Below are positions 1-64,000 of a stretch of 64,000 nucleotides of DNA, in pieces. The stretch comes from Planctomycetota bacterium (GTDB taxonomy: Bacteria; Planctomycetota; UBA8108; SXIK01). Both the position numbers and the translations under genes were made by a program. Position 1 is the first letter of the stretch, and each line of letters opens with the position of its first letter. The notes under the pieces were generated by a model. That model had not been told where the DNA came from. It saw only the letters and a list, made by a program, of their open reading frames with translations, and did not search any database. The stretch covers positions 5,056,001 to 5,120,000 of the forward strand of contig CBDCXR010000004.1 of assembly GCA_965223845.1 (NCBI GenBank). Reading direction: 5' to 3'.

Positions 1-190
1 AGACCATTCCGGGCCCGCCGCCGTACGGCCGGTCGTCCACGCTGCGATGACGATCGCGAGCAAACTCACGAATGTCGGTGATACGCACGCGGACGAGCCC
101 GCGTTTAGCCGCGCGTTCGAGGATGCTCTCGCCGAGCACGCTCGAGAACATTCCCGGAAAAATCGTGAGGATGTCGACGGTGAGAGCCAC
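1..190 (-). CDS. trmD: tRNA (guanine-N1)-methyltransferase, 5' part only (runs off the window start)
   Basis: Not in the ORF track. Manual translation from GTG at 190 gives [63 protein letters not shown], with the TrmD signatures LTIFP and [12 protein letters not shown]. It follows rpsP, as in the conserved operon. Confidence 0.95.
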
Positions 191-501
191 GTCGGGCGTC
201 CTTCGTTCGGTGCGGCGGTACGTGAGCGACGTTCAACCGCGCGGCACGAACGGTCCTGCGCGGCCCCGCGAACTCACGCTCGCGGTCGCGCGTTCGAGGC
301 ACGGGAACAAGCGGCCGCGGAGCCGTCGGCGGCGCGCGATCGCTGAGGAGGAAATCTCAAAGAGCGACACCGCGCCGCTGAGGTTCCCGGCTGGGTAGCC
401 CGCGACGCGGCTTGCGGCGACCACTCGCCGCGCGCGACAGGAAAGCGCGGAGGAATTCGTATTCCGTGCCCGGTCGCGGAATTCTGTTTCGTTCGACGGC
501 G

Positions 502-897
502 CTATTCGGACGGCGCGGCGGCCGCCTTCTCTTTGGCCGCGCGGTTCTTTGCCGCCCGCTTCTTGTACGAATCGGTAGCGCGCCGCGCCGCACGTCGCTT
601 GAGAATGGACGGTGCTTTCTTGCGCCGCTTGGTGCGCGCCCCCGCTCCACCGGCTCCCGCGACGCGCTCGCGGCGAAGAAACGAGAGCACGGTATCCGAC
701 GGCTGAGCGCCGACCGAAAGCCAGTACTCTGCGCGCGCCTTGTCGAGGCGGACTCGGTCGCCCTTCGCAAACGGATCGTAAAACCCGATCCGCTCGAGGT
801 ACACGCCGTCACGCTGGCGCGACTTTTCGATCGCGCAAATTCGGTAAGCCGGGCGGTTCATCTTTCCCACCCGCATGAGGCGCAAGCTGACGGCCAT
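502..897 (-). CDS. rpsP: 30S ribosomal protein S16 with Lys/Arg/Ala-rich C-terminal extension
   Basis: MAVSLRLMRVGKMNRPAYRI..RDGVYLERIGFYDP..YWLSVGAQPSDTV is typical S16; lies between ffh and trmD. Confidence 0.97.
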   Translation of the reverse strand: MAVSLRLMRVGKMNRPAYRICAIEKSRQRDGVYLERIGFYDPFAKGDRVRLDKARAEYWLSVGAQPSDTVLSFLRRERVAGAGGAGARTKRRKKAPSILKRRAARRATDSYKKRAAKNRAAKEKAAAAPSE

Positions 898-984
898 GAA
901 CGCTCTCCTGTGCGTCGGCGAATCTTCGTGGAGTGTCTTCGGGTTCGTTCTCTTCGCCTCGGTTCCCGGCGCAGAGAATCGCCC

Positions 985-1012
985 ATTATGCCACAGCGGA
1001 GGGTCCGTTCAA
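985..1012 (-). promoter_or_regulatory. Putative sigma70 promoter for rpsP-trmD
   Basis: Minus strand TTGAAC-N16-CATAAT with an extended -10 TG (TGgCATAAT), about 90 bp upstream of the rpsP ATG. Confidence 0.5.
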
Positions 1013-1111
1013 GGAATTCCCTAACGGACGCAAGGTATTGCGTAACTTCGAGTTACGTCCGGAGCCGCGAGCCGAAGACGAGCTCGCCCGCGCGAAGCAC
1101 GCGAGACGGGA

Positions 1112-2674
1112 CTACCTCTTCTTCCTCCCCTTTCGCCTCGCCTGCCGCCGGTTCTTTCGATCCTGCTTTCGCTGGCGCAGCACGTCGTCGCGCGTCCGGC
1201 GCGCAACCGAACCCTTGGCGCCGGGGGCACGCTTCCCCTTTCCGGCGTTCTGTCCGTTCGCGTCAGCCCCGGGAGGCGGCCCCATTTCTCCCATCATCTG
1301 CTGCATCATCCCGCCGATGTCCCCCATCTGCTTCTTCGCCGCCCCTAGCTGGCGGATCTTGCCGAGCGGCCCCTTTCCGCCGCCTCGCCCGAGCCCGTCC
1401 ATCACCTTCTTCATCGCCGAGAACTGCTTGAGGAGATCGTCCACTTCGATCCGCTCGACTCCCGCTCCCTTCGCAATTCGGTCCCTCCGACTCGTGTTCA
1501 GGATCTCGGGGCGGTTCCGCTCCTTGACCGTCATCGATTGGATGACGGCTTCGACGCGGTTCACCTCCGAGTCGTCGAACTCGTCGAGTCCGTCCATCAT
1601 CTGACCCATGCCCGGGATGAGCTTCATCATCTCCTTCATGGAGCCCATCTTCTTGAGCGTTCCGAGCTGCGCGAGGAAGTCGTTCAAGGTGAACGTGTTC
1701 CCGAGGAGCTTCTCTTGCAGCTTGGCGGCTTCATCCTGGTCGATGTGCTCCTGCACTCGACTGACGAGCGAGACGACGTCGCCCATGCCGAGGATGCGCT
1801 CGGCCATTCCTTCCGGGCGGAACGGCTCGAGCGTCCCGTCGAGCTTCTCCCCGACACCGATGAACTTGATCGGTTTTCCCGTGACCGCCTTCACCGAGAG
1901 CGCTGCACCTCCGCGCGCATCACCGTCGAGCTTCGTGAGGATGACGCCGGTGAGCTCGAGCTGCTCGTTGAACTCGCGGGCGCTCTTGACCGCGTCCTGG
2001 CCGACCATCGCATCGCACACGAGGAAGACTTCGTGCGGATTCGTGCGCTTGGCGACATCGCGCACCTCCGCCATCATCTCCTCGTCGATGTGGAGACGAC
2101 CCGCGGTGTCGAGGATCACCGTGTCGCGGCCTTCGCGCTTGGCAAAGTCGATAGCGTTCCGGCAAATCTGCGGCGGCGGCGCGCCGGCCTCGGAGTAGAC
2201 CGGAAAACCGAGCTGTTTCCCGAGCGTCTTCAATTGCTCGATCGCCGCGGGACGCTGAACATCCGCCGCGACGAGGAGCGGCTTTCGCTTCTGCTTCTTG
2301 CTGAGGAGGAGCGACAGCTTTCCGCACGTCGTCGTCTTTCCGCTTCCCTGAAGGCCCGCCATGAGAATGACGGTCGGTCCCTTCTCGGCGAATTGGATGG
2401 ACGAATCCACCGGGCCCATCAGCTCGACCAACTCTTCGTGGACGATCTTGATGAACTGATGTCCCGGATTGACGCCCTTGAGGACTTCCTCACCGAGAGC
2501 CTTCGCCTCGACGCGCGTCAGGAACGGCTTCAGCACCTCGAACGAGACGTCCGCTTCGAGGAGCGCGACGCGCACCTCCCGGAGCGTGTCCTTGACGTTC
2601 GACTCGGTGAGTCGCTTACGCGGGCCGATACGCTGGAAGATGTCGGTGAAGCGGCGGGAGATGTTCTCGAACAT
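1112..2674 (-). CDS. ffh: Signal recognition particle protein Ffh (SRP54)
   Basis: ALLEADV, GLQGSGKTTT, DTAGR, TKLDGDARGG, RILGMGD and a Met-rich M domain with SMT..ER..P...SRRDRIAKGAG. Confidence 0.98.
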   Translation of the reverse strand: MFENISRRFTDIFQRIGPRKRLTESNVKDTLREVRVALLEADVSFEVLKPFLTRVEAKALGEEVLKGVNPGHQFIKIVHEELVELMGPVDSSIQFAEKGPTVILMAGLQGSGKTTTCGKLSLLLSKKQKRKPLLVAADVQRPAAIEQLKTLGKQLGFPVYSEAGAPPPQICRNAIDFAKREGRDTVILDTAGRLHIDEEMMAEVRDVAKRTNPHEVFLVCDAMVGQDAVKSAREFNEQLELTGVILTKLDGDARGGAALSVKAVTGKPIKFIGVGEKLDGTLEPFRPEGMAERILGMGDVVSLVSRVQEHIDQDEAAKLQEKLLGNTFTLNDFLAQLGTLKKMGSMKEMMKLIPGMGQMMDGLDEFDDSEVNRVEAVIQSMTVKERNRPEILNTSRRDRIAKGAGVERIEVDDLLKQFSAMKKVMDGLGRGGGKGPLGKIRQLGAAKKQMGDIGGMMQQMMGEMGPPPGADANGQNAGKGKRAPGAKGSVARRTRDDVLRQRKQDRKNRRQARRKGRKKR

Positions 2675-2939
2675 GACGGCTGAGACTCGTCGCGCTTCAG
2701 AGCGCGCTGGGCGATTCGGTGGTCTAGATCACGAGCTCCGCTCGCCGGGCGAACCCTTCGCTCGACTGCGGACGGAGCGGGCGGCCGATCGGCCTCGTGT
2801 TCGCGGTGCGCGCGGAGGCAAACGCCCCTCGACCGGGCGGCGGCAGCGAGCCGTTAGCATAGCACCCGCTCCTCCGGCACAAAAGAGAGGGCCGTGCAGG
2901 GCGGCGAACGAAGGCGGGCGCGAGGATGTCGCGGCCCCT

Positions 2940-4976
2940 TCACCCGCTCGCGGACGTCCGACGGCCGAACACGAACAGCGTGACGAGCACGACCGCGGCG
3001 TGGAGAACCAGAACGAGGAACGGATTCCAGCCGTATCCAGCGAGGATGTAGCAGGGGATGGTCACCGCGGCCACGAGGAGCGCGTAGGGAAGCTGTGTCC
3101 GCACGTGATCGATGTGATCGGCCCCCGCGGCCATCGAGCTGAGAACGGTGGTATCGGAAATCGGCGAGCAGTGATCGCCGAACACCGCGCCGCCGAGAAT
3201 CGCGATCACGGACGCCTGACAGATGCGCAGAATCTCCGACTCGTCCATTCCCGCCCCCGCGGCCAGCTGACCCGCGAGCGGTAGGAGCACCGGAATCAGA
3301 ATCCCCATGGCGCCGTACGACGTTCCGGTCGCGAACGCGACGAGACCCGCAGTCGCGAATGCGATCACGGGAACGAGCGCGGGAGAGAGTGATCCACTGG
3401 TCAGCTCGAGAATGTAGTCGCCGGCCTGAAGCTCCTTCGAAACCGCGCTCACCGACCATGCGAGGAGCAGGATCACCGCGGCGAGAACGAGGGACCGGAC
3501 TCCTCCGATCCACGCCTCGACGATCCGGCCGACCTTCCACCGAAGGCCGAGCGCGAAGAGCGCGGCGACGATCGACGCACCGAACGAGGCCCAGAGAAGT
3601 GCGCGAAACGAATCGGCGTTCGCGATGATCTCGCGGAGAGACGGCTCGTCTACGCCGCCGCCGACCGCAGCCTCGTACCCGGTCGTGTAGAGCCCGATCG
3701 CGGTGAAGACGACGACACTCAACACCGGAACGACCGCGGTCGCCCAGTGACTCGCGGGCGCCTCGGCGACGGCGAGATCGTCGACCGCAAGCGGCTGCGC
3801 ACCGTCGCGAAGGACCGCACCGGTCGCTTGCGCGCGCTCCTCGGCACGGCGCATCGGGCCGAAGTCGCGACCCGTTATCGCCGACGCGAATACGAAGAGG
3901 AGCATGAGGAAGCTGTAGAAGCTGAATGGAATCGCGAGAAGAAAGAACAAGTACGCCTCGGTTCCGGGAAGCCCGGCGTTCGGGAGATCCTCGCGGATGA
4001 GGCCGAGCTGGTACGCCGTCCACGTCGAGATCACCCCGATCGTCGCGATCGGCGCCGCCGTCGCATCGATGAGAAACGACAACTTCTCGCGGCTGATGCG
4101 CAGCCGATCGGTCAGCGGCCGGACAGTGTTTCCGACGATGAGGCAGTTGGCGTAGTCATCGAAGAAGACGAAGGTTCCGAGGAGAGCCGTCGTCGTTTGG
4201 CCGGCGCGCGAAGTCCGAACGCGATTCGAGATCGACTCGACGAGCCCCCGCACCCCGCCGGTCGCACGGATGACTCCGACCATCCCCGCGAGCGAGAGAC
4301 TGAATACGAGAATCGAAGCGTGTCCCTCGTCGGTGAGCGCCGGAAGCACGTAGGTGTCGATCGAGCGAAGAAACGAGGTGATCGGGTTCCACCCGTGCGT
4401 GAGCATCGCTCCGATCCAGACGCCGCAAAAGAGCGACGGCACCACCTGACGCGTCAGGAACGCACAGAGGATCGCAACGAGCGGAGGAAGCAGGACAAAC
4501 CACCTCGGGAACGTACGCCGATCCGTGCGCCCGCTGACGTCGCCCCGCGGCGAGCGGTAGATCGCGCTCACCCGACCGTCGACGATACGTGCATTCTCGA
4601 GCGTGAACGAGCCGCGGTCGAACGGTCCCGCCGCCGCGATCAGAGCGCCGTCCGCAGAGCGCGCGCCGTGGAGCTCGACAGAACCCGTGAACGCTTCGAG
4701 AACTGATCCGTCCGCGGCGAGCGCGTCGATGCGGATCGTGCGTTCCGCGCCCGCGAGAACCGGCGCGTCTCGAACGATCACCACGCGGAGCGAAGCGGGG
4801 TGGACGGCGGTAGGCTCTGCGGTGGGATCTTCGCGCGAGACCTCCGGCGCGCCGTCCGGTTCCTGCGCGGCGGCCCGACCGCCCGTCCCGGAAGCGAATG
4901 CGAACACGGAGACGAGCGACGCGACGACAGCGAGCGCGAGTCGACGAGAGGCCTTTCCGCGCTCGACGATCTTCAC
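2940..4976 (-). CDS. Na+/H+ antiporter NhaC-family transporter with an N-terminal extracytoplasmic domain
   Basis: Many TM segments; FFDDYAN, ISREKLSFLIDATAAP, FATGTSYG and GAVFGDHCSPISDTTVLSS..HIDHVRTQLPYA; signal peptide plus about 120 aa soluble N-terminus. Confidence 0.9.
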   Translation of the reverse strand: MKIVERGKASRRLALAVVASLVSVFAFASGTGGRAAAQEPDGAPEVSREDPTAEPTAVHPASLRVVIVRDAPVLAGAERTIRIDALAADGSVLEAFTGSVELHGARSADGALIAAAGPFDRGSFTLENARIVDGRVSAIYRSPRGDVSGRTDRRTFPRWFVLLPPLVAILCAFLTRQVVPSLFCGVWIGAMLTHGWNPITSFLRSIDTYVLPALTDEGHASILVFSLSLAGMVGVIRATGGVRGLVESISNRVRTSRAGQTTTALLGTFVFFDDYANCLIVGNTVRPLTDRLRISREKLSFLIDATAAPIATIGVISTWTAYQLGLIREDLPNAGLPGTEAYLFFLLAIPFSFYSFLMLLFVFASAITGRDFGPMRRAEERAQATGAVLRDGAQPLAVDDLAVAEAPASHWATAVVPVLSVVVFTAIGLYTTGYEAAVGGGVDEPSLREIIANADSFRALLWASFGASIVAALFALGLRWKVGRIVEAWIGGVRSLVLAAVILLLAWSVSAVSKELQAGDYILELTSGSLSPALVPVIAFATAGLVAFATGTSYGAMGILIPVLLPLAGQLAAGAGMDESEILRICQASVIAILGGAVFGDHCSPISDTTVLSSMAAGADHIDHVRTQLPYALLVAAVTIPCYILAGYGWNPFLVLVLHAAVVLVTLFVFGRRTSASG

Positions 4977-5092
4977 TCCCTCACCTCACCGAGGCCCGGA
5001 CTCGGACGCAACCTACATGCGACGTTCGCGCCGAACTTACCGGCCGAGCCCGGCCGCGTCAATCGACCTCATGAAAGCGCGCTCGCCGGCGT

Positions 5093-6184
5093 TCAGCGCA
5101 CGCGCCGCTCGCGGTTCTGCATGTAGTCCTTGAACACCATGCCCTCGAGATCGTCGAGGTCCGCGTAGAACGCTTGGCCGCGATTGAGTTCCGTGAGTCG
5201 ATCGATGAACTGCACGAGATAGGGATCGCTCGCAATCATGAACGTCGTGATCGGGATGCCGTAGCGCCGGCACTCGGCGGCCTCGTCGAGCGTCTTGTTC
5301 ACGATCTTTCGGTCGAGCCCGAACGGATTCAGGTAGAGCTCGCCGTCCTCGAAGAGCGCAGACGGCTTGCCGTCGGTGATCATGAAGATCTGCCGATTTG
5401 CGTGCTTCTTTCGCGCGAGGATCCGGCGCGCGAGCGCGAGGGCGGCGCAGGTATTCGTGTGATACGGGCCCACGCCGGCGTAGGTGAGATCTCGGAGTGA
5501 GACCTCCTGCGCCGTGTCCCCGAAGAGAATGACGTGAAGCGCGTCCTTCGGATAGCGCGTTCGAATGAACTCCGCGAGCGCGAGAGCGACCCGCTTCGCG
5601 GGCGTGATTCGATCCTCGCCGTAGAGGATCATGCTGTGACTGATGTCGAGGAGGAGGCAGGTCGCAACGGAGACGAATCGCTCCGTTTCGTACACCTCGA
5701 GATCATCCTCGGTGAGCCGAAGCCTCTCGCCGACTCCACGCCCCAGCGCGTTCTTGTACGAACGGACGAAGTCGATCTCGTCCGGGTCGTCCCCGAATCG
5801 ATACGGTCGCGTCTCCGTGAGCCTCTCGGTCCCGCGCCCGCCGTGCGGCGTTCGGTGGTCGCCCGCCGCGCCCGGCTTGAGACCCGAGAAGACTTGACGA
5901 AGCGACTCGGCGCGAACGAATCGCTCTCCGCGAGGAGTGAGAGAGAGTCCGCTCGGGCTCTCGGCGACCACTCGTCGATCGAGAAGCCATTTCTTGAAGT
6001 CGTCGAACGACAGCTCCTCGTCGAATAGTCCGTGACGCTCTCCGAGCATGCGGAGGATCTCGAGCGCGCGATCGACGTCGCCGTCCTCACGGACGAGGAG
6101 ATAACCGAACAGCTTGCGGAGCAGCTTCAATCGCTCGGCGACCGGCCCGCGAGAGCTACTCCAGTCGAGATATCGTATGCGCAT
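5093..6184 (-). CDS. VWA domain-containing protein (partner of the adjacent AAA ATPase)
   Basis: MIDAS motif DISHSM, plus HTNT and ITDGKP; ETRPYRFGD upstream segment; directly downstream of the ATPase. Confidence 0.88.
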   Translation of the reverse strand: MRIRYLDWSSSRGPVAERLKLLRKLFGYLLVREDGDVDRALEILRMLGERHGLFDEELSFDDFKKWLLDRRVVAESPSGLSLTPRGERFVRAESLRQVFSGLKPGAAGDHRTPHGGRGTERLTETRPYRFGDDPDEIDFVRSYKNALGRGVGERLRLTEDDLEVYETERFVSVATCLLLDISHSMILYGEDRITPAKRVALALAEFIRTRYPKDALHVILFGDTAQEVSLRDLTYAGVGPYHTNTCAALALARRILARKKHANRQIFMITDGKPSALFEDGELYLNPFGLDRKIVNKTLDEAAECRRYGIPITTFMIASDPYLVQFIDRLTELNRGQAFYADLDDLEGMVFKDYMQNRERRVR

Positions 6185-6256
6185 GGCTCGAGTGCGGGTG
6201 TGGGTGCGCGGTTTCGTGAGGATCGAGCGCCGTCTCGTTCTCCTTCTCCGGGCGCA

Positions 6257-7720
6257 TCACTGAAGTCCCTCCAGCATGATTCCCAGCATGTCAGAATAGG
6301 CGACTCCCGTCTCCGCTTCTTCCTTCGCGAGGAGCGAGTGCTGATGGAGCCCTTCGAGGACGAGTTCCATCGTCGTCGCGAGGACGAGAGGGTCGTCCGA
6401 CGGCAGGAACTCGCGCGCTAGATCGGCGAGGCCGGGGACGCTCTCGAGCGCGGCACGGTACGTTGTCGAGTCCATATCGTCGCTGAGCTCGAGCTGATTT
6501 GCCGAGAACCAGTCGAGGACGGGCTTGTACCGATCGCTCTTCGTATCGGGTTCGCTCCCCTCCTTGATGACGTCGGGAAAGTACCGGTCGAAGACGACGC
6601 GGCACGCTGTTCCGATGAGATGACGCGAGACCTTCGTCGCGCCCTCCTGCTCGCCTTCGTACACGAGCTCCACCTTGCCGGTGATCGCCGGCGCGAGCTG
6701 CGCGAGATCGACGAGTCGCGCGACCGCCGCCGCGCCGCCATCGCGAAACTGCCGCCGCTCGACTTGACTCACGAGTAGCTCACGCGCGGCGATCGGAAGC
6801 CTCGCGGACACTCCCGAAGACTGGTCGATGTACTCCGATTCGCGCCCGCGGGCCGCGATCTCTTCGACGACGTCCGCGAGAAAATCCGGGACGACAACCG
6901 CCGCCCCGCCGTCGCGATCGAGCCACGCTTCCGCCTCCGTAATCTGCCGCGCGTCGTCGATCGAGCGCGGATAGTGGGTGAGGATCTGCGAGGCGATTCG
7001 ATCCTTGAGCGGCGTGATGATGCTACCGCGATTCGTATAGTCCTCGGGATTCGCCGTGAACACCATGAGGACATCCGTCGGAATCCGCACCGGGAAGCCG
7101 CGAATCTGAAAGTCGCGCTCCTCGAGTAGATTGAGCAACCCGACCTGAATCCTCGGCGCGAGATCGGGCAGCTCGTTGATGACGAACACGCCGCGGTTCG
7201 TCCGCGGGATGATGCCGTAGTGGATCACTTCAGGATCGGAGAGGGCCAATCCCTCGTGCGCGGCCTTGAGAGGATCGACGTCGCCGATGAGATCCGCCAT
7301 GGTAACGTCGGGTGTCGCGAGTTTCTCCCCGTAGCGGGCTTCGCGCGGGATCCACTCGATCGGCAGATCGTCCCCGGCTTCTTCGACGAGCCGACGCGCG
7401 CGGCCGGTCACCGGCGCGAGCGGATGCTCGCGCAGCGGAGAGCCGGCGATCGCGGGAACTTCTGGCTCGAGAAAGTCGACGATCGCTCGGGCGATACGCG
7501 TCTTCGCCTGGCCGCGCAGGCCGAGCAGGAGAAGATCGTGCTGCGCGAGGAGCGCGTTCACGATCTGCGGAATCACCGAGTCATCGAAGCCGACGATGCC
7601 GGGAAAGAGTCGATCGCCGCGCGCGAGGCGCTCGCGAAGAGTTCGGCGGATCTCGAGCCGGACTCCGACGGGGGCCCAGCGATCGCGATCGAGCTCACCG
7701 AGAACGGTTGCTTGGGTCAT
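6257..7720 (-). CDS. Magnesium chelatase ChlI/MoxR-like AAA+ ATPase
   Basis: Walker A variant GLRGQAKT, YGEKLATPD, NELPDL, TANPEDYTNRG..LKDR, GVSARL. Start moved to ATG 7720 (MTQATV); the ORF-track extension overlaps the divergent ADH. Confidence 0.87.
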   Translation of the reverse strand: MTQATVLGELDRDRWAPVGVRLEIRRTLRERLARGDRLFPGIVGFDDSVIPQIVNALLAQHDLLLLGLRGQAKTRIARAIVDFLEPEVPAIAGSPLREHPLAPVTGRARRLVEEAGDDLPIEWIPREARYGEKLATPDVTMADLIGDVDPLKAAHEGLALSDPEVIHYGIIPRTNRGVFVINELPDLAPRIQVGLLNLLEERDFQIRGFPVRIPTDVLMVFTANPEDYTNRGSIITPLKDRIASQILTHYPRSIDDARQITEAEAWLDRDGGAAVVVPDFLADVVEEIAARGRESEYIDQSSGVSARLPIAARELLVSQVERRQFRDGGAAAVARLVDLAQLAPAITGKVELVYEGEQEGATKVSRHLIGTACRVVFDRYFPDVIKEGSEPDTKSDRYKPVLDWFSANQLELSDDMDSTTYRAALESVPGLADLAREFLPSDDPLVLATTMELVLEGLHQHSLLAKEEAETGVAYSDMLGIMLEGLQ

Positions 7721-7953
7721 GGGGTTCGACGGTTGCAGTGGAGGGGCAGGTCGATGGCGCGGCGCAAGAGGCCTCGGACGAACTCGATAAGCCTCGCGCC
7801 AGCAGAGCTGGATGATGCATCGCCAAGAGAACGAGGCATCATATCGTGCCCTGACCACCTGACCACCGGCGCCCGGGATTCGGTGCGAGAATTTCGGTTC
7901 GCCCTCGGTTGTCGCGTCCGCGTGGTCGACTCCGTCCGCCCCGCCACGAGAAC

Positions 7954-9054
7954 ATGAAAACGACCGGCGCTCTTCTCCGCACCGCGGGAGATCCATTCGA
8001 AATCGTCGAGCTCGACCTCGCCCCGCCGCGGCGCGGCGAAGTTCTCGTCCGCGTCGAGGCGGCGGGGGTCTGCCACAGCGACTGGCACGTCGCGACGGGT
8101 GCCACGCCTCACCCGATGCCGGTCGTCGCAGGTCACGAGGGTGCGGGAGTGGTCGAGTCGATCGGCGACGGAGTCACCCGAGTTCAACCGGGCGATCACG
8201 TCGCGCTCAACTGGGCGCCCCACTGCAGCTCGTGCTTTTATTGCGAGCGCGGACGCCCGAGCCTTTGCGCGACGTACGTCGGTCCGCTTTGGGCGGGGAC
8301 GATGCTCGACGGAACGACGCGTCTCTCGCTGGGCGGTTCACCCGTCTACCACTTCAGCGGGCTCGCGTGCTTCGCTCGACGCGCGGTCGTCCCCGACGTG
8401 TGCTGTGTCCCGATCGACGAGCGCGTTCCGTTTTCGATTGCTGCGCTCATCGGTTGCGCGGTGACGACAGGAATCGGTGCGGTGACGAACACGGTGCGCG
8501 TCGAAGCCGGTGCGAGCGTCGCCGTCTGGGGCGCTGGCGGCGTGGGGCTCGCGAGTATCTTGGCCGCGAAGCGCGCCGGCGCGGATCCGATCATCGCGAT
8601 CGACCGCACGGTCGCCCGCTGCGAGCTCGCGGAGGAGTTCGGTGCGACGCATTCGCGGCTCGACTCCACCGAAGCCGTCGACGAGATCCGCGCACTCACG
8701 TCTGGCCGCGGGGCGGACTACGTCTTCGAGGCCGTCGGGAGCCCCGAGCTGCAGACTCGGTGTCTCTTTGCCGCGCGACCGGGAGGAGTCGTCGTCCTCG
8801 TCGGCATCGCGCCCGTCGGATCGAGCACCGACCTTCCTGGAGCCGTCATCACGCGCGAGGAAAAGACCATCGTCGGTTCTTACTACGGCACCGCGAATAC
8901 CGAGCGCGACTTTCCGACGATCGCGACGGACTACCTGGAAGGGCGGCTCGAGCTCGATCGCCTCGTCTCGCGTACGTACGGCCTCCGCCAGATCAACGAG
9001 GCCTACGCGGACCTGCTCGGTGACGAGGGCGGACGCGGCGTCATCGTCCTCTGA
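7954..9054 (+). CDS. Zn-dependent alcohol dehydrogenase (class III-like MDR)
   Basis: GVCHSD, GHEGAG, structural Zn motif CSSCFYC..SLC, GCAVTTG, GAGGVG; ATG at 7954. Confidence 0.93.
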   Translation: MKTTGALLRTAGDPFEIVELDLAPPRRGEVLVRVEAAGVCHSDWHVATGATPHPMPVVAGHEGAGVVESIGDGVTRVQPGDHVALNWAPHCSSCFYCERGRPSLCATYVGPLWAGTMLDGTTRLSLGGSPVYHFSGLACFARRAVVPDVCCVPIDERVPFSIAALIGCAVTTGIGAVTNTVRVEAGASVAVWGAGGVGLASILAAKRAGADPIIAIDRTVARCELAEEFGATHSRLDSTEAVDEIRALTSGRGADYVFEAVGSPELQTRCLFAARPGGVVVLVGIAPVGSSTDLPGAVITREEKTIVGSYYGTANTERDFPTIATDYLEGRLELDRLVSRTYGLRQINEAYADLLGDEGGRGVIVL

Positions 9055-9602
9055 ACCCGAATCTGCGTTGGGTCCCCGCTGTCGTTCCTCCTTAGTAGTA
9101 GTTACCTAGGGTAGGAGCCGACGGCGGTCTCTGAATTCACTTGACACCCGTCTCCACCGCCCTGTGGATGGAGTTCGGGTGGGTGAATGCCGGCGGACCG
9201 AGCCGCTTCCAGCCGAGGCGGGCGCGCCGGCGACTCATCGCCAGGGATCGACGGTAGTTCACGCGAGACGCTCGAGTGGCGTTGACCGCGGACGACGACC
9301 GCGCGCCGGAGATTCGCGACGGGACGGTCGCATCGGCGCGCGCTGGGTTTCGAATCGAACGATCGAAGGACGGAGCTCGCGTGAGGGGCGAGCCGATCCG
9401 GCAGAATCCTGCCACGGGGGGGCCGACGGTCGATCGCCCGCTCGAGTCGCCGACCGGCGCCGAAATCTCGTCCGGGGAGAGCTCGGATGAGAGGAGTTTG
9501 GCGACGGGTCGACTCACGCGGCTGGTCCACCTCGCCACGAATACGAGGATCTCGACGGGCGTCCGCCGCGCGCCGGCGTCCGTTTTCATCACGGAGGTTC
9601 GT

Positions 9603-12239
9603 ATGCAGATTCGCGATTCGGTACGGGGGGCAGCCTGTCTCGTCACGCTCGCGCTCACGGCGGCAGTGAGCGCCGCGCCGCCGGTGATCTTCGTCTCGCG
9701 CCAGCTCGACACGACTCGAGACCGATTCGAGATCGTAATCGGTCAGGAGCGTCCCGATCCGGAACCGCGCTCCACGGCGGTCACGCGGGCGACCTCGGGC
9801 CGACTGATGCTGCGCGAGGAAAATGGAAGCCTCGTCACGCTCCTCGACGCGACCGCGGAGGACGCGCCGGATTGGGCGCCGGTCGACGTCATGGAACCGG
9901 ACGTATCGTACGACGCGAGTCGCGTGGTCTTCGCCGGGTTCTCGGCGACGGAAAACGCGTGGCGCATCTATGAGATGCTCCTCGACACTCGGGAAATCCG
10001 CCAGCTTACCCACAGCGACCGCGACATCGATCTCAGCGTCTACGGCGACGCCTCGAACTCGTTCGAAACGTACGACGACGTCGACCCCTGCTATCTTCCG
10101 GACGGCCGCATCTGCTTCGTCTCGACGCGGTATCCGGGCACGGCGCCCGACAATCGCCTGCGTGCGACGAATCTCTACGTGATGCACGACGACGGCTCCG
10201 ATCTACACCGAATCACGACCGAGCGGTTCGGCGCCGACACCCCAGCGGTGGATCCGACGAACGGTCAGATCGTCTATTCGCGCTGGTGGCGCACGAACGA
10301 CGATCTCATCGGAGCGGCCGGAGCCGACGCCGGAGTCGACGCGGGATCGCCCGGATACGATGGTGCGAGCAGCGGCGATCTCCTCGGAATCAGCAACTCG
10401 AACCCCGAGCCGATGCGGAGCGTCTCCGACGACGAGTTCCAAGGACTGAACAGCTGGTTCCTCGCGGGCGTCGATCCCGACGGCACGGATCTCGCGATGA
10501 CGTCGGGCCTCCGACTCGACCGCGAGCTGACTCAGGCGTACCGCCCGAGCTTCCTCCCGAACGGTGAGATTCTCGCGACGTTCATTCCGCGCACGCCGTA
10601 CCTCGGTCTCCCGCGCGGCGACGGTCTCCGCATCTACGATCGGGGTCCGGGCCAGCCGGAAGCGGTCGGCGGTCCGCAGACCTTTCAGGGCTTTCCGTTC
10701 CTTTTTGGACTCGCGATCGAGCTCATCCACATCGCCGATCCCGAGTTTAGATTTCCCGACAATCGCGATTCGTGGAGCTTCATCTTCGCGAGCGGAGTCG
10801 GACTCCCGGACGGAACGATCCTCACCGCCGCCGCCCCGATGTCGGCGCATCGCTACGATCTCTTCGTCGTCGATCGAGCGACCGGAAAGATGACGCTCTT
10901 TGCGGGGACGGACGGCGCGGACCTCGATCCCGTTCTCGTCGTCGAGCGGCCGGAGCCACCCGAGCCGGAAGAGAAAACGCCGGCAGCGCTTCCCCAGACC
11001 GCCGCACAGACGGTTTCGGGAGCGTTTACTGCCGGAGGCCGATTCACGTTCAACGTGACGAACATTCACTTCAACGCGCCGATCGACGTACCGGTCGCGA
11101 CCGCGCCGCCCGTAGGCCAGGACCTCACGATTGAGTTCTACATGGCGCCGCAGGGGACGACGACCCAGTTCCTCGACGAGGCGAAGCTCATCCGCGCGGT
11201 GAAGATCCCCTCCGACGGTCACGTCGAGGTCGAGCTGCCGGCGGGCGTTCCTCTCTTCGAGGTGCTCAGGCGACCGGACGGCTCGATCGCGCAGGGCCGC
11301 GACGGCCAAGTGTTCCACGTCGGTGGCATGAACTTCAATCGCGCCGGTGAGGCCGGCAAGTGTGTCGGGTGTCACGCCGGGCACACGATGATGCAGGTGC
11401 CCGAGGATCCCACTTGGACGAACCTCGCGCCGAGCGCGAACGTCTCCGCCGATCCTTCGTCGTTCTACTCCGTTTTCGAGGTCGTGCCGGAAGTCGACCT
11501 GTTCTTCGGCGAGGACATTCTCGCTGGAGACGAGCCGAATCTGTTCGGCCCGGAGAAGCTCGTCGATCGCCGGACGCGCCGGATGACGGAGTGGGTCGGC
11601 GCGGACACGGACGCGAAGGAGCACGTCGTCACCCTCGAGTGGCCCGTCGCGATCAACGCGCAGCAGATCGCCGTGTACAGCCCGGCGCAGGGTCAGGGAG
11701 TCTTCGGCCGTCGAAGTCAAACCATCTCCGGCCTCAGCGTCGAGACCTACCTCGGTGAGAGCCTCGTCGAGCGGCTCGCGACAGAGGACGTGCTCGACAG
11801 CACTTCGCGCGTCGTCCGGGTGCAAGCCGATCCAACCCGCGCCATCGATCGCGTCCGCGTGATCCTCGCCGCCGAGGACATCTCGGGCAGCTTCGAGTTC
11901 GCTCGTTCACCCGGGCTGGCAGAGATCGAGGTCATCGCGAAGGTCGCGAGCGCGACGTCGGAGGTCTACACCTTCATCCGCGGCGACTCGAACTGCGATT
12001 CGTCCACGAACATCTCGGACGCGATCTCGACCCTGACCAGTCTCTTCGTCGACGGGAAGGAACTCTGCTGCGACGCCGCGGGCGACACCGACGCGAACGG
12101 CCGGCTGAACATCGCCGACCCGGTGTATCTGCTCAACTATCTCTTCGCTGACGGCGAGGCACCGCCGGCGCCGACCGGCGAGTGCGGCGAGGTTGCGGTC
12201 CAGAACCTCGGCTGCAACGAGCAAAGCTGCGTTCAGTAA
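9603..12239 (+). CDS. Secreted HzsA-related protein: TolB-like propeller, hydrazine-synthase-alpha middle-domain-like region with CxxCH, discoidin-like domain, C-terminal dockerin-like module
   Basis: GGAGG RBS then ATG 9603; signal peptide ending AVSA-AP; PDVSYDASRVVF, DVDPCYLPDGRICFVSTR, NLYVMHDDGS; DGHVEVELPAGVP..AGEAGKCVGCH; NLAPSA..LAEIEV; FIRGDSNCD..NISDA..GDTDANGRLNIADPVYLLNYLF. Confidence 0.8.
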   Translation: MQIRDSVRGAACLVTLALTAAVSAAPPVIFVSRQLDTTRDRFEIVIGQERPDPEPRSTAVTRATSGRLMLREENGSLVTLLDATAEDAPDWAPVDVMEPDVSYDASRVVFAGFSATENAWRIYEMLLDTREIRQLTHSDRDIDLSVYGDASNSFETYDDVDPCYLPDGRICFVSTRYPGTAPDNRLRATNLYVMHDDGSDLHRITTERFGADTPAVDPTNGQIVYSRWWRTNDDLIGAAGADAGVDAGSPGYDGASSGDLLGISNSNPEPMRSVSDDEFQGLNSWFLAGVDPDGTDLAMTSGLRLDRELTQAYRPSFLPNGEILATFIPRTPYLGLPRGDGLRIYDRGPGQPEAVGGPQTFQGFPFLFGLAIELIHIADPEFRFPDNRDSWSFIFASGVGLPDGTILTAAAPMSAHRYDLFVVDRATGKMTLFAGTDGADLDPVLVVERPEPPEPEEKTPAALPQTAAQTVSGAFTAGGRFTFNVTNIHFNAPIDVPVATAPPVGQDLTIEFYMAPQGTTTQFLDEAKLIRAVKIPSDGHVEVELPAGVPLFEVLRRPDGSIAQGRDGQVFHVGGMNFNRAGEAGKCVGCHAGHTMMQVPEDPTWTNLAPSANVSADPSSFYSVFEVVPEVDLFFGEDILAGDEPNLFGPEKLVDRRTRRMTEWVGADTDAKEHVVTLEWPVAINAQQIAVYSPAQGQGVFGRRSQTISGLSVETYLGESLVERLATEDVLDSTSRVVRVQADPTRAIDRVRVILAAEDISGSFEFARSPGLAEIEVIAKVASATSEVYTFIRGDSNCDSSTNISDAISTLTSLFVDGKELCCDAAGDTDANGRLNIADPVYLLNYLFADGEAPPAPTGECGEVAVQNLGCNEQSCVQ

Positions 12240-12266
12240 CGCTCACGCTCGACTCCACTGATGAAG

Positions 12267-12305
12267 CGAGCCGGGGACGGCGAGACCAGCGCCGTCCCCG
12301 GCTCG
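12267..12305. terminator. Perfect 16-bp stem-loop between convergent genes, probable bidirectional terminator
   Basis: CGAGCCGGGGACGGCG-agaccag-CGCCGTCCCCGGCTCG between the stops at 12239 and 12349; U-tracts are weak. Confidence 0.6.
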
Positions 12306-12348
12306 TTGACTGGAGCTCCCGCCCGTTCGTTCCCCGCAATCGCGGCAG

Positions 12349-13086
12349 TTACCCGCCGGCGATCTCGAGCAGGTCCTCCAGTCGCTCGATCACGAAGTCC
12401 GGACGGTACGTCGAGTAGCGCGCACCCCACTCACCATCCGACGTCAGTCCGGTGATGTGACAAGTCCGCATGCCCACGTCACGCGCGCCGAGCATGTCCA
12501 TCTCCCAGCGATCCCCGACGAAGAGGACGCGCGAAGGATCGACGTCGAGCCTCGCGAGCGCGACGGCGAAGGGTTTTGCGTGCGGTTTCACATAGCCGAC
12601 GTCGACGTCGCCAGACACGATCACCGGGTCGAGGAGTTCGCGAACGCCGACGTCGTCGAGCGATCTGCGGAGCGCATCCCCGCAGGGATAATTCGAGACG
12701 AGCCCGACCGCGGCGCGCCTGCGCAGAACCTCGAGTACCTCGACCGCGCCCGGCGGGATTGCGATCGACTCGACGAAATACTGCTGCAGGCGCTCGTTCG
12801 CAAGGACGGCATGCTCACGGGTGACCTCCAGCGCGGTGCCGTAGCTGCGCCGGAGGACGAATTCCATCTGATCGACAGGGTCGCTCTCGCGAAAGCTCGG
12901 CGGGTCACCGACGTGAGGGAGCGCGTGGGCCTCCATCGTCGCCGTCCGAAGCACGCTCGCCGTAACGGGAGCGATCTCCTCGGAAAGCTGACGTGCGAGG
13001 CGCGCGATGATCTCACCGATCTGAGGTCGATCGAACTGGATGATCGTATTGCCGTAGTCGAAGAGGAAAGCAGCGAAGTTGTTCAT
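12349..13086 (-). CDS. HAD-superfamily hydrolase
   Basis: Motif I FDYGNT, motif II VSN, motif III VKP, motif IV VGDRWEMD. Confidence 0.88.
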   Translation of the reverse strand: MNNFAAFLFDYGNTIIQFDRPQIGEIIARLARQLSEEIAPVTASVLRTATMEAHALPHVGDPPSFRESDPVDQMEFVLRRSYGTALEVTREHAVLANERLQQYFVESIAIPPGAVEVLEVLRRRAAVGLVSNYPCGDALRRSLDDVGVRELLDPVIVSGDVDVGYVKPHAKPFAVALARLDVDPSRVLFVGDRWEMDMLGARDVGMRTCHITGLTSDGEWGARYSTYRPDFVIERLEDLLEIAGG

Positions 13087-13150
13087 GGATATCGCGCACA
13101 GTTTGCTTGTCTTCGACGGGCCTCGTGCCTTCGCCCTCGTTCGCTCATGG

Positions 13151-13888
13151 TCAGGCTCGAGCTAACCCGCCGTCGCAGAAAATCGTCTGCCCCGTGATGT
13201 AGGACGCCGCGTCGCTCGCGAGAAAGAGATGGAGGCGAGCGATGTCCTCGGGCGTGCCGAGGCGGCCGAGCGGTACGCGGCGGAGAAACTTCTCGCGCAC
13301 CTTCTCCGGCACGGCGCTGAACATCGGCGTGTCGATCACTCCCGGCGCGATCGCGTTGACGCGAATCCCGTCGCGCGCGAGCTCCTGGGCGAGCGTCCGG
13401 GTGAAGCCGATGATCCCCGCTTTCGCCGCCGAGTAGTTCGCTTGGCCGCGGTTTCCGAGCGCCGAAGTCGAGCTCGTGTTGGTGATCACGCCACTTCGCT
13501 GGGCGCGGAACGTCGGCACGACTGCCTGCGCACAGAGAAACGACCCGGTGAGGTGGACACGGAGCACTCTTTCCCACGCCTCGAGCTCGAGGTCGGAAAG
13601 GAACGCGTCGGCGATGATGCCCGCGTTGTTCACGAGGACGTCGATTCGCCCGCAGCGTTCGACCAGCTCGCTGACGGCGGCGGCGACGCCGGGTGCGTCG
13701 GTCACGTCGACGACGCGACCCGACGCACCCGCGCGGCTCGCCGAGCTCTCGACCTCATTCGAAGCGTCCCACGCCTCGACTTCTGCGCCGGCCTGCGAAA
13801 ACGCCGCGACGGTCGCACTGCCGATACCGCGTGCGCCGCCCGTTACGACGACAACGCGATTCCGAAAATCCGCGTACTCTCCGGCCAT
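13151..13888 (-). CDS. SDR oxidoreductase, 3-oxoacyl-ACP/CoA reductase (FabG-like)
   Basis: TGGARGIG, NNAG, GNRGQANYSAAKAG, IRVNAIAPG, ITGQTIFCDGG. Confidence 0.92.
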   Translation of the reverse strand: MAGEYADFRNRVVVVTGGARGIGSATVAAFSQAGAEVEAWDASNEVESSASRAGASGRVVDVTDAPGVAAAVSELVERCGRIDVLVNNAGIIADAFLSDLELEAWERVLRVHLTGSFLCAQAVVPTFRAQRSGVITNTSSTSALGNRGQANYSAAKAGIIGFTRTLAQELARDGIRVNAIAPGVIDTPMFSAVPEKVREKFLRRVPLGRLGTPEDIARLHLFLASDAASYITGQTIFCDGGLARA

Positions 13889-14149
13889 CACCCGTCCTCG
13901 ATCCTTCCTCCGCTCCGGGCGAGTGCCCGAGAGCGCGGCAATTGTAACTCCGAGTCACGTGGTCACCCAAGCTCTGCCGCCCGCAACTCACGTCGCGATA
14001 AACCGGTCGCTTGTCGCGGTAAAGCACCCGGTCAAAGTTGCACCACGCCGCGGTCGATGAATCGAACGCGGAGATTTCAACGTCGCCGCGCGACGTACGA
14101 CGGATTCCTCACGACGCCGCACGAGCTGCGGACGCCCAGGTAGACACGC

Positions 14150-14944
14150 ATGAACGACACGCCGAACGAAACCTTCTCCCGACACCCCCGCCGGACGCCT
14201 TGGGTACCCGGAAATCAACAGCTCAGCATCGGGCTGTGGATCTTCTCCTTCTGCGCCGTCGTGCTCGTGTTCAACCTCATGTACTTCATGTTCGGCCTCT
14301 GGGAAATCGACTCCGGCGCGTCGAGCTCGTTCAAGGAAGCCGTCTCGACGACGCGCGGCGTCCTCATGCGCCAGTTCTGGCTCGCGCTCGGATTCGGTCT
14401 CGTCCTCTCGGTGTGGGCCGCCCTGCTTTGTTCGAAGGTCGTCGGTCCGCTGTATCGCTTCCGGCGGCACTTCGAGGGGCTCACGACGGGCCGGTGGGAC
14501 CGGCCGTGCAAGATCCGAAAGGGCGACGCTTGCACGGATCTTTGCGAGGCGCTCAACTCGGGAGTCGCCGCGATGACGAACTGCATCGAGGAACAGAACG
14601 AAACGCTCGAGCTCGCCCGGGCGGCGCTCGATGCCAGTCCGGACCGCGCCAATCCTCAGATCAGTTCCGTCATCGCGAAGATCGACGCACTGAGTCAGGA
14701 GTTCGCCAAGCGGTTCCCGGTTTCGGACGAGGCCGCGGAATCGTGGGCCGAAACGAAGGCTCCGTCGACGACGAGCGAGAGCGGTGCGAGCGACGGGAAC
14801 GCGGAGGAAGAGCGCGCGTCCGAGGCGCCGAATCCCGGCGAATCGGATCGAGACGTCGCTGAAGGATCGTCCGGAGATGCGTCCGAGAGCTCTGCCGACG
14901 AAGCGACGGAAGAGTCGAAGGATCGCGACGTCGTCCCGGCCTGA
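14150..14944 (+). CDS. Two-TM membrane protein with a HAMP-like domain, coiled coil and acidic disordered tail
   Basis: Two hydrophobic helices followed by VVGPLYRF..GRW..IRKGD..L.EALN (HAMP-like pattern); Glu/Ser/Asp-rich C-terminus. Confidence 0.7.
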   Translation: MNDTPNETFSRHPRRTPWVPGNQQLSIGLWIFSFCAVVLVFNLMYFMFGLWEIDSGASSSFKEAVSTTRGVLMRQFWLALGFGLVLSVWAALLCSKVVGPLYRFRRHFEGLTTGRWDRPCKIRKGDACTDLCEALNSGVAAMTNCIEEQNETLELARAALDASPDRANPQISSVIAKIDALSQEFAKRFPVSDEAAESWAETKAPSTTSESGASDGNAEEERASEAPNPGESDRDVAEGSSGDASESSADEATEESKDRDVVPA

Positions 14945-14952
14945 TCCGAAGC

Positions 14953-17412
14953 TCAGAACTCCGCTTCGACGCCCCCGAAGATGAACAGCGGGCGACCCGG
15001 GCGCGGGCCGTGCGGATGGCGGGAGGCGATGTAGCGCTCGTCGGTCACGTTGTGTGCGCCGACGTGAAGCGTGAACGACTCGGTAACGCGATAAAACGCG
15101 GCAACGTCGACGACGAAATACGCATCCGTTTCGCCGAACCGCGCGTCCGGATTCCCCGCGCCGTCGACTTGACGCGAGGTGTTGCTCGCCGAAGTGTACA
15201 TCTCCGGCGAGTAATAGGCAGCCACGCTGACTCCCCACGGTCCCCACTCGAGCCCGGTACCGGCGCTGATCGTGAACTCGGGGATGTAGGGAAGTTGATT
15301 CCCTTTCTCACCGCCGCTGAAGATCGACTCGGGATCGGTCGAGTTCGAATCGTCCGCGAATTCCGCGCGCGTGAGCGTGAACCCGACCCGCCACGGATTC
15401 GAGAATCCCCAGTCCCAGTGGACGCCGGGGTCGACGCGCGCGGAGAGCTCTAAGCCGTAGCTGTTTACCTCGCCCGCGCTCTCGGTGTCGCCCGATCCGG
15501 TCCCGCCGATGTTGTTGATCACGATGAGATCGTCGAGTCGGGTGAAGAAGAGCGCGCTCTCGACGCCGAACGAGCCGTCCGAGCTCGTGTAGCGCTCGCC
15601 GATTTCTACGCTGTAACTTCTCTCCTCGTCGAGCTCGTTCCGAATCGCGGAACGCGGCGAAGGGACGCTGAATCCCGAGTGGAAGCCCGCGAAAAGATTG
15701 AGCTCCGCGGTGATGTCGTACGCTACACCGATTCCGCCCGCGAGCACATCCAGCTCGCCGGTCCCCTTCTCGAGCGAGTTGAAATCGCGAAACTCCTGTT
15801 CGATGTGCTCGTAGCGAATTCCGGGCGTGATCGTAAAGGCACCGATCGCGAGCTCGTCCTGGAGAAAGACGGCCAAGGCGTCGCTCTCCTGCTTCCGATC
15901 GCCGGCGTCGCCGTCGACTCCCGGATCGCGATCGACGATCGTCCCGTTCGCCGCCTGCGTCATGAGCTCGTCGCGCTGGTCGCGACGGACATCATCGCGA
16001 TGAAGCCGGACTCCGATCTGAACCTCGTGATCGATTTCGCCGGTTCGAAAGCGATGCGCACCCAGAACGTCGAGCCCGTAGGAATGATAGGTGCGGTCGT
16101 TGTGCCGAACTCGCAGCTCGCCCGCGTCTTCGCCGCGGAGCGTCGCGAAGTGAGTCGAACCTTCGGCGATGGCGCGCGAGATGCTGAGCCGCGTTCCCGC
16201 TGCGTCGCGGAGATCGTGCAGCTTGAACCAATCGCGGTGAAATCGGTTGTAGTACACCGTCGTCGTCACGTCGGTGCTCTCCGTCGGCGAGATCACGTGG
16301 CGGAGGTGCGTTCGAAAGTGCTGCGTGTCGATGTTGTCGAACCGCGTGCCGGAATAGCGCCGAAACGGATCGCGGTCGAAGTCCTTGTCCGAGAGTCCCG
16401 TGTAGGTCTCGTCCGCTTCCCGATCGGTGTATCCGACTTTGTACTCGAAACGATTGTAGATCCCGAGTTCGGGCTCCCAGGCTAACTTCAACATCGGCTC
16501 GAAGTTCGAGAATCCCGTGTCGTCGGCGTCGCGAAAATCCGGCGTCTTGTCGATGTCCTTGAAGCCGTCGGCACGCCGGTGAAACCCTTCGAGCACGAAT
16601 CCGATCTGACCGGCGCGAGATCCCGTGTCGATCGTCTCGCCGTAATACGCGTGGATGCGCGACTCGCCGTCGAAACCGTAGAGTGACTTCAAGTAGACCG
16701 CGCGGGCGTCTGGGATTTCGGTCGCACGAAAGTGAACGACCCCGCCGGTGATGTGCGGCCCGTAGCGAACTTGGCTCGACCCCTTCAGCACCTCGATCGA
16801 GCTCATGCGCCCGCTCGTCGGCGAATAGTACGCGGAGGGCGCGGAGTACGGCGCTGGCGCCATCAGCACGCCGTCTTCCATGAGCGTGAGCTTCGCGCTT
16901 CGAGTCGAATCGACGCCGCGTAGACTGAGATTTAAGAAGAGACCGAAACCATCTTCCGGTCGCTGGTACACCCCGGGAATCTCGCGCGCGATTTGATTCG
17001 CGTCGTCGTACGAGAGGCGGCGGATCGATTCCGTCGACACGATCGCGGCCGAGCCGCCGATGCGCGAGAGCTCCTCGGTCGAGCCGATCACGTAGATCGC
17101 GTCAGCGCGACCGCGACGCTCGCCGTCCGTGGTTCCCGCCGCATCCTCGAATTCGGACTCGGGAGCGACCGCGCGCGTCCCCGCGTCGTGGGAGTGGTCT
17201 TCGCGGTGACCGACGCCGTCAACGGCGTCTTCGGCGACTGACTCGCCGCCGTGCGCCTCGGCGCCGTCGGCGCCGTCCCCCGCCGCCTCCGTCGTCGGCG
17301 AGTTGGAAGTCTCGAGAAGGCTTTGCTCTATGTAGCTCTGCGCGGAAACCGTCGCGGATGCACCGATGGCGAACAGAGTTCCGGCGAGGATCGTGGTGCG
17401 GTTCATTCTCAT
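14953..17412 (-). CDS. TonB-dependent outer-membrane receptor, FecA-like (probably iron uptake)
   Basis: Signal peptide; plug motifs IPGVY..EDGFG..LRG..LMEDGV..PAPYSAPSAYYSP..IEVLKG..YGP..GGVV; beta-barrel with TPGIRYE and HNVTDERYIASR..GPRPG; C-terminal Phe. Confidence 0.93.
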   Translation of the reverse strand: MRMNRTTILAGTLFAIGASATVSAQSYIEQSLLETSNSPTTEAAGDGADGAEAHGGESVAEDAVDGVGHREDHSHDAGTRAVAPESEFEDAAGTTDGERRGRADAIYVIGSTEELSRIGGSAAIVSTESIRRLSYDDANQIAREIPGVYQRPEDGFGLFLNLSLRGVDSTRSAKLTLMEDGVLMAPAPYSAPSAYYSPTSGRMSSIEVLKGSSQVRYGPHITGGVVHFRATEIPDARAVYLKSLYGFDGESRIHAYYGETIDTGSRAGQIGFVLEGFHRRADGFKDIDKTPDFRDADDTGFSNFEPMLKLAWEPELGIYNRFEYKVGYTDREADETYTGLSDKDFDRDPFRRYSGTRFDNIDTQHFRTHLRHVISPTESTDVTTTVYYNRFHRDWFKLHDLRDAAGTRLSISRAIAEGSTHFATLRGEDAGELRVRHNDRTYHSYGLDVLGAHRFRTGEIDHEVQIGVRLHRDDVRRDQRDELMTQAANGTIVDRDPGVDGDAGDRKQESDALAVFLQDELAIGAFTITPGIRYEHIEQEFRDFNSLEKGTGELDVLAGGIGVAYDITAELNLFAGFHSGFSVPSPRSAIRNELDEERSYSVEIGERYTSSDGSFGVESALFFTRLDDLIVINNIGGTGSGDTESAGEVNSYGLELSARVDPGVHWDWGFSNPWRVGFTLTRAEFADDSNSTDPESIFSGGEKGNQLPYIPEFTISAGTGLEWGPWGVSVAAYYSPEMYTSASNTSRQVDGAGNPDARFGETDAYFVVDVAAFYRVTESFTLHVGAHNVTDERYIASRHPHGPRPGRPLFIFGGVEAEF

Positions 17413-17522
17413 GGTCAAGGAGCTTTCGGAGTCGCCCGCGGCGAGTCGAGCTGCGCCATCGACGGGAGCCGATTCACGGGGCGATTCGGCTCGAAACGAA
17501 GCCAGAGCGCGCGGCGAGAGAA

Positions 17523-18359
17523 TCAGCGGCGACGAAGCACGGGCTCAAACACGATCGGGACGCGGAGAAGATAGGAAACTGCGACGCCGCCGCGGCGCGC
17601 CGGCTCGTAGCGCCAGCGTCGGGCGGCACTGAGGGCGGCGCGATCGAGCGCGCGGCAACCGCTCGAGCGCGCGACGGTCGCACGCTCGACGCGTCCGTCG
17701 TTCGCGACGCGGAGCTCGAGCTCGACCGTTCCGCCGATTCCTCGCCGCCGCTCGCGCGTCGGGTACGCCGGCTCGCGGTTTCGCGGGAGCGGACGCGGCG
17801 CGACGACGGCCCCGCTCGAGCGCGCGGACGCGCGCGAGACGTTCGGCGCTCGAGTGGCGTCGGGCGAACGCCGCTTCGAGCGGCGCCTCGGCGTCGGTTC
17901 GGGATCGCGCCGGTCGACGATCCACTCGACCGGAGGGGGCGCCGGCCGGGTCGTGCGAACGGTCTTTCGCGGTTCTCGCGGAGCGACCGGCGAAGTCTCC
18001 GCGCTCGCCGTCTGGTCGTCGGCGATCGGCTCCGTCTCGGCGTCGACATCGGGAACTTCGCGTTCAGGCTCGACGTCGTCGCGATCCGCAGGCGGAGCGA
18101 CCGGAACGGGCTCCGGGGGCGGCTCCGGTTGCTCCGCTTCGGGCGGCGGATCCGGTTCTGGCTCTGGCTTCTCTTCGAGATCGGTCTCCGGCTCGGGTTC
18201 CACCGGCGGGATCGGGTCCTCCGGCGCCGGCTGCAGCCGCACCGTCACCACGCCCGGCGTGAACGCGGCGACCGGAGTCGTCGTTCCGGCCGAGAAGAGC
18301 ATCGCAATCCCGTGCGCGGCGATCGAGACGGTGAGGAGGAGCGATAGACGGAGATCCAT
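17523..18359 (-). CDS. tonB: Energy transducer TonB
   Basis: N-terminal TM with SIAAH (S-xxx-H), Pro/Glu-rich linker, C-terminal PAYP..RRRG..GTV..V..DGRV..SSG..LDRAAL.AARRWRYEPA. Confidence 0.92.
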   Translation of the reverse strand: MDLRLSLLLTVSIAAHGIAMLFSAGTTTPVAAFTPGVVTVRLQPAPEDPIPPVEPEPETDLEEKPEPEPDPPPEAEQPEPPPEPVPVAPPADRDDVEPEREVPDVDAETEPIADDQTASAETSPVAPREPRKTVRTTRPAPPPVEWIVDRRDPEPTPRRRSKRRSPDATRAPNVSRASARSSGAVVAPRPLPRNREPAYPTRERRRGIGGTVELELRVANDGRVERATVARSSGCRALDRAALSAARRWRYEPARRGGVAVSYLLRVPIVFEPVLRRR

Positions 18360-18366
18360 TCGACGG

Positions 18367-18789
18367 CTACTCCTCGACGTTCGGGGCCGAGACCGAGGCG
18401 TTCTCGTGCGCGAGGTCGAGCACGGAGAAACCGGCTCGCTTGACGGAATCGAGAACCGACATGAACGTCTGAAACGGGACCTGCGCGTCGCCGCGAAACG
18501 TCACGCTGCGTCCGGACGGAGCGAGCTCGGCGAGCCGCGCGTCGAGATCACCCATCCCGATGCGCTCGTGATCGACGAGGACGTTTCCCGCTGCGTCGAT
18601 GGAGATCACGATCGCGCTCGTGTCCGTCATCCCATCGGTGCTCTCCGCCTTCGGAAGCGCTAGATCGAGCTTGGGGCTCGCGAACGTCGAGCTCAGCATG
18701 AAGAAGACGAGGAGCTGGAGCACACAATCGATAAGTGGGCTGATGTCGAGCACGCTGCTCCGTCGGCGAGAACGTCGTCGAAATCTCAT
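18367..18789 (-). CDS. exbD: Biopolymer transport protein ExbD/TolR
   Basis: ATG 18789 overlaps the exbB stop; DISPLIDCVLQLLVFFM (conserved Asp), LALPKA, RGDAQVPF. Confidence 0.92.
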   Translation of the reverse strand: MRFRRRSRRRSSVLDISPLIDCVLQLLVFFMLSSTFASPKLDLALPKAESTDGMTDTSAIVISIDAAGNVLVDHERIGMGDLDARLAELAPSGRSVTFRGDAQVPFQTFMSVLDSVKRAGFSVLDLAHENASVSAPNVEE

Positions 18790-19478
18790 CGCGCAGCACT
18801 CCCGCGGGCGACCGATCGTGAGGCCTCGCTGGGCGCAGCACGGCGCGCTCGACTCTTCGACGTCCATTCGTCGAGGTAGGAGACGACGTACTCCATCCGC
18901 TTCGTGATCGACTCGACACGGCTGTCGAACGCGTGGAACGCGAGAAAGGACGGGATGGCGACGGAAAGCCCGAAGACGGTCGTCATGAGCGCTTCCCAGA
19001 TCCCCTCCGCGAGGTCGCGCGGTTCGACCTGCCCGGCGTTGAGCTCGATCTGATGGAACGCGCTCACGAGGCCCGCGACCGTGCCGAGAAGGCCGAGGAG
19101 CGTCGCGATCTGCGCGATCGTGGAGAGTCCGCGCAAGCGACTCTCGACCCCTTCGAGCGATCGCTCTCCCTCCCGCTCGACGATCGTCTGGCGCGTTTCG
19201 GGCGCCGCCCGAAGGTTGCCGAGATAGGCCTCAGCCGCCTGCGCAACCGGACTGCGGGGGTACGCGCGGCAAAGCTCGAGCGCGTCGGAGAGCTTTCCCG
19301 CCGCTAGCGACTCGCGCAGGTCCTCGACGACCCGATCGAACGGAATCCGGGCGCGGACGAACGCCAGCGTGCGGTCGACGACGAGCGCGAAGGCCACGAC
19401 CGAGCACGCCAGAAGCGGCCACATGATCATGCCGCCCTTCTCGAGCAGCTCGAACAGCGAGTGATCCCAGAGAGTCAT
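18786..19478 (-). CDS. exbB: MotA/TolQ/ExbB proton channel
   Basis: KGGMIMWPL, ATLLGLLGTVAGL, LAEGIWEALMTTVFGLSVAIP. Confidence 0.93.
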   Translation of the reverse strand: MTLWDHSLFELLEKGGMIMWPLLACSVVAFALVVDRTLAFVRARIPFDRVVEDLRESLAAGKLSDALELCRAYPRSPVAQAAEAYLGNLRAAPETRQTIVEREGERSLEGVESRLRGLSTIAQIATLLGLLGTVAGLVSAFHQIELNAGQVEPRDLAEGIWEALMTTVFGLSVAIPSFLAFHAFDSRVESITKRMEYVVSYLDEWTSKSRARRAAPSEASRSVARGSAAR

Positions 19479-19549
19479 TCGAGGCGGGTCGAGGGCAGGA
19501 AGGTGAGGAGGACGGGGAGGTCGTCGCGACGAGATCGTAAAAGCTAGCG

Positions 19550-19681
19550 GGTGTTTTATATGCCAAACATGAGTTCGTCAACCAAAACACCTGGAGTTTC
19601 CGCCTAGCATTTGTTCGCTGTGCAGAAGTGACGCCGTAGAGCCGGAGACTTCAACCTAAACCCTTTAAAAGCAAAGAGTTG
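19550..19681 (-). promoter_or_regulatory. AT-rich promoter region of the exbB-exbD-tonB-receptor operon, with an inverted repeat and an IHF-like site
   Basis: Minus strand TTGACG (19581-19576) with TATAAA/TAAAAC -10 candidates; GGTGTTTT (19550-57) and AAAACACC (19584-91) bracket the promoter; TAA-N4-TT-N7-AA-N4-TTG at 19657-19681. Confidence 0.5.
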
Positions 19682-19735
19682 AGATTCCCGGCGAGGGCGG
19701 CGAACGGGTCTCGACACCCCGGGGAAGAGGAACGA

Positions 19736-20971
19736 TCAGAGTCGTCCGCGCACCTGAAATCGCGCGAGGACGAGGAAGCTGACCGCGAAGATGACGACGA
19801 GCGCGACGAGGACCACCATCACCGACTCGGTCGAGAAGCCCTCGCGCGGATAGGGAGGCGTCGGCTCACTCTTCTCGAGGAGCGTCGTCCAGTCGCCTTT
19901 GAACTTTCCCGTCGTCAATTCGCCCCACCGGTCCCGATCGAAGCGAAACCGCTGAATCGTCCACAGCTCGTCGTGCCCCGTGTCGCCGGTGTGATTCGCG
20001 CGAATGCGGAGCTCGACGCGGGCGAGTCCCTCGGCGCCGGCAAAGAGCGCGCTCACGAGCTCCGGCACTCGCTCGAGGTACTCCGCGGTCGGCGCGACGT
20101 CCTCTGATTTCGCCGCATCGAGAGCCCGATCGTCGAAGTAAGAAACGTCGAGCACCACGTTCGCTCGGTCCTTCGTTCGCTCGTTGACCGCAGTGGCGAT
20201 TCCGGACAGGCCCAAGTCCGGGGCGAGGCGCTTCGCAGTGCTCGCGAGATCGTTCGCCACCTCGTCGATCGCTTCGGTCTCGGCTAGCGCGCGCCGCTCC
20301 TTCTTGCGATGAGCAGCAAACCGAGAGCTGACCTCGTCGACGAGCTCGCGCTGCTCGTCGAGGCGCTCGCTCAGTCGCTTCGATGCCTCGTCGAGCTTCG
20401 CCAGACCGGCTTCGAACGACTCCGCCGCGTCCGCAATCGGAAGGACGTCGGACTCGACGCCCACTTCGCCGCCGCTTCGCGCCGTGGCCACCAGTTGGTC
20501 GACCGTATCGACAAGCCGGAGGATCTCGGCCTTCTCTTTCCGCACGCGCTCGAGCTCGTTCTTGCATTCGTCGCGCGCTGCGACGCTCATCTTCCAGTCC
20601 GCTCGAAACTCGTCTCGCAAGTCCTCGAGGTAGGGCGTCGCCTCGCCCGAATCGACGTTCTTCGTCAGCGCTTCGAGCTCATCGAATCGCGCCAGCGCCT
20701 CGCGCGCCTTTCCCTCCACGTCCCCGCTTTCTTTCACCGCAGCCGAAATCGTTCGCGCGGCGCGCCCGAGGACGCGGATCACTCCGCCCGCGAGATCCGC
20801 GCTCTCGACCTCGGACGCATCATCGAGCGTCGGGAAGTCCTCGAGATCGTTCGCGACTTCCTGCGGACTGGCGAGCAGTTCGCCACGCATCGCGAGGAGA
20901 AGAACCGTCGCGAGAGCTACCACCGAGAGCCGAGCGAAAACGAAGCGGGACACCGGCCCAGATCCTCCCAT
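19736..20971 (-). CDS. Hypothetical exported coiled-coil protein with a C-terminal membrane anchor
   Basis: N-terminal hydrophobic signal (LSVVALATVLLLA), long Glu/Ala/Leu heptad region, small alpha/beta domain, C-terminal TM VMVVLVALVVIFAVSFLVLA followed by basic residues. Confidence 0.75.
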   Translation of the reverse strand: MGGSGPVSRFVFARLSVVALATVLLLAMRGELLASPQEVANDLEDFPTLDDASEVESADLAGGVIRVLGRAARTISAAVKESGDVEGKAREALARFDELEALTKNVDSGEATPYLEDLRDEFRADWKMSVAARDECKNELERVRKEKAEILRLVDTVDQLVATARSGGEVGVESDVLPIADAAESFEAGLAKLDEASKRLSERLDEQRELVDEVSSRFAAHRKKERRALAETEAIDEVANDLASTAKRLAPDLGLSGIATAVNERTKDRANVVLDVSYFDDRALDAAKSEDVAPTAEYLERVPELVSALFAGAEGLARVELRIRANHTGDTGHDELWTIQRFRFDRDRWGELTTGKFKGDWTTLLEKSEPTPPYPREGFSTESVMVVLVALVVIFAVSFLVLARFQVRGRL

Positions 20972-21068
20972 ATACGTCGACGAAACACCGGCTGACGAAA
21001 CCTCGGGCGGCGACCCGTCCGATTCTCAGGGCGCCCATCATACCCGCGGCCACTCGCGAACTCAGCGC

Positions 21069-24000
21069 TCAGGACGGCCGAACGATCTCGAGGATCCGCT
21101 CGCCATAGTTTTCGCAGATCTTCGGGCCGATTCCCGGGATTTCGCGCAGGGACTCCTCGTCGCCGGGGCGCGCCGAGGCGACCGCGAAGAGAGCGCGGTC
21201 CGTGAGAACTCTAAACGCCGGGATCTGCCGACGCCGCGACTCCCCGAGGCGCCACTCCTTGAGTGCGTCAACGACCTCGCGCGGCGCATCGTCGACGGAG
21301 ACGACCGGCTCGCGCTTCCCTCGCTTCCCCGTCCCGGCTCGACTGCGCGACGTTCGCGGACGACGCTTCCGAGCGCACTCGCGGACGATCTTCGCTTCAG
21401 AGTAGTCGGGCGGCGCGACACGCGTGCCATCGCTCGAGAGATACGCGCGACGGTACCCGACGACTCGACCGTCCTTCTCGAACGATGCATCCTCGAGCCG
21501 CACCCACCCCGCTCGCACTACCGCGGCGAGCACACGCTCGCCTTCCTTCCGGTCGAACGCTCCACCCGCATCCGCCTCCTGGAAGAGCCGCCCCGTACCG
21601 ATTCCTTCCCGTTCGCGCAAGACGTCGAGCATCCTCCCGATGAGGATCTCCTCGATCGGCGACGGATCGCGCAACTGGCGGACGAGACACTCTAGCGGCG
21701 CGCAGGCATCGCAGATGCCGCAGCTCTCTCCACGATCTTCTTGATCGCCGAAATGCTGAACGAGGTGCACCATCCGGCAGCCTTGCCGTTCGGCGAAGCG
21801 AAGAATGCGGTCGAGCTGCTCGCGCTTCCACTCTCTTTGCTGCTCGTAGGGAACTTGCCATTCCGGTCGCCCTCGCCGGACGGAATCGCCGGCGGCGACG
21901 ACCGCGCCGCCGTGGATCCAGAGCTTCTCGAGCGCGACATCGAAGGTTTCAGGGTCGACGCGCTGCGTCGGGTCCGGGTTCGAGGCGAGGAAACCACGAA
22001 GGTCCTCACGGACGGAAGGCTCTTCCGGAAGTGCGGCGAAGACGCGAGCGAGCTCGAGGGGATCGGGGTAGTCCCGCTGGTGGAAAAACTCGTGCGTTCG
22101 TCGGTCTGCGTACGAATACAAAAGGATGGCTCGCGACGGCAGCCCGTCTCGCCCGGCCCGGCCGATCTCCTGGTAGTAGCCCTCGACACTCGATGGGAGA
22201 GCAGTGTGAATCACCGTCCGGATATCCGGTTTGTCGACTCCCATTCCGAACGCGATCGTCGCGCAGATCACGTCGAGCTCGCCCGATAGAAAGCGCCGCT
22301 GGACGGACTCGCGGTCCTCCGCGGAGCGGCCGGCGTGGTAGGCGGCGCTCGAGCAGAGCGCGGAAAGGTCGCGGCCGAGCTGTTCGGCCTGCTTGCGCGA
22401 CGGCGAGTAGACGATGGCCGGACGACGCTCCGGGTCCGCGAGTACGTTCGCGACCGCCTCGGGACGAGACGACGGCGGCATCTCGGCCACCTCGACTGCG
22501 ATGTTGCTCCGCCGGAATCCGTGGATGTGGGGCTCACCGCGGAGACCGAGCTGACGAACGATGTCTTCCTGCACCGCGGGTGTCGCCGTCGCGGTGAGAG
22601 CGATCACCGGCGTCGGTCGAAAGAGCGGCAGGCGCTCACCGAGCATGCGGTAATCGGGCCGAAAATCGTGACCCCACTGCGAGATGCAATGGGCCTCGTC
22701 GATCGCGACCAAGACCGGAGGACGGCGGCCGAGCATCTCGGGGAATCCGGGAACGCTCAGGCGCTCGGGCGCGATGAAGAGATAATCGAGACGCCCCTCG
22801 AGATACGCGATGCAGACCTGCCGGGAGTCGAAGCGGTCTCGCCCCGAGTGAATTCGCTCAGCGCGGAGACCGAGTGCGCGGAGCTTCGCGACCTGATCCT
22901 CCATGAGCGCAATGAGCGGCGAAATGACGAGTGTCGTTCCCGCGCGTGCGAGTCCGGGGAGCTGGTAGCAGAGCGACTTTCCGGCGCCCGTCGGCATGAC
23001 GACGAGCATGTCCTTCCCTTCGGTCACGGCACGACAGACTTCCTCCTGGTGCGGACGAAATTCCTCGAGGCGAAACGCCGTCGAAAGGAGTGAGCGAAGG
23101 TCGTTCGGCGCGACCGGGTCGCGCGAGATCTCGACGGGGAGGTCAGCGCGTTCCTTCGACACGCGCTCCCCCGAGTCGGCCTCGTGTTCGATCGACGTCG
23201 TCGAGTCCGTCGATGATGAGAGCGAGGGGGCCGGCGACGCGCCATCGTTCGGGACCGCCCCGCCCGGCGCCGGCCCGAGCCCGAGACTCGAGCCCGAGCG
23301 CTCCCGCCGCGAAGATCCGACGACGCGGCGCACGTAGTCCTCCACCGCGCGCTGAAACTCGTCGAGCGCGAGCGTTCCCCGCTCGATCGCCTTGAGACGC
23401 ATCTCCCACTCGCCCGTCATCGCGGGACTCTTCACTTCCGGATGCACGACCTCGATGAGCGCGAGACCCTTCTCCGTCGCGCGAAGCGTTTTCTTCTCTC
23501 TCGTGACGTAGGCTCGCCGGAGAAGCGTTTCGATGATCTCCGCTCGCGTCGCCGGAGTGCCGAGCCCAGCGTCGCGCATCGCCTCGGAGAGCTCCTCGTC
23601 CGAGAGCGTCTTCCCCGCCGACTCCATGGCGGTGAGCAAAGTCGCATCGGTGAACGGCCGGGGCGGTGTCGTCTTTTTCGCGACGGCCTTCGCATCGAGG
23701 ACGGCAACGACGCAGTTCGCTTCGAGCCCCGCGGGAAGAGCCGTCTCGGACGCTCGAGACTCTCCCGTGCGCTGCGCGCGAGGAGGCTCGTCACCGGAGC
23801 CTTTCTCGGACTTCGGTCCCGTCGATTTCTTCGCCCCACTCTCGCCCTGCGGAATCTTCGCATCGAGAATCTTCCAGCCGATCTCATCGACTACGGATCC
23901 CTTGGTCACGAACCGATCGGGAGGCGACTGCCGATCCTCGATGACGCCACCGGCTTCGCTCGAGAGCTCGGGACGGACGGCGGTGACGACCGTCGTCACA

Positions 24001-25271
24001 CTCCAGACGTGATCGGGATGCCACGCCGCGAGGAGGCGACGGCAGACCAGGTCGTACAGGCGCTCTTCGTCCGCCGAAAGACGCCGACTCTCCGGCGTGG
24101 TCGTCGTCGGAATGATCGCGTGGTGGTCCGTGACGCGCGCGTCGTCGACGAAGCGATTTCCGAGCGCGCGAACACCCGTTCCCTCTGCGAGCAGCCCTTC
24201 GTAGCCGCTCCGTACCGCACCGACCACCTCGCCGAGAGTCGCTGCCGCGGCCGTCGAGAGATACCGGCTGTCCGTGCGCGGATAGCTGATGAGCTTTTTC
24301 TCTTCGTAGAGCGACTGAGCGACTCGGAGAGTCCGCGCGGCACTGAAACCGTAGAGACGGTTCGCGTGGCGCTGCAGCTCAGTGAGATCGTAGAGGCGAA
24401 GCGGCGCGAGACGTCGCTGCTCGCGTTCGACGCTCTCGACCGCTGCCGTGCCCGTCATCGCGCGGTAGACGATGCCGCGCGCCGCTTCGCCGTCGGCGGG
24501 GAGTCGCTTCGATTCCGTCGACGCTCTCTCGCCGGCGAAGTAGACTCCACGGTACCGAGTTTCGCACGCGCCTTCGCCTCGACCACGGGTGCCGAGCGAC
24601 GGGGCCGCATCGAACGTCGCCTCGACCTCGAGGTAATCTTCGGGAACGAAGCGGCGGATCTCGAGCTCGCGCTCGACGAGCATCGCGAGCGTCGGCGTCT
24701 GAACGCGTCCGACAGAGTAGCTCACTCCCTCCTCGAGCGTCGTCAGGCGAGAGAGATTCATCCCGACGAGCCAATCGGCGCGACTCCGGCCTCGCGCAGC
24801 ATCGGCGAGGGGGTCGAATTCCGACGCTGGACGCAGCTCGCGAAAGCCACGGCGGATCGCATCCGGGGTGAGCGACGAAATCCAGAGGCGCCGCACGGGA
24901 TGGCGGCAGCCGCAGGCTTCGGCGATGTAGCGAAAGATCAGCTCGCCTTCGCGCCCGGCGTCGGTCGCACAGATCACCTCGGTGACCTCGGGGGATTCGA
25001 GCCACCGAGCGATGACGTCGAACTGCTCGCGCGTCTCTTCCCGGACGACGAGCGGCCACGAGTCGGGGAGAAGCGGGAGCGATTCGAGCGACCACCGCTT
25101 CCACGACGGGTCGATCTGGTGCGGCTCCGCGAGCCCCACGAGATGCCCGACCGCCCACGTGACGACGTACCCGGCACCGCTGTGGTACCCGTCGCCGCGC
25201 GAGTTCGCGCCGAGCACGCGCGCAAGATCGCGGCCGACGGAGGGCTTCTCAGCAATGACGAGCGTCGTCAC
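21069..25271 (-). CDS. topB-recQ: DNA topoisomerase III - RecQ helicase fusion (Toprim/Topo IA, RecQ SF2 core, RQC Zn site, HRDC)
   Basis: GAGGAG RBS and GTG start. Topo: IAEKPS, ATDAGREGE, SVGRVQTPT, ISYPRTD (catalytic Tyr), DHHAIIPT, GLGTPATR. RecQ: MPTGAGKSLCYQLP, SPLIALMEDQ, DEAHCISQWGHDFRPDY, TATA, AFGMGVDK, YYQEIGRAGRDG, CR..CGICDAC, HRDC LKEWR..IPGIG. Confidence 0.95.
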   Translation of the reverse strand: MTTLVIAEKPSVGRDLARVLGANSRGDGYHSGAGYVVTWAVGHLVGLAEPHQIDPSWKRWSLESLPLLPDSWPLVVREETREQFDVIARWLESPEVTEVICATDAGREGELIFRYIAEACGCRHPVRRLWISSLTPDAIRRGFRELRPASEFDPLADAARGRSRADWLVGMNLSRLTTLEEGVSYSVGRVQTPTLAMLVERELEIRRFVPEDYLEVEATFDAAPSLGTRGRGEGACETRYRGVYFAGERASTESKRLPADGEAARGIVYRAMTGTAAVESVEREQRRLAPLRLYDLTELQRHANRLYGFSAARTLRVAQSLYEEKKLISYPRTDSRYLSTAAAATLGEVVGAVRSGYEGLLAEGTGVRALGNRFVDDARVTDHHAIIPTTTTPESRRLSADEERLYDLVCRRLLAAWHPDHVWSVTTVVTAVRPELSSEAGGVIEDRQSPPDRFVTKGSVVDEIGWKILDAKIPQGESGAKKSTGPKSEKGSGDEPPRAQRTGESRASETALPAGLEANCVVAVLDAKAVAKKTTPPRPFTDATLLTAMESAGKTLSDEELSEAMRDAGLGTPATRAEIIETLLRRAYVTREKKTLRATEKGLALIEVVHPEVKSPAMTGEWEMRLKAIERGTLALDEFQRAVEDYVRRVVGSSRRERSGSSLGLGPAPGGAVPNDGASPAPSLSSSTDSTTSIEHEADSGERVSKERADLPVEISRDPVAPNDLRSLLSTAFRLEEFRPHQEEVCRAVTEGKDMLVVMPTGAGKSLCYQLPGLARAGTTLVISPLIALMEDQVAKLRALGLRAERIHSGRDRFDSRQVCIAYLEGRLDYLFIAPERLSVPGFPEMLGRRPPVLVAIDEAHCISQWGHDFRPDYRMLGERLPLFRPTPVIALTATATPAVQEDIVRQLGLRGEPHIHGFRRSNIAVEVAEMPPSSRPEAVANVLADPERRPAIVYSPSRKQAEQLGRDLSALCSSAAYHAGRSAEDRESVQRRFLSGELDVICATIAFGMGVDKPDIRTVIHTALPSSVEGYYQEIGRAGRDGLPSRAILLYSYADRRTHEFFHQRDYPDPLELARVFAALPEEPSVREDLRGFLASNPDPTQRVDPETFDVALEKLWIHGGAVVAAGDSVRRGRPEWQVPYEQQREWKREQLDRILRFAERQGCRMVHLVQHFGDQEDRGESCGICDACAPLECLVRQLRDPSPIEEILIGRMLDVLREREGIGTGRLFQEADAGGAFDRKEGERVLAAVVRAGWVRLEDASFEKDGRVVGYRRAYLSSDGTRVAPPDYSEAKIVRECARKRRPRTSRSRAGTGKRGKREPVVSVDDAPREVVDALKEWRLGESRRRQIPAFRVLTDRALFAVASARPGDEESLREIPGIGPKICENYGERILEIVRPS

Positions 25272-25619
25272 TCAACCACTCCTCTTCACTCCCCTTCCCA
25301 CCGGCGCGAGAAAGCGCCGAGTCCGCCGCGTACTCTATCGCGGACTTCCGCCACGATGCCACCGGCACCGTCCGGCGCGGGCCGACGGGCGCGCGGAGCG
25401 CGATTCGAAACCACGCGCCCCGGCAGCCCGGTCCCCTCTCTCTAATACGCGTTCGAAGCGAACGCCACTCGAAGACCTCTCGCCCTTTGCGCGGGAACGG
25501 CGCCTTCGCCCCCGAGTGACTCGAAGCGAAGAAAACCATCATCCGTTCTGTGAGGCGGCGTAAACCTCGATTCACAGCGCTCCGGCTGGTTCTCCCTCCC
25601 GGTCCGGGCGCTTTCTTCA

Positions 25620-25680
25620 CAACTTATTGATTCGAGGTTGGTTAACGCCACTCCAGCGATCGGATGGCACAGAGTTTGCC
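25620..25680 (+). promoter_or_regulatory. Sigma54 (-24/-12) promoter with an upstream IHF site
   Basis: TGGCAC-AGAGT-TTGC at 25665-25679 is an exact TGGCAC-N5-TTGC match. 25620-25632 reads AATCAATAAGTTG on the minus strand, an exact WATCAANNNNTTR match. Confidence 0.7.
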
Positions 25681-25797
25681 AGTCGGTCAGCCGGGGAGAA
25701 CCGTGGAGAGCGGAGCGAGAGCTCCGATTTCGCCTCCTCGGTGTTGCGAAGATTCGGCTCGGAACGGAATCCAGCCGGGCCCTCCACCTTCCGCTTC

Positions 25798-25856
25798 GCA
25801 GAGTGCCTGCGGCCCGTCGCGTCGAGGCTACCTCGGGCACTCCGCAGGCACCCTGC
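25798..25856. other. Strong compound stem-loop downstream of the permease stop and of the sigma54 promoter
   Basis: GCAG-a-GTGCCTGCGG pairs with CCGCAGGCAC-c-CTGC, enclosing GAGG-cta-CCTC; no U-tract on either strand. Confidence 0.5.
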
Positions 25857-25898
25857 GGGGCGGATTCGCGTCCACGGCGATTCGGTTCGAGCGCGTAT

Positions 25899-27248
25899 TC
25901 AGCCGCGCGCGGCCCGCCGGCGAGCCGTCCAGGCGCGGAAGAACACGCGCCAGACGAGACCGATCGCGATGAGACTCAGACCGGTCGCACTCGAGCGCCA
26001 GTCGACCCAGACTGCGAGGCTGAGGCAGCCGGCGAGCGCCGCAGTGGAGATCCAGCGCGGATAGAGGCGCTGCTCGTCCGAGAGACGGAGCGCGCAGAAG
26101 TTGTTGATCGCGTAGTACACGAGCACGGTGAACGCGCTCAGCGACCATGTGGTGCGGACGTCGCCGACGAGGACGAGGAGACCGACGAGGACGCCGACGG
26201 TGAGAACCGCGATCGGCGCGGATGTCCGCGCGGCGTTGATCACACCCACCGGCGCCGGCGCATCCCCGCGCCGGGCCATCGCGAGCAGCACGCGCGAGAG
26301 CCCGAGCAGCAGGTTGAGGGAGACACCGAGAAGCGCGCAGGCGGCTCCGGCGGTCACGAAATGACTCAGCCAAGGCCCGGCGAAATCGCGCGCGACCTCG
26401 CCGAGCGGCGCCGCACTCGACGCGGACGTCGAGACGCGCTCGACGCCTACCGCGCCGATGGCGGCGACGACAACGGCGGCGTAGAGAAGGAACGACGCGA
26501 TCACCGTCACCGTGATCGCGCGCGGAATGGTTCGCCCCGGCTCGTGGACCTCCTCTCCCATCGTCGCGATGCGACCGTAGCCCGTGTAGGCGACGAAGAA
26601 GAGCGCAGCGGCACGCAGCGTCGACGCCGCACCCGACGCGGCGCTCTGCTCAGCCGGGAAGAACGGCGTGAGTCGCGTGAAGGTCTCCGCTCCCGACGAC
26701 GCTAGCGCCACGACGACGAACACTCCGAGCGCCGCGAGTGGAACGGCGATGAGGACGGTGTTCGCGCGCGTCGAGCGCCGCACTCCCGACGCGACGAGAA
26801 TCGTGAGAACGAAACCCGCGAGGAACGCGACCGGAACGCGTCCGAACCAGGGAGTCTCCGGCGCGAGCATGCGGGCGTACTCTGCGAATCCCAGGAGCGC
26901 CGTCGCCGCGGATGCGCTCTTCGCGATCAAAAAGAGCCAACCGGCGGTCCAGCCGAGCTCGGGCGACGCGTAGACATAGCCGTATTCGTACGCACCGCCG
27001 CTCACGGGATGGCTCGCGGCGAGCTGGGCGCTCCCGAGTGCGTTCGCGAACGCGAGAAGCCCGGCCAGCGCCAGAGAGAGAATCGCCGCCGTACCGGCGA
27101 GCTCGACGGCGAGGGGAGCGGTGACGAACACACCGCTCCCGAGCATCGCCCCGAGCCCGAGAGAGACCGCGCCCGCGACGCCGAGCTCGCGGCGAAGACG
27201 CGGCGACGCGGACGGAGAGCTCGATGGGGAGGCGGATGGGGAGGTCAT
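25899..27248 (-). CDS. APC-family amino acid permease
   Basis: ATG 27248; LRRELG..GAMLGSGVF, PVSGGAYEY, FFVAYTGY..GEEVHEPGRTIPRAI, SRVLLAMARRG; about 12 TM helices. Confidence 0.92.
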   Translation of the reverse strand: MTSPSASPSSSPSASPRLRRELGVAGAVSLGLGAMLGSGVFVTAPLAVELAGTAAILSLALAGLLAFANALGSAQLAASHPVSGGAYEYGYVYASPELGWTAGWLFLIAKSASAATALLGFAEYARMLAPETPWFGRVPVAFLAGFVLTILVASGVRRSTRANTVLIAVPLAALGVFVVVALASSGAETFTRLTPFFPAEQSAASGAASTLRAAALFFVAYTGYGRIATMGEEVHEPGRTIPRAITVTVIASFLLYAAVVVAAIGAVGVERVSTSASSAAPLGEVARDFAGPWLSHFVTAGAACALLGVSLNLLLGLSRVLLAMARRGDAPAPVGVINAARTSAPIAVLTVGVLVGLLVLVGDVRTTWSLSAFTVLVYYAINNFCALRLSDEQRLYPRWISTAALAGCLSLAVWVDWRSSATGLSLIAIGLVWRVFFRAWTARRRAARG

Positions 27249-27503
27249 GGTGTCCGGGCGAGGGGTCGCTCCATCGACGCGCTGAATCGCGACGGCGAAA
27301 GAACGTCTCATACCACATCTCGACCGCTCCGCGCAGAGAATCACGCGATCCGCCGAGGGGTTCCGAGACCGAGGTTTCCCGCCGCGAAAAGTTCGGGTAG
27401 GCTCGTTCCTCTCCGCCCGCGAGCGTCTCCTTCGACTCTGCGCCACGGAGCGGAATCGCCTCTGTCGAGACCATCCCCACGAAACCCCTCGAGGTATTCT
27501 TTC

Positions 27504-28526
27504 ATGAGACGATGTGCTGCTCTGCTCGCGTCTACCGCGCTTGTCATCTCCACTGCCGGCTTCACCGCTCGCGTGCGTGCCGCCGAGGATTTGTGGGTCG
27601 TCTACGAAGGAAAGAGTGGACTCCCGGGTAGCGGGAAGCACGTCGTTCTCGTCTCCGGCGACGAAGAGTACCGGTCGGAGGAAGCGCTTCCGCAGCTCGG
27701 TAAGATCCTCTCCGTCCACCACGGGTTCAAATGCACCGTAGTTTTCGCCATCGATGAGAAGACCGGCGAGATCAACCCGGACAATCAAAACAACATCCCG
27801 GGGCTCGAGGCGCTCAAGTCGGCGGACCTCATGATCATCGCGACGCGCTTTCGCGATCTGCCGGACGAGCAGATGGCCCACATCGTTGAATACGTGGATT
27901 CCGGGCGCCCGATCATCGGCGTGAGAACGGCGACGCACGCGTTCAACATCAAGTCCGGAAAGAAGTACTCGCGGTACAGCTTCAACAGCCGAGAGTGGAC
28001 GCAAGGCTTCGGGCGTCAGGTCTTGGGCGAGACGTGGATCAACCATCACGGTCACCACGGACGCGAAAGCACGCGAGGAATCATCGCACGCGGAATGGAG
28101 AAGCACCCGATCACGAAGGGCGTGAAGGACATTTGGGGGCCGACGGACGTCTACGGCGTTCGTCTCCCTCTCCCGGAAGGTTGCCAGCCGATCGTCCTCG
28201 GCATGGTGATGGCGGGGATGACTCCCGACGCGCTCCCGGTCGAACGGAGGAAGAACGATCCGATGATGCCGATCGCGTGGACGAAGACGTTTAAGAGCGC
28301 GAGCGGAAAAGAGGCGCGGGTCTTCACGACGACGATGGGCTCGTCGACCGATCTCGAAAGCGCGGGCCTCCGACGCTTGCTCGTCAACGCGGTCTATTGG
28401 GCGACCGGTATGGACGACAAGATCCGCGCGGATTCGAGCGTCGACATCGTCGGGAAGTACGAGCCGTTGCCGTTCAAATTCGGTGGCTACAAACGCGGCG
28501 TGAAGCCAGCGGACCACAAGCTCTAA
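27504..28526 (+). CDS. Secreted ThuA-like domain protein (PVC type)
   Basis: ATG 27504 with signal peptide; HVVLVSGDEEYRSEEALP, PGLEAL..ADL..RFR, G.RTATHAF, WINHHGHH, HPI, RVFTTTMG, LLVNAVYWA. Confidence 0.85.
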   Translation: MRRCAALLASTALVISTAGFTARVRAAEDLWVVYEGKSGLPGSGKHVVLVSGDEEYRSEEALPQLGKILSVHHGFKCTVVFAIDEKTGEINPDNQNNIPGLEALKSADLMIIATRFRDLPDEQMAHIVEYVDSGRPIIGVRTATHAFNIKSGKKYSRYSFNSREWTQGFGRQVLGETWINHHGHHGRESTRGIIARGMEKHPITKGVKDIWGPTDVYGVRLPLPEGCQPIVLGMVMAGMTPDALPVERRKNDPMMPIAWTKTFKSASGKEARVFTTTMGSSTDLESAGLRRLLVNAVYWATGMDDKIRADSSVDIVGKYEPLPFKFGGYKRGVKPADHKL

Positions 28527-28595
28527 GAAGCCCGCGCACGACTCGGTTCGACGACCGAAAACGAGATCTCTCGGTCCGCTCTGAAGGCGCGATTC

Positions 28596-30110
28596 TCAGG
28601 CCATGAGCGTGTCGATCTCGGCCCGCAGATTCTCGTCGGGAAGCCCCCAGCCGGGCTCGTACGCGAAGATTTCCCGGATGCTTCGCGAACCGAACCGGTC
28701 GTCGAGCATTTCGAGGTGGTCGCTCGAGACGAGAGCGGGGTGGCGCGCGCCGCAGGCGACGCTGAGCTGGAGGAGCTCCTTGCGAAGCGTTGCGACGTAG
28801 CTCGCGAGGCGATCCGCCTTGTGGTGCGGGTCGAGGCCCCGGCTGAGCCAGGCGCTTTGCGTCGCGACGCCGGTCGGACAGTGGCCCGTGTGGCAACGCT
28901 GCGCCTGGATGCACCCGATCGCCATCATCGCTTCGCGGCCGACGTAAAGTAGATCGCATCCGAGGGCGAAGGCGAGGATGCCCTGGCTGGGAAAGCCGAG
29001 TTTGCCGGCGCCGACGAAGACGATGTTTCGCTCGAGCTCCCTCTCGGCGAACGCGCGAAAGACTCGAGCGAAGCCGATTTTGAACGGGAGGGCAACGTGA
29101 TCGGAAAAGGCGAGCGGGCCCGCTCCGGTGCCGCCTTCACCGCCGTCGACCGCGATGAAGTCGACTCCCCGCTCGTCTGAGGCCATCGCGTCCGCGAGCT
29201 CGTTCCAAAAAAACCCGTCGCCGACCGCGGACTTGATGCCGATCGGGAGGCCGGACTCCGCCGCGAGGAGCTCGACGTAGTCGAGGAGGCTGTCGACATC
29301 GGAGAAGGCCGAGTGTCGCGGTGGGCTCACGCAGTCCTCGCCGCGACGAATCCCGCGAATCGCAGCGATCTCCGGAGTGATCTTCGCCGCCGGAAGGATG
29401 CCGCCCATGCCCGGCTTCGCGCCTTGGCTGAGCTTGATCTCGATCGCGCGTACGGGAAAGTTCGCGACGGCCTCCTTGAACCGGTCGAGGTCGAACTTGC
29501 CCTCGGGCGTCCGACAGCCGAAGTATCCGGTCCCGATCTGCCAAATCAGCTCACCGCCGTGGTCGTGGTGGGGCGCGATTCCGCCTTCGCCGGTGTTGTG
29601 AAGGCACCCGCAGGTCTTCGCGCCTCGGTTGAGCGCCTCCACGGCGGGCGCACTGAGAGAACCGAAACTCATCGCCGAAAGATTGACGACGCTCCCCGGG
29701 CGAAACGCCCGAGCGCGACCGCGGGCGGCGCCGAGAACCTTGGCGCAGGGCAGCGGGTGCGTGTGGTCCTGGAGCGCTCGCGGCGGCGGGGACGCCGGCA
29801 GTGAGTCATGCTTGATGATCAGGTGATTCGGCGAGCGCTCGAGATCGTTGTCGGTACCGAACCCGAAGTAGTTGTTCTGCCGCTTCGACGAGGCGTAGAC
29901 CCAACGTCGCTGATCACGGTTGAACGGACGTTCCTCGTCGTTTCCGGTGACGATGTACTGCCGAAGCTCCGGCCCGATCGCTTCGAGCAGGTAGCGAAAA
30001 TGGCCGACCACTGGAAAGTTGTGGAGGATCGCGTGCTTCCGCTGAACGAGATCGAACACCGCGACGATGGCGATGAGGACGAGCACCGCGATGAGAACCC
30101 ACCACCACAT
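28596..30110 (-). CDS. FMN-binding glutamate synthase family protein with an N-terminal TM anchor
   Basis: AAGGAG RBS and ATG 30110; SAMSFGSLS, NTGEGG, EIKLSQGAKPG, DGGEGGTGA, 3Fe-4S motif CIQAQRCHTGHCPTG. Confidence 0.92.
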   Translation of the reverse strand: MWWWVLIAVLVLIAIVAVFDLVQRKHAILHNFPVVGHFRYLLEAIGPELRQYIVTGNDEERPFNRDQRRWVYASSKRQNNYFGFGTDNDLERSPNHLIIKHDSLPASPPPRALQDHTHPLPCAKVLGAARGRARAFRPGSVVNLSAMSFGSLSAPAVEALNRGAKTCGCLHNTGEGGIAPHHDHGGELIWQIGTGYFGCRTPEGKFDLDRFKEAVANFPVRAIEIKLSQGAKPGMGGILPAAKITPEIAAIRGIRRGEDCVSPPRHSAFSDVDSLLDYVELLAAESGLPIGIKSAVGDGFFWNELADAMASDERGVDFIAVDGGEGGTGAGPLAFSDHVALPFKIGFARVFRAFAERELERNIVFVGAGKLGFPSQGILAFALGCDLLYVGREAMMAIGCIQAQRCHTGHCPTGVATQSAWLSRGLDPHHKADRLASYVATLRKELLQLSVACGARHPALVSSDHLEMLDDRFGSRSIREIFAYEPGWGLPDENLRAEIDTLMA

Positions 30111-30145
30111 GGTGTCTCCTTCTGCTCTCCGCTCCCGCGCGAAAC

Positions 30146-30192
30146 TCGGTCCGGGGTCGATCCGACCGAACGCCGGATCGACCCCGGACCGA
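30146..30192 (-). terminator. Perfect 19-bp stem-loop directly after the DUF1080 gene
   Basis: TCGGTCCGGGGTCGATCCG-N9-CGGATCGACCCCGGACCGA, followed by GTTTC on the minus strand. Confidence 0.55.
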
Positions 30193-30199
30193 CTAGACG

Positions 30200-30844
30200 C
30201 TAGGGCAATCGCCGGACCCGGAGGCTCTTGTACTGTACGACGCTCTCCGGATCGTGCGCCTGCAGGGCGAAAGTGCCCTTGTCGACGACGCGGGTGAAAT
30301 CCTCCCCGGCGACGGCATCCTCCGGCTCGGTGTAGTCGACGATCGACTCTCCGTCCACCGTCACCGTGATGTGCTTTCCTTCGACGCGCACCACCATGGT
30401 GAACCACTCATCGTCGTTCGCGGGTGCCTCGAGGATCTTGGCGACGCCGTAGAGGCTTCCCGTCTTCTGAGGATCCTTGTAGGTCTGGTTCACCTGCGCC
30501 TCGAAGCCGTACTTCGGCCAGCCGCTGTCCTGATACTGCGTGTGAAAATACACTCCCGAGTTGCTGTTCGGTTTCGTCATCGCGACGACTTCGAGCTCGA
30601 AGTTGACGAACGGCTCTTCGTCCCCGACGTAGAAGAGATGGCTCCGCGGACCCTTCGCGGTCAAAAGGCCGTCCTCGACCGACCAGGAGTCGACGTTTTC
30701 GTTCGCTTTCCAGCCGTCGAGCGTCTGGCCGTCGAAGAGAGAGACCCAGCCGGCGTCTCCGCCGAGCCACGTGGGGAGAGACTCGCACGACACGCAGAAG
30801 ACGACCGCGGCGAGCAGGGGAGCGATACTTCTCATGGCTTTCAT
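30200..30844 (-). CDS. DUF1080 (3-keto-disaccharide hydrolase-like) protein, probable lipoprotein
   Basis: GWVSLFDGQTLDGW, WSVEDG, NSGVYF, GFEAQ, TGSLYG, GTFALQAHD; signal ending FCVSC. Confidence 0.9.
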   Translation of the reverse strand: MKAMRSIAPLLAAVVFCVSCESLPTWLGGDAGWVSLFDGQTLDGWKANENVDSWSVEDGLLTAKGPRSHLFYVGDEEPFVNFELEVVAMTKPNSNSGVYFHTQYQDSGWPKYGFEAQVNQTYKDPQKTGSLYGVAKILEAPANDDEWFTMVVRVEGKHITVTVDGESIVDYTEPEDAVAGEDFTRVVDKGTFALQAHDPESVVQYKSLRVRRLP

Positions 30845-30968
30845 CCTATCGAGGGTTCGATGCGGCCGGCCGAACCGACCACCGCACAGGCGTACTCCCG
30901 CGACGTCGCGCCAACGGGTCAACGATTAGACCCGGACCGCCATCGAGAGTCCACTTCGCGGCGGGAGA

Positions 30969-32540
30969 CTACGCGTCGTCGCCGACGTCGAACACCCGCT
31001 CGAAATAGTCCTCGCCGTTTCGATCTCGGCTCGCGCGCGCGCGATCTAGTTCCGCGTCGCCCACGGCCGCGAGTCGGCGGGCGAGTCGCTTCTTGTACTC
31101 GAGTCCCATCTGTCGGGCGATCTGGATCCGCTGCGCTTGGGGCGACCCCGCGCCGTGAAGCGACTCGGTGAGATACCCGACCGCGTTTCTCCCGAGCGTC
31201 ATGTTCTCGATGAGACGAAGGATCCGCCATCGATCCTCGACGCTGACTCCCTCGCGGGTCCTCAGGTACTTCCGCAAGAGATCGCCGATCGCCGCCGACT
31301 CGAGATCCTTTCCCGACGGAAGCGTGGCGACGAGCCCGCCCGCCAGATCTTGAGCGAGCCGCGCGAGCTCGTAGGGGAACCGCGTCACGTGGTGTTTGCA
31401 CACGTTCGCGAGGAGATCGTCGTTGAGGTAGCAGCCGGACTTCGTCGCCCGGGCCTGATGCGAGGACGCTAGTCCGGTCGCGTACACGGTTTCGTTGAGA
31501 TGGGTCATCTCGACGAGCTTGTCGCGAACGTGCGATGCGCTCTCCGCGCCGTTGTATTCCGCGATCGACGCAGCCGCCCCGATCAGGACGTCACCGACAC
31601 CGCTCTTACACACGTAGCTTCGACGGTGATAACACGTGAATCGCTCGACGAGCATCGCCGCGAACTCGTGCTCGCCGTCCATGAAGACGCGTTCGCTCGG
31701 AATGAAGACATCGTCGAAAACGACGAGTGCCTCCTGCCCCGCATACTGCGCGTTTCCGGTGTCGAGATCGCTCCCCTCCATGCTGCGCGAATCACAGGAT
31801 TGCCGGCCGTAGATGTACGTGACGCCCTTCGCCTCGACGGGAAGCGCGGCGACAACCGCGTAGTCGCGGTCCGCCTCCGATAGGCGCGCGGTCGGCATCA
31901 CCACCAACCAATGCGAGTTGATGCAACCCGTTTGATGGGCCTTTGCGCCGCGAATCACGATGCCGTCGTCGTTCCGGTCGACGATGCGGAGATAGAGATC
32001 CGGGTCGATCTGCGCGTGCGGGGGCCGGCTCCGATCTCCCTTCGGGTCGGTCATCGCTCCGCCGATCACGTGGTTTCTCGATTGGACGATGCGCACGAAC
32101 GTTTTGAGGCGATCGTGATACGACGTGCCGTGCGCCGCGTCGATCTCGTAGGTCACCGAGAAGAGGGCGTTCAGCGCGTCCATCCCAACGCACCGCTGAA
32201 AACACGTGCCGGTGAGTTGGCCGAGCTTCCTCTGCATCTTGCCCTGCCGGACGAGGTCGTCGGCGCTCTCGGCGATATGGAGAAAGCGATTCACCCGTTC
32301 GCCCGTGAGCGGCGAGAACGCGGTCGCGAGCTCCGGCTCCTTCACCGCGAGGTCGTAGGTCGCCGCGACGGCATTGATCGAAGGGCGGATGAGCGGGTGG
32401 TCCACCGGCTCATCGACTCGATCGCCCAGCGCGTAGACCTCGAGCTTCCGACCACGCAGACTCTCGATGTAGTCCGCGCCCGTTCGGATGGGCGCGAGCG
32501 CCTCGGTCGCTTCGCCCGGCGAAGACTCATTCGCTGCCAT
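30969..32540 (-). CDS. abfD: 4-hydroxybutyryl-CoA dehydratase / vinylacetyl-CoA delta-isomerase (FAD, 4Fe-4S)
   Basis: Cluster ligands in TCFQRC and YHRRSYVC; GAMTDPKGDRS, GAKAHQTG, GQEAL, ESLHGAGSPQAQ. Confidence 0.92.
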   Translation of the reverse strand: MAANESSPGEATEALAPIRTGADYIESLRGRKLEVYALGDRVDEPVDHPLIRPSINAVAATYDLAVKEPELATAFSPLTGERVNRFLHIAESADDLVRQGKMQRKLGQLTGTCFQRCVGMDALNALFSVTYEIDAAHGTSYHDRLKTFVRIVQSRNHVIGGAMTDPKGDRSRPPHAQIDPDLYLRIVDRNDDGIVIRGAKAHQTGCINSHWLVVMPTARLSEADRDYAVVAALPVEAKGVTYIYGRQSCDSRSMEGSDLDTGNAQYAGQEALVVFDDVFIPSERVFMDGEHEFAAMLVERFTCYHRRSYVCKSGVGDVLIGAAASIAEYNGAESASHVRDKLVEMTHLNETVYATGLASSHQARATKSGCYLNDDLLANVCKHHVTRFPYELARLAQDLAGGLVATLPSGKDLESAAIGDLLRKYLRTREGVSVEDRWRILRLIENMTLGRNAVGYLTESLHGAGSPQAQRIQIARQMGLEYKKRLARRLAAVGDAELDRARASRDRNGEDYFERVFDVGDDA

Positions 32541-32794
32541 CGGATTCCTTTCCGCTGGGCACTAGCTCGCGCGAACGCGTCGACTCCGGACGCGCTCGGG
32601 CGCAGATCGCATCGGTGCATCATGTTCGCGTCGTCCGTCGAGAGCCACCGAATTCGGTTCGGCCTTCGAACAATCAGAACCGACCCTGCGCGCCGAGTTC
32701 GGCGTTCCGCGCCGCGGGAGGATCGACTACGATGTTTCCTCAGTTCGAGCGGCGTCGACACCTCGACTCCCGGAACACCCGTCGACACGGAACT

Positions 32795-35296
32795 ATGACC
32801 ACGCGCGCGCTCAGCCAGTTCGCCGGACGAACGTCGTTCGCTCTCGCCATCCTGTCCGCGGCGGCCGCCGGCGCTCGGCCGGCGGAGGCTCCTCGCCTCT
32901 CCGTCGAGCCGTCGACGATCGATCTCCGAGGACGCGCGTCGGCGCAGAGAATCGTCGTCACGAGAGCGACCGAAACCGACCGCCGAATCGATGTCACCGC
33001 GAGCGCGGAGCTTCGCACCTCCCCTCCGGGACTCGTCTCGATCTCTCCCGGTGGCGTCGTTCGCGCACGTCGCGACGGCTCGGGGACGATGCGCGTACGC
33101 GTCGGAGACGACGAAGCGGAGATTCCGCTGACGGTCGCGAACGCCGCCGTCGATCCACCGCTCACCTTCGAGGGCGACGTTCAGCCGATCTTCACCCGAC
33201 GCGGGTGCAACTCGGGACCGTGCCACGGGAAGCAGCGCGGTCAGAACGGATTTCAACTTTCCCTCCTCGGCTTCGACGACGATACCGACTACGCGGCGAT
33301 CTCGGGCGGCGCCTTTGCGCGGCGGCTCGTTCTTCCGGCGCCGGAGCGCAGTCTCCTCCTCATGAAGCCGACCGGAGAGCTCCCCCACGGCGGAGGAATT
33401 CGAGTCGAGAAGAACGACGAAGACTACGCGACGCTCCTTCGCTGGTTGAGGGCCGGCATGCCCCGGCGCGCCGAGTCGGCTCCCCTGCTCGAGCGTGTCG
33501 TCGTCGAGTCGACGCGCCTCGTCCTCGCGCCCGGGGACACAAGGCAGCTTCTCGTCTCCGCGATCAACTCGGACGGAACGCGCCGGGACGTCACACATCT
33601 CGCGACGTATCTCTCGAGCGAAAGTCCGGTTGTCGCGGTCGACGAAGACGGCCGCATCGCCGCGGGAAGGCTCCCCGGCGAGGCGACGATCATGGCTCGC
33701 TACCGCGGCCGCATCGCCGTCTGCGATGTCCTCATTCCGCTCGAGGGAAACGTCGATTCCGAAATCTACGCTGCTCTACCGCGCTACAACTTCATCGACG
33801 AGCTGGTCTGGGAGAAACTCGAGCGGCTCGGGATCACCCCGTCCAAGCCCGCGTCCGACTCGACCTTTCTTCGGCGCGCGTACCTCGACGTCATCGGAAG
33901 GCTCCCGTCCGCGGACGAAGCCCGCGCCTTTCTGAGCGCCCGGCACGAGACGGCTGCGGATGCACGCGCGCATAGAACCGCGCTCATCGACCGCCTCCTC
34001 GCGCGTCCGGAGTACGCGGACCACTGGGCGAACAAATGGGTCGATCTCCTGCGTCCAAATCCCTACCGCGTAGGCATCAAGGCCGTCCTCAATCTCGATC
34101 ATTTCGTCCGCGACGCGTTCCGCCGAAACCAGCCGTACGATGAGTTCGTCCGGGACGTGGTCACCGCAACGGGAAGCACATTTAGAAACGGCGCGACGAC
34201 GATCTTTCGCGATCGGCGCTCACCGGATGAGATCGCGACGCTCGTGAGCCAGATCTTTCTCGGCGTTCGCATCGAGTGCAGCAAGTGCCACCAGCATCCG
34301 TTCGAATCGCTGAGCCAGGCCGACTTCTACGGCTTCGCCGCGTTCTTTTCCGATATTCGCCGAAAAGGTACGGGACTCTCTCCTCCGATCTCCGGCAGCG
34401 AAGAGTTTGTTTTCAGTGGCGCCGGTGGCAAGGTCATCCACCCGCGAACGGGCGCGGCTCTCTCGCCGAAACCGCTCTTTGCATCGGTCTCCAGCGCCGC
34501 CGAGCACGAGAAGCCTCTCGGCTCGAAACGAGCGCGACTCGCCGAATGGATGGTGCGCGACAACGATCTCTTCGATCGCGCGATCGTGAATCGCGTCTGG
34601 GCCGAAGTGATGGGTCGCGGGCTCGTCGAGCCGGTCGACGATCTCCGCTCGACGAATCCGCCGAGCAATCGCGCGCTGCTCACTGCTCTCGCCGCCGAGT
34701 TTCGACGCGATCAATACGACCTCAAGAAGCTCCTTCGCAGGATCCTCAGCTCGTACGTCTACGGTCTCGCCTCCGCCCCGGGTGAGCGCAACGCGCACGA
34801 CACGCGCCAATACTCGCGGCACTACCGCGTTCGCCTTCGCGCGGAGACGCTCCTCGACGCGGTCTCCGACATCACGGGCGTCCCGGAGAAGTTCAGCGCC
34901 ATGCCTCCCGGCTCACGGGCGTCGGCGATCTGGACTCACCGCACGCCCTCGCTCTTTCTCGACACGTTCGGTCGTCCCGATCCCAATCAGGATCCCCCGT
35001 GCGAGCGGACGTCCGACACGAGCGTCGTCCAGGCGCTTCACCTCATGAACGCCCCGAACCTTCACGCCAAGGTGACGAGCGACGCGGCGCTCGCCGCCAC
35101 GCTCGCAGCGAGCGATTTTCCCGCGGATAAGATCGTCGAGGAGCTGTACTTGCGTACATTCTCCCGCTACCCTGATGAGTCGGAACGCGAAATCGGCCGC
35201 GCGTTGTTCTCGCGCAAAGACACGACGCGGCGACGCTCGACTGAAGACCTCCTCTGGGCGCTTCTCAACACGCCCGAGTTCGTCTTCAAGAACTGA
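32795..35296 (+). CDS. DUF1549/DUF1553 (PSCyt2/PSD1) protein with Ig-like (Big_2) domains
   Basis: GCNSGPCHG, NFIDELV, FLRRAYLDVIGRLP, ECSKCHQHPFE, NRVW..GRGLVEPVDD, QALHLMN, EDLLWALLNTPEF. An alternative ATG lies at 32732. Confidence 0.92.
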   Translation: MTTRALSQFAGRTSFALAILSAAAAGARPAEAPRLSVEPSTIDLRGRASAQRIVVTRATETDRRIDVTASAELRTSPPGLVSISPGGVVRARRDGSGTMRVRVGDDEAEIPLTVANAAVDPPLTFEGDVQPIFTRRGCNSGPCHGKQRGQNGFQLSLLGFDDDTDYAAISGGAFARRLVLPAPERSLLLMKPTGELPHGGGIRVEKNDEDYATLLRWLRAGMPRRAESAPLLERVVVESTRLVLAPGDTRQLLVSAINSDGTRRDVTHLATYLSSESPVVAVDEDGRIAAGRLPGEATIMARYRGRIAVCDVLIPLEGNVDSEIYAALPRYNFIDELVWEKLERLGITPSKPASDSTFLRRAYLDVIGRLPSADEARAFLSARHETAADARAHRTALIDRLLARPEYADHWANKWVDLLRPNPYRVGIKAVLNLDHFVRDAFRRNQPYDEFVRDVVTATGSTFRNGATTIFRDRRSPDEIATLVSQIFLGVRIECSKCHQHPFESLSQADFYGFAAFFSDIRRKGTGLSPPISGSEEFVFSGAGGKVIHPRTGAALSPKPLFASVSSAAEHEKPLGSKRARLAEWMVRDNDLFDRAIVNRVWAEVMGRGLVEPVDDLRSTNPPSNRALLTALAAEFRRDQYDLKKLLRRILSSYVYGLASAPGERNAHDTRQYSRHYRVRLRAETLLDAVSDITGVPEKFSAMPPGSRASAIWTHRTPSLFLDTFGRPDPNQDPPCERTSDTSVVQALHLMNAPNLHAKVTSDAALAATLAASDFPADKIVEELYLRTFSRYPDESEREIGRALFSRKDTTRRRSTEDLLWALLNTPEFVFKN

Positions 35297-35381
35297 TGCG
35301 GACGCGCGATCACGCGCGCCGCGATCGTTTCGCTCGCTCGCAAGCGAGTCCCGAGTCAACGTTGAAACCGAAGGAGTCGGG

Positions 35382-36737
35382 ATGGACGTCCATCGGAATT
35401 GCGAAGGGATCAGTCGGCGCGACTCTCTCCAGATCGGACTCGGCACGATCTTCGGCAGCTCGGCTCTTCTCGCCGGCGCGACCCCCGCCGGGGCGCTCGC
35501 CGAGACGCTGCGACTCCGAGATCGCGCAAGTGTCGACCCAGACGCCCCGAAGACTCGGTGCATCCTCATTTGGATGGACGGTGGCCCGACGCACTACGAA
35601 ACGTTCGACCCAAAGCCGGACGCACCGAAGGAGATCCGGGGCGAGTACGGCACGATTCCGACCTCGATCGCGGGCGTCCACTTCTCGCAGCACATGAAGC
35701 GACTCGCGGCCGTGAGCGACAAGCTCGCGATCGTGCGTTCGATCCGCCACAACCACGGGAACCACGGTGCCGGCAATCACTATATGATGACCGGCGCGCC
35801 TACGCGCATTCCCGTCGCGTGCGGTGCCTTCGTGAGCTTCCATCCGAGCATCGGCTCGGTGACTGCGTACTCGCGTCCGTCGACGAGCGGCTTGCCGCGC
35901 TACTTCTCGCTCCCGCGCATGTCGCGCTCGGGAGGGCCGAACTTCCTCGGCGCGCGGTTCGCGCCGTTCGTCGTACCCGACAATCCGAACAGCGCCGGCT
36001 TCCGCGTGCGCGACGTCGGAATTCCCCGGGGTCTCGAACCGGCGCGCTTCGACGATCGCCGCGGACTTCGACGTGAGGTCGACCGACTCCTTCGCATCGA
36101 GGACGAAGCCGCCGGCGATCCCGTTCACGCTCTCGACGAGTACTACGAGCAAGGTTACAACCTCGTCACCTCTCCGGCGGCGCAAGAGGCATTCGACATC
36201 GGCCGCGAACCGGAGACGATCCGCGAGTCGTACGGGCGGTCGAGCTTCGGCCAGCGCTGTCTCCTCGCGCGGCGGCTCGTCGAGGCGGGCGTCCCGTTCG
36301 TCACGGTGTACGAAGGCGGCTGGGACCACCACACGAATATCTTCAAGGCGCTCGACGCGAAGATGCCGCCGTTCGATCGCGGACTCGCGGCGCTCGTGAG
36401 CGACCTCGATCAGCGCGGACTCCTCGAGTCGACCCTCGTCGTTGCTCTCGGCGAATTCGGCCGCACTCCGAAGGTGAACACCCGAGGCGGACGCGATCAC
36501 TGGTCGAATGCGATGTCGGTCCTCTTCGCCGGTGGCGGAACTCCCGGCGGACAGGTGGTCGGAGCGACGGACCGCCACGGTTACAGCGCTGCCGAGCGGA
36601 TTCTTTCGCCGGAGAACTTCGCGTCTACGATCTACCGGAAACTCGGAATCGACCCGGGACAGATCCTCTACACGCCGGAAGGACGTCCCGTTCATCTCGT
36701 CAGCGATCCGGCGCCCATCCGCGAGCTGATGGGCTGA
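35382..36737 (+). CDS. DUF1501 domain protein with a Tat-like signal
   Basis: AAGGAG RBS and ATG 35382; SRRDSLQIG, MDGGPTHYETFDPKP, FGQRCLLARRLVEAGV, GWDHH, GEFGRTP, GRDHW. Confidence 0.93.
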   Translation: MDVHRNCEGISRRDSLQIGLGTIFGSSALLAGATPAGALAETLRLRDRASVDPDAPKTRCILIWMDGGPTHYETFDPKPDAPKEIRGEYGTIPTSIAGVHFSQHMKRLAAVSDKLAIVRSIRHNHGNHGAGNHYMMTGAPTRIPVACGAFVSFHPSIGSVTAYSRPSTSGLPRYFSLPRMSRSGGPNFLGARFAPFVVPDNPNSAGFRVRDVGIPRGLEPARFDDRRGLRREVDRLLRIEDEAAGDPVHALDEYYEQGYNLVTSPAAQEAFDIGREPETIRESYGRSSFGQRCLLARRLVEAGVPFVTVYEGGWDHHTNIFKALDAKMPPFDRGLAALVSDLDQRGLLESTLVVALGEFGRTPKVNTRGGRDHWSNAMSVLFAGGGTPGGQVVGATDRHGYSAAERILSPENFASTIYRKLGIDPGQILYTPEGRPVHLVSDPAPIRELMG

Positions 36738-36741
36738 TCGC

Positions 36742-38466
36742 ATGCCGGGCGCGCGGACTTCGTTCGGCGGACGCGCGCACCGCGATCGTTCGTTCCGCAG
36801 CGCGGCGCACCCGCTCGCGCGCGTCGCTGTCGCGGCTCTCCTTCTCGCCGGCGCGGTGGCTCGTGTCGATGCGGCTCCGCCGCAGGTAAACCACCTCTTT
36901 CCGTCGGGCGCGCGGATCGGCACGACGGTTACCGTCAAGGTCGTGGGATCGGTCGATCCGTGGCCTCCGCTCGCTTGGACCAGCACGAGTGCGCTCGAGG
37001 TTACGGCTAGCGAGAACAAGCTCGAGCTGAGCGTCCGCGTCGACCCCGCCGCGAATCCCGGCGTCCATTGGATTCGTCTCTACAACTCGGAGGGCGCGTC
37101 CGAGCCGAGACCATTCGTCGTCGGAACGCTGCCCGAACTCGTCGAGACCGAGTCGAACGATCGCCCCGAGAAGAGCTGTGCGGTCGAGCTTCCCGCGATC
37201 GTCAACGGCCGACTCGATCGCGCCGCCGATCTCGACAGCTTCGCGATCGAGCTCACCGAGGGCGCGACGCTCGTCGCAGACGTCGAGTCGGCCCGCCGTC
37301 TCGACACGCCGATGGACCCCGTTCTTCAGATCGCCTCCGCCGACGGATTCGTCCTCGCCCAGAACGACGACGACCAGGGGCGCGATCCGCGCATCGTCTT
37401 CACGGCTCCGCGAACGGCGAGCTACCTCGTTCGCGTCTTCGCGTTCCCCGTTCCGCCGAACTCGAGCATCCGATTCGCCAACGACCCGAAGTACGTGTAC
37501 CGCCTCACACTCACGTGCGGCGCGTTCGCCGATCATGCGTTTCCGCTCGTCGTCTCGCGGCTCGCGACTCCAGTCGAGCTCCGAGGCTGGAACATTCCTC
37601 CCGAGCTCGCGCGCGTTGTCGTAGCGCCGAGTTCGGACTCGATCGTACCGCTTCGGCACGGGAGCCTAGCGAACACGCCCGAGCTCACCGTCGTTGAGAC
37701 TCGCGTCGAGACCGAGAAACTCCTCGAGGTCGCGTCTCGGCAAGAGCTGATCGTTCCGTCGACCCTCAGCGGTCACATCTCGCGACCGCTCGAGGCGGAT
37801 ACGTTCGACCTCCGCCTGAAGAACGGCGAACGGGTCGAGATCGAAGTCCTCGCCCGCCGTCTCGGCTCGCTCCTCGATCCGATCGTGCGCATCACAGATC
37901 ACGACGGAAAGGAGCTCGCCCGTGCCGACGACTCGGTCGGCGTCGATCCGCGCATCGTCTTCTCGGCGCCGCGCGATGGCGCGTTCGTCGTCGAAGTGAG
38001 CGACCTCTTCGGGCACGGCGGGGAGCGACACGTGTACGCGCTTTCCGTCGTGACACCGATGCCGGACTTCACTCTCGGGATCGCCGCGAGCGCGTTTGTC
38101 GTCAAGGCCGGAACGCCACTCAAGCTTCCCGTCACGATTACGCGCACGCACGGGTACAAAGGAACGATTGCCGTTTCCGCCCTCGGATTGCCTCCCGGAG
38201 TCGTCTGTGCGCCCGTCTACTCGACCCCGAAAGGAGATGCCGCGAAAAAAGTCGAGCTCGAGCTCACGGCCGCGGACCCGAAATCGGCCGCCCCGTTTTC
38301 GGGCGCCTTCCGCATCGTCGGTCGCGAAGTCGGTCCGTCCGGACGAGAGCGAGCCGCGACGTACCGGCGCGGCGAACGCAATCGACCGCTCTCGAGCGTG
38401 TGGCTCACGATCACCGCTCCGCCGCCGCCCAAAGAGGCCGCGGCCGACGACGCCCCGTCGAAGTGA
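36742..38466 (+). CDS. Secreted pre-peptidase C-terminal (PPC) repeat protein, planctomycete type
   Basis: PPQVNHLFPSGARIGT, ETESND, two PPC-like repeats (DLDSF..ARRL.TPMDP..NDD..DPRIVF; ADTF..ARRLGSLLDP..ADD..DPRIVF), PDFTL; in an operon with the DUF1549 and DUF1501 genes. Confidence 0.85.
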   Translation: MPGARTSFGGRAHRDRSFRSAAHPLARVAVAALLLAGAVARVDAAPPQVNHLFPSGARIGTTVTVKVVGSVDPWPPLAWTSTSALEVTASENKLELSVRVDPAANPGVHWIRLYNSEGASEPRPFVVGTLPELVETESNDRPEKSCAVELPAIVNGRLDRAADLDSFAIELTEGATLVADVESARRLDTPMDPVLQIASADGFVLAQNDDDQGRDPRIVFTAPRTASYLVRVFAFPVPPNSSIRFANDPKYVYRLTLTCGAFADHAFPLVVSRLATPVELRGWNIPPELARVVVAPSSDSIVPLRHGSLANTPELTVVETRVETEKLLEVASRQELIVPSTLSGHISRPLEADTFDLRLKNGERVEIEVLARRLGSLLDPIVRITDHDGKELARADDSVGVDPRIVFSAPRDGAFVVEVSDLFGHGGERHVYALSVVTPMPDFTLGIAASAFVVKAGTPLKLPVTITRTHGYKGTIAVSALGLPPGVVCAPVYSTPKGDAAKKVELELTAADPKSAAPFSGAFRIVGREVGPSGRERAATYRRGERNRPLSSVWLTITAPPPPKEAAADDAPSK

Positions 38467-39005
38467 CCGGCGACCGACTCGGACTCGACGGAAATCGCGG
38501 CCGCGGGCTTGCGGCGAAGGACCGCCGAGGCTTGTACACTATGAGTGTCCGTCCGGTGACGGCGGTGAGCGGGCAGCGCGGCTTGAGCTGCGGGGGGCAC
38601 CGCGGACGGACCGGAGCAGTTGATCGAAGGATCGAGTAGGGATCACTCGGCGGGTGAGACGATCGACGCCGCGCAGTTGGATCGGTTGTGAAGGACGCGA
38701 AGCCTCGCCGACCCTCCGGTGTCGCGACCTCGGGAGTGTTCCGGTTCGCTCTCGCATCGACGCGGTCGTGGATGCGAAGCACTTGGTCAGCGGACAGGGA
38801 GCCGACTGATTTCGCCTGTTCGTCTCCGACGAACGGCGCATCGATCAGCCGGTGAAGCTAGTGCCTGATCGATCGCGTATTGCTCGTTCAAGCATCAGCG
38901 GTCCTATTGAGGGGGCTTTCGCAAAGTTCCCCCGCGACCGCCTGGGCGAACGCGCTTCCGACGAAGCGCGCTCGCCCGGAGGCAAATGCCAGTGGAGGTT
39001 TCCCG

Positions 39006-40271
39006 ATGGCGCGCTGTCTCATTGCAACCTTGGGTGGTGACGCACCCGGAACCAACGCCGTCGTGCGTGCGGTCACGACAATCGCTCTCAAGCGGGGGAT
39101 GGAGGTTTTCGGAGCCAAACGAGGCTGGCTCGGCCTCCTCCGAGAAGAGTTTTGGCGTCTGCGAGAATCGGACGTCGCATCCATTCTTCCGCGCGGTGGA
39201 TCCGTCCTCGGGTCGACGGATACGAAGATCGAGCGCGGGGACGAAGACAGTCAGCGGCGAATCGCTGAAGCGCTCAAGAAGTTCGACCTCGTCGTCGTGA
39301 CCGGCGGACTCGGGAGCTTCGCCGTTCTCGATCGAATCTACGATTCTCAGGACGGACTCGGCATCACGACAACCATGTTCGTTCCCGCGTCCGTCGAAGG
39401 CGAGTTCCTCAATCCGCGCCACGGCCGCCCGGACAACACCGACGAGGTTCACGCCGAGTCGGTCGGCGCCGACACGGCGGGCAATCGGGCCGTATCCGCC
39501 ATCGATTGCCTGTGCGATCAGGCGTTCCACAGCCGGACGGTCTTCCTCGTCGAGTGCGTCGGTTCGAAGAGCAATTACGTTCCCCTTCAAGTCGGGACCG
39601 CCTGCGGCGCGCACCGGATGTACTTGCCTCTCCATCCGCGTCTCTCGTCGAAAGATCGCGAGGAGATTCGATCTCTCTACGGCGGTGAGTTCGATCCGAA
39701 CTTTGTCGACGCGAAGGAGCTCGTCGCTTGGATCGGTCGAACGTTCGAAACGACCGGTCAGCGCTATCTCCTCGTCGTGCTTCCGAGCGGAGTGCCGCTT
39801 CTCAGCGTCCGCCAGGGCGGCAAGCAGCCTCACGGTGTCCACTACGAAGAGATGATCACGTCGGTAAAACCGCTCGAGCTCACCGTTCTCCGGCTCGTCG
39901 AAACGCTCGACGTCCACTTTTCGGGACGCGCCGACTCCGTGCAGGTGCGGCACGTCCTCGTGGACGATCTCCAGCGCGGTGGGCCGCCGACGCTGAAGGA
40001 CCGGACGCTCGGAAGCCTCTACGGGGAAGCCGCACTCGAGGAGTACTTCGCGATCGTCAACGCGACGGGGATCGACACGACGCATCGTGGCAATCTCAAC
40101 CTCCTCGCGATCGAGGGGACCGGTCGCTTCGGCTGGAAATGCATCCCCCGCGAGGGCGTCGCACACCTCTTTCAAGGGGAAGACGCGCGCTCGGGCGGGC
40201 TCGACCCGATTCCGTTTCTTCGTCAGTCGCTCGGACTCGTCTCGGGGTATCGTCCGTTGTCGACGCTGTAG
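39006..40271 (+). CDS. PfkA-fold protein with a degenerate active site (6-phosphofructokinase-like)
   Basis: GGAGG RBS; GGDAPGTNA, GWLGLL, GGSVLGS, G.DTA and QRGG.P..DR are retained, but GGDGS is GGLGS, TIDND is SVEGE and MGR is VGS. Confidence 0.8.
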   Translation: MARCLIATLGGDAPGTNAVVRAVTTIALKRGMEVFGAKRGWLGLLREEFWRLRESDVASILPRGGSVLGSTDTKIERGDEDSQRRIAEALKKFDLVVVTGGLGSFAVLDRIYDSQDGLGITTTMFVPASVEGEFLNPRHGRPDNTDEVHAESVGADTAGNRAVSAIDCLCDQAFHSRTVFLVECVGSKSNYVPLQVGTACGAHRMYLPLHPRLSSKDREEIRSLYGGEFDPNFVDAKELVAWIGRTFETTGQRYLLVVLPSGVPLLSVRQGGKQPHGVHYEEMITSVKPLELTVLRLVETLDVHFSGRADSVQVRHVLVDDLQRGGPPTLKDRTLGSLYGEAALEEYFAIVNATGIDTTHRGNLNLLAIEGTGRFGWKCIPREGVAHLFQGEDARSGGLDPIPFLRQSLGLVSGYRPLSTL

Positions 40272-40345
40272 TTGTTTCGCGGTCTCGGATGAGAGATTTA
40301 CACGAAGGGCGCGAAGGAACCGCGAAGAGAGACGAAGTCGAAGAC

Positions 40346-40374
40346 GAGAGAGGGAGAGAGAGAGAGAGAGAGAG
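40346..40374. repeat. Purine tract containing a (GA)10 microsatellite
   Basis: 29 consecutive purines with perfect (GA)10 at 40354-40373; intergenic. Confidence 0.95.
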
Positions 40375-40514
40375 TTTGTAAGTTGAGGGTCGGGGGGTGA
40401 AGGCGTGCTCCTTCAGTTCGCCGACCCGCGATGGCGCGGGATGCTATTCTTCCTTGTGAGCGCGCGGGAAGTCGCGGGGCTTCGACCGATAAGGGCGCTC
40501 GCGAGGAGGAAGAG

Positions 40515-40955
40515 ATGACCGAGTTCAGGATGCAGTTCACGGGTTGGAAGGCGGTCGCAATCGGCGCCGTCGCCGTCGCGATTTTCGCGGTCAAATACGT
40601 CTCGATGCAGTCGTCGCTTTCGACGGACGCCGCGAGCGAGATCGAGTTTTGGCTTCGCGGTGAGTACGCGTCGTGGGCGCTCGAGCGAATCGATCTTGAT
40701 GAGATTCGTCGGGGCGATCGAACGGCGATCGATCCGAAGGTGAAAGCCGCGATCGACTCGCAGGACGTCGAGGTCGTCGACATTCGTGCCCGCGGTAAGG
40801 AACCGACCATCGCGCGCGTCGAGATTCGCGTCGGTGGGAAGACCCCGCCGGACGGGAAGAGCGTGCGCTACTACAAGCTCACATACTCGTCGATCATCGG
40901 ATGGCGGGTTGTCCGTGAGACGGGGGCGATGTCCTACTATCTGAAGCTGTTCTAA
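40515..40955 (+). CDS. Hypothetical single-pass membrane protein
   Basis: GAGGAGG RBS and ATG 40515; TM AVAIGAVAVAIFAV followed by a protein-like alpha/beta domain. Confidence 0.8.
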   Translation: MTEFRMQFTGWKAVAIGAVAVAIFAVKYVSMQSSLSTDAASEIEFWLRGEYASWALERIDLDEIRRGDRTAIDPKVKAAIDSQDVEVVDIRARGKEPTIARVEIRVGGKTPPDGKSVRYYKLTYSSIIGWRVVRETGAMSYYLKLF

Positions 40956-41052
40956 CGTCCGCCAGGACAGGAGAGGCTCGCCCGAGGGGTGAGTCGAGCG
41001 GGAGATGCGGCGACCCGATTCGCCCGGTCGCGTGAGCTCCGTTCCGTCGGCC

Positions 41053-42042
41053 TCAGCGAAGTCGCCTCTCGACGTCCTTCAGGAGCTCTCGCGCGTCCTT
41101 CAGATCGTTGGCGAGGTGCGGGGGCGGTTTCGGATAGGAGGCGACGAGACCCTGAAGAACGGCGCGCGCCTCCTCCAGCCGCTCGAGTGCGATCAACGCG
41201 TCGGCTTGGTTGAGCTTCGTGATCACCACCATACGCTGATCGCTCGGCCGGTGGTCGCCGTAATACTCGAGAAGCTTCTCGAGCAAGATGATCGACTCGA
41301 CGTAGCGCTCATCGGAAATGTACGCCGCAGCGAGATTGATCGCCGCCGATCCGACGAGGTCGGCGTTCTTGAGATGGTACTTCCTCGCCGACTTGAGCGC
41401 GCGCCGGAGGATCCCGACCGCGCGTTTCAATTCGCCGATCTCCACGCACGCCGCGCCCATCGAAATCGCGAGGCCGATCTGGGACTCACTCTTCGGGTCG
41501 CGATCGCCCGAATCTTTCACGGCCTGTTCGAACACCGCGAGGGCTTCGCGGTACTCTCGAGCGTAGTAGTGCGCGATCGCGAGCGACTCGCGGACGAACG
41601 CGGTGTAGTCCTTCGTCGATTCGGGATGGTCTTCGAGCGTCTTCAGTGCCGCGAGATAGACTTTCTGCGCCCGCTTCGGCTTTCCTCCGAGGACGAGCGG
41701 ACGCGCTGCCGCGACGCGCGCCTTGAGAATCTTGAGATCACTCGCGGGCAGGCTCTTCGAGTAGGCGTGCTCGACCTCCTTCAGGCGAGCATGCGCTTCT
41801 TTGAAGCGGCCGAGGCTCATGTACTTCGCCGCGATCTCGCGTCGGAGGCCCTGAACTCGATCGTGAGCGTCCGGGTGACGCTTCCGCCGCGAGGCGAGAT
41901 CGCGCTCGAGCTTCTTGATGTCCTTCTCCGTCCGCTCGACCTCACGGGGATCGATCTGAGCCGCGGCCGCCACCGGACCCGCGATCGCGGCGGCGATGCA
42001 GAGAACGAACCAGCCAGACGTGCGTTTCGGCTTGGGCACCAT
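41053..42042 (-). CDS. Secreted tetratricopeptide-repeat protein
   Basis: Signal peptide ending AAAA-Q; TPR-like helices (YMSLGRFKEA, LAIAHYYAREYREA, EIGELKRAV, ISDERYVES, ALERLEEA). Confidence 0.8.
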   Translation of the reverse strand: MVPKPKRTSGWFVLCIAAAIAGPVAAAAQIDPREVERTEKDIKKLERDLASRRKRHPDAHDRVQGLRREIAAKYMSLGRFKEAHARLKEVEHAYSKSLPASDLKILKARVAAARPLVLGGKPKRAQKVYLAALKTLEDHPESTKDYTAFVRESLAIAHYYAREYREALAVFEQAVKDSGDRDPKSESQIGLAISMGAACVEIGELKRAVGILRRALKSARKYHLKNADLVGSAAINLAAAYISDERYVESIILLEKLLEYYGDHRPSDQRMVVITKLNQADALIALERLEEARAVLQGLVASYPKPPPHLANDLKDARELLKDVERRLR

Positions 42043-42556
42043 CACTCGGTTTTCCGATCTCGAAGGGAATCGTCAGCTCCCCTACCCCAAACGCAGAAAT
42101 GATGCTGGCCGCGGCGCTTCCGGTCAACGTTCGGTAGGAATTCGCCCCGCTCTCGTAAGCGCGCGGGACGGCTTCGTCGAAACCAGAAAAGGGCGATCGG
42201 CCGCGGGGTCGCGTGATACCATCTCCCGAATAGGAAGGGGTTCGGGTCGTCGAGAGTTGTCGCGCGGATGGGTTCCGCCAAAGTCCGGCTCCGATCGCGG
42301 GCGCAGCGAGCGTTCTCCGCATCGGGCGACGCTCGCTTCGCGCAGGGTCGATTTCGCCACGCCGCTGAACGTCCAGCATCTCGGTGCGAATCGCGAGAGT
42401 GAGCATCGCGCCGAATCCCGGTCCCGCGTCTCTCCTCGTCTCGTCACTCCGCTCGGTTTTCTGAATCCGCACTGACACTCACTTCGTCGACTTCACGGCG
42501 AGTCGGCGCTCGTACGCGCCCGAGGCGAGTGTCGCCCCCTACACCGCCCTTTCTCC

Positions 42557-45500
42557 ATGGCTCTTCGCTCGCTCGCTTTCTCTCTGGCATTGCTTTGCAC
42601 GGTTCCGTGCGGAGCCCAGGGCGTGTTCATCCGAGGAGACTGCGACCAGAGCCAGCGCCTCAACATCACGGATCCGATCTTCACTCTCGAGTTTCTCTTC
42701 GCCGACGGCCGCGAGCCGGTGTGCTTCGACGCCTGCGATTCGAACGACTCGGAACGCGTCGACATCGCAGACCCGATCTATACGCTTCTCTATCTGTTCG
42801 CCGATGGAGCGGAGCCGCGTCCTCCGTTTCCCCACGAAGGTGCCGATCCGACGGCGGCGCCGCTACCGGAGGACGATATCGGCTGTTCGAACGGGCGCAC
42901 CCCCGCCGCCGAGGTGCGCATCTCTCCGCGAGAAGTGCGGTTCGAGCGCCTCGGCGACGCGCTCGCCCTTCGTGTCGTCTCCGTCGACGCAACGGGAATC
43001 CCCGCGGACGTCCACGACGCGCCGACCATCGTCTACGACGTCGCGGATCCATCGATCGCCGAGGTCGACGGTGCGGGAGTCGTCACGGCGACGGGAATCG
43101 GTCGAACGAGTCTCAGCGTGCGCTACGCCGGCGCCGTGCGCACCGTGCCGATCGTCGTCCCCGCCGGGGCGGACGGCGGACCGACGATCCGCGTGATCTC
43201 GCCGCTCGACGGCTCGATCGTCCGCTCGGATGCCGTGATCGTCTCGGGGCTGGTCGCACGCACAACCGCGGTCATGGTCAACGGCGACAGCCTCGAAGTC
43301 GACGATGATCGATTCAGCGGAGAGGTCGAGCTCACCCTCGGCGGGAATCTCCTCCGCGTCGTCGCGATGGGCGATCCCGGTCTCGAGGCGGCGGAGGAGA
43401 TCCGAGTCACTCGCGTCGCTCGCGACGCCGCGGACGTCGTCGGTCCCGACGGGCGGTTTCTCCCGGTCGTGCCGGAACCCTTCGTCTCGTCACCCGACAC
43501 GCGCGCCCCGACCGTTCTCGTGACCTCGCCAGAGCCGGGATCGACCGTCGCGAGCTCGATCGTCCACGTCGAGGGGACGGTCGACGAGAACGATGTCTTC
43601 GTAACCGTCGGCGGGGTCGCCGCGCTCGTCGCCGACCGCTCGTTTCGCGCGACCTTGTCGCTTCCCCCGGGAGAGTCGACTGTCCGCGTCATCGCGACGG
43701 ACGCGCTCGAGAACGTGGGCGAGTCCGAGTTTCGAGTCCGCGTCGAGGCGGCCGCGCCGCGACTCGCGATCGTTGATCCGCCCGACGCGCCGACGCTCGT
43801 CTTCGGAAGGCGAACGGCGCGGCTTCGCGGCACCGTCTCGCCTCCGGGTGCGACCGTCGTCGCGAACGGTCGCCGGGCCGAAGTCAACGGCTCGACGTGG
43901 CAGGTCGACGTCGCGTTTCGCGATGGCGTGCAGCGTCTCGTGCTCGCGGCGCAGAGCTTCGGAGCGGCGGGCGCACCCGTTCGGTCGCAGCTCGTCCGCT
44001 CGGTCGTCGTCGACGAATCGCCGCCGCTCGTCGAACTCGCTTTTCCTCCGGACGGGGAGTTCATCGGAGGCGCGGCGTTCGAAACCGACGCCTCGACGCT
44101 CCTCTGGACCGGCCGCATCGAGGACGCGGGCGGCGCTCCGCGACCCTTCGTCGGCACGCTCGCCATCGACATCGACGGTGTTGCCGCGACGGTCTCGCGC
44201 AACGCGTTCTCCGCGTCAGTCCCGGTTCCGCCCGGCGCGAATGACCTCGAGCTCGTCGCGCGCGACGCCCGCGGGAATGAACTCCGGCGACGGCTGAGCG
44301 TCGTCCGGCGCAGCTTCCCGCGCAGCTTCGAGCTACTCTCGCCCGCGGTGAGTGACTCTCCCCGCGGATCGAACGAATTCCTCCGCGTTCGCGTCACCGA
44401 AAGCGGACGCGTCGTTCCGAACGTCGAGGTGGTCTGGTCGATCCGATGGGGCGAATCGGCGTTCGAATCGCCCGGAACGGGAGTCCGGGAGCGGACAACG
44501 CGAACGTTCACGGACGCCTCGGGCGTCGCTGCCGTCGCGTGGAGCGCCGGAGAAGCAGCTGGGCTCCAAACCGTCGTCGTCCGCTCCCGCGACTGCGCGA
44601 CGCGGTCCTTCGTTCGAACCGTCGCTCACGGCGACGCGACGCTTCTCGTCACCCGCCGCGACGGACCGTTCGTCGTCTCTACGGACGAAGGATCGCGATC
44701 GATTCCGGTTCGCCTCTTCGACCTGGCGGGGAACGAGATCCCGGATGAAGACATCACCACCGAAGTCATCGCCGGAGGAGCGAGCCTCGGCGGCGCACAG
44801 ATCGCGCGCGACCGTACGAACGCACACGGCATCGTCTCCGTCATCGTCACCGTGCCCCCGGACGATGACAGCGAGAGCCTGCTCCGACTCTCTCACCGTG
44901 GCGGCGCCGTGCTCGAGCTAACGGTCGAGGGACGCAAACCGGGAGCGGCCGCCGACACCGACGTCGTCGGCACGATCGCGTATGAAGACGGCGCGCCGAT
45001 TGCCGGAGCGCGCATCACTCTCGCGGGCTGGGAGAGCACGCCGGGGCTCATCGCGGCCACCGACGCGTTCGGTCGGTTTCGCATCGGCGGTGCGCCAAGC
45101 GGGTGCGGAGTGATCCAGATCACTTCGGAGCTCGGCACCGCCTCGCGACCGATCGAGACCTTGACCGGTCGCCGCCTCGAGCTCGGGCGCATCTCGCTTC
45201 CCCAGCCAGAGCTCGTCGACGCGAGGCGCCGCTCCCTCTCGGCGACACAGGTCGAAACGAATCCGAATGGGGCTCGCGTCGTTCTACCCGCGCTTCCGGG
45301 AGCGCAGCTTCACCTCACTCCCCTCGATCTGATCACATCGCACGGGGAGTTCACTCTCGCGGCGCCGCACCTTCACGTCGCTCCCGCTTCGGCGCCGGAC
45401 GGCACGCATCCCATCGGACTCGTCGGGGTCCTGCCCGAAGACGGACGATTCGCGCGCGCGCCGGCGATCGCCCTGCCAGCGATCGGGTCCGCGGGCGACC

Positions 45501-48500
45501 AACGCTTCACTCTTTACGAGTTTCGCGCTGCGGCCGGCGGCTTCGTCGATCTCGGTACGACGGTCGTCGAAGCGGGAACAAAGCGCATCGACGTTCCTCG
45601 CCATCTTGCGCCTCGGTCGGGCGGCTACTTTTTCGCGGCACCATCTCGGCGGCCCCCTTCCGGCGACACCGTGGTCGGGGGACAGATCGCTTTCGTCGGC
45701 CCGGAGGACGGTCAGGTTCCGCAGCGCGCGCGAAGCGAGGTGCTCGGGTTCCAAGTCTACGCGCACTCCGGCGAGCTCTACGTCGAGGAAGAGGACCTCG
45801 TCGTCCGTGGCCGTGGACTCTCGTTTCGCTTCGGGCGACGGTACGAGAGCCGCCACGAATTCGTGGGCTCGCTCGGGAACAACTGGGAGCACGACTACGA
45901 GGACCGCCGCATCTATCCGGGTCTCGGCGGGCGAAACATCGTCCGGGCGAACGGACGAGGGTCCTTCGACGAATACCTCTACGACGCGAACGCGGACGGG
46001 TACATCTCGCCGATTGGCGTCTTCTCTCACCTCTGGCGCGTGGCCGAGGGTTGGATCGAACGGGATCCGGAGGGGATCCGCTACGAGTACGAATCGTTCG
46101 ACGGCACCGCTCGGGCCGGTCGACTCGCGGCGATCGAAGACGCAGCCGGAAACCGGATGGAGTTCACCCGAAAGGAGAACGGTCGCATCGACTTCGTACG
46201 CGACAGCCTCGGAAGGCGAATCGTCTACGAGCACGACGAGCGCGGGCGAGTGCGAAGGGTGACCGATTTCACCGGCCGCCGCGTGGAGTTCGAATACGAT
46301 GCGCGCGGAGATCTCGTCGCCGTCACCGGTCCGGCCGTCGTTGGACTCCCGACGCCGAATCTCTTTCCGAACGGGAAACGGAGCGAGTACCGATACTCGA
46401 GCGGATTCGACGACGAACGCCTCAATCACAATCTCACTCAGATCATCGATCCGGCCGAAGTGATCGGTGCCGGACGCGCGCGCGTCACCATCGAGTACGG
46501 GGAGGGTCCGGACATCGAGACCTTCGACCGCGTGACGGCGCAGGAATGGAGCGTCCCCGACGGAAACGGAAGCGAGTCGAGTCGCGCCGAGTTCGACTAC
46601 GCTTCCCTCGTCGCCCCAGGAAGACCGGATCCGGCGAACGTAGAGGATCTCGAGGAAGCGCTCCTCGGCCCCGCCGCGCGCACGGACTTCACGAATGCCC
46701 GTGGAGTTCGCTCCCGCGTGATCTCGAGCGGCGCGGGCCTACCGCTCGTCGTTCGCGTGTACACGTCACCGGCTCTCGACGATCTCCGCGCGCGCGACCC
46801 GACGCGACGATTCCCCACGCCCGGAGTGGCCCCCCGGCACTACGAGACGAGACGCGAGTGGACCCGCGAAGGGCTTCTTCGCGCGATCACTCATCCCGGC
46901 GGCGATCGAACGCGATTCGAGCACGACGAGCGCGCGCCGCTCCGTCATGCGCAAGCGGCGATCACGCGCGTCGTCGAGGTCCCGCTCGCCGAGGCACCCG
47001 GCGAGGCGACTCCGGCCGTGACGACCTATCGGCGCGACCCCTTCTTCGGTCGCGTCCTCGAGCTCGTCCCACCGCGAGGAAACCGGCCCGGCGCGAACGC
47101 CGAAGACTTCGTCGAGAGGTCGTTCGTCGACTACCAAGAGGGCACGGAGATCGACGAGCTCGCCTCTCGCGTCGGGCGCGACGTCGACACAGTACGCGCG
47201 GCACTCCTCCACGCGGGGATCGAGCTCGGACTCGGTGATCTAAACGGTGACGGGGAAACGAGCCGGGCCTTCGGTCGCATCGTGCGCGTCGTTCGCCCCC
47301 CACTCGAGACCCCCGCCGGTGGAAGTGAGGAGAGCATCGCCACGAAAGCGTACAACCGCTTCGGCCAACTCGTCGAAGAGCGCGACGGGTCCGGTCGACT
47401 CGTCCGCTTTCGGTATCACTCGGAGACCGATCCGGAGGGAGATGGCACCGCGACGAACGGCGAGGGACTGGACCCCGAAACGGGCGGATTCCTCGCCGCG
47501 GAGATCCGCGTCCTCGACGAGGCGGCCGGCGACGAGATCGCACGATCGTTCCGCTACGACGAGTGGGGACATCCTCGCGAACTTACCGACGGACGCGGAA
47601 ACACGTTGATCCACACCTACAACGCGCTCGGCCAGCTCGTTCAGATCCAGTTCCCGTCGCCGCTTCGCTACCGCAGACAGGTCTTCTACGACGCCAGCGA
47701 TCGCGCGACGCTCGTTCGCCTGGAGAACTTCTCGATGACGGACGGCGGGATTCCATTCGCCGTGGCGGAGAATCGCTGGTTCGAGACGAGAATCGACTAC
47801 GACATTCTCCATCGCCCGATCCGAGTCGAACGCGAAATCGAAGAGGGAGAGCTCACCGGCGAGGCGCGCGCGGCGATCACGCGGATTCACTACACGCCGA
47901 CGGGCGAGATCGCGAGAATCGAACGCGACGGCGACGAGGCGAGCGAGGCGTGGCGCTACGACGAACGCGGCCTTCCGCTCTGGCACGCGCGCGGCCCTGG
48001 AACCGCAGACGAAGCCGCGATCACGAATCTTCGCGACGCCGCCGGGCAGCCGGTCGTTCGCATCGATGCGGCAGATTCGGACGGCGATGGCGAGCCGGAA
48101 CGGCAGAGATTCGTTCGCGACGGCTTCCATCGCTCGATCGCAGAGATCGACGCTCTCGGAGGCGCGAGGATCATCGCGCGCGACGTCGAAGGGCGCGCGC
48201 TCGACGAGGCCATCGTCGGGGATCCAGGGCGTGTGGGCGCGGCATCGGGCGGCGGGGACTCGCCGCTCGTTCTGCTCGCGCGCCGCTCATGGACCTACAA
48301 CGCGCGCGGCGGCGTCGAAACATCGCGTCGCGAGCTCTTCGGAGGCATCACGCCGGAGGGAGACCCCCTTCCGCCCGAGACGCTGATCACCCGCTACTGG
48401 TACGACGGCGCAGACCGTCTCATCGCCCGGCGAGATCCGCTCGGTTTGCTCACCGAGCGAGAGTACGACGGCGCCGGACGCCTCGAAAGGATCCGCGAAC

Positions 48501-50878
48501 CCTCCGGCACGACCGAATTCCTGCGCGACGGCAACGGAAACATCCTGCGCGAAACGCGCGAGACGTTGACCCTCGAACCGCTCGTCTCGCCGCCGCCGGA
48601 GGACGATCCCGAGTTCGATGCGAGCGGCCGCTACCGCGAACGCCGGAGCGTCGTTCGGGTTTTCGACCCGCTCGACCGTCCGAGCGTCACCATTACCGCA
48701 TCGGGAGGCGTGTGGCGCGCCCGCTACGACGCCGCGAGCAACATCATCCTCGTCACAGATCCGGAGGGGCCGAACCTCAACCCGGACGCCGATCCCGAGA
48801 TTGCGGGCGTCGTCGATCTCATCGACCCAGAGATTCGCGGCGCGCTGAACGCGCACGGAAATCACATCCGCTACCGGTACGACAATCTCGGCCGACTCGT
48901 CGAATCGGCGCACGAGCTGCGTGCGGGTGGCACCGGCGGCGGGAGCATCGATCGAGACAATCCGTTCAACAACGATGGACTGATCGTCGAGAAGTACGGA
49001 TACGACGCGAGCGGTCGTCTCTCGAGCCGAACGGACGATCGCGGAAACGTGACTGCGGTCGAGTACGACGCGGCGGGGCATCCTCGAGCGAAAACCTATC
49101 CCGGTGGGACGACCGAGACGTATCGCTACGACCGCGACGGCAATTTGCTCGAGCTGCGCGACGCGGGTGGCTCCGTGTTCCGCCAGGAGTTCGACGCGCT
49201 CCATCGCGTCGTCACACGACGCATCGAACGCGGCGAAGGAATCGCGGGAACGACGCTGCAGCGGTTCACGTACGACGGACTCTCTCGCGTCCGAAGCAGC
49301 CTCGACAACAACGATCCGGACGAAGATGGTGACGATGCTCTCCGCGTCGTGAGCTTCGATTCGCTCGGCCGTCGCGTAGAGGAGATCCAGGCGGGGTTCC
49401 CCGTTCGTTCGGGCTACGATCGGAACGGGCGGCTCACTTGGCGCCGGCATCCGGACGGACGGACGATTTTCTCTCCGCGCGATGTCCTCGGAGCGCAGCG
49501 ATCGTTAGCCGACGGAGCGGGTCCGTTCGCCGAGTACCGCTATTTCGGTTCGGGAGACCTCCTCGAGAAGGTGCTCCCGAACGACGCTCGCCTCTCGTTT
49601 CTTCGCGCGCGTGGAGACGAGACTCCGCGGCGGGGCGGCTATCACCGGACGGGCGAGCCGCTCGAGCTCCTCTACACGAATTCGGCGGGCGCCATCGTAG
49701 TCGGCTTCGAGTACGGCAGGAATCGTCTCGGCGATCCGGTCTACCGTCTTCCGCGGCACCAGGGTGACGGCCGCGGCGATGCTTGGCGCTTCGACTCGGT
49801 GTATCGTCTCCGCCGATTCATTCCGAACGTGTTCAATCCGGCGTCGCCGCCGCCCGACCCGACCGAGAAGCTCGACGTCTTTCCCGACGGAAATCACAAC
49901 TGGCATCTCGTCGAGGTCGACTTCCAGCGCACGATGCTCGAGGTGAACGAGCGGAATGAGTACACCTCGTCCGGCGACGAGGCGTACTCGTACGACGGCG
50001 CCGGCAATCTCACCGCCACGGATCGGCTTCGGTTTCAATACGATGCACTCGCGCGGCTGGTCGAAGTGCAGCGCGATGGCGAGCTCGTCGCGCGTTACAC
50101 CTACGATGCCACGGGGAGTTCGAGCTCTCGCGCGTTTCGCGGACGGGGCCAGAGGACGTGGAAACGCGTCGCGATTCCGGCGCGAGGGCAACCGGCGGGG
50201 GAGGTCGCGTTTCTCTACGCCGGATCGGAGCTCATCGAAGAACGCGTTCTCGGCGGCGCACTCCGGCAGTTCGTTTGGGAAGAGATCTCGGGTACTCGCT
50301 CGATCGCCGCACGCATAGAGCGGGTCGGAAGCGAGTTCCCGGCCGTCGATTTCTTCATCGGGAACGCGGAGCGCAGCACCGCGGCCATCCTCGACACCGC
50401 CGGCGCGATCGTGGAGACGACTCGCTTCGACGCGCACGGCATTCCACGAATCATCAACCCCTCGGGGCTCGACCTCGCGTACTCGCGCCGGGGCAACTCG
50501 GGCTTCTTGCCGGGGGCGTACTATGACTACGAGATCGGGATGCACCTCGTCGGCGCGAGGCACTTCGATCCGTCGCTGGGGCGGTACCTGTCGCGCGGTG
50601 GGTCGACGGAACCGCTCACGCGTGCGCCACTCGGCCTAAACCCGTATCTCGTTCCCTCTCTCGGTGGAATTGCCGGCGCCGTGACGGGCGAAGGCACTGC
50701 GCTTCGTCGCGATCCGGCGATCGAGCCGCTCCGGGTCCACGCCGCGCACCGCTACGTGGAGTTCTCGGTCGCGGAGCGCGACGCGAGCGGCGCGCGGGCC
50801 GCGGCTCTCTCTCTCTATCCGCTCGGCGGCCCGCGAGACGCTCCGCGTCGACGAGACAGGATCGATCGAGCGGAGTGA
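42557..50878 (+). CDS. Giant secreted RHS/YD-repeat protein: signal peptide, dockerin-like module, Ig-like stalk, DUF6531, YD shell, degenerate RHS core
   Basis: N-terminal FIRGDCDQ..NITDP..DACDSNDSERVDIADP; Big_2, about 4 Ig repeats, 2 Big_1-like (TDASG, TNAHG) and a carboxypeptidase-regulatory-like domain; SGEL..EDL..GRG..R.YES..LG.NW (DUF6531); many YD repeats; GAYYDYEIGMHLVGARHFDPSLGRYLS. Confidence 0.9.
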   Translation: MALRSLAFSLALLCTVPCGAQGVFIRGDCDQSQRLNITDPIFTLEFLFADGREPVCFDACDSNDSERVDIADPIYTLLYLFADGAEPRPPFPHEGADPTAAPLPEDDIGCSNGRTPAAEVRISPREVRFERLGDALALRVVSVDATGIPADVHDAPTIVYDVADPSIAEVDGAGVVTATGIGRTSLSVRYAGAVRTVPIVVPAGADGGPTIRVISPLDGSIVRSDAVIVSGLVARTTAVMVNGDSLEVDDDRFSGEVELTLGGNLLRVVAMGDPGLEAAEEIRVTRVARDAADVVGPDGRFLPVVPEPFVSSPDTRAPTVLVTSPEPGSTVASSIVHVEGTVDENDVFVTVGGVAALVADRSFRATLSLPPGESTVRVIATDALENVGESEFRVRVEAAAPRLAIVDPPDAPTLVFGRRTARLRGTVSPPGATVVANGRRAEVNGSTWQVDVAFRDGVQRLVLAAQSFGAAGAPVRSQLVRSVVVDESPPLVELAFPPDGEFIGGAAFETDASTLLWTGRIEDAGGAPRPFVGTLAIDIDGVAATVSRNAFSASVPVPPGANDLELVARDARGNELRRRLSVVRRSFPRSFELLSPAVSDSPRGSNEFLRVRVTESGRVVPNVEVVWSIRWGESAFESPGTGVRERTTRTFTDASGVAAVAWSAGEAAGLQTVVVRSRDCATRSFVRTVAHGDATLLVTRRDGPFVVSTDEGSRSIPVRLFDLAGNEIPDEDITTEVIAGGASLGGAQIARDRTNAHGIVSVIVTVPPDDDSESLLRLSHRGGAVLELTVEGRKPGAAADTDVVGTIAYEDGAPIAGARITLAGWESTPGLIAATDAFGRFRIGGAPSGCGVIQITSELGTASRPIETLTGRRLELGRISLPQPELVDARRRSLSATQVETNPNGARVVLPALPGAQLHLTPLDLITSHGEFTLAAPHLHVAPASAPDGTHPIGLVGVLPEDGRFARAPAIALPAIGSAGDQRFTLYEFRAAAGGFVDLGTTVVEAGTKRIDVPRHLAPRSGGYFFAAPSRRPPSGDTVVGGQIAFVGPEDGQVPQRARSEVLGFQVYAHSGELYVEEEDLVVRGRGLSFRFGRRYESRHEFVGSLGNNWEHDYEDRRIYPGLGGRNIVRANGRGSFDEYLYDANADGYISPIGVFSHLWRVAEGWIERDPEGIRYEYESFDGTARAGRLAAIEDAAGNRMEFTRKENGRIDFVRDSLGRRIVYEHDERGRVRRVTDFTGRRVEFEYDARGDLVAVTGPAVVGLPTPNLFPNGKRSEYRYSSGFDDERLNHNLTQIIDPAEVIGAGRARVTIEYGEGPDIETFDRVTAQEWSVPDGNGSESSRAEFDYASLVAPGRPDPANVEDLEEALLGPAARTDFTNARGVRSRVISSGAGLPLVVRVYTSPALDDLRARDPTRRFPTPGVAPRHYETRREWTREGLLRAITHPGGDRTRFEHDERAPLRHAQAAITRVVEVPLAEAPGEATPAVTTYRRDPFFGRVLELVPPRGNRPGANAEDFVERSFVDYQEGTEIDELASRVGRDVDTVRAALLHAGIELGLGDLNGDGETSRAFGRIVRVVRPPLETPAGGSEESIATKAYNRFGQLVEERDGSGRLVRFRYHSETDPEGDGTATNGEGLDPETGGFLAAEIRVLDEAAGDEIARSFRYDEWGHPRELTDGRGNTLIHTYNALGQLVQIQFPSPLRYRRQVFYDASDRATLVRLENFSMTDGGIPFAVAENRWFETRIDYDILHRPIRVEREIEEGELTGEARAAITRIHYTPTGEIARIERDGDEASEAWRYDERGLPLWHARGPGTADEAAITNLRDAAGQPVVRIDAADSDGDGEPERQRFVRDGFHRSIAEIDALGGARIIARDVEGRALDEAIVGDPGRVGAASGGGDSPLVLLARRSWTYNARGGVETSRRELFGGITPEGDPLPPETLITRYWYDGADRLIARRDPLGLLTEREYDGAGRLERIREPSGTTEFLRDGNGNILRETRETLTLEPLVSPPPEDDPEFDASGRYRERRSVVRVFDPLDRPSVTITASGGVWRARYDAASNIILVTDPEGPNLNPDADPEIAGVVDLIDPEIRGALNAHGNHIRYRYDNLGRLVESAHELRAGGTGGGSIDRDNPFNNDGLIVEKYGYDASGRLSSRTDDRGNVTAVEYDAAGHPRAKTYPGGTTETYRYDRDGNLLELRDAGGSVFRQEFDALHRVVTRRIERGEGIAGTTLQRFTYDGLSRVRSSLDNNDPDEDGDDALRVVSFDSLGRRVEEIQAGFPVRSGYDRNGRLTWRRHPDGRTIFSPRDVLGAQRSLADGAGPFAEYRYFGSGDLLEKVLPNDARLSFLRARGDETPRRGGYHRTGEPLELLYTNSAGAIVVGFEYGRNRLGDPVYRLPRHQGDGRGDAWRFDSVYRLRRFIPNVFNPASPPPDPTEKLDVFPDGNHNWHLVEVDFQRTMLEVNERNEYTSSGDEAYSYDGAGNLTATDRLRFQYDALARLVEVQRDGELVARYTYDATGSSSSRAFRGRGQRTWKRVAIPARGQPAGEVAFLYAGSELIEERVLGGALRQFVWEEISGTRSIAARIERVGSEFPAVDFFIGNAERSTAAILDTAGAIVETTRFDAHGIPRIINPSGLDLAYSRRGNSGFLPGAYYDYEIGMHLVGARHFDPSLGRYLSRGGSTEPLTRAPLGLNPYLVPSLGGIAGAVTGEGTALRRDPAIEPLRVHAAHRYVEFSVAERDASGARAAALSLYPLGGPRDAPRRRDRIDRAE

Positions 50879-51129
50879 TCCCGGTCGGACGCTGAGCGAA
50901 GCCCCGCCGACTCCGGCTCCGGGGTCCGTCCCCACAGGGAAATACCGGCTTTGTTCGGGTCCTCGGCATCGCACACCGTCGCTCGCTCTCGCCGGATCGC
51001 TGTTCCCGGGGAGACTCCGGCCCGTCCCGCCTGGAGAGAAGACCGGGTGGATCGTATCCTGGAGCGCGCCGGGCGCCGTCGCGCGCGGACCACTGGGTAG
51101 GTGATTTGAGTCGCACGGAGGAAGGGTCC

Positions 51130-53031
51130 ATGGAGCGCACATCGCTCTCGTTCGCGTTGCTGGCCATCGCCGGCATCGTCTCGTTCGGCGGAGTCGGCGT
51201 CGAGCCGCTCGCCGCGGATGACACCGTTCAAGATTTCAACGCCACCTTTTTCGCCCCACCCGAGGCGCAGCGGTTTCGACTCGACCAGTTCGGGAGCGAT
51301 CCGGCGCCGTCGGTCGATCCCGACGGCTGGGATGATAACTTCCTCCGCATCACCGAGGCGGTGAACAGTCAGCTCAACGTCGTCGCGTTCAATCAAGTTC
51401 ATTCCGGAGAGTACGACCAGCTTCTCATCGAGCTCGAGTTCCGCATCGACAACGGTCCGGGGGGTGCCGACGGCATCGCGGTCGCCTACCTCAATTCCGA
51501 GTTCTACGGTTCGACCACCGGCGATCCGACGCCGAGCATCTCCGAAGAACCGAATCTCTCCGGGTCGTTCGGAGTCGGCTTCGACACGTTCAACAACGCG
51601 GGTTTGGACGAGCCGGACATCAACGCGAGTGAACCCAACTCGGTCTCCGTTCATTTCGATGGTGCGATCGTGGTGAGCGAGCCGATCGACGCTCTCGAGC
51701 TCTCCTTGTTCGAGACTGCCGACCCGGCATCGGTTATGTCGGCGGCGATTCTCGTTTCACCGAGCGGAGGAGACTCCGACGTGACGATCGTCGTCACCAA
51801 CACCGACACCGGCGATACGCTCTCACTCGAAGTCTTTGTTCCCGGTCTTACGCCGTACGACGGCCGACTCGCGATCGGAGCACGGACCGGCGGAGCCAAC
51901 GCGAATCAAGACGTCGACAACATCGTCGTCACCGTCAGCGACGGCGACATCCAAACTGTCGTCCTCGAAGAAGACTTCGAGGACGAGGTAGATCCAGTCG
52001 AGCCACAGCTCCCCGAACCGACCGGCGGGACGGGATACCAGCTTCTCCACCTCGGGAGCAATCCCGCGCCGCAAATCTCGAGCGATCTCCCGGCCCCTGA
52101 AGAGGAAGAGGTCCGCGACGGATTCCTTCGCCTCACGCACGAAGTGGGATCGCAAGCCGGGCTCATCGTCTTCGATGTCACCTCGGATGAGACCGACGAG
52201 ATCACCGCGAATTTTCTCCTTCGCGGCTCGACGATCGAAGGGAGCAATCGCGCGGACGGAGCGTCATTCCTCCTTCTCGACACCGAGGTGTACGGCGAAG
52301 ACGAGGTTTTTTGGGACGGTTTCCGCATCTTTGAGGAGCCGAACCTCGTCGGCGCCTTTGGCGTGGGTTTCGATACGTTCAACAACAACGGCGGCGGCGA
52401 CGGTGTCGAAACCCCGGAACCGAACATCGGAAACCACGTCTCGCTCCATTGGAACGGCGAGCTCGTCGCCGTCGAGCGCTTCGACCGCGAGGACATCGAC
52501 CTCGTAGCGAACGAGTTTCACGAGGTGAGGGTCGCGCTTCTCGACGAGGGAGGGAGCTTTACCGTCTCCGTGTCGATCGTCGACGGCGCCGACGGATCGG
52601 AGCACACGCCGTTCGAGGATGTGCTCATCGAAGGGATGGCATTCAACGGCTCGCCTCGCGTCGCCTTCGGCGCGCGAACGGGTGGCGCGTTCGATCGCTA
52701 CGATATCGACGAGGTGAATGTCGTCTTCCCGGGCGGCGGCGGCGGCGGGACTCAGTTCCGGCGCGGAGAGTGCAACGGCGATCGAGCGGTCAACATCGCG
52801 GACGCGATCTTTCTCCTCAACTCGCTCTTCGGCGACGGAGCAGCTCCGCAGTGCACGGCCGCCGCGAACGTCAATCTCGACGGAGCGGTGAACATCGCCG
52901 ACGCGATCTATCTCCTCAATCACCTCTTCGGCGATGGCAACGAGCCGCCAGCGCCGTTCCCGAACTGCGGACCAGGAGGAGCGATCGACGAGACGCTCGG
53001 GTGTGAGACGACGTCGCCGGATTGCGCTTAG
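51130..53031 (+). CDS. Secreted protein with two tandem L-type (legume/ConA-like) lectin domains and a C-terminal dockerin-like module
   Basis: GGAGG RBS and ATG 51130; signal peptide; twice FLR.T..ADG..EEPNL.G.FGVGFDTFNN..VS.H..GARTGG; Gly linker; FRRGECNGDRAVNIADA..NVNLDGAVNIADA. Confidence 0.85.
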   Translation: MERTSLSFALLAIAGIVSFGGVGVEPLAADDTVQDFNATFFAPPEAQRFRLDQFGSDPAPSVDPDGWDDNFLRITEAVNSQLNVVAFNQVHSGEYDQLLIELEFRIDNGPGGADGIAVAYLNSEFYGSTTGDPTPSISEEPNLSGSFGVGFDTFNNAGLDEPDINASEPNSVSVHFDGAIVVSEPIDALELSLFETADPASVMSAAILVSPSGGDSDVTIVVTNTDTGDTLSLEVFVPGLTPYDGRLAIGARTGGANANQDVDNIVVTVSDGDIQTVVLEEDFEDEVDPVEPQLPEPTGGTGYQLLHLGSNPAPQISSDLPAPEEEEVRDGFLRLTHEVGSQAGLIVFDVTSDETDEITANFLLRGSTIEGSNRADGASFLLLDTEVYGEDEVFWDGFRIFEEPNLVGAFGVGFDTFNNNGGGDGVETPEPNIGNHVSLHWNGELVAVERFDREDIDLVANEFHEVRVALLDEGGSFTVSVSIVDGADGSEHTPFEDVLIEGMAFNGSPRVAFGARTGGAFDRYDIDEVNVVFPGGGGGGTQFRRGECNGDRAVNIADAIFLLNSLFGDGAAPQCTAAANVNLDGAVNIADAIYLLNHLFGDGNEPPAPFPNCGPGGAIDETLGCETTSPDCA

Positions 53032-53037
53032 GATCGC

Positions 53038-53092
53038 GAGTTCTCACCAGGTTCGCGTGCATCGCCCCGCTCACCGAATCTGGTGAGGACTC
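53038..53092 (+). other. Intergenic 18-bp RNA stem-loop inside the dockerin-protein cluster
   Basis: GAGTTCTCACCAGGTTCG pairs with CGAATCTGGTGAGGACTC; both mismatches are G-U pairs on the + strand; no U-tract. Confidence 0.6.
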
Positions 53093-53140
53093 CCAACTGG
53101 AGGTCGTGCGAAGGATCTCCAAGGGCAGCGGAGTCGCTTC

Positions 53141-56100
53141 ATGGCTGTTCGATTCGTCGCTATTCTCGTCGGCTTTGGTTTCCTATCGCCGATCGTTCCG
53201 CTCGCAGCGCAACCGGTGGAACTCACCGTCGAGCTCGGTGAAGACGGCGCCGATCTCGCATACGATGCCGCGCGCGACCGCATCTACGTCAGCCTTCCCG
53301 GTGCGAACGAGATCGCGGTTGTTTCTCTCGCGACCCTAGATGTCGTCGACCGCATCGCCGTCGGATCGGATCCGCGCGGCATCGGCCTCAGTCCGGACGG
53401 AGCTCGGCTCTTCGTCGCCCTCAGCGGAGGCCGGAGCGTCGCGGTCGTCGACCTTGAAACGAAGATCGCCGAAGAGGTCGAGATCGATCCCGAGCTTCTC
53501 GGTGGGACTGCGTTCGACGTGGCCGCGCCGTCGGGCGGTCAGGTGTTCGTCTCCGCGTCCGGCGGATTCTCGTGGATCGTCCTCGTCGAGATCGACGAAG
53601 AAGGATTCCCGGCGCGACGCGTTGCGAGCGATTTCATCATCCGCTGCAATCCGACGTTCGCCGAGGATCCGAGCGGCGCAGCTCTCTTCGTCGGCGAGTG
53701 TTTCAGCCCGAATTCCCTCTACAAGCTCGACCTGCCGGATGCGGACGCGCCCGTCGTCGCCGAGGACGACCACGGGTCGGTGAGCGGAACACAGCGGGCT
53801 GCCGTCAGTCCCGACGGCGCGCTCGTCGTCATCGGTTCGGGTCAAATCCTCAGCGCGGAGACCTTGCTCGAGGTGGGCCGCATCGCGCCGGGACTCCCGG
53901 CCTTCGGTGACGCGTCGGATACGGTCCACATGGCGCTCCCGGGAGGAGTCGTCGAAACTTACTCGATCGAAACGGAAGAAAAGACCGGAGAGGTCATGCT
54001 CCCCTGCGAGCTGCCATCGGTCGATCGGTTCGTCGTGCTCCCGAGTGACTCGGGAATGGTGGTATTGTCGCGCGACGTCCTCTGCGGACTCGTCACCCCC
54101 CCGGAATGCACCGAGCCGCCTCCAGCTCCGACCGCTCCCGAGCCGAGCGTCGATGCGGAACTCGATCTCTTCGGACGGGTTGAGCTCTCCTGGCGGAATG
54201 TCGGTGGAACCTGCCCCAATTCCTTCGACGTTCGATTCGGAACGGAAAACCCTTCGACCGAGCTCGCTTGCACGGACCTTCGAGGTACGTTCTGCTCGGT
54301 GACCGAGCTCGAGCGCGACACGACGTACTACTGGCAGGTCGTCGTGCGGAACGATCTCGGCGCGACCGAGGGTCCCGTTTGGTCGTTCACGACGAGTGAC
54401 TTCGACGCGAGCGCTCTCAGTGATGTCGAGGTTCACTTGGGCGCCCGACCCACGGACACCGCGTTCGACGCGGAGCGTCGCCGGATCTATCTCAGCCTGC
54501 CGAACCTCAACGAAGTCGCGGTGGTTTCGATCGATTCGTGGGAGGTCATCGATCGTTTCACCTTCGGCGCCTCGCCCCAGGGAATCGACCTCAGCGCCGA
54601 CGGGTCGACGCTCTACGTCGCGACGAGCGAGAACGTGTCGGTCGTACTCTTCGATCTCGAAACCGGCGGCCGCGCCGCGGTCGGACTCGCGCCGGAGATC
54701 GGAAATGGTGGTGCGTACGATGTCGTCGAGGGCGCTCCGCGCGAGCTCTACGTCTCCGCCAATCCGGGTAGCTCGGGATTCGCGTGGATCGTCAAGGTCG
54801 ACCTCGACGGCGGAAACTCCGTAACCCGCGTCGCCAACGAAACCATCATTCGCTGCAATCCGCGTCTCGCCGTGAGTCCCGATCGCACGAATCTCTACGT
54901 CGGAGAGTGTTTCAGCCCGAACTCGCTCTACCGTCTCGACCTCACGCAGCCGGACGCACCGATCGTCGCCGAAGACTCTCACGGCGAGGTGGGCGGAACT
55001 TCGCACCTCGAGATCAGTCCCGACGGCGAGAGGATCTTCCTCTCGGGCGGTCAGGTGGTTCGTGCCGGTTCGGTCAATCCAGTAGGACGCGTCGAGGGCA
55101 TCTACCCGCGCTTCGGCGATCGAGGAGACGTCGTTTTCGGCCTATCTGATCCGAGCTCGATCGCCGTCTTCGAAACGCGGGGCTTCGAAGAGGTGCACCG
55201 GTTCGACATTCCGTGTCGCGTGCGCGACGTGCGGTCGTTCGTCGTTCTCCCCGACAGCGAAGGCTGGCTTGCGGTCTTCGACGATCGACTCTGCGGCGTT
55301 GCGCCGACGATCGAGTGCACCTCGCCGCCACCGGCGTCAGCCTCCCCTCAGCCGCCGGACGGAACGGAGGACGCGCTCTTCGGGTCGACGCTTCTCGCGT
55401 GGTCGAACGAAGGGTCGAGTTGCCCGAACGAATACGACGTTCTCTTCGGAACGGCAAATCCGCCCGAAGATCTCTTCTGCACCGGACTCAGCGAGTCGCG
55501 CTGCGTGGTGGACGACCTCACGGTCGGCGAGACGTACTACTGGCAGGTCATAGCGCGGAACGCCTCCGGCGAAACGGCCGGATCGATTTGGTCGTTCACA
55601 GCGAGTCCGGGGCCACCCGACGCGAACTTCGGCGTCGAGCTCGACCTTCTGGGTCTCGCGGGCGACAGCGTTCTCGACTCGGTGCGCGAGCTCGTCTACG
55701 TGAGCCTCCCCGAACGAAGTGAGATCGCGATCGTCTCGCTCCGAGCCGCTGCGATCGTCGATCGCGTTCCTCTCGGCGGGGGTCCGCGTGGTCTCGATCT
55801 CTCAGCGGATGGGAGCCGGTTGTTCGTCGCGCTCAGCCACACCGCCGCCATCGCAATCGTCGACACCGAAACGCGCGAAGCGGAAGAAATCGACATCTCC
55901 GCGGCGATCGGCGGCACCGCGTTCGATGTCGCCGTCGGGATGGACGGCCGAGTGTTCGTCTCCGGCGAAGGCCTCGGTGTCGTCGATCCGGGCGCGGGGA
56001 ACGCAGTCGCGCCGCTCGGCGACCACTCCGAGATCGCCTGCGAGCCGCAACTCGTCGCGAGTGCACACGGCCCGTTCCTCTACGTGAGCGGATGCTCGGG

Positions 56101-59100
56101 GGGCGATGCGCTCCTCAAAATCGATGTCTCCCAGGCGAACGCACCGATCGTTGCAAGTGCACCGCCCGCCGATTTCCGCGCGGGTTCGCAGATTTTTCTC
56201 GACCCGAGAGAGACCGTTCTCTCGCTTCCGAGCGGTGCGATCTTCGACGCCGATACGCTCGAGCCGGCGGCGCGGATCGGCGCTGGGATTCCCGCGTACG
56301 ACGAAGACGTCATCTACGTCGCGGCGGCACCGAATCGACTCGAGATCTATGATCGGGCGACATTCCTCCGCGTCGACACGATGACACTCCCCTGCGTGTT
56401 CCAGTCGGCGGGCCAAACCGTCCTCGTCCCGGACGGCCGCGGGTGGATCGTCGTCGGCGAAGACATCGCGTGCGGATACTTCACTGCGCTCGAGTGCGAT
56501 GGCCCTCCTCCGGAGACGCTCATGGAGCCCTCGCCGGAATCCGAAGCGGAAATCGAAGGTGCCGGAGTCGTCGCGTTGTCGTGGACGCACGCGCTCACCG
56601 ATTGTCCGAGTGAATACGGAGTCCTCGTCGGAACGGAGAGCCCGCCCACTGAGCTCCGCTGCGAGAACCTGCGGGAGACCCGCTGCTTCATCGACGACCT
56701 CGAACCCGGCGTCACGTACTACTGGCAGGTCGTCGCGACGAACCCAGAGGGCGAAACCCGTGGGCCCGTGTGGTCGTTCAGCACCATCGCGGTCGACCCG
56801 CGCACGATTCTCGACCTCGTCCTCGTTCTCGACAGCGTCGCTGCCGACCTCGAGCTCGATCCGGGACGGAGGCAGGCCTATGTAAGCGTGCCGGCGGCGC
56901 GAGAGATTCTCGTCGTCTCGACCGTCAGCTTCGCCGTCGTCGATCGCATCGAGTTACCCTTTCAACCGGCCGGCCTCGACCTCGCGACCAGCGGCGACGC
57001 GCTGTTTGCGGCCGTCGCCGACGCCGGTGCCGTCGCGAGGATCGATCTCGAAACCGGCGAATCGACCGAGTGGGACGTGGCGACGGAACTCGACGCGGAC
57101 GCCGCGTTCGACGTCATCGAAAGCGCCCCGGGTGAGCTCGTCGTCTCACCAGCCCCCGTCGGCCGCTCGGCTCGATTCGCGTGGGTCGACACGGCTTCCG
57201 GATCGACACGCACCGCCGCTTCCGCCCGCCTCGTTCGCTGCGGCGCCACGTTCACGATGGATCCGTCGGGAGAGTTCGCCTGGGCCGGCGAGTGCACGCA
57301 GCTCCACAAGCTCGATCTGACACAAGAGGGAGCTCCCGTCGCGGCGGACTCTCCGAGCCAAGCGATCGCGCCGGCCGACCGCATCGCAGTCAGTCCCGAC
57401 GGAGACCGCCTCTATCTCACGACGGGACAGGTGCTGCGGTCCGCCTCGTACCGACAAGCCGGACTGGTAGCTCCGGGAGTCGTTGCCGTCGCGCCGGAGG
57501 GAGACGCGGTCTACGTGGCTGAGACGCCGGCGACGATCGGCATCTACGACGCGAAGTTGCTCGTCCGCGTGGGAGAGATCTCACTCCCGTGTGAGTTTCG
57601 GCGGATCGAGCGAGTCGCGGCGCTTCCTGGAGAACGCGGGTGGATCGTTCTCGGCGATGATCTTCTCTGCGGAGTCGTCAGGCAGAATTCTTGTGCGGAC
57701 GCACCGCCGGCGAGCGCCCCGGTCGTCCCCGCGGACGGCGGCGCGCTCGCGCTGCCATCGGCGAACGGACTCGAGTGGCGCAATCCGGGTGCTGGTTGTC
57801 CGACGGATTTCGACGTGTACCTCGACACTGTCGATCCGCCCGAGACGCTCCTCTGCGAGAACATCGCCGAACCGACATGCGACCCAGGCGAACTCGCGAT
57901 CGATACGACGTATTACTGGCGCGTCGTCGCGCGAAACGACTCCGGCGAGACGGCGAGCCCAGTCTGGTCGTTTACGACGCGTGAGGGCGTCGAGCCCGTT
58001 TTCTCCACCGTCGATATCGAGCTCGACGCCGTCGCGAGCGACCTCGCGTACTGTCCGATGCGTCATGCCGCGTTCGTCTCTACGCCATCGACGAACGAAG
58101 TCGTGATGATCTCGCTTGCCAGTCAGCAGATCGTCGATCGCTTCCACGTCGGTTCGGCACCCGCGAACATCGATTTGAGCAGCGACGGGACGCGACTCTT
58201 CGCGGCCCTCTCCCGTGCGGGGGCCATTGCGATCCTCGACATCGATTCGGGCAACGTCTCGGAAATCGAAGTCGCCGACGTCCTCGGCGACTCACGCGTT
58301 TTCGACGTCGCAGAAGCCGTTCCCGATCGCGTGTTCGTCTCGGCCGCGCCCGGCAGCAACGGGACGTCGACAATCGGCATCGTACGGCTCGACCGCGCCA
58401 ACGAAGTCGTACAAGCAGCGGGCGGGAGGATCATTCGCTGCTCCCCCACCTTCGCGAAGGATCCTCATCGGCGCTCTCTCTACGTCGGCGAGTGTTTCAG
58501 TCCGAACTCGCTCTACAAGCTCGACGTCACCCAGGACACCGCGCCGATCGTGCTCGAAGATCGCCACGGAAGCGTGTCCGGCACTTCGCATCTCGCCGTG
58601 AGTCCCGACGGCTCGCGCGTCTATCTCGCCGGAGGGCAGGTCGTTCGCAGTGGCTCGTTCAATACGGACGGCCGCGTCGGCGCGGGGATCCACGCGTTCG
58701 GCGAGAGCGGTCGAACCGTTTACATCGCTCGCGCGCCCGGTGTCGTCGACCTCTACGATACGGCGACGTACGAAAAAACGGGCGAGTTCGATCTGCCGTG
58801 CACGGTCGAACGCGTCCAGCGCTTTATCGTGCTTCCGAGCGGGAGCGGCTGGCTCGCACTCGCAGACGACCTGGTCTGCGGTCTTCTCCTCGAAACCGAG
58901 TGTACCGAGAGCCCGAGCCCTCCGGCCAAACCGGTCCCCGCGAGCGGCGAGACAGTGGCGGATTCGAGCGGCGTCGTCGCTCGGTGGGAATCAGGTGATC
59001 CGACCTGCGTCACAACGTTCGACGTCCTTCTCGGGACGGAGGATCCTCCGACGGAAGTCGTGTGCGAGAACATACGCGAATCTCGCTGCCGGTTCGATTC

Positions 59101-61666
59101 GATCGTTCCGGATACGCGGTATTTCTGGCGCGCCATCGCGCGAAACAGTCAAGGCGAGACGGCGGGGCCAGTCTGGTCGTTCCGCACTCCGGCGGAAGTC
59201 ATCGACGAATCGATCAATCTCCACTACGACGTCGGCTCCGGCGCGGGCGACCTCGAGTACGACGAGCCGCGGAACGTCGTCTACCTCAGTGTTCCGCAGG
59301 ACGGAGAAGTCCTCGTTCTCGAAGTCGGGACGCTCCGAATTACCGAACGCTTCGACGTTGGACGCGCCCCCCGTGCGCTCGCGCTTTCGATCGATGGCTC
59401 GACGCTCTTCGTCGGTCTCTCGAGTCCACCGACGGTCGTCGCCATCGACCTCGAAACTCGGGAAGCGAGCCCGATCGACGTCAGCGACGTGGTGGAGGAT
59501 CGTGTCACCGACGTCCTCGAAGCGAGACCCGGGGAGTTGTTCGTCGCAGGGACCGGAATCGCCCGTGTACGCCTCGACGAAGGAAACACCGTCGAGGCGA
59601 CCGCGGCCGGGCGGTTCATCCGATGCAGCCCCGTGCTCAAAGTGAGCCCGGACCGCGACTTCCTCTACATCGGCGAGTGCTTCAGTCCGAACTCCCTCTA
59701 CAAGGTCGATCTCAACGCCGAGGGGGCGCCGATCGTGCTCGAGGATCGTCACGGCTCGGTGAGTGGCACGGATCAACTCGCCGTGAGCCCGGACGGTCGA
59801 CGCATCTACCTGACGAGCGGTCAGGTGCTCCGCACGTCATCGTTCAACGAAGCCGGTCGCATCGGATCGGGGATTCACGAGTTCGGCTCAACGGACGAGA
59901 TCGTCTACGCGGCCAGGCCGCCCGGAACGATCGACTTCTATGACACGAGCACCTTCCTCCGAGTCGGCGGAATCGACCTCGAGTGCGAGCTGAGCGTCGT
60001 TCGGCGTCTCGTCATTCTTCCCGATAGTCGCGGTTGGATTCTCCTCGGCGACGAGCGGGTGTGCGCACGCCTTTCGCGGCCGGAGTGCGCCGGCCTGCCG
60101 ATCGATCCGAGCGATCCGAGCCCGAGCGCCGGAGCGGACGGCATTCGCGCGACGCGCGCGATGCTCTCGTGGAACAGTCCGAGCTCCGGTTGTCCGCAGA
60201 CGTTCGAAGTGCGGTTCGGGACGTCGAACCCGCCGGCGGAAGTTCTGTGCCGCGAACTGACCGACGCGAGATGTGCTGTCGATGACCTCGCGCCCGACAC
60301 CGAGTACTTCTGGCAGGTCGTCGGGCGAAATGCCGAAGGAGAGACGGTCGGTCCCGTCTGGTCGTTCCGGACGGATCTCTGCGGAACTCCGCCACTCGAA
60401 GAGGTGAACGTGGCGCTCGGCGCCGACGGGCACGACCTCGAGTACGATCGAACGGGCGGGACCATCTACGTGAGTCTTCCGTCACGAGACGAAGTCGCGA
60501 TCGTTTCTGCGCGCACGCTGGAAGTCGTCGACCGGATCGAGGTCGGCCCGGAGCCGCGCGGGATCGATCTCGCGAGCGACGGAGAGACACTCTACGTCGC
60601 GAACAACGGTGAGCGGACGATTTCGATTGTCGATCTCGCGACGGGCGACGCGGAAAAGATCGATCTCGACGAGTCACTCGGCGACGGTGGCGCGTTCGAC
60701 ATCGCAGAGGGCGCGCCGGGTGTCCTCTTCGTCTCGGCGAATCCAGGTTCAACCGGTCTCGCGTACATCGTCAAGGTCGATCTAAATAGCGACGGTGATC
60801 CGGTGCGAGTCGCCGGGAATCGCATCGTCCGCTGTGATCCCGTGCTCGAAGTCGATCCCGCGCGGCGGTTTCTCTACATCGGAGAGTGCTTCAGCCCGAA
60901 CTCACTCCTCAAGCTGGATCTCGAGGATCCCGAGGTTCGCGTGATCGCCGAGGACGATCACGGGGAGGTGAGTGGCACCGGACGGATCGCCATCAGCCCG
61001 GATGGATCACAAATCATCATCGGCTCAGGACAGGTGCTCGCGACGCGATCCATGCGCGAAATCGGCCGCGTGGCTCGCGGGGTCCACACGTTCGGCGACT
61101 TCGCCGGCGAAATCGTCGCCGGGTCGGCGGAATCGGGTCGCATCGAATTCTACGATCGCGAGAGCTTCGAAAGGCTCGATCGAGTCCCCTTCCCCTGTGC
61201 TCTCGACCGCGCGCGGCGTCTCATCGCACTTCCGGGCGACGACGGGTGGCTCGCGCTCGAAGGAGATCGCCTCTGCGGACTCGCCGCGGCAGCACCGGTC
61301 GATTGCAACGAAAACGGGATCCGGGACGACTGCGACATCGAACGAGGCGCGAGCACCGACCTCGACGAGAGCGGAATTCCCGATGAGTGCGAAGCGCCGC
61401 GCTTCATCCGTGGCGAGGCCGACGGCATGGACGGAGTATCGCTCGGCGATGCGATCGCGATCCTCGACTACCTCTTCTCGCACATGCGGCCGTTCGCGTG
61501 CGTCGCGGCCGCAGACGTGAACGATAGCGGGCGCGTCGACCTCATCGATCCGGTGACGATTCTGCACTATCTCTTTATGAGCGGACGCGAGCCGTGGGCG
61601 CCCTACCCCGATTGCGGCGAGGATCCGACGCCCGACACGCTCGCGTGTGAGACGGGTTGTGAGTGA
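53141..61666 (+). CDS. Giant secreted protein: 7 YVTN/YncE-like beta-propellers alternating with 6 FN3-like domains, a Ca-binding Asp/Cys motif and a C-terminal dockerin-like module
   Basis: Signal peptide ending LAA-Q; repeated D..RIYVSLP..E..VV....VVDR..VG..P.GIDLS.DG..LFVA; six YYWQV.ARN..G.T.GPVWSF.T; DCNENGIRDDCD..DESGIPDECE; FIRGEADG..AADVNDSGRVDLIDP..PYPDCGEDPT. Confidence 0.9.
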   Translation: MAVRFVAILVGFGFLSPIVPLAAQPVELTVELGEDGADLAYDAARDRIYVSLPGANEIAVVSLATLDVVDRIAVGSDPRGIGLSPDGARLFVALSGGRSVAVVDLETKIAEEVEIDPELLGGTAFDVAAPSGGQVFVSASGGFSWIVLVEIDEEGFPARRVASDFIIRCNPTFAEDPSGAALFVGECFSPNSLYKLDLPDADAPVVAEDDHGSVSGTQRAAVSPDGALVVIGSGQILSAETLLEVGRIAPGLPAFGDASDTVHMALPGGVVETYSIETEEKTGEVMLPCELPSVDRFVVLPSDSGMVVLSRDVLCGLVTPPECTEPPPAPTAPEPSVDAELDLFGRVELSWRNVGGTCPNSFDVRFGTENPSTELACTDLRGTFCSVTELERDTTYYWQVVVRNDLGATEGPVWSFTTSDFDASALSDVEVHLGARPTDTAFDAERRRIYLSLPNLNEVAVVSIDSWEVIDRFTFGASPQGIDLSADGSTLYVATSENVSVVLFDLETGGRAAVGLAPEIGNGGAYDVVEGAPRELYVSANPGSSGFAWIVKVDLDGGNSVTRVANETIIRCNPRLAVSPDRTNLYVGECFSPNSLYRLDLTQPDAPIVAEDSHGEVGGTSHLEISPDGERIFLSGGQVVRAGSVNPVGRVEGIYPRFGDRGDVVFGLSDPSSIAVFETRGFEEVHRFDIPCRVRDVRSFVVLPDSEGWLAVFDDRLCGVAPTIECTSPPPASASPQPPDGTEDALFGSTLLAWSNEGSSCPNEYDVLFGTANPPEDLFCTGLSESRCVVDDLTVGETYYWQVIARNASGETAGSIWSFTASPGPPDANFGVELDLLGLAGDSVLDSVRELVYVSLPERSEIAIVSLRAAAIVDRVPLGGGPRGLDLSADGSRLFVALSHTAAIAIVDTETREAEEIDISAAIGGTAFDVAVGMDGRVFVSGEGLGVVDPGAGNAVAPLGDHSEIACEPQLVASAHGPFLYVSGCSGGDALLKIDVSQANAPIVASAPPADFRAGSQIFLDPRETVLSLPSGAIFDADTLEPAARIGAGIPAYDEDVIYVAAAPNRLEIYDRATFLRVDTMTLPCVFQSAGQTVLVPDGRGWIVVGEDIACGYFTALECDGPPPETLMEPSPESEAEIEGAGVVALSWTHALTDCPSEYGVLVGTESPPTELRCENLRETRCFIDDLEPGVTYYWQVVATNPEGETRGPVWSFSTIAVDPRTILDLVLVLDSVAADLELDPGRRQAYVSVPAAREILVVSTVSFAVVDRIELPFQPAGLDLATSGDALFAAVADAGAVARIDLETGESTEWDVATELDADAAFDVIESAPGELVVSPAPVGRSARFAWVDTASGSTRTAASARLVRCGATFTMDPSGEFAWAGECTQLHKLDLTQEGAPVAADSPSQAIAPADRIAVSPDGDRLYLTTGQVLRSASYRQAGLVAPGVVAVAPEGDAVYVAETPATIGIYDAKLLVRVGEISLPCEFRRIERVAALPGERGWIVLGDDLLCGVVRQNSCADAPPASAPVVPADGGALALPSANGLEWRNPGAGCPTDFDVYLDTVDPPETLLCENIAEPTCDPGELAIDTTYYWRVVARNDSGETASPVWSFTTREGVEPVFSTVDIELDAVASDLAYCPMRHAAFVSTPSTNEVVMISLASQQIVDRFHVGSAPANIDLSSDGTRLFAALSRAGAIAILDIDSGNVSEIEVADVLGDSRVFDVAEAVPDRVFVSAAPGSNGTSTIGIVRLDRANEVVQAAGGRIIRCSPTFAKDPHRRSLYVGECFSPNSLYKLDVTQDTAPIVLEDRHGSVSGTSHLAVSPDGSRVYLAGGQVVRSGSFNTDGRVGAGIHAFGESGRTVYIARAPGVVDLYDTATYEKTGEFDLPCTVERVQRFIVLPSGSGWLALADDLVCGLLLETECTESPSPPAKPVPASGETVADSSGVVARWESGDPTCVTTFDVLLGTEDPPTEVVCENIRESRCRFDSIVPDTRYFWRAIARNSQGETAGPVWSFRTPAEVIDESINLHYDVGSGAGDLEYDEPRNVVYLSVPQDGEVLVLEVGTLRITERFDVGRAPRALALSIDGSTLFVGLSSPPTVVAIDLETREASPIDVSDVVEDRVTDVLEARPGELFVAGTGIARVRLDEGNTVEATAAGRFIRCSPVLKVSPDRDFLYIGECFSPNSLYKVDLNAEGAPIVLEDRHGSVSGTDQLAVSPDGRRIYLTSGQVLRTSSFNEAGRIGSGIHEFGSTDEIVYAARPPGTIDFYDTSTFLRVGGIDLECELSVVRRLVILPDSRGWILLGDERVCARLSRPECAGLPIDPSDPSPSAGADGIRATRAMLSWNSPSSGCPQTFEVRFGTSNPPAEVLCRELTDARCAVDDLAPDTEYFWQVVGRNAEGETVGPVWSFRTDLCGTPPLEEVNVALGADGHDLEYDRTGGTIYVSLPSRDEVAIVSARTLEVVDRIEVGPEPRGIDLASDGETLYVANNGERTISIVDLATGDAEKIDLDESLGDGGAFDIAEGAPGVLFVSANPGSTGLAYIVKVDLNSDGDPVRVAGNRIVRCDPVLEVDPARRFLYIGECFSPNSLLKLDLEDPEVRVIAEDDHGEVSGTGRIAISPDGSQIIIGSGQVLATRSMREIGRVARGVHTFGDFAGEIVAGSAESGRIEFYDRESFERLDRVPFPCALDRARRLIALPGDDGWLALEGDRLCGLAAAAPVDCNENGIRDDCDIERGASTDLDESGIPDECEAPRFIRGEADGMDGVSLGDAIAILDYLFSHMRPFACVAAADVNDSGRVDLIDPVTILHYLFMSGREPWAPYPDCGEDPTPDTLACETGCE
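53210..61300 (+). repeat. Diverged intragenic tandem repeat, period about 1.2 kb (about 400 aa), 6 full units plus a seventh propeller
   Basis: The WSF-encoding motif TGGTCGTT recurs near 54380, 55589, 56771, 57965, 59174 and 60359. Confidence 0.9.
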
Positions 61667-61783
61667 GAGGCATCTCGCGCCAATTCTGCTCCGAGCCGGG
61701 CGACCCGAAGGACATCGAAGACCCTGAGCGCGCAGTCGACAATCGCCCCTCCAGCTCGCCGCCCGCGAAACCGGCGCTCGGAA

Positions 61784-64000
61784 CTATTCCCGGCGTGTGC
61801 GGTCGAGAAGCGCGCGGGCCTCCTCGGCCAGAGTTCGAATCACGGGGCGTTCCTCGCTCGCGACGACCCCGGTCTCCGCGATCTTGAGAAGCGCTGGAAC
61901 GCGGCTCGCCGCCCGCGAGGGCTCATCTGTCGTCGCGCTCGCCACCGCGAGGACCGCAGCCTCCATGGCCGAGAGCTTTTTGGTCGCCTCCGAGTTCTCG
62001 AGATCAGAGAGCGCGTCGCGATGTGCCTCGAGGAGCGGTTCCCGTTTTCTCGCGCGCAAGAGCGCTAGCGCGCGAGCACGGCGCAGTCCTCGGTGTCTCT
62101 CGGGCTCGTCGAGGGCTTCTGCCGCTTTCGAGAGTAACTCGAGGGCTTCGTTGGCAACCGCTGGAGTCGCGTCATCGGGATCCATCGGAGAGACTAGGAT
62201 CCACGCGAGGGCGATGCGGCACCCCGCGTCGTAGAGACCGCGCTCGACTCTCTGAAGCGCCAGACGAGCCGCATCGACGGCTTCGCGTTGGCGGCCGTGG
62301 TCACGAAGGACGATGGACAGCGAAAGAAGCGGCGCGATCCATTCGGGGCGCAAGGATCGCGCCTTCTCGATTGACCCGAGCGCCGCGCCCTCGTCACCGA
62401 GCCCGTAGTGGGCTTGCGCCGACCAATAGTGAAAGTCGGCGACGTCCGCGAACTCCGGCGCCAACGGCCGCAGAGCGTCGAGAGCTTCGCCGAACTTTCT
62501 CGTGAGCGTGAGCTCGCGTGCCCGCTTTATGCGCGGATCAAGTACACCTAGCCGTACGACCAGTCGAAACGACTCTTCGGGCTCGCGCTCGGCTGGAGTC
62601 GAAGTCGGCGGACCCGACCAATCGAGATGTAGATCGCTCAGCTCGGCTCGCAGCCGCGAAATGTCCCAGACCCGCGTCATGCTGGGCGACTTGGAGGGAA
62701 CGGCGAGCAGTCCTTGCGACAGCGACAACGCGTCGTCGAAGAACGTCTCGTGACGCGATGGTGGCGAGACCCGCATTCGCAGCTCGAGCGACGGAAACTC
62801 GAGCAGACGAATGTCGAGATTCGAGAAACTGTAGGCGACCGAGCGCCCGTCGGCGCTGAACACGACTCGACCCGGCGTGTGCACGCCCCGGTCGCGCGGC
62901 GCCGCCCCGACGCGGCGCCACGAGCCGACCTCGTATACGGCCAGCTCAGCGCTTACGACGGCGAGATGCTGACCGTCCGGAGAGAACCGAACCTGAGAAC
63001 GCGGAAGATGGACCGGAACTTCGATGACCGGCTCTCCCGTCGTCGCATTCCAGATGCGCATGTTGGAGTTCGCGTATTCCCCACCAGCAATCCACCGGTG
63101 ATCAGGGCTCAAGACCGGGTTCTCGACCCATTCGCTCGAAGCGACCGGCACGGCTCGCGTCGACTCGGGTCGGTCGATGGGAACGATGTGAAATCGCTCG
63201 TCCCCATGAATCACCACCGTGCGCGAGCTCAGGTCGACGAGGGATTCGACATTCGCGCGAAGAAGGATCTTCGGCGGACCGATCCTAAGTGTACGTTGCG
63301 TCTTGGCTGCGCCTTCGGAAGCGTCGATCGACTCGCGCCAGGGCCACTGGATGATCCCGAGCTCGCCGCACGTAATCAGAGAGCTCGTTTTCGCGTCGAA
63401 GGCCAAACTCAAGACATGACCCGCGACGACATCACCCACGTGTCGGCTACGAGTTCGATCCCAGAGCTCGAGCGCGGTGCCGCCTTGAATGACGAGCCAA
63501 CGTCCCTCCGGGTCAGCCGTTGCGCCGCGCGAGAGCACCGCGTCGTTGCGACTACGATATCCTCGAAATGCGCCGGATCCGCGAAACGTGTAGAAATCGA
63601 TGCCTCCCCGGCGACGCACTGCCAATGTAGGCCCATCTGAAATCACACTCTCGAGCTCTCCGGGAATGCGGGCGATGGTCTCGGTCGAACTGAAGTCCCA
63701 GACTCGGACAAAACCATCCCAAGAATCGGCGGCGGCAATCCCCCCGCCGGCCGAGACTCGCATCACGGGACTTCCCGGGTCGGCTAGCCGAACTGGATCC
63801 TCGTCGTTGTCCAAGCTGACTCGGTGGAGCTCGGTGTCGACAAAAGCCAGCAGGTCGTCCCCCGAGGAGTTCCAAACCAGCTGCGACTTTCGATGGGACA
63901 AGGGACGACTGTGGACTCGCTCGAGCACGACTTGCGCATCAGCGCTTGAGTAACGAAACACGTCGACGGCTCGCTCCTCACGCCGAGAGAAAGCGAGAAA
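61784..64000 (-). CDS. WD40-repeat plus TPR protein, 3' part (5' end beyond the window; possibly the C-terminus of a Ser/Thr kinase)
   Basis: The frame stays open to the window end (FLAFSRREERAVD precedes the GTG at 63961); WD40 motifs VRVWD, LELWD, LSPDHRWIA, FSPDGQHLA, FSADGRSVA; C-terminal TPR helices. The kinase part is inferred from common planctomycete architecture only. Confidence 0.8.
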   Translation of the reverse strand, partial: FLAFSRREERAVDVFRYSSADAQVVLERVHSRPLSHRKSQLVWNSSGDDLLAFVDTELHRVSLDNDEDPVRLADPGSPVMRVSAGGGIAAADSWDGFVRVWDFSSTETIARIPGELESVISDGPTLAVRRRGGIDFYTFRGSGAFRGYRSRNDAVLSRGATADPEGRWLVIQGGTALELWDRTRSRHVGDVVAGHVLSLAFDAKTSSLITCGELGIIQWPWRESIDASEGAAKTQRTLRIGPPKILLRANVESLVDLSSRTVVIHGDERFHIVPIDRPESTRAVPVASSEWVENPVLSPDHRWIAGGEYANSNMRIWNATTGEPVIEVPVHLPRSQVRFSPDGQHLAVVSAELAVYEVGSWRRVGAAPRDRGVHTPGRVVFSADGRSVAYSFSNLDIRLLEFPSLELRMRVSPPSRHETFFDDALSLSQGLLAVPSKSPSMTRVWDISRLRAELSDLHLDWSGPPTSTPAEREPEESFRLVVRLGVLDPRIKRARELTLTRKFGEALDALRPLAPEFADVADFHYWSAQAHYGLGDEGAALGSIEKARSLRPEWIAPLLSLSIVLRDHGRQREAVDAARLALQRVERGLYDAGCRIALAWILVSPMDPDDATPAVANEALELLSKAAEALDEPERHRGLRRARALALLRARKREPLLEAHRDALSDLENSEATKKLSAMEAAVLAVASATTDEPSRAASRVPALLKIAETGVVASEERPVIRTLAEEARALLDRTRRE

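Follow-up and report, generated by a model that had tools for sequence, protein, structure and literature searches.

In eukaryotes, RecQ-family helicases with zinc-binding, winged-helix and HRDC domains are paired with Topo III in the BLM-TOP3A-RMI1/2 and Sgs1-Top3-Rmi1 complexes. These dissolvasomes are non-covalent, are held together through the helicase N-terminus, and require RMI1. In Escherichia coli, RecQ reportedly stimulates decatenation by Topo III in vitro, as Harmon in 1999 and 2003 and Suski and Marians in 2008 are said to have found. A study of a reconstituted E. coli replication cycle also describes Topo III decatenation that is stimulated by RecQ (PMC5714178). According to another source, a physical interaction of RecQ and Topo III has never been observed in E. 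coli, genetics favours RecG over RecQ as the partner of Topo III, and the partnership in vivo is disputed (PMC13244152). Reverse gyrase, in which one chain carries SF2 ATPase and type IA modules, is the only natural helicase-Topo IA fusion described so far (PMC8185306, PMC7245102), and it is called unique in a 2020 paper. It is confined to hyperthermophiles.

No description of a Topo III-RecQ fusion was found in the literature. Likewise, no biochemical, genetic, RNA or protein work on such a fusion or any relative was found there, which agrees with the initial annotation, whose author knew of no biochemical characterisation. It seems that the Topo III-RecQ fusion has never been studied. The window (the whole 64,000-nucleotide stretch of planctomycete DNA that was analysed) contains one, and it bears on the question of whether Topo III and RecQ truly cooperate in bacteria. 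The features of the gene are as follows.

25279..25287, minus strand: Shine-Dalgarno-like GAAGAGGAG, read from the sequence, with a 7-nt spacer to the GTG
21069..25271, minus strand: the entire fusion gene, which starts with GTG and comprises 1400 codons and a stop
24873..25265, minus strand: Toprim domain (residues 3-133; PF01751), including E8, which aligns to E. coli TopB
24942..24962, minus strand: Toprim acidic motif D104-A-G-R-E108-G-E110, with Gly at the position of the second Asp in the DxD of E. coli
23355..24818, minus strand: Topoisom_bac core (residues 152-639; Pfam E 3.5e-102, NF005829 and AF2 model)
24282..24284, minus strand: catalytic Tyr330 (SYPRTD), aligned to ITYPRSD of E. 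coli Topo III
23697..23981, minus strand: variable, low-complexity insertion in the Topo core, rich in K/E/S/G (residues 431-525; sequence comparison and AF2 model)
23106..23306, minus strand: inter-domain linker (residues 656-722), hypervariable in the family
22569..23057, minus strand: first RecQ helicase lobe (residues 739-901, DEAD), carrying Walker A, DEAH and the aromatic-rich loop (Pfam, alignments)
22143..22460, minus strand: second RecQ helicase lobe (residues 938-1043, Helicase_C), carrying QEIGRAGRDG (Pfam, alignments)
21873..22061, minus strand: inserted winged-helix-like module (residues 1071-1133), ALEKLWIHGG with Trp1118 (gap in PDB alignments, AF2 model)
21702..21845, minus strand: RecQ zinc-binding region (residues 1143-1190; PF16124), Cys1165, 1184, 1187 and 1190
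21438..21659, minus strand: RQC-type winged-helix domain (residues 1205-1278), from AF2 model and Foldseek, with no Pfam match
21285..21419, minus strand: basic spacer (residues 1285-1329), predicted disordered (pLDDT <50 at half-residues 587-598) and variable among fusions
21081..21278, minus strand: HRDC domain (residues 1332-1397; PF00570, E 7.9e-18), a helical bundle in the model

The frame has no internal stops. In per-run assemblies of four coded runs, which represent two samples of one study and may be the window's own source data, one contig each spans 20800-25500 with no differing letters and no gaps, so the gene matches base for base and the linker region at 23000-23400 is covered in all four. 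The fusion ORF is thus confirmed as real, and the reading of one uninterrupted 1400-aa frame stands. The initial annotation had also recognised an N-terminal TopB-type Topo IA with the catalytic YPRTD and a full RecQ (helicase motifs, aromatic loop, Cys4 site, winged helix and HRDC). The former was upheld by Pfam, alignment and fold match, the latter by Pfam, alignments and AF2/Foldseek.

The two halves belong to the same enzyme families as E. coli RecQ and TopB (with SSB), and each matches its E. coli counterpart by fold. In E. coli these are separate proteins, whereas here they are covalently joined. The tether also differs from the dissolvasome in being covalent and in linking the C-terminal end of the Topo to the N-terminal end of the helicase, with no conserved neighbour gene. 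Like reverse gyrase, the fusion is a single polypeptide that combines an SF2 ATPase with a topoisomerase core of type IA. However, the domain order is opposite, and the helicase-like module of reverse gyrase is not a true RecQ with zinc-binding, winged-helix and HRDC domains. Both differences had been pointed out from the sequence, and domain order and profile scores bear them out. Against the reverse gyrase profile TIGR01054 the protein scored 94.5 (cut-off 471.7), and Foldseek gave E values near 1e-26 for reverse gyrase, versus about 1e-52 for Topo III.

The Topo half scores 634.7 bits against NF005829 (cut-off 597). Its AF2 model has a pLDDT of 88.4, and among known folds E. coli Topo III matches it best (TM 0.80/0.86). 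Foldseek E values were 1.7e-52 to 4.8e-51 for E. coli Topo III and about 1e-34 for Topo I. E8, Tyr330 in SYPRTD, and HHA at 383-385 are invariant in all 16 aligned fusion proteins, and Tyr330 is invariant in two separate alignments. In E. coli Topo III, the catalytic tyrosine sits within ITYPRSD. The insertion in the core, measured from residue 425 to 526, is 102 aa long here (median 70 in fusions and 60.5 in stand-alone proteins), and residues 473-508 are predicted to be disordered in the AF2 model.

The Toprim acidic residues had been described as intact. This holds for E8, D104, E108 and E110 but not for the second Asp, since D104-A-G106-R-E108-G-E110 aligns to D-P-D-R-E in E. coli TopB. 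The Gly is found in all 63 fusion halves and all 28 stand-alone relatives that were compared, and it is therefore a trait of the subfamily and not a defect. The D-x-G motif and the Firmicutes-like subfamily (NF005829) set the Topo half apart from E. coli TopB. Stand-alone Firmicutes-type TopBs (NF005829/PRK07726) share the ATD[A/S]GREGE, YPRT and HH motifs with it at about 40-47% identity. Two points count against a functional enzyme. Activity measurements for a TopB member with the Gly Toprim motif were not found in the literature, and the counterpart of the E. coli decatenation loop retains its length but is acidic where that loop is basic.

The AF2 model of the RecQ half has a pLDDT of 91.9, and its best Foldseek matches are BLM, at the top, and the E. 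coli RecQ core (582 columns, TM 0.70). Walker A (MPTGAGKS) and DEAH with its aromatic-rich loop are invariant in the 16 aligned fusions. QEIGRAGRDG is kept across them, with the first Gly of GRDG replaced by Ala in one. Cys1165, 1184, 1187 and 1190 are invariant in all 16 and in a second alignment. The RecQ equivalog score of 461.4 is below the cut-off of 640.2, which is a further point against the enzyme reading. This score and an extra inserted winged helix distinguish the half from E. coli RecQ. The inserted module lies between the helicase core and the zinc site, is modelled as three helices and a hairpin, and is missing at the same point from the E. coli and Deinococcus radiodurans RecQs in PDB alignments. 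It had been overlooked in the initial annotation.

The gene encodes a type IA core of TopB type and a RecQ-family helicase, both catalytically complete, and the helicase has zinc-binding, winged-helix and HRDC domains. It is probably a functional single-chain Topo III-RecQ enzyme. Such a protein could carry out coupled, ATP-driven unlinking or dissolution, as a decatenase or dissolvase that needs no adaptor. The RecQ motor would bind gapped, forked or branched DNA through its winged helix and HRDC and would unwind it with ATP, yielding the single-stranded DNA required by a type IA enzyme. The tethered Topo III, at high local concentration and with no DNA-binding tail of its own, would cleave the exposed strand at Tyr330 and then pass another strand or duplex through the gate. 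Likely substrates would be late replication intermediates, precatenanes, converging forks and hemicatenanes, and perhaps also double Holliday junctions. Separate E. coli RecQ and Topo III have been seen to perform these reactions in vitro.

The only PF01131 matches in this planctomycete's genome are the fusion gene and one TopA. A stand-alone TopB was not found there by profile search, and the only other RecQ-family protein is without zinc-binding and HRDC domains. This organism thus has no Topo III besides the fusion, and no other RecQ with both domains. Whatever those enzymes do here, this protein does.

Between the halves lies a linker of 67 aa, 57% S/G/P/A/T and free of Cys. The description of a roughly 70-aa Ser/Gly/Pro-rich linker was accurate. 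The zinc ribbons said to be usual in its place are so only for this TopB subfamily, judging from the Cys pattern. A Cys4 tail is present in 13 of the 14 nearest stand-alone TopBs (tail 47-234 aa), although Pfam recognised it in just 1 of 6, and it is absent from the fusion. A flexible tether, followed by RecQ, occupies its place.

It is rather unlikely that the halves are merely tethered, being fused for co-expression, stoichiometry or co-localisation (or cleaved in the linker after translation) and acting independently. Linker length in 64 fusions ranges from 15 to 271 aa (median 43.5), an 18-fold spread which argues against a fixed geometry of the halves, and the sequence varies as it would in a passive tether. 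In the RecQ half, only four positions show conservation peculiar to the fused forms. Stand-alone versions of this half have arisen at least 6-7 times and evidently function by themselves, and E. coli genetics did not find cooperation in vivo (PMC13244152). However, the fusion is intact across several phyla at 52-60% identity, which is unexpected for a neutral join, and RecQ stimulates Topo III in vitro (PMC5714178). The Topo halves form one clade, separate from stand-alone TopBs (68 rows, support 100), in which no stand-alone member has been verified. Of the Topo-only database entries that lie on long contigs, 12 in all, six are frameshift-split fusions; the other six may include a true stand-alone fusion-type Topo. 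Loss of the Cys4 tail, together with the half never being verified alone, suggests that it needs the RecQ part.

An integrated machine is improbable. Here the halves would dock at a defined interface, perhaps through the inserted winged helix with Trp1118. The result would be an ATP-driven topoisomerase resembling reverse gyrase and able to do what neither enzyme does alone (for example, directional supercoiling or obligatory ATP-gated strand passage). Residue 1118 is Trp in 97% of 60 fused rows versus 9% of 23 stand-alone rows, and it was lost in five separate stand-alone lineages. The lack of a verified lone Topo half also fits, and reverse gyrase is a precedent for helicase-Topo IA fusions gaining a new activity (PMC7245102). 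When independent pairs are compared (5-6 pairs, median p 0.25), however, the association of Trp with fusion is not significant; two stand-alone RecQs have the Trp and two fusions do not. The spread of linker lengths, the domain order, the helicase type and the TIGR01054 score also speak against it.

The single-chain enzyme has many relatives. All 120 best database matches (its own protein included) have the same six Pfam domains, and the other 119 share 52-60% identity. Their database name is "DNA topoisomerase 3", as had been suspected. The named genomes that have a full-length fusion belong to Acidobacteriota, Myxococcota, Bdellovibrionota and a few others. The fusion was found in 1 of 401 Planctomycetota genomes (this one) and 6 of 301 Acidobacteriota genomes, and of the 300 Myxococcota genomes sampled at least 86 have a fusion-length frame. 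It is one intact gene kept in hundreds of genomes, and in some groups of soil bacteria the pairing is frequent. One relative (P0329) is broken by an IS66 transposase.

A horizontal gain by this lineage long ago, from an Acidobacteriota-like or Myxococcota-like donor, is plausible though not proven, and is somewhat favoured. It is suggested by the single planctomycete occurrence and by Thermoanaerobaculia fusions being nearest to the window in both half-trees. Against it, the AU test did not reject a tree in which stand-alone RecQs of planctomycetes group with the RecQ half from the window (p = 0.319), and GC3 is native-like (0.79; neighbours 0.72-0.82). An early gain is proposed to account for this composition.

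An accessory or mobile module, moving horizontally like plasmid or ICE TopB genes and serving an element or defence and not chromosome maintenance, is very improbable. The patchy spread across three phyla, the mixed phylum labels in both gene trees and the IS66 interruption would fit it, but some odd labels may be binning errors in MAGs. The composition is native, and the genome has no other Topo III or full RecQ. No neighbour gene is conserved over 64 fusion loci (the largest cluster is 6 loci of one close clade), and the window neighbours are a permease, an ExbB-like protein and a TonB-dependent receptor. That adjacent topB and recQ genes were merged by sequencing or assembly error is scarcely credible: errors of the reverse kind do occur, in long-read MAG relatives with halves in neighbouring frames (L066, L075, L076) and in the split Topo-only entries, but the four assemblies, even if source data themselves, are identical over the entire gene, and the frame also runs unbroken through all 120 best matches and through 63 loci retrieved from many independent assemblies.

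The gene at 21069-25271 is a real, conserved single gene that is predicted to encode two catalytically complete enzymes, a topoisomerase III (Topo III) and a RecQ-family helicase. The tail of the Topo III is replaced by a tether and RecQ. The following features were found, with residue numbers referring to the 1400-aa protein.

21069-25271, minus strand: fusion ORF, 1400 codons, GTG start, zero internal stops
7 nt upstream of the GTG start, minus strand: Shine-Dalgarno-like, purine-rich GAAGAGGAG, read from the sequence
Residues 3-133: Toprim (Pfam)
Residues 152-639: Topoisom_bac (Pfam, E 3.5e-102)
Residues 739-901: DEAD (Pfam)
Residues 938-1043: Helicase_C (Pfam)
Residues 1071-1133: inserted module of three helices and a hairpin (AF2 model)
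Residues 1143-1190: RecQ_Zn_bind, PF16124 (Pfam)
Residues 1205-1278: second winged helix, RQC region (AF2 model)
Residues 1332-1397: HRDC, PF00570 (Pfam, E 7.9e-18)

The N-terminus is in register with those of homologues in the alignment. The genome assembly (7.93 Mb, 91.7% complete) contains two Topoisom_bac matches, the fusion gene and a TopA with four Toprim_C_rpt repeats. One other RecQ-family match was above the cut-off, a 521-aa protein with DEAD and Helicase_C domains and without Zn or HRDC domains. Thus, no Topo III and no complete RecQ other than the fusion was found in the genome. The 521-aa protein (G000:C4:1323459-1324508; L004:1150-2712, minus strand) has a very long branch among the classical RecQs.

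The Topo half exceeds the Topo III family cut-offs of NF005829 (634.7 against 597) and TIGR01056 topB (548.1 against 515.75), and it matches E. coli Topo III (1d6m) with an E of 1.8e-86. The protein has E8, Tyr330 (SYPRTD), and the HHA motif, all of which are invariant in 16/16 aligned fusion proteins. Tyr330 sits in a stretch aligned to ITYPRSD of E. coli TopB, which holds the catalytic Tyr. The initial annotation described the Toprim acidic residues as intact. This is correct for E8, D104, E108, and E110, but the second Asp of the E. coli motif, D-P-D-R-E, is Gly106 in D104-A-G106-R-E108-G-E110. The form D-[A/S]-G-R-E-G-E was found in 63/63 fusion Topo halves and in 28/28 stand-alone relatives from Clostridia, Planctomycetota, and Acidobacteriota genomes. 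Thus, Gly106 is characteristic of this TopB subfamily. E. coli Topo I tolerates single Asp substitutions. Residues 551-568 align gap-free to the stretch of 1d6m that holds the decatenation loop, residues 502-519 of E. coli Topo III. They are conserved in the fusions and are acidic, not basic. A low-complexity K/E/S/G-rich insertion is present in the Topo core, with 102 residues between 425 and 526, more than in any other member of the set; the median length is 70 in fusions and 60.5 in stand-alone forms. It is predicted to be disordered at 473-508 in the AF2 model.

The AF2 model of the Topo half (pLDDT 88.4, pTM 0.85) has a toroidal four-domain fold that is nearer to Topo III than to Topo I. 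The closest Foldseek match is E. coli Topo III 1d6m (TM 0.80/0.86, E about 5e-51), and both Topo I (about 1e-34) and reverse gyrase (about 1e-26) are well behind it. The nearest stand-alone TopBs end in a C-terminal tail of 47-234 aa, and 13 of the 14 examined show a Cys4 pattern there. Pfam names the tail in one of six (Toprim_Crpt), and one more has weak sub-threshold Zn-ribbon matches. In contrast to these relatives, the fusion is without a Cys4/DNA-binding tail, and in its place are a 67-aa Cys-free linker (57% S/G/P/A/T) and then RecQ.

The RecQ half exceeds the RecQ-family cut-off (TIGR00614 recQ_fam, 384.5 against 219.8) and misses that of the bacterial RecQ equivalog (TIGR01389, 461.4 against 640.2). 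It is therefore considered a RecQ-family helicase and is not filed as an E. coli RecQ orthologue. Residues 726-1072 match the D. radiodurans and E. coli RecQ cores with an E of about 1e-90. Alignments to 4q47, 1oyw, and 4tmu located Walker A, DEAH with the aromatic-rich loop, and the motif VI arginines. These RecQ motifs and the four Zn-site Cys are invariant in 16/16 fusion proteins, except for one motif VI substitution. Relative to the D. radiodurans and E. coli structures, about 60 extra aa separate the helicase core from the Zn site. In the model of this half (pLDDT 91.9, pTM 0.82), the inserted module is followed by the Zn helices, the second winged helix, a disordered basic spacer, and the HRDC bundle. 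By Foldseek, the RecQ half is most similar to BLM (714 columns) and to the E. coli RecQ core (582 columns, TM 0.70). Pfam detected no RQC winged-helix domain in the fusion protein. The winged-helix region proposed earlier is instead backed by the structure model and Foldseek, and it consists of two such modules, not one.

The history of the two halves was explored with trees, for which halves were kept only if they covered more than 560 query residues. The Topo tree (FastTree, 96 Topo halves) unites all fusion halves in a single 68-row clade with a support of 100, and the 28 stand-alone TopBs are on the opposite side. The non-fused rows in the fusion clade are three that are cut by contig ends and two with RecQ next in an adjacent frame; these five were placed in neither group when motifs of fused and stand-alone forms were compared. 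In the RecQ trees (FastTree, 94 rows; IQ-TREE LG+C20, 51 of those 94 rows), fusion-type RecQ is one clade (support 100) that is separate from classical RecQ. Stand-alone RecQ-HRDC proteins are nested within it at several places, and the fewest changes between the fused and stand-alone states were 7 (45 rows), or 6 in a second count. No Topo remnant was found in the 650-2790 nt upstream of 24 stand-alone RecQs, and 5/5 controls were positive. The stand-alone fusion-type RecQs are genuine.

The statement that the Topo half never occurs alone was rejected as an absolute. There are many Topo-only database entries with 56-61% identity, most of them 'partial' and on short contigs. Of the 12 on long contigs, six have tails that match off-frame linker or RecQ N-terminal DNA of fusions (E 1e-11 to 3e-38) and are thus frameshift-split fusions; the remaining six end 5-31 residues past the core. 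No verified stand-alone fusion-type Topo III was found in the Topo tree or among these 12 entries. A Topo half never verified alone and a RecQ that is repeatedly independent fit a Topo half that has lost its own tail and depends on the RecQ half.

Several variant forms were also seen. P0262, a database protein of 975 aa on a 17-kb contig, has the fusion-type Topo III core followed by an ArsA/GET3-type ATPase domain (687-940) instead of RecQ. This protein is a chimeric gene call or else a second kind of natural Topo III-ATPase fusion. P0343 (921 aa) has a Topo III core and HRDC without helicase domains and may be an internal-deletion variant. P0329 (872 aa) is a fusion broken off after the DEAD domain by an IS66-family transposase fragment. 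The Myxococcales MAG G402 possesses both a fusion (C8:1430419-1434451) and a stand-alone fusion-type RecQ paralogue (C4:2938223-2940229; loci L078 and L115). This paralogue is 54% identical to the RecQ half of the window and is sister to the G402 fusion in the tree.

The domain content suggests how the protein might work. The RecQ half would load on gapped or branched DNA and unwind it, and the single strands would be passed to the tethered Topo III for strand passage. The enzyme could act in decatenation and on converging forks, hemicatenanes, and perhaps double Holliday junctions. A further proposal, tentative and rather doubtful, is that the two enzymes form an obligate, integrated machine that drives unlinking with ATP, as a mesophilic counterpart of reverse gyrase. 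The Topo III half would have given up its DNA-binding tail and be useless without the RecQ half, and the halves would signal through the inserted, RecQ-specific winged helix, by way of a patch at Trp1118. If this is true, the hundreds of species that have the fusion would supply natural evidence for a true partnership of RecQ and Topo III in bacteria, against the reading of recent E. coli genetics, and the protein would be a one-polypeptide model of the dissolvasome.

Contact between the halves was sought in residue conservation and by complex prediction. Only four RecQ positions are conserved in fused and not in stand-alone forms, in a count that left out nine outgroup rows and the loci L062 and L141. 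Trp1118, in the inserted winged helix, is the clearest of the four, with 97% of 60 fused forms against 9% of 23 stand-alone forms. Five stand-alone lineages have lost it and two retain it, and two fusions are without it. A sign test gave a median p of 0.25 and could not reach significance, since there are only 5-6 independent pairs; Trp1118 is suggestive only as a fusion-linked residue. Complex prediction of the Topo core (1-655) with RecQ residues 1061-1400, both taken from an alignment of fusion proteins, scored 0.00 against a mark of 0.32, which speaks neither for nor against contact. A passive tether with uncoupled halves appears unlikely. A docked machine of the reverse gyrase kind is more improbable. 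In reverse gyrase, the helicase-like module is N-terminal and Topo IA is C-terminal, whereas the fusion has the reversed order, and with the reverse gyrase model TIGR01054 it scores 94.5, far below the cut-off of 471.7.

The genes around the fusion encode an amino-acid permease, a 411-aa protein of no known family, an ExbB-like protein, and a TonB-dependent receptor. The 411-aa ORF (19736-20971, minus strand) lies on the same strand as the fusion gene, 97 nt downstream. It has no Pfam or NCBIfam family and no match in 3/3 same-family or same-order genomes. No terminator-like site was found between it and the fusion gene by sequence scan, and the two may be co-transcribed. Over the whole scan, no sigma-70-like promoters and three terminator-like sites were found, the latter under the shuffled mean of 4.2; such counts say little for a planctomycete. 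Upstream, the 872-aa ORF (25899-28517, minus strand) has an amino-acid permease domain only at 445-838, and no family was found for its N-terminal ~440 aa. Either the true start is later or there is an N-terminal domain outside the known families. After removal of shadow ORFs overlapping the fusion gene, no neighbour cluster over 64 fusion loci was present in more than six, and the largest represents one close clade. With no conserved neighbour in 64 loci, no adaptor appears to be encoded alongside the fusion gene. An accessory or mobile role, for a gene that is the only Topo III found in its genome, is very unlikely.

The initial annotation singled out the linker for a check of read support, and this was found at the contig level. 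The region 20800-25500 is spanned by one Logan contig in each of four runs, with zero differing letters and zero gaps; these are contigs rather than raw reads, from two samples of one study, and are perhaps not independent of the assembly, as they may be the data from which the genome came. The 'joints' listed in the run data belong to other contigs, and their sides are just 20-21 nt. Among the data sets listed for the stretch, none was of RNA. The frame is likewise uninterrupted in 63 fetched loci from many unrelated assemblies, and that the fusion is an artefact is extremely improbable. Three long-read MAGs (L066, L075, and L076) have the Topo and RecQ halves in adjacent, differing frames. 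Single-base errors of assembly in the GC-rich linker are the most likely cause, rather than real two-gene operons. A 1272-aa frame in genome G559 was dropped from the count of fusions, as its N-terminal 675 aa are without a Topo domain. A linker derived from repeats was also rejected. The linker of the window gene has only weak micro-repeats, for example GCCCGA x4.3 at 23273-23299 (score 38).

The fusion is widely represented in databases. The best 120 matches in a collection of 5.8 billion proteins, the window's own included, have the same six Pfam domains in 120/120, and the other 119 are 1324-1499 aa and 52-60% identical. The named ones, from Thermoanaerobaculia, Acidobacteriota, Stigmatella, and Cystobacter, are 'DNA topoisomerase 3', 'DNA topoisomerase III', or 'topoisomerase', as was suspected in the initial annotation. 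With one genome per species, full-length fusions occur in Acidobacteriota (Thermoanaerobaculia, Bryobacterales, and Terriglobales), in Myxococcota, and under Oligoflexia titles. Single MAGs labelled Geobacter, Acetobacteraceae, Competibacteraceae, and Solirubrobacteraceae also carry fusions, and some of these odd labels may be binning errors. The loci concerned (L032, Acetobacteraceae; L041, Solirubrobacteraceae; L033 and L036, Competibacteraceae; L069, Geobacter) are nested in Acidobacteriota or Myxococcota clades, through either horizontal transfer or mis-binned contigs.

Counts by phylum differ. Six of 301 Acidobacteriota genomes have the fusion, including the centre genome, which was picked for having it. 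Fusion-length frames (1226-1763 aa) are present in at least 87 of 301 Myxococcota genomes (at least 86 of 300 without one unpublished genome), counted by hand from the best 150 of 218 matches with a stricter first look. This figure is a floor because there are 68 further matches. The Myxococcota frames are much longer than the Acidobacteriota or window forms at up to 1763 aa, mostly because of longer linkers. In several draft Myxococcota genomes (G991, G1001, and G867), assembly breaks fall in the linker and the halves are on separate contigs. In Planctomycetota, where the best 150 of 593 matches were scanned with a stricter first look, the fusion is in 1 of 401 sampled genomes among the matches listed, the window's own. 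The other open frames among these matches reach 1113 aa at most, and the two same-family genomes hold single halves only. The window's own phylum is Planctomycetota, and a RecQ encoded by a genome of that phylum (G379) is 100% identical to an NCBI protein of a 'Planctomycetes bacterium'. As a control, true fusions show frames of 1311-1476 aa even when the match splits.

The fusion gene was probably acquired horizontally in this planctomycete lineage. The 1/401 count among the matches listed is in favor of transfer. In both half-trees, the rows nearest to the window are Thermoanaerobaculia fusions and two labelled Competibacteraceae, and planctomycete stand-alone RecQs form a clade apart from the RecQ half of the window. 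Against transfer, uniting this half with seven planctomycete stand-alone RecQs cost 11.74 lnL and was not rejected by the AU test (p-AU 0.319), so that transfer is not claimed as proven. The GC3 of the fusion gene, 0.79 against 0.72-0.82 in its neighbours, is also a native composition. An argument from synteny or an empty site was set aside as uninformative, with the 411-aa neighbour matchless in 3/3 related genomes and the permease neighbour only 29% identical within the family.

In eukaryotes, the pairing of RecQ-family helicases with Topo III is textbook knowledge (BLM-TOP3A-RMI), and genome instability follows when they are lost. A dissolvasome-type complex consists of a RecQ helicase, Topo III, and an RMI1-like OB-fold adaptor. 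The bacterial partnership is based on in vitro work. RecQ stimulates decatenation by Topo III in a reconstituted replication cycle (PMC5714178). A recent E. coli study calls the partnership into question, stating that a physical RecQ-Topo III interaction is not known and that Topo III acts in vivo with RecG, not RecQ (PMC13244152, 2026). Reverse gyrase is called the unique case of a helicase-Topo IA fusion in a further paper (PMC7245102, PNAS 2020). A full-text literature search, with most subscription journals outside it, found no paper describing a Topo III-RecQ fusion, in agreement with the earlier statement that no characterisation was known. Specialists appear to be unaware of it. The fusion is an undescribed variant of the known RecQ-Topo III partnership, with a function predicted from sequence, and holds real interest for the study of topoisomerases and recombination.

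Retention of the fusion across several phyla is independent evolutionary evidence for joint use of the two activities, at least in those bacteria. With its two enzymes on one chain, the fusion would also be a simple system in which to ask how a type IA topoisomerase is fed by a helicase, and no adaptor would have to be reconstituted. Genetically tractable hosts may exist, as genomes labelled Stigmatella, Archangium, and other Myxococcales carry the fusion. Stand-alone fusion-type RecQs are widespread in Planctomycetota, Acidobacteriota, and Myxococcota, and those examined (L011-L021, of planctomycete family f57, and P0122-P0241) carry the inserted winged helix. The name 'DNA topoisomerase 3' conceals the helicase half of the fusion and has spread even to these proteins. 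Many are named 'DNA topoisomerase-3' by one source though they have no topoisomerase domain, an annotation carried over from the fusions.
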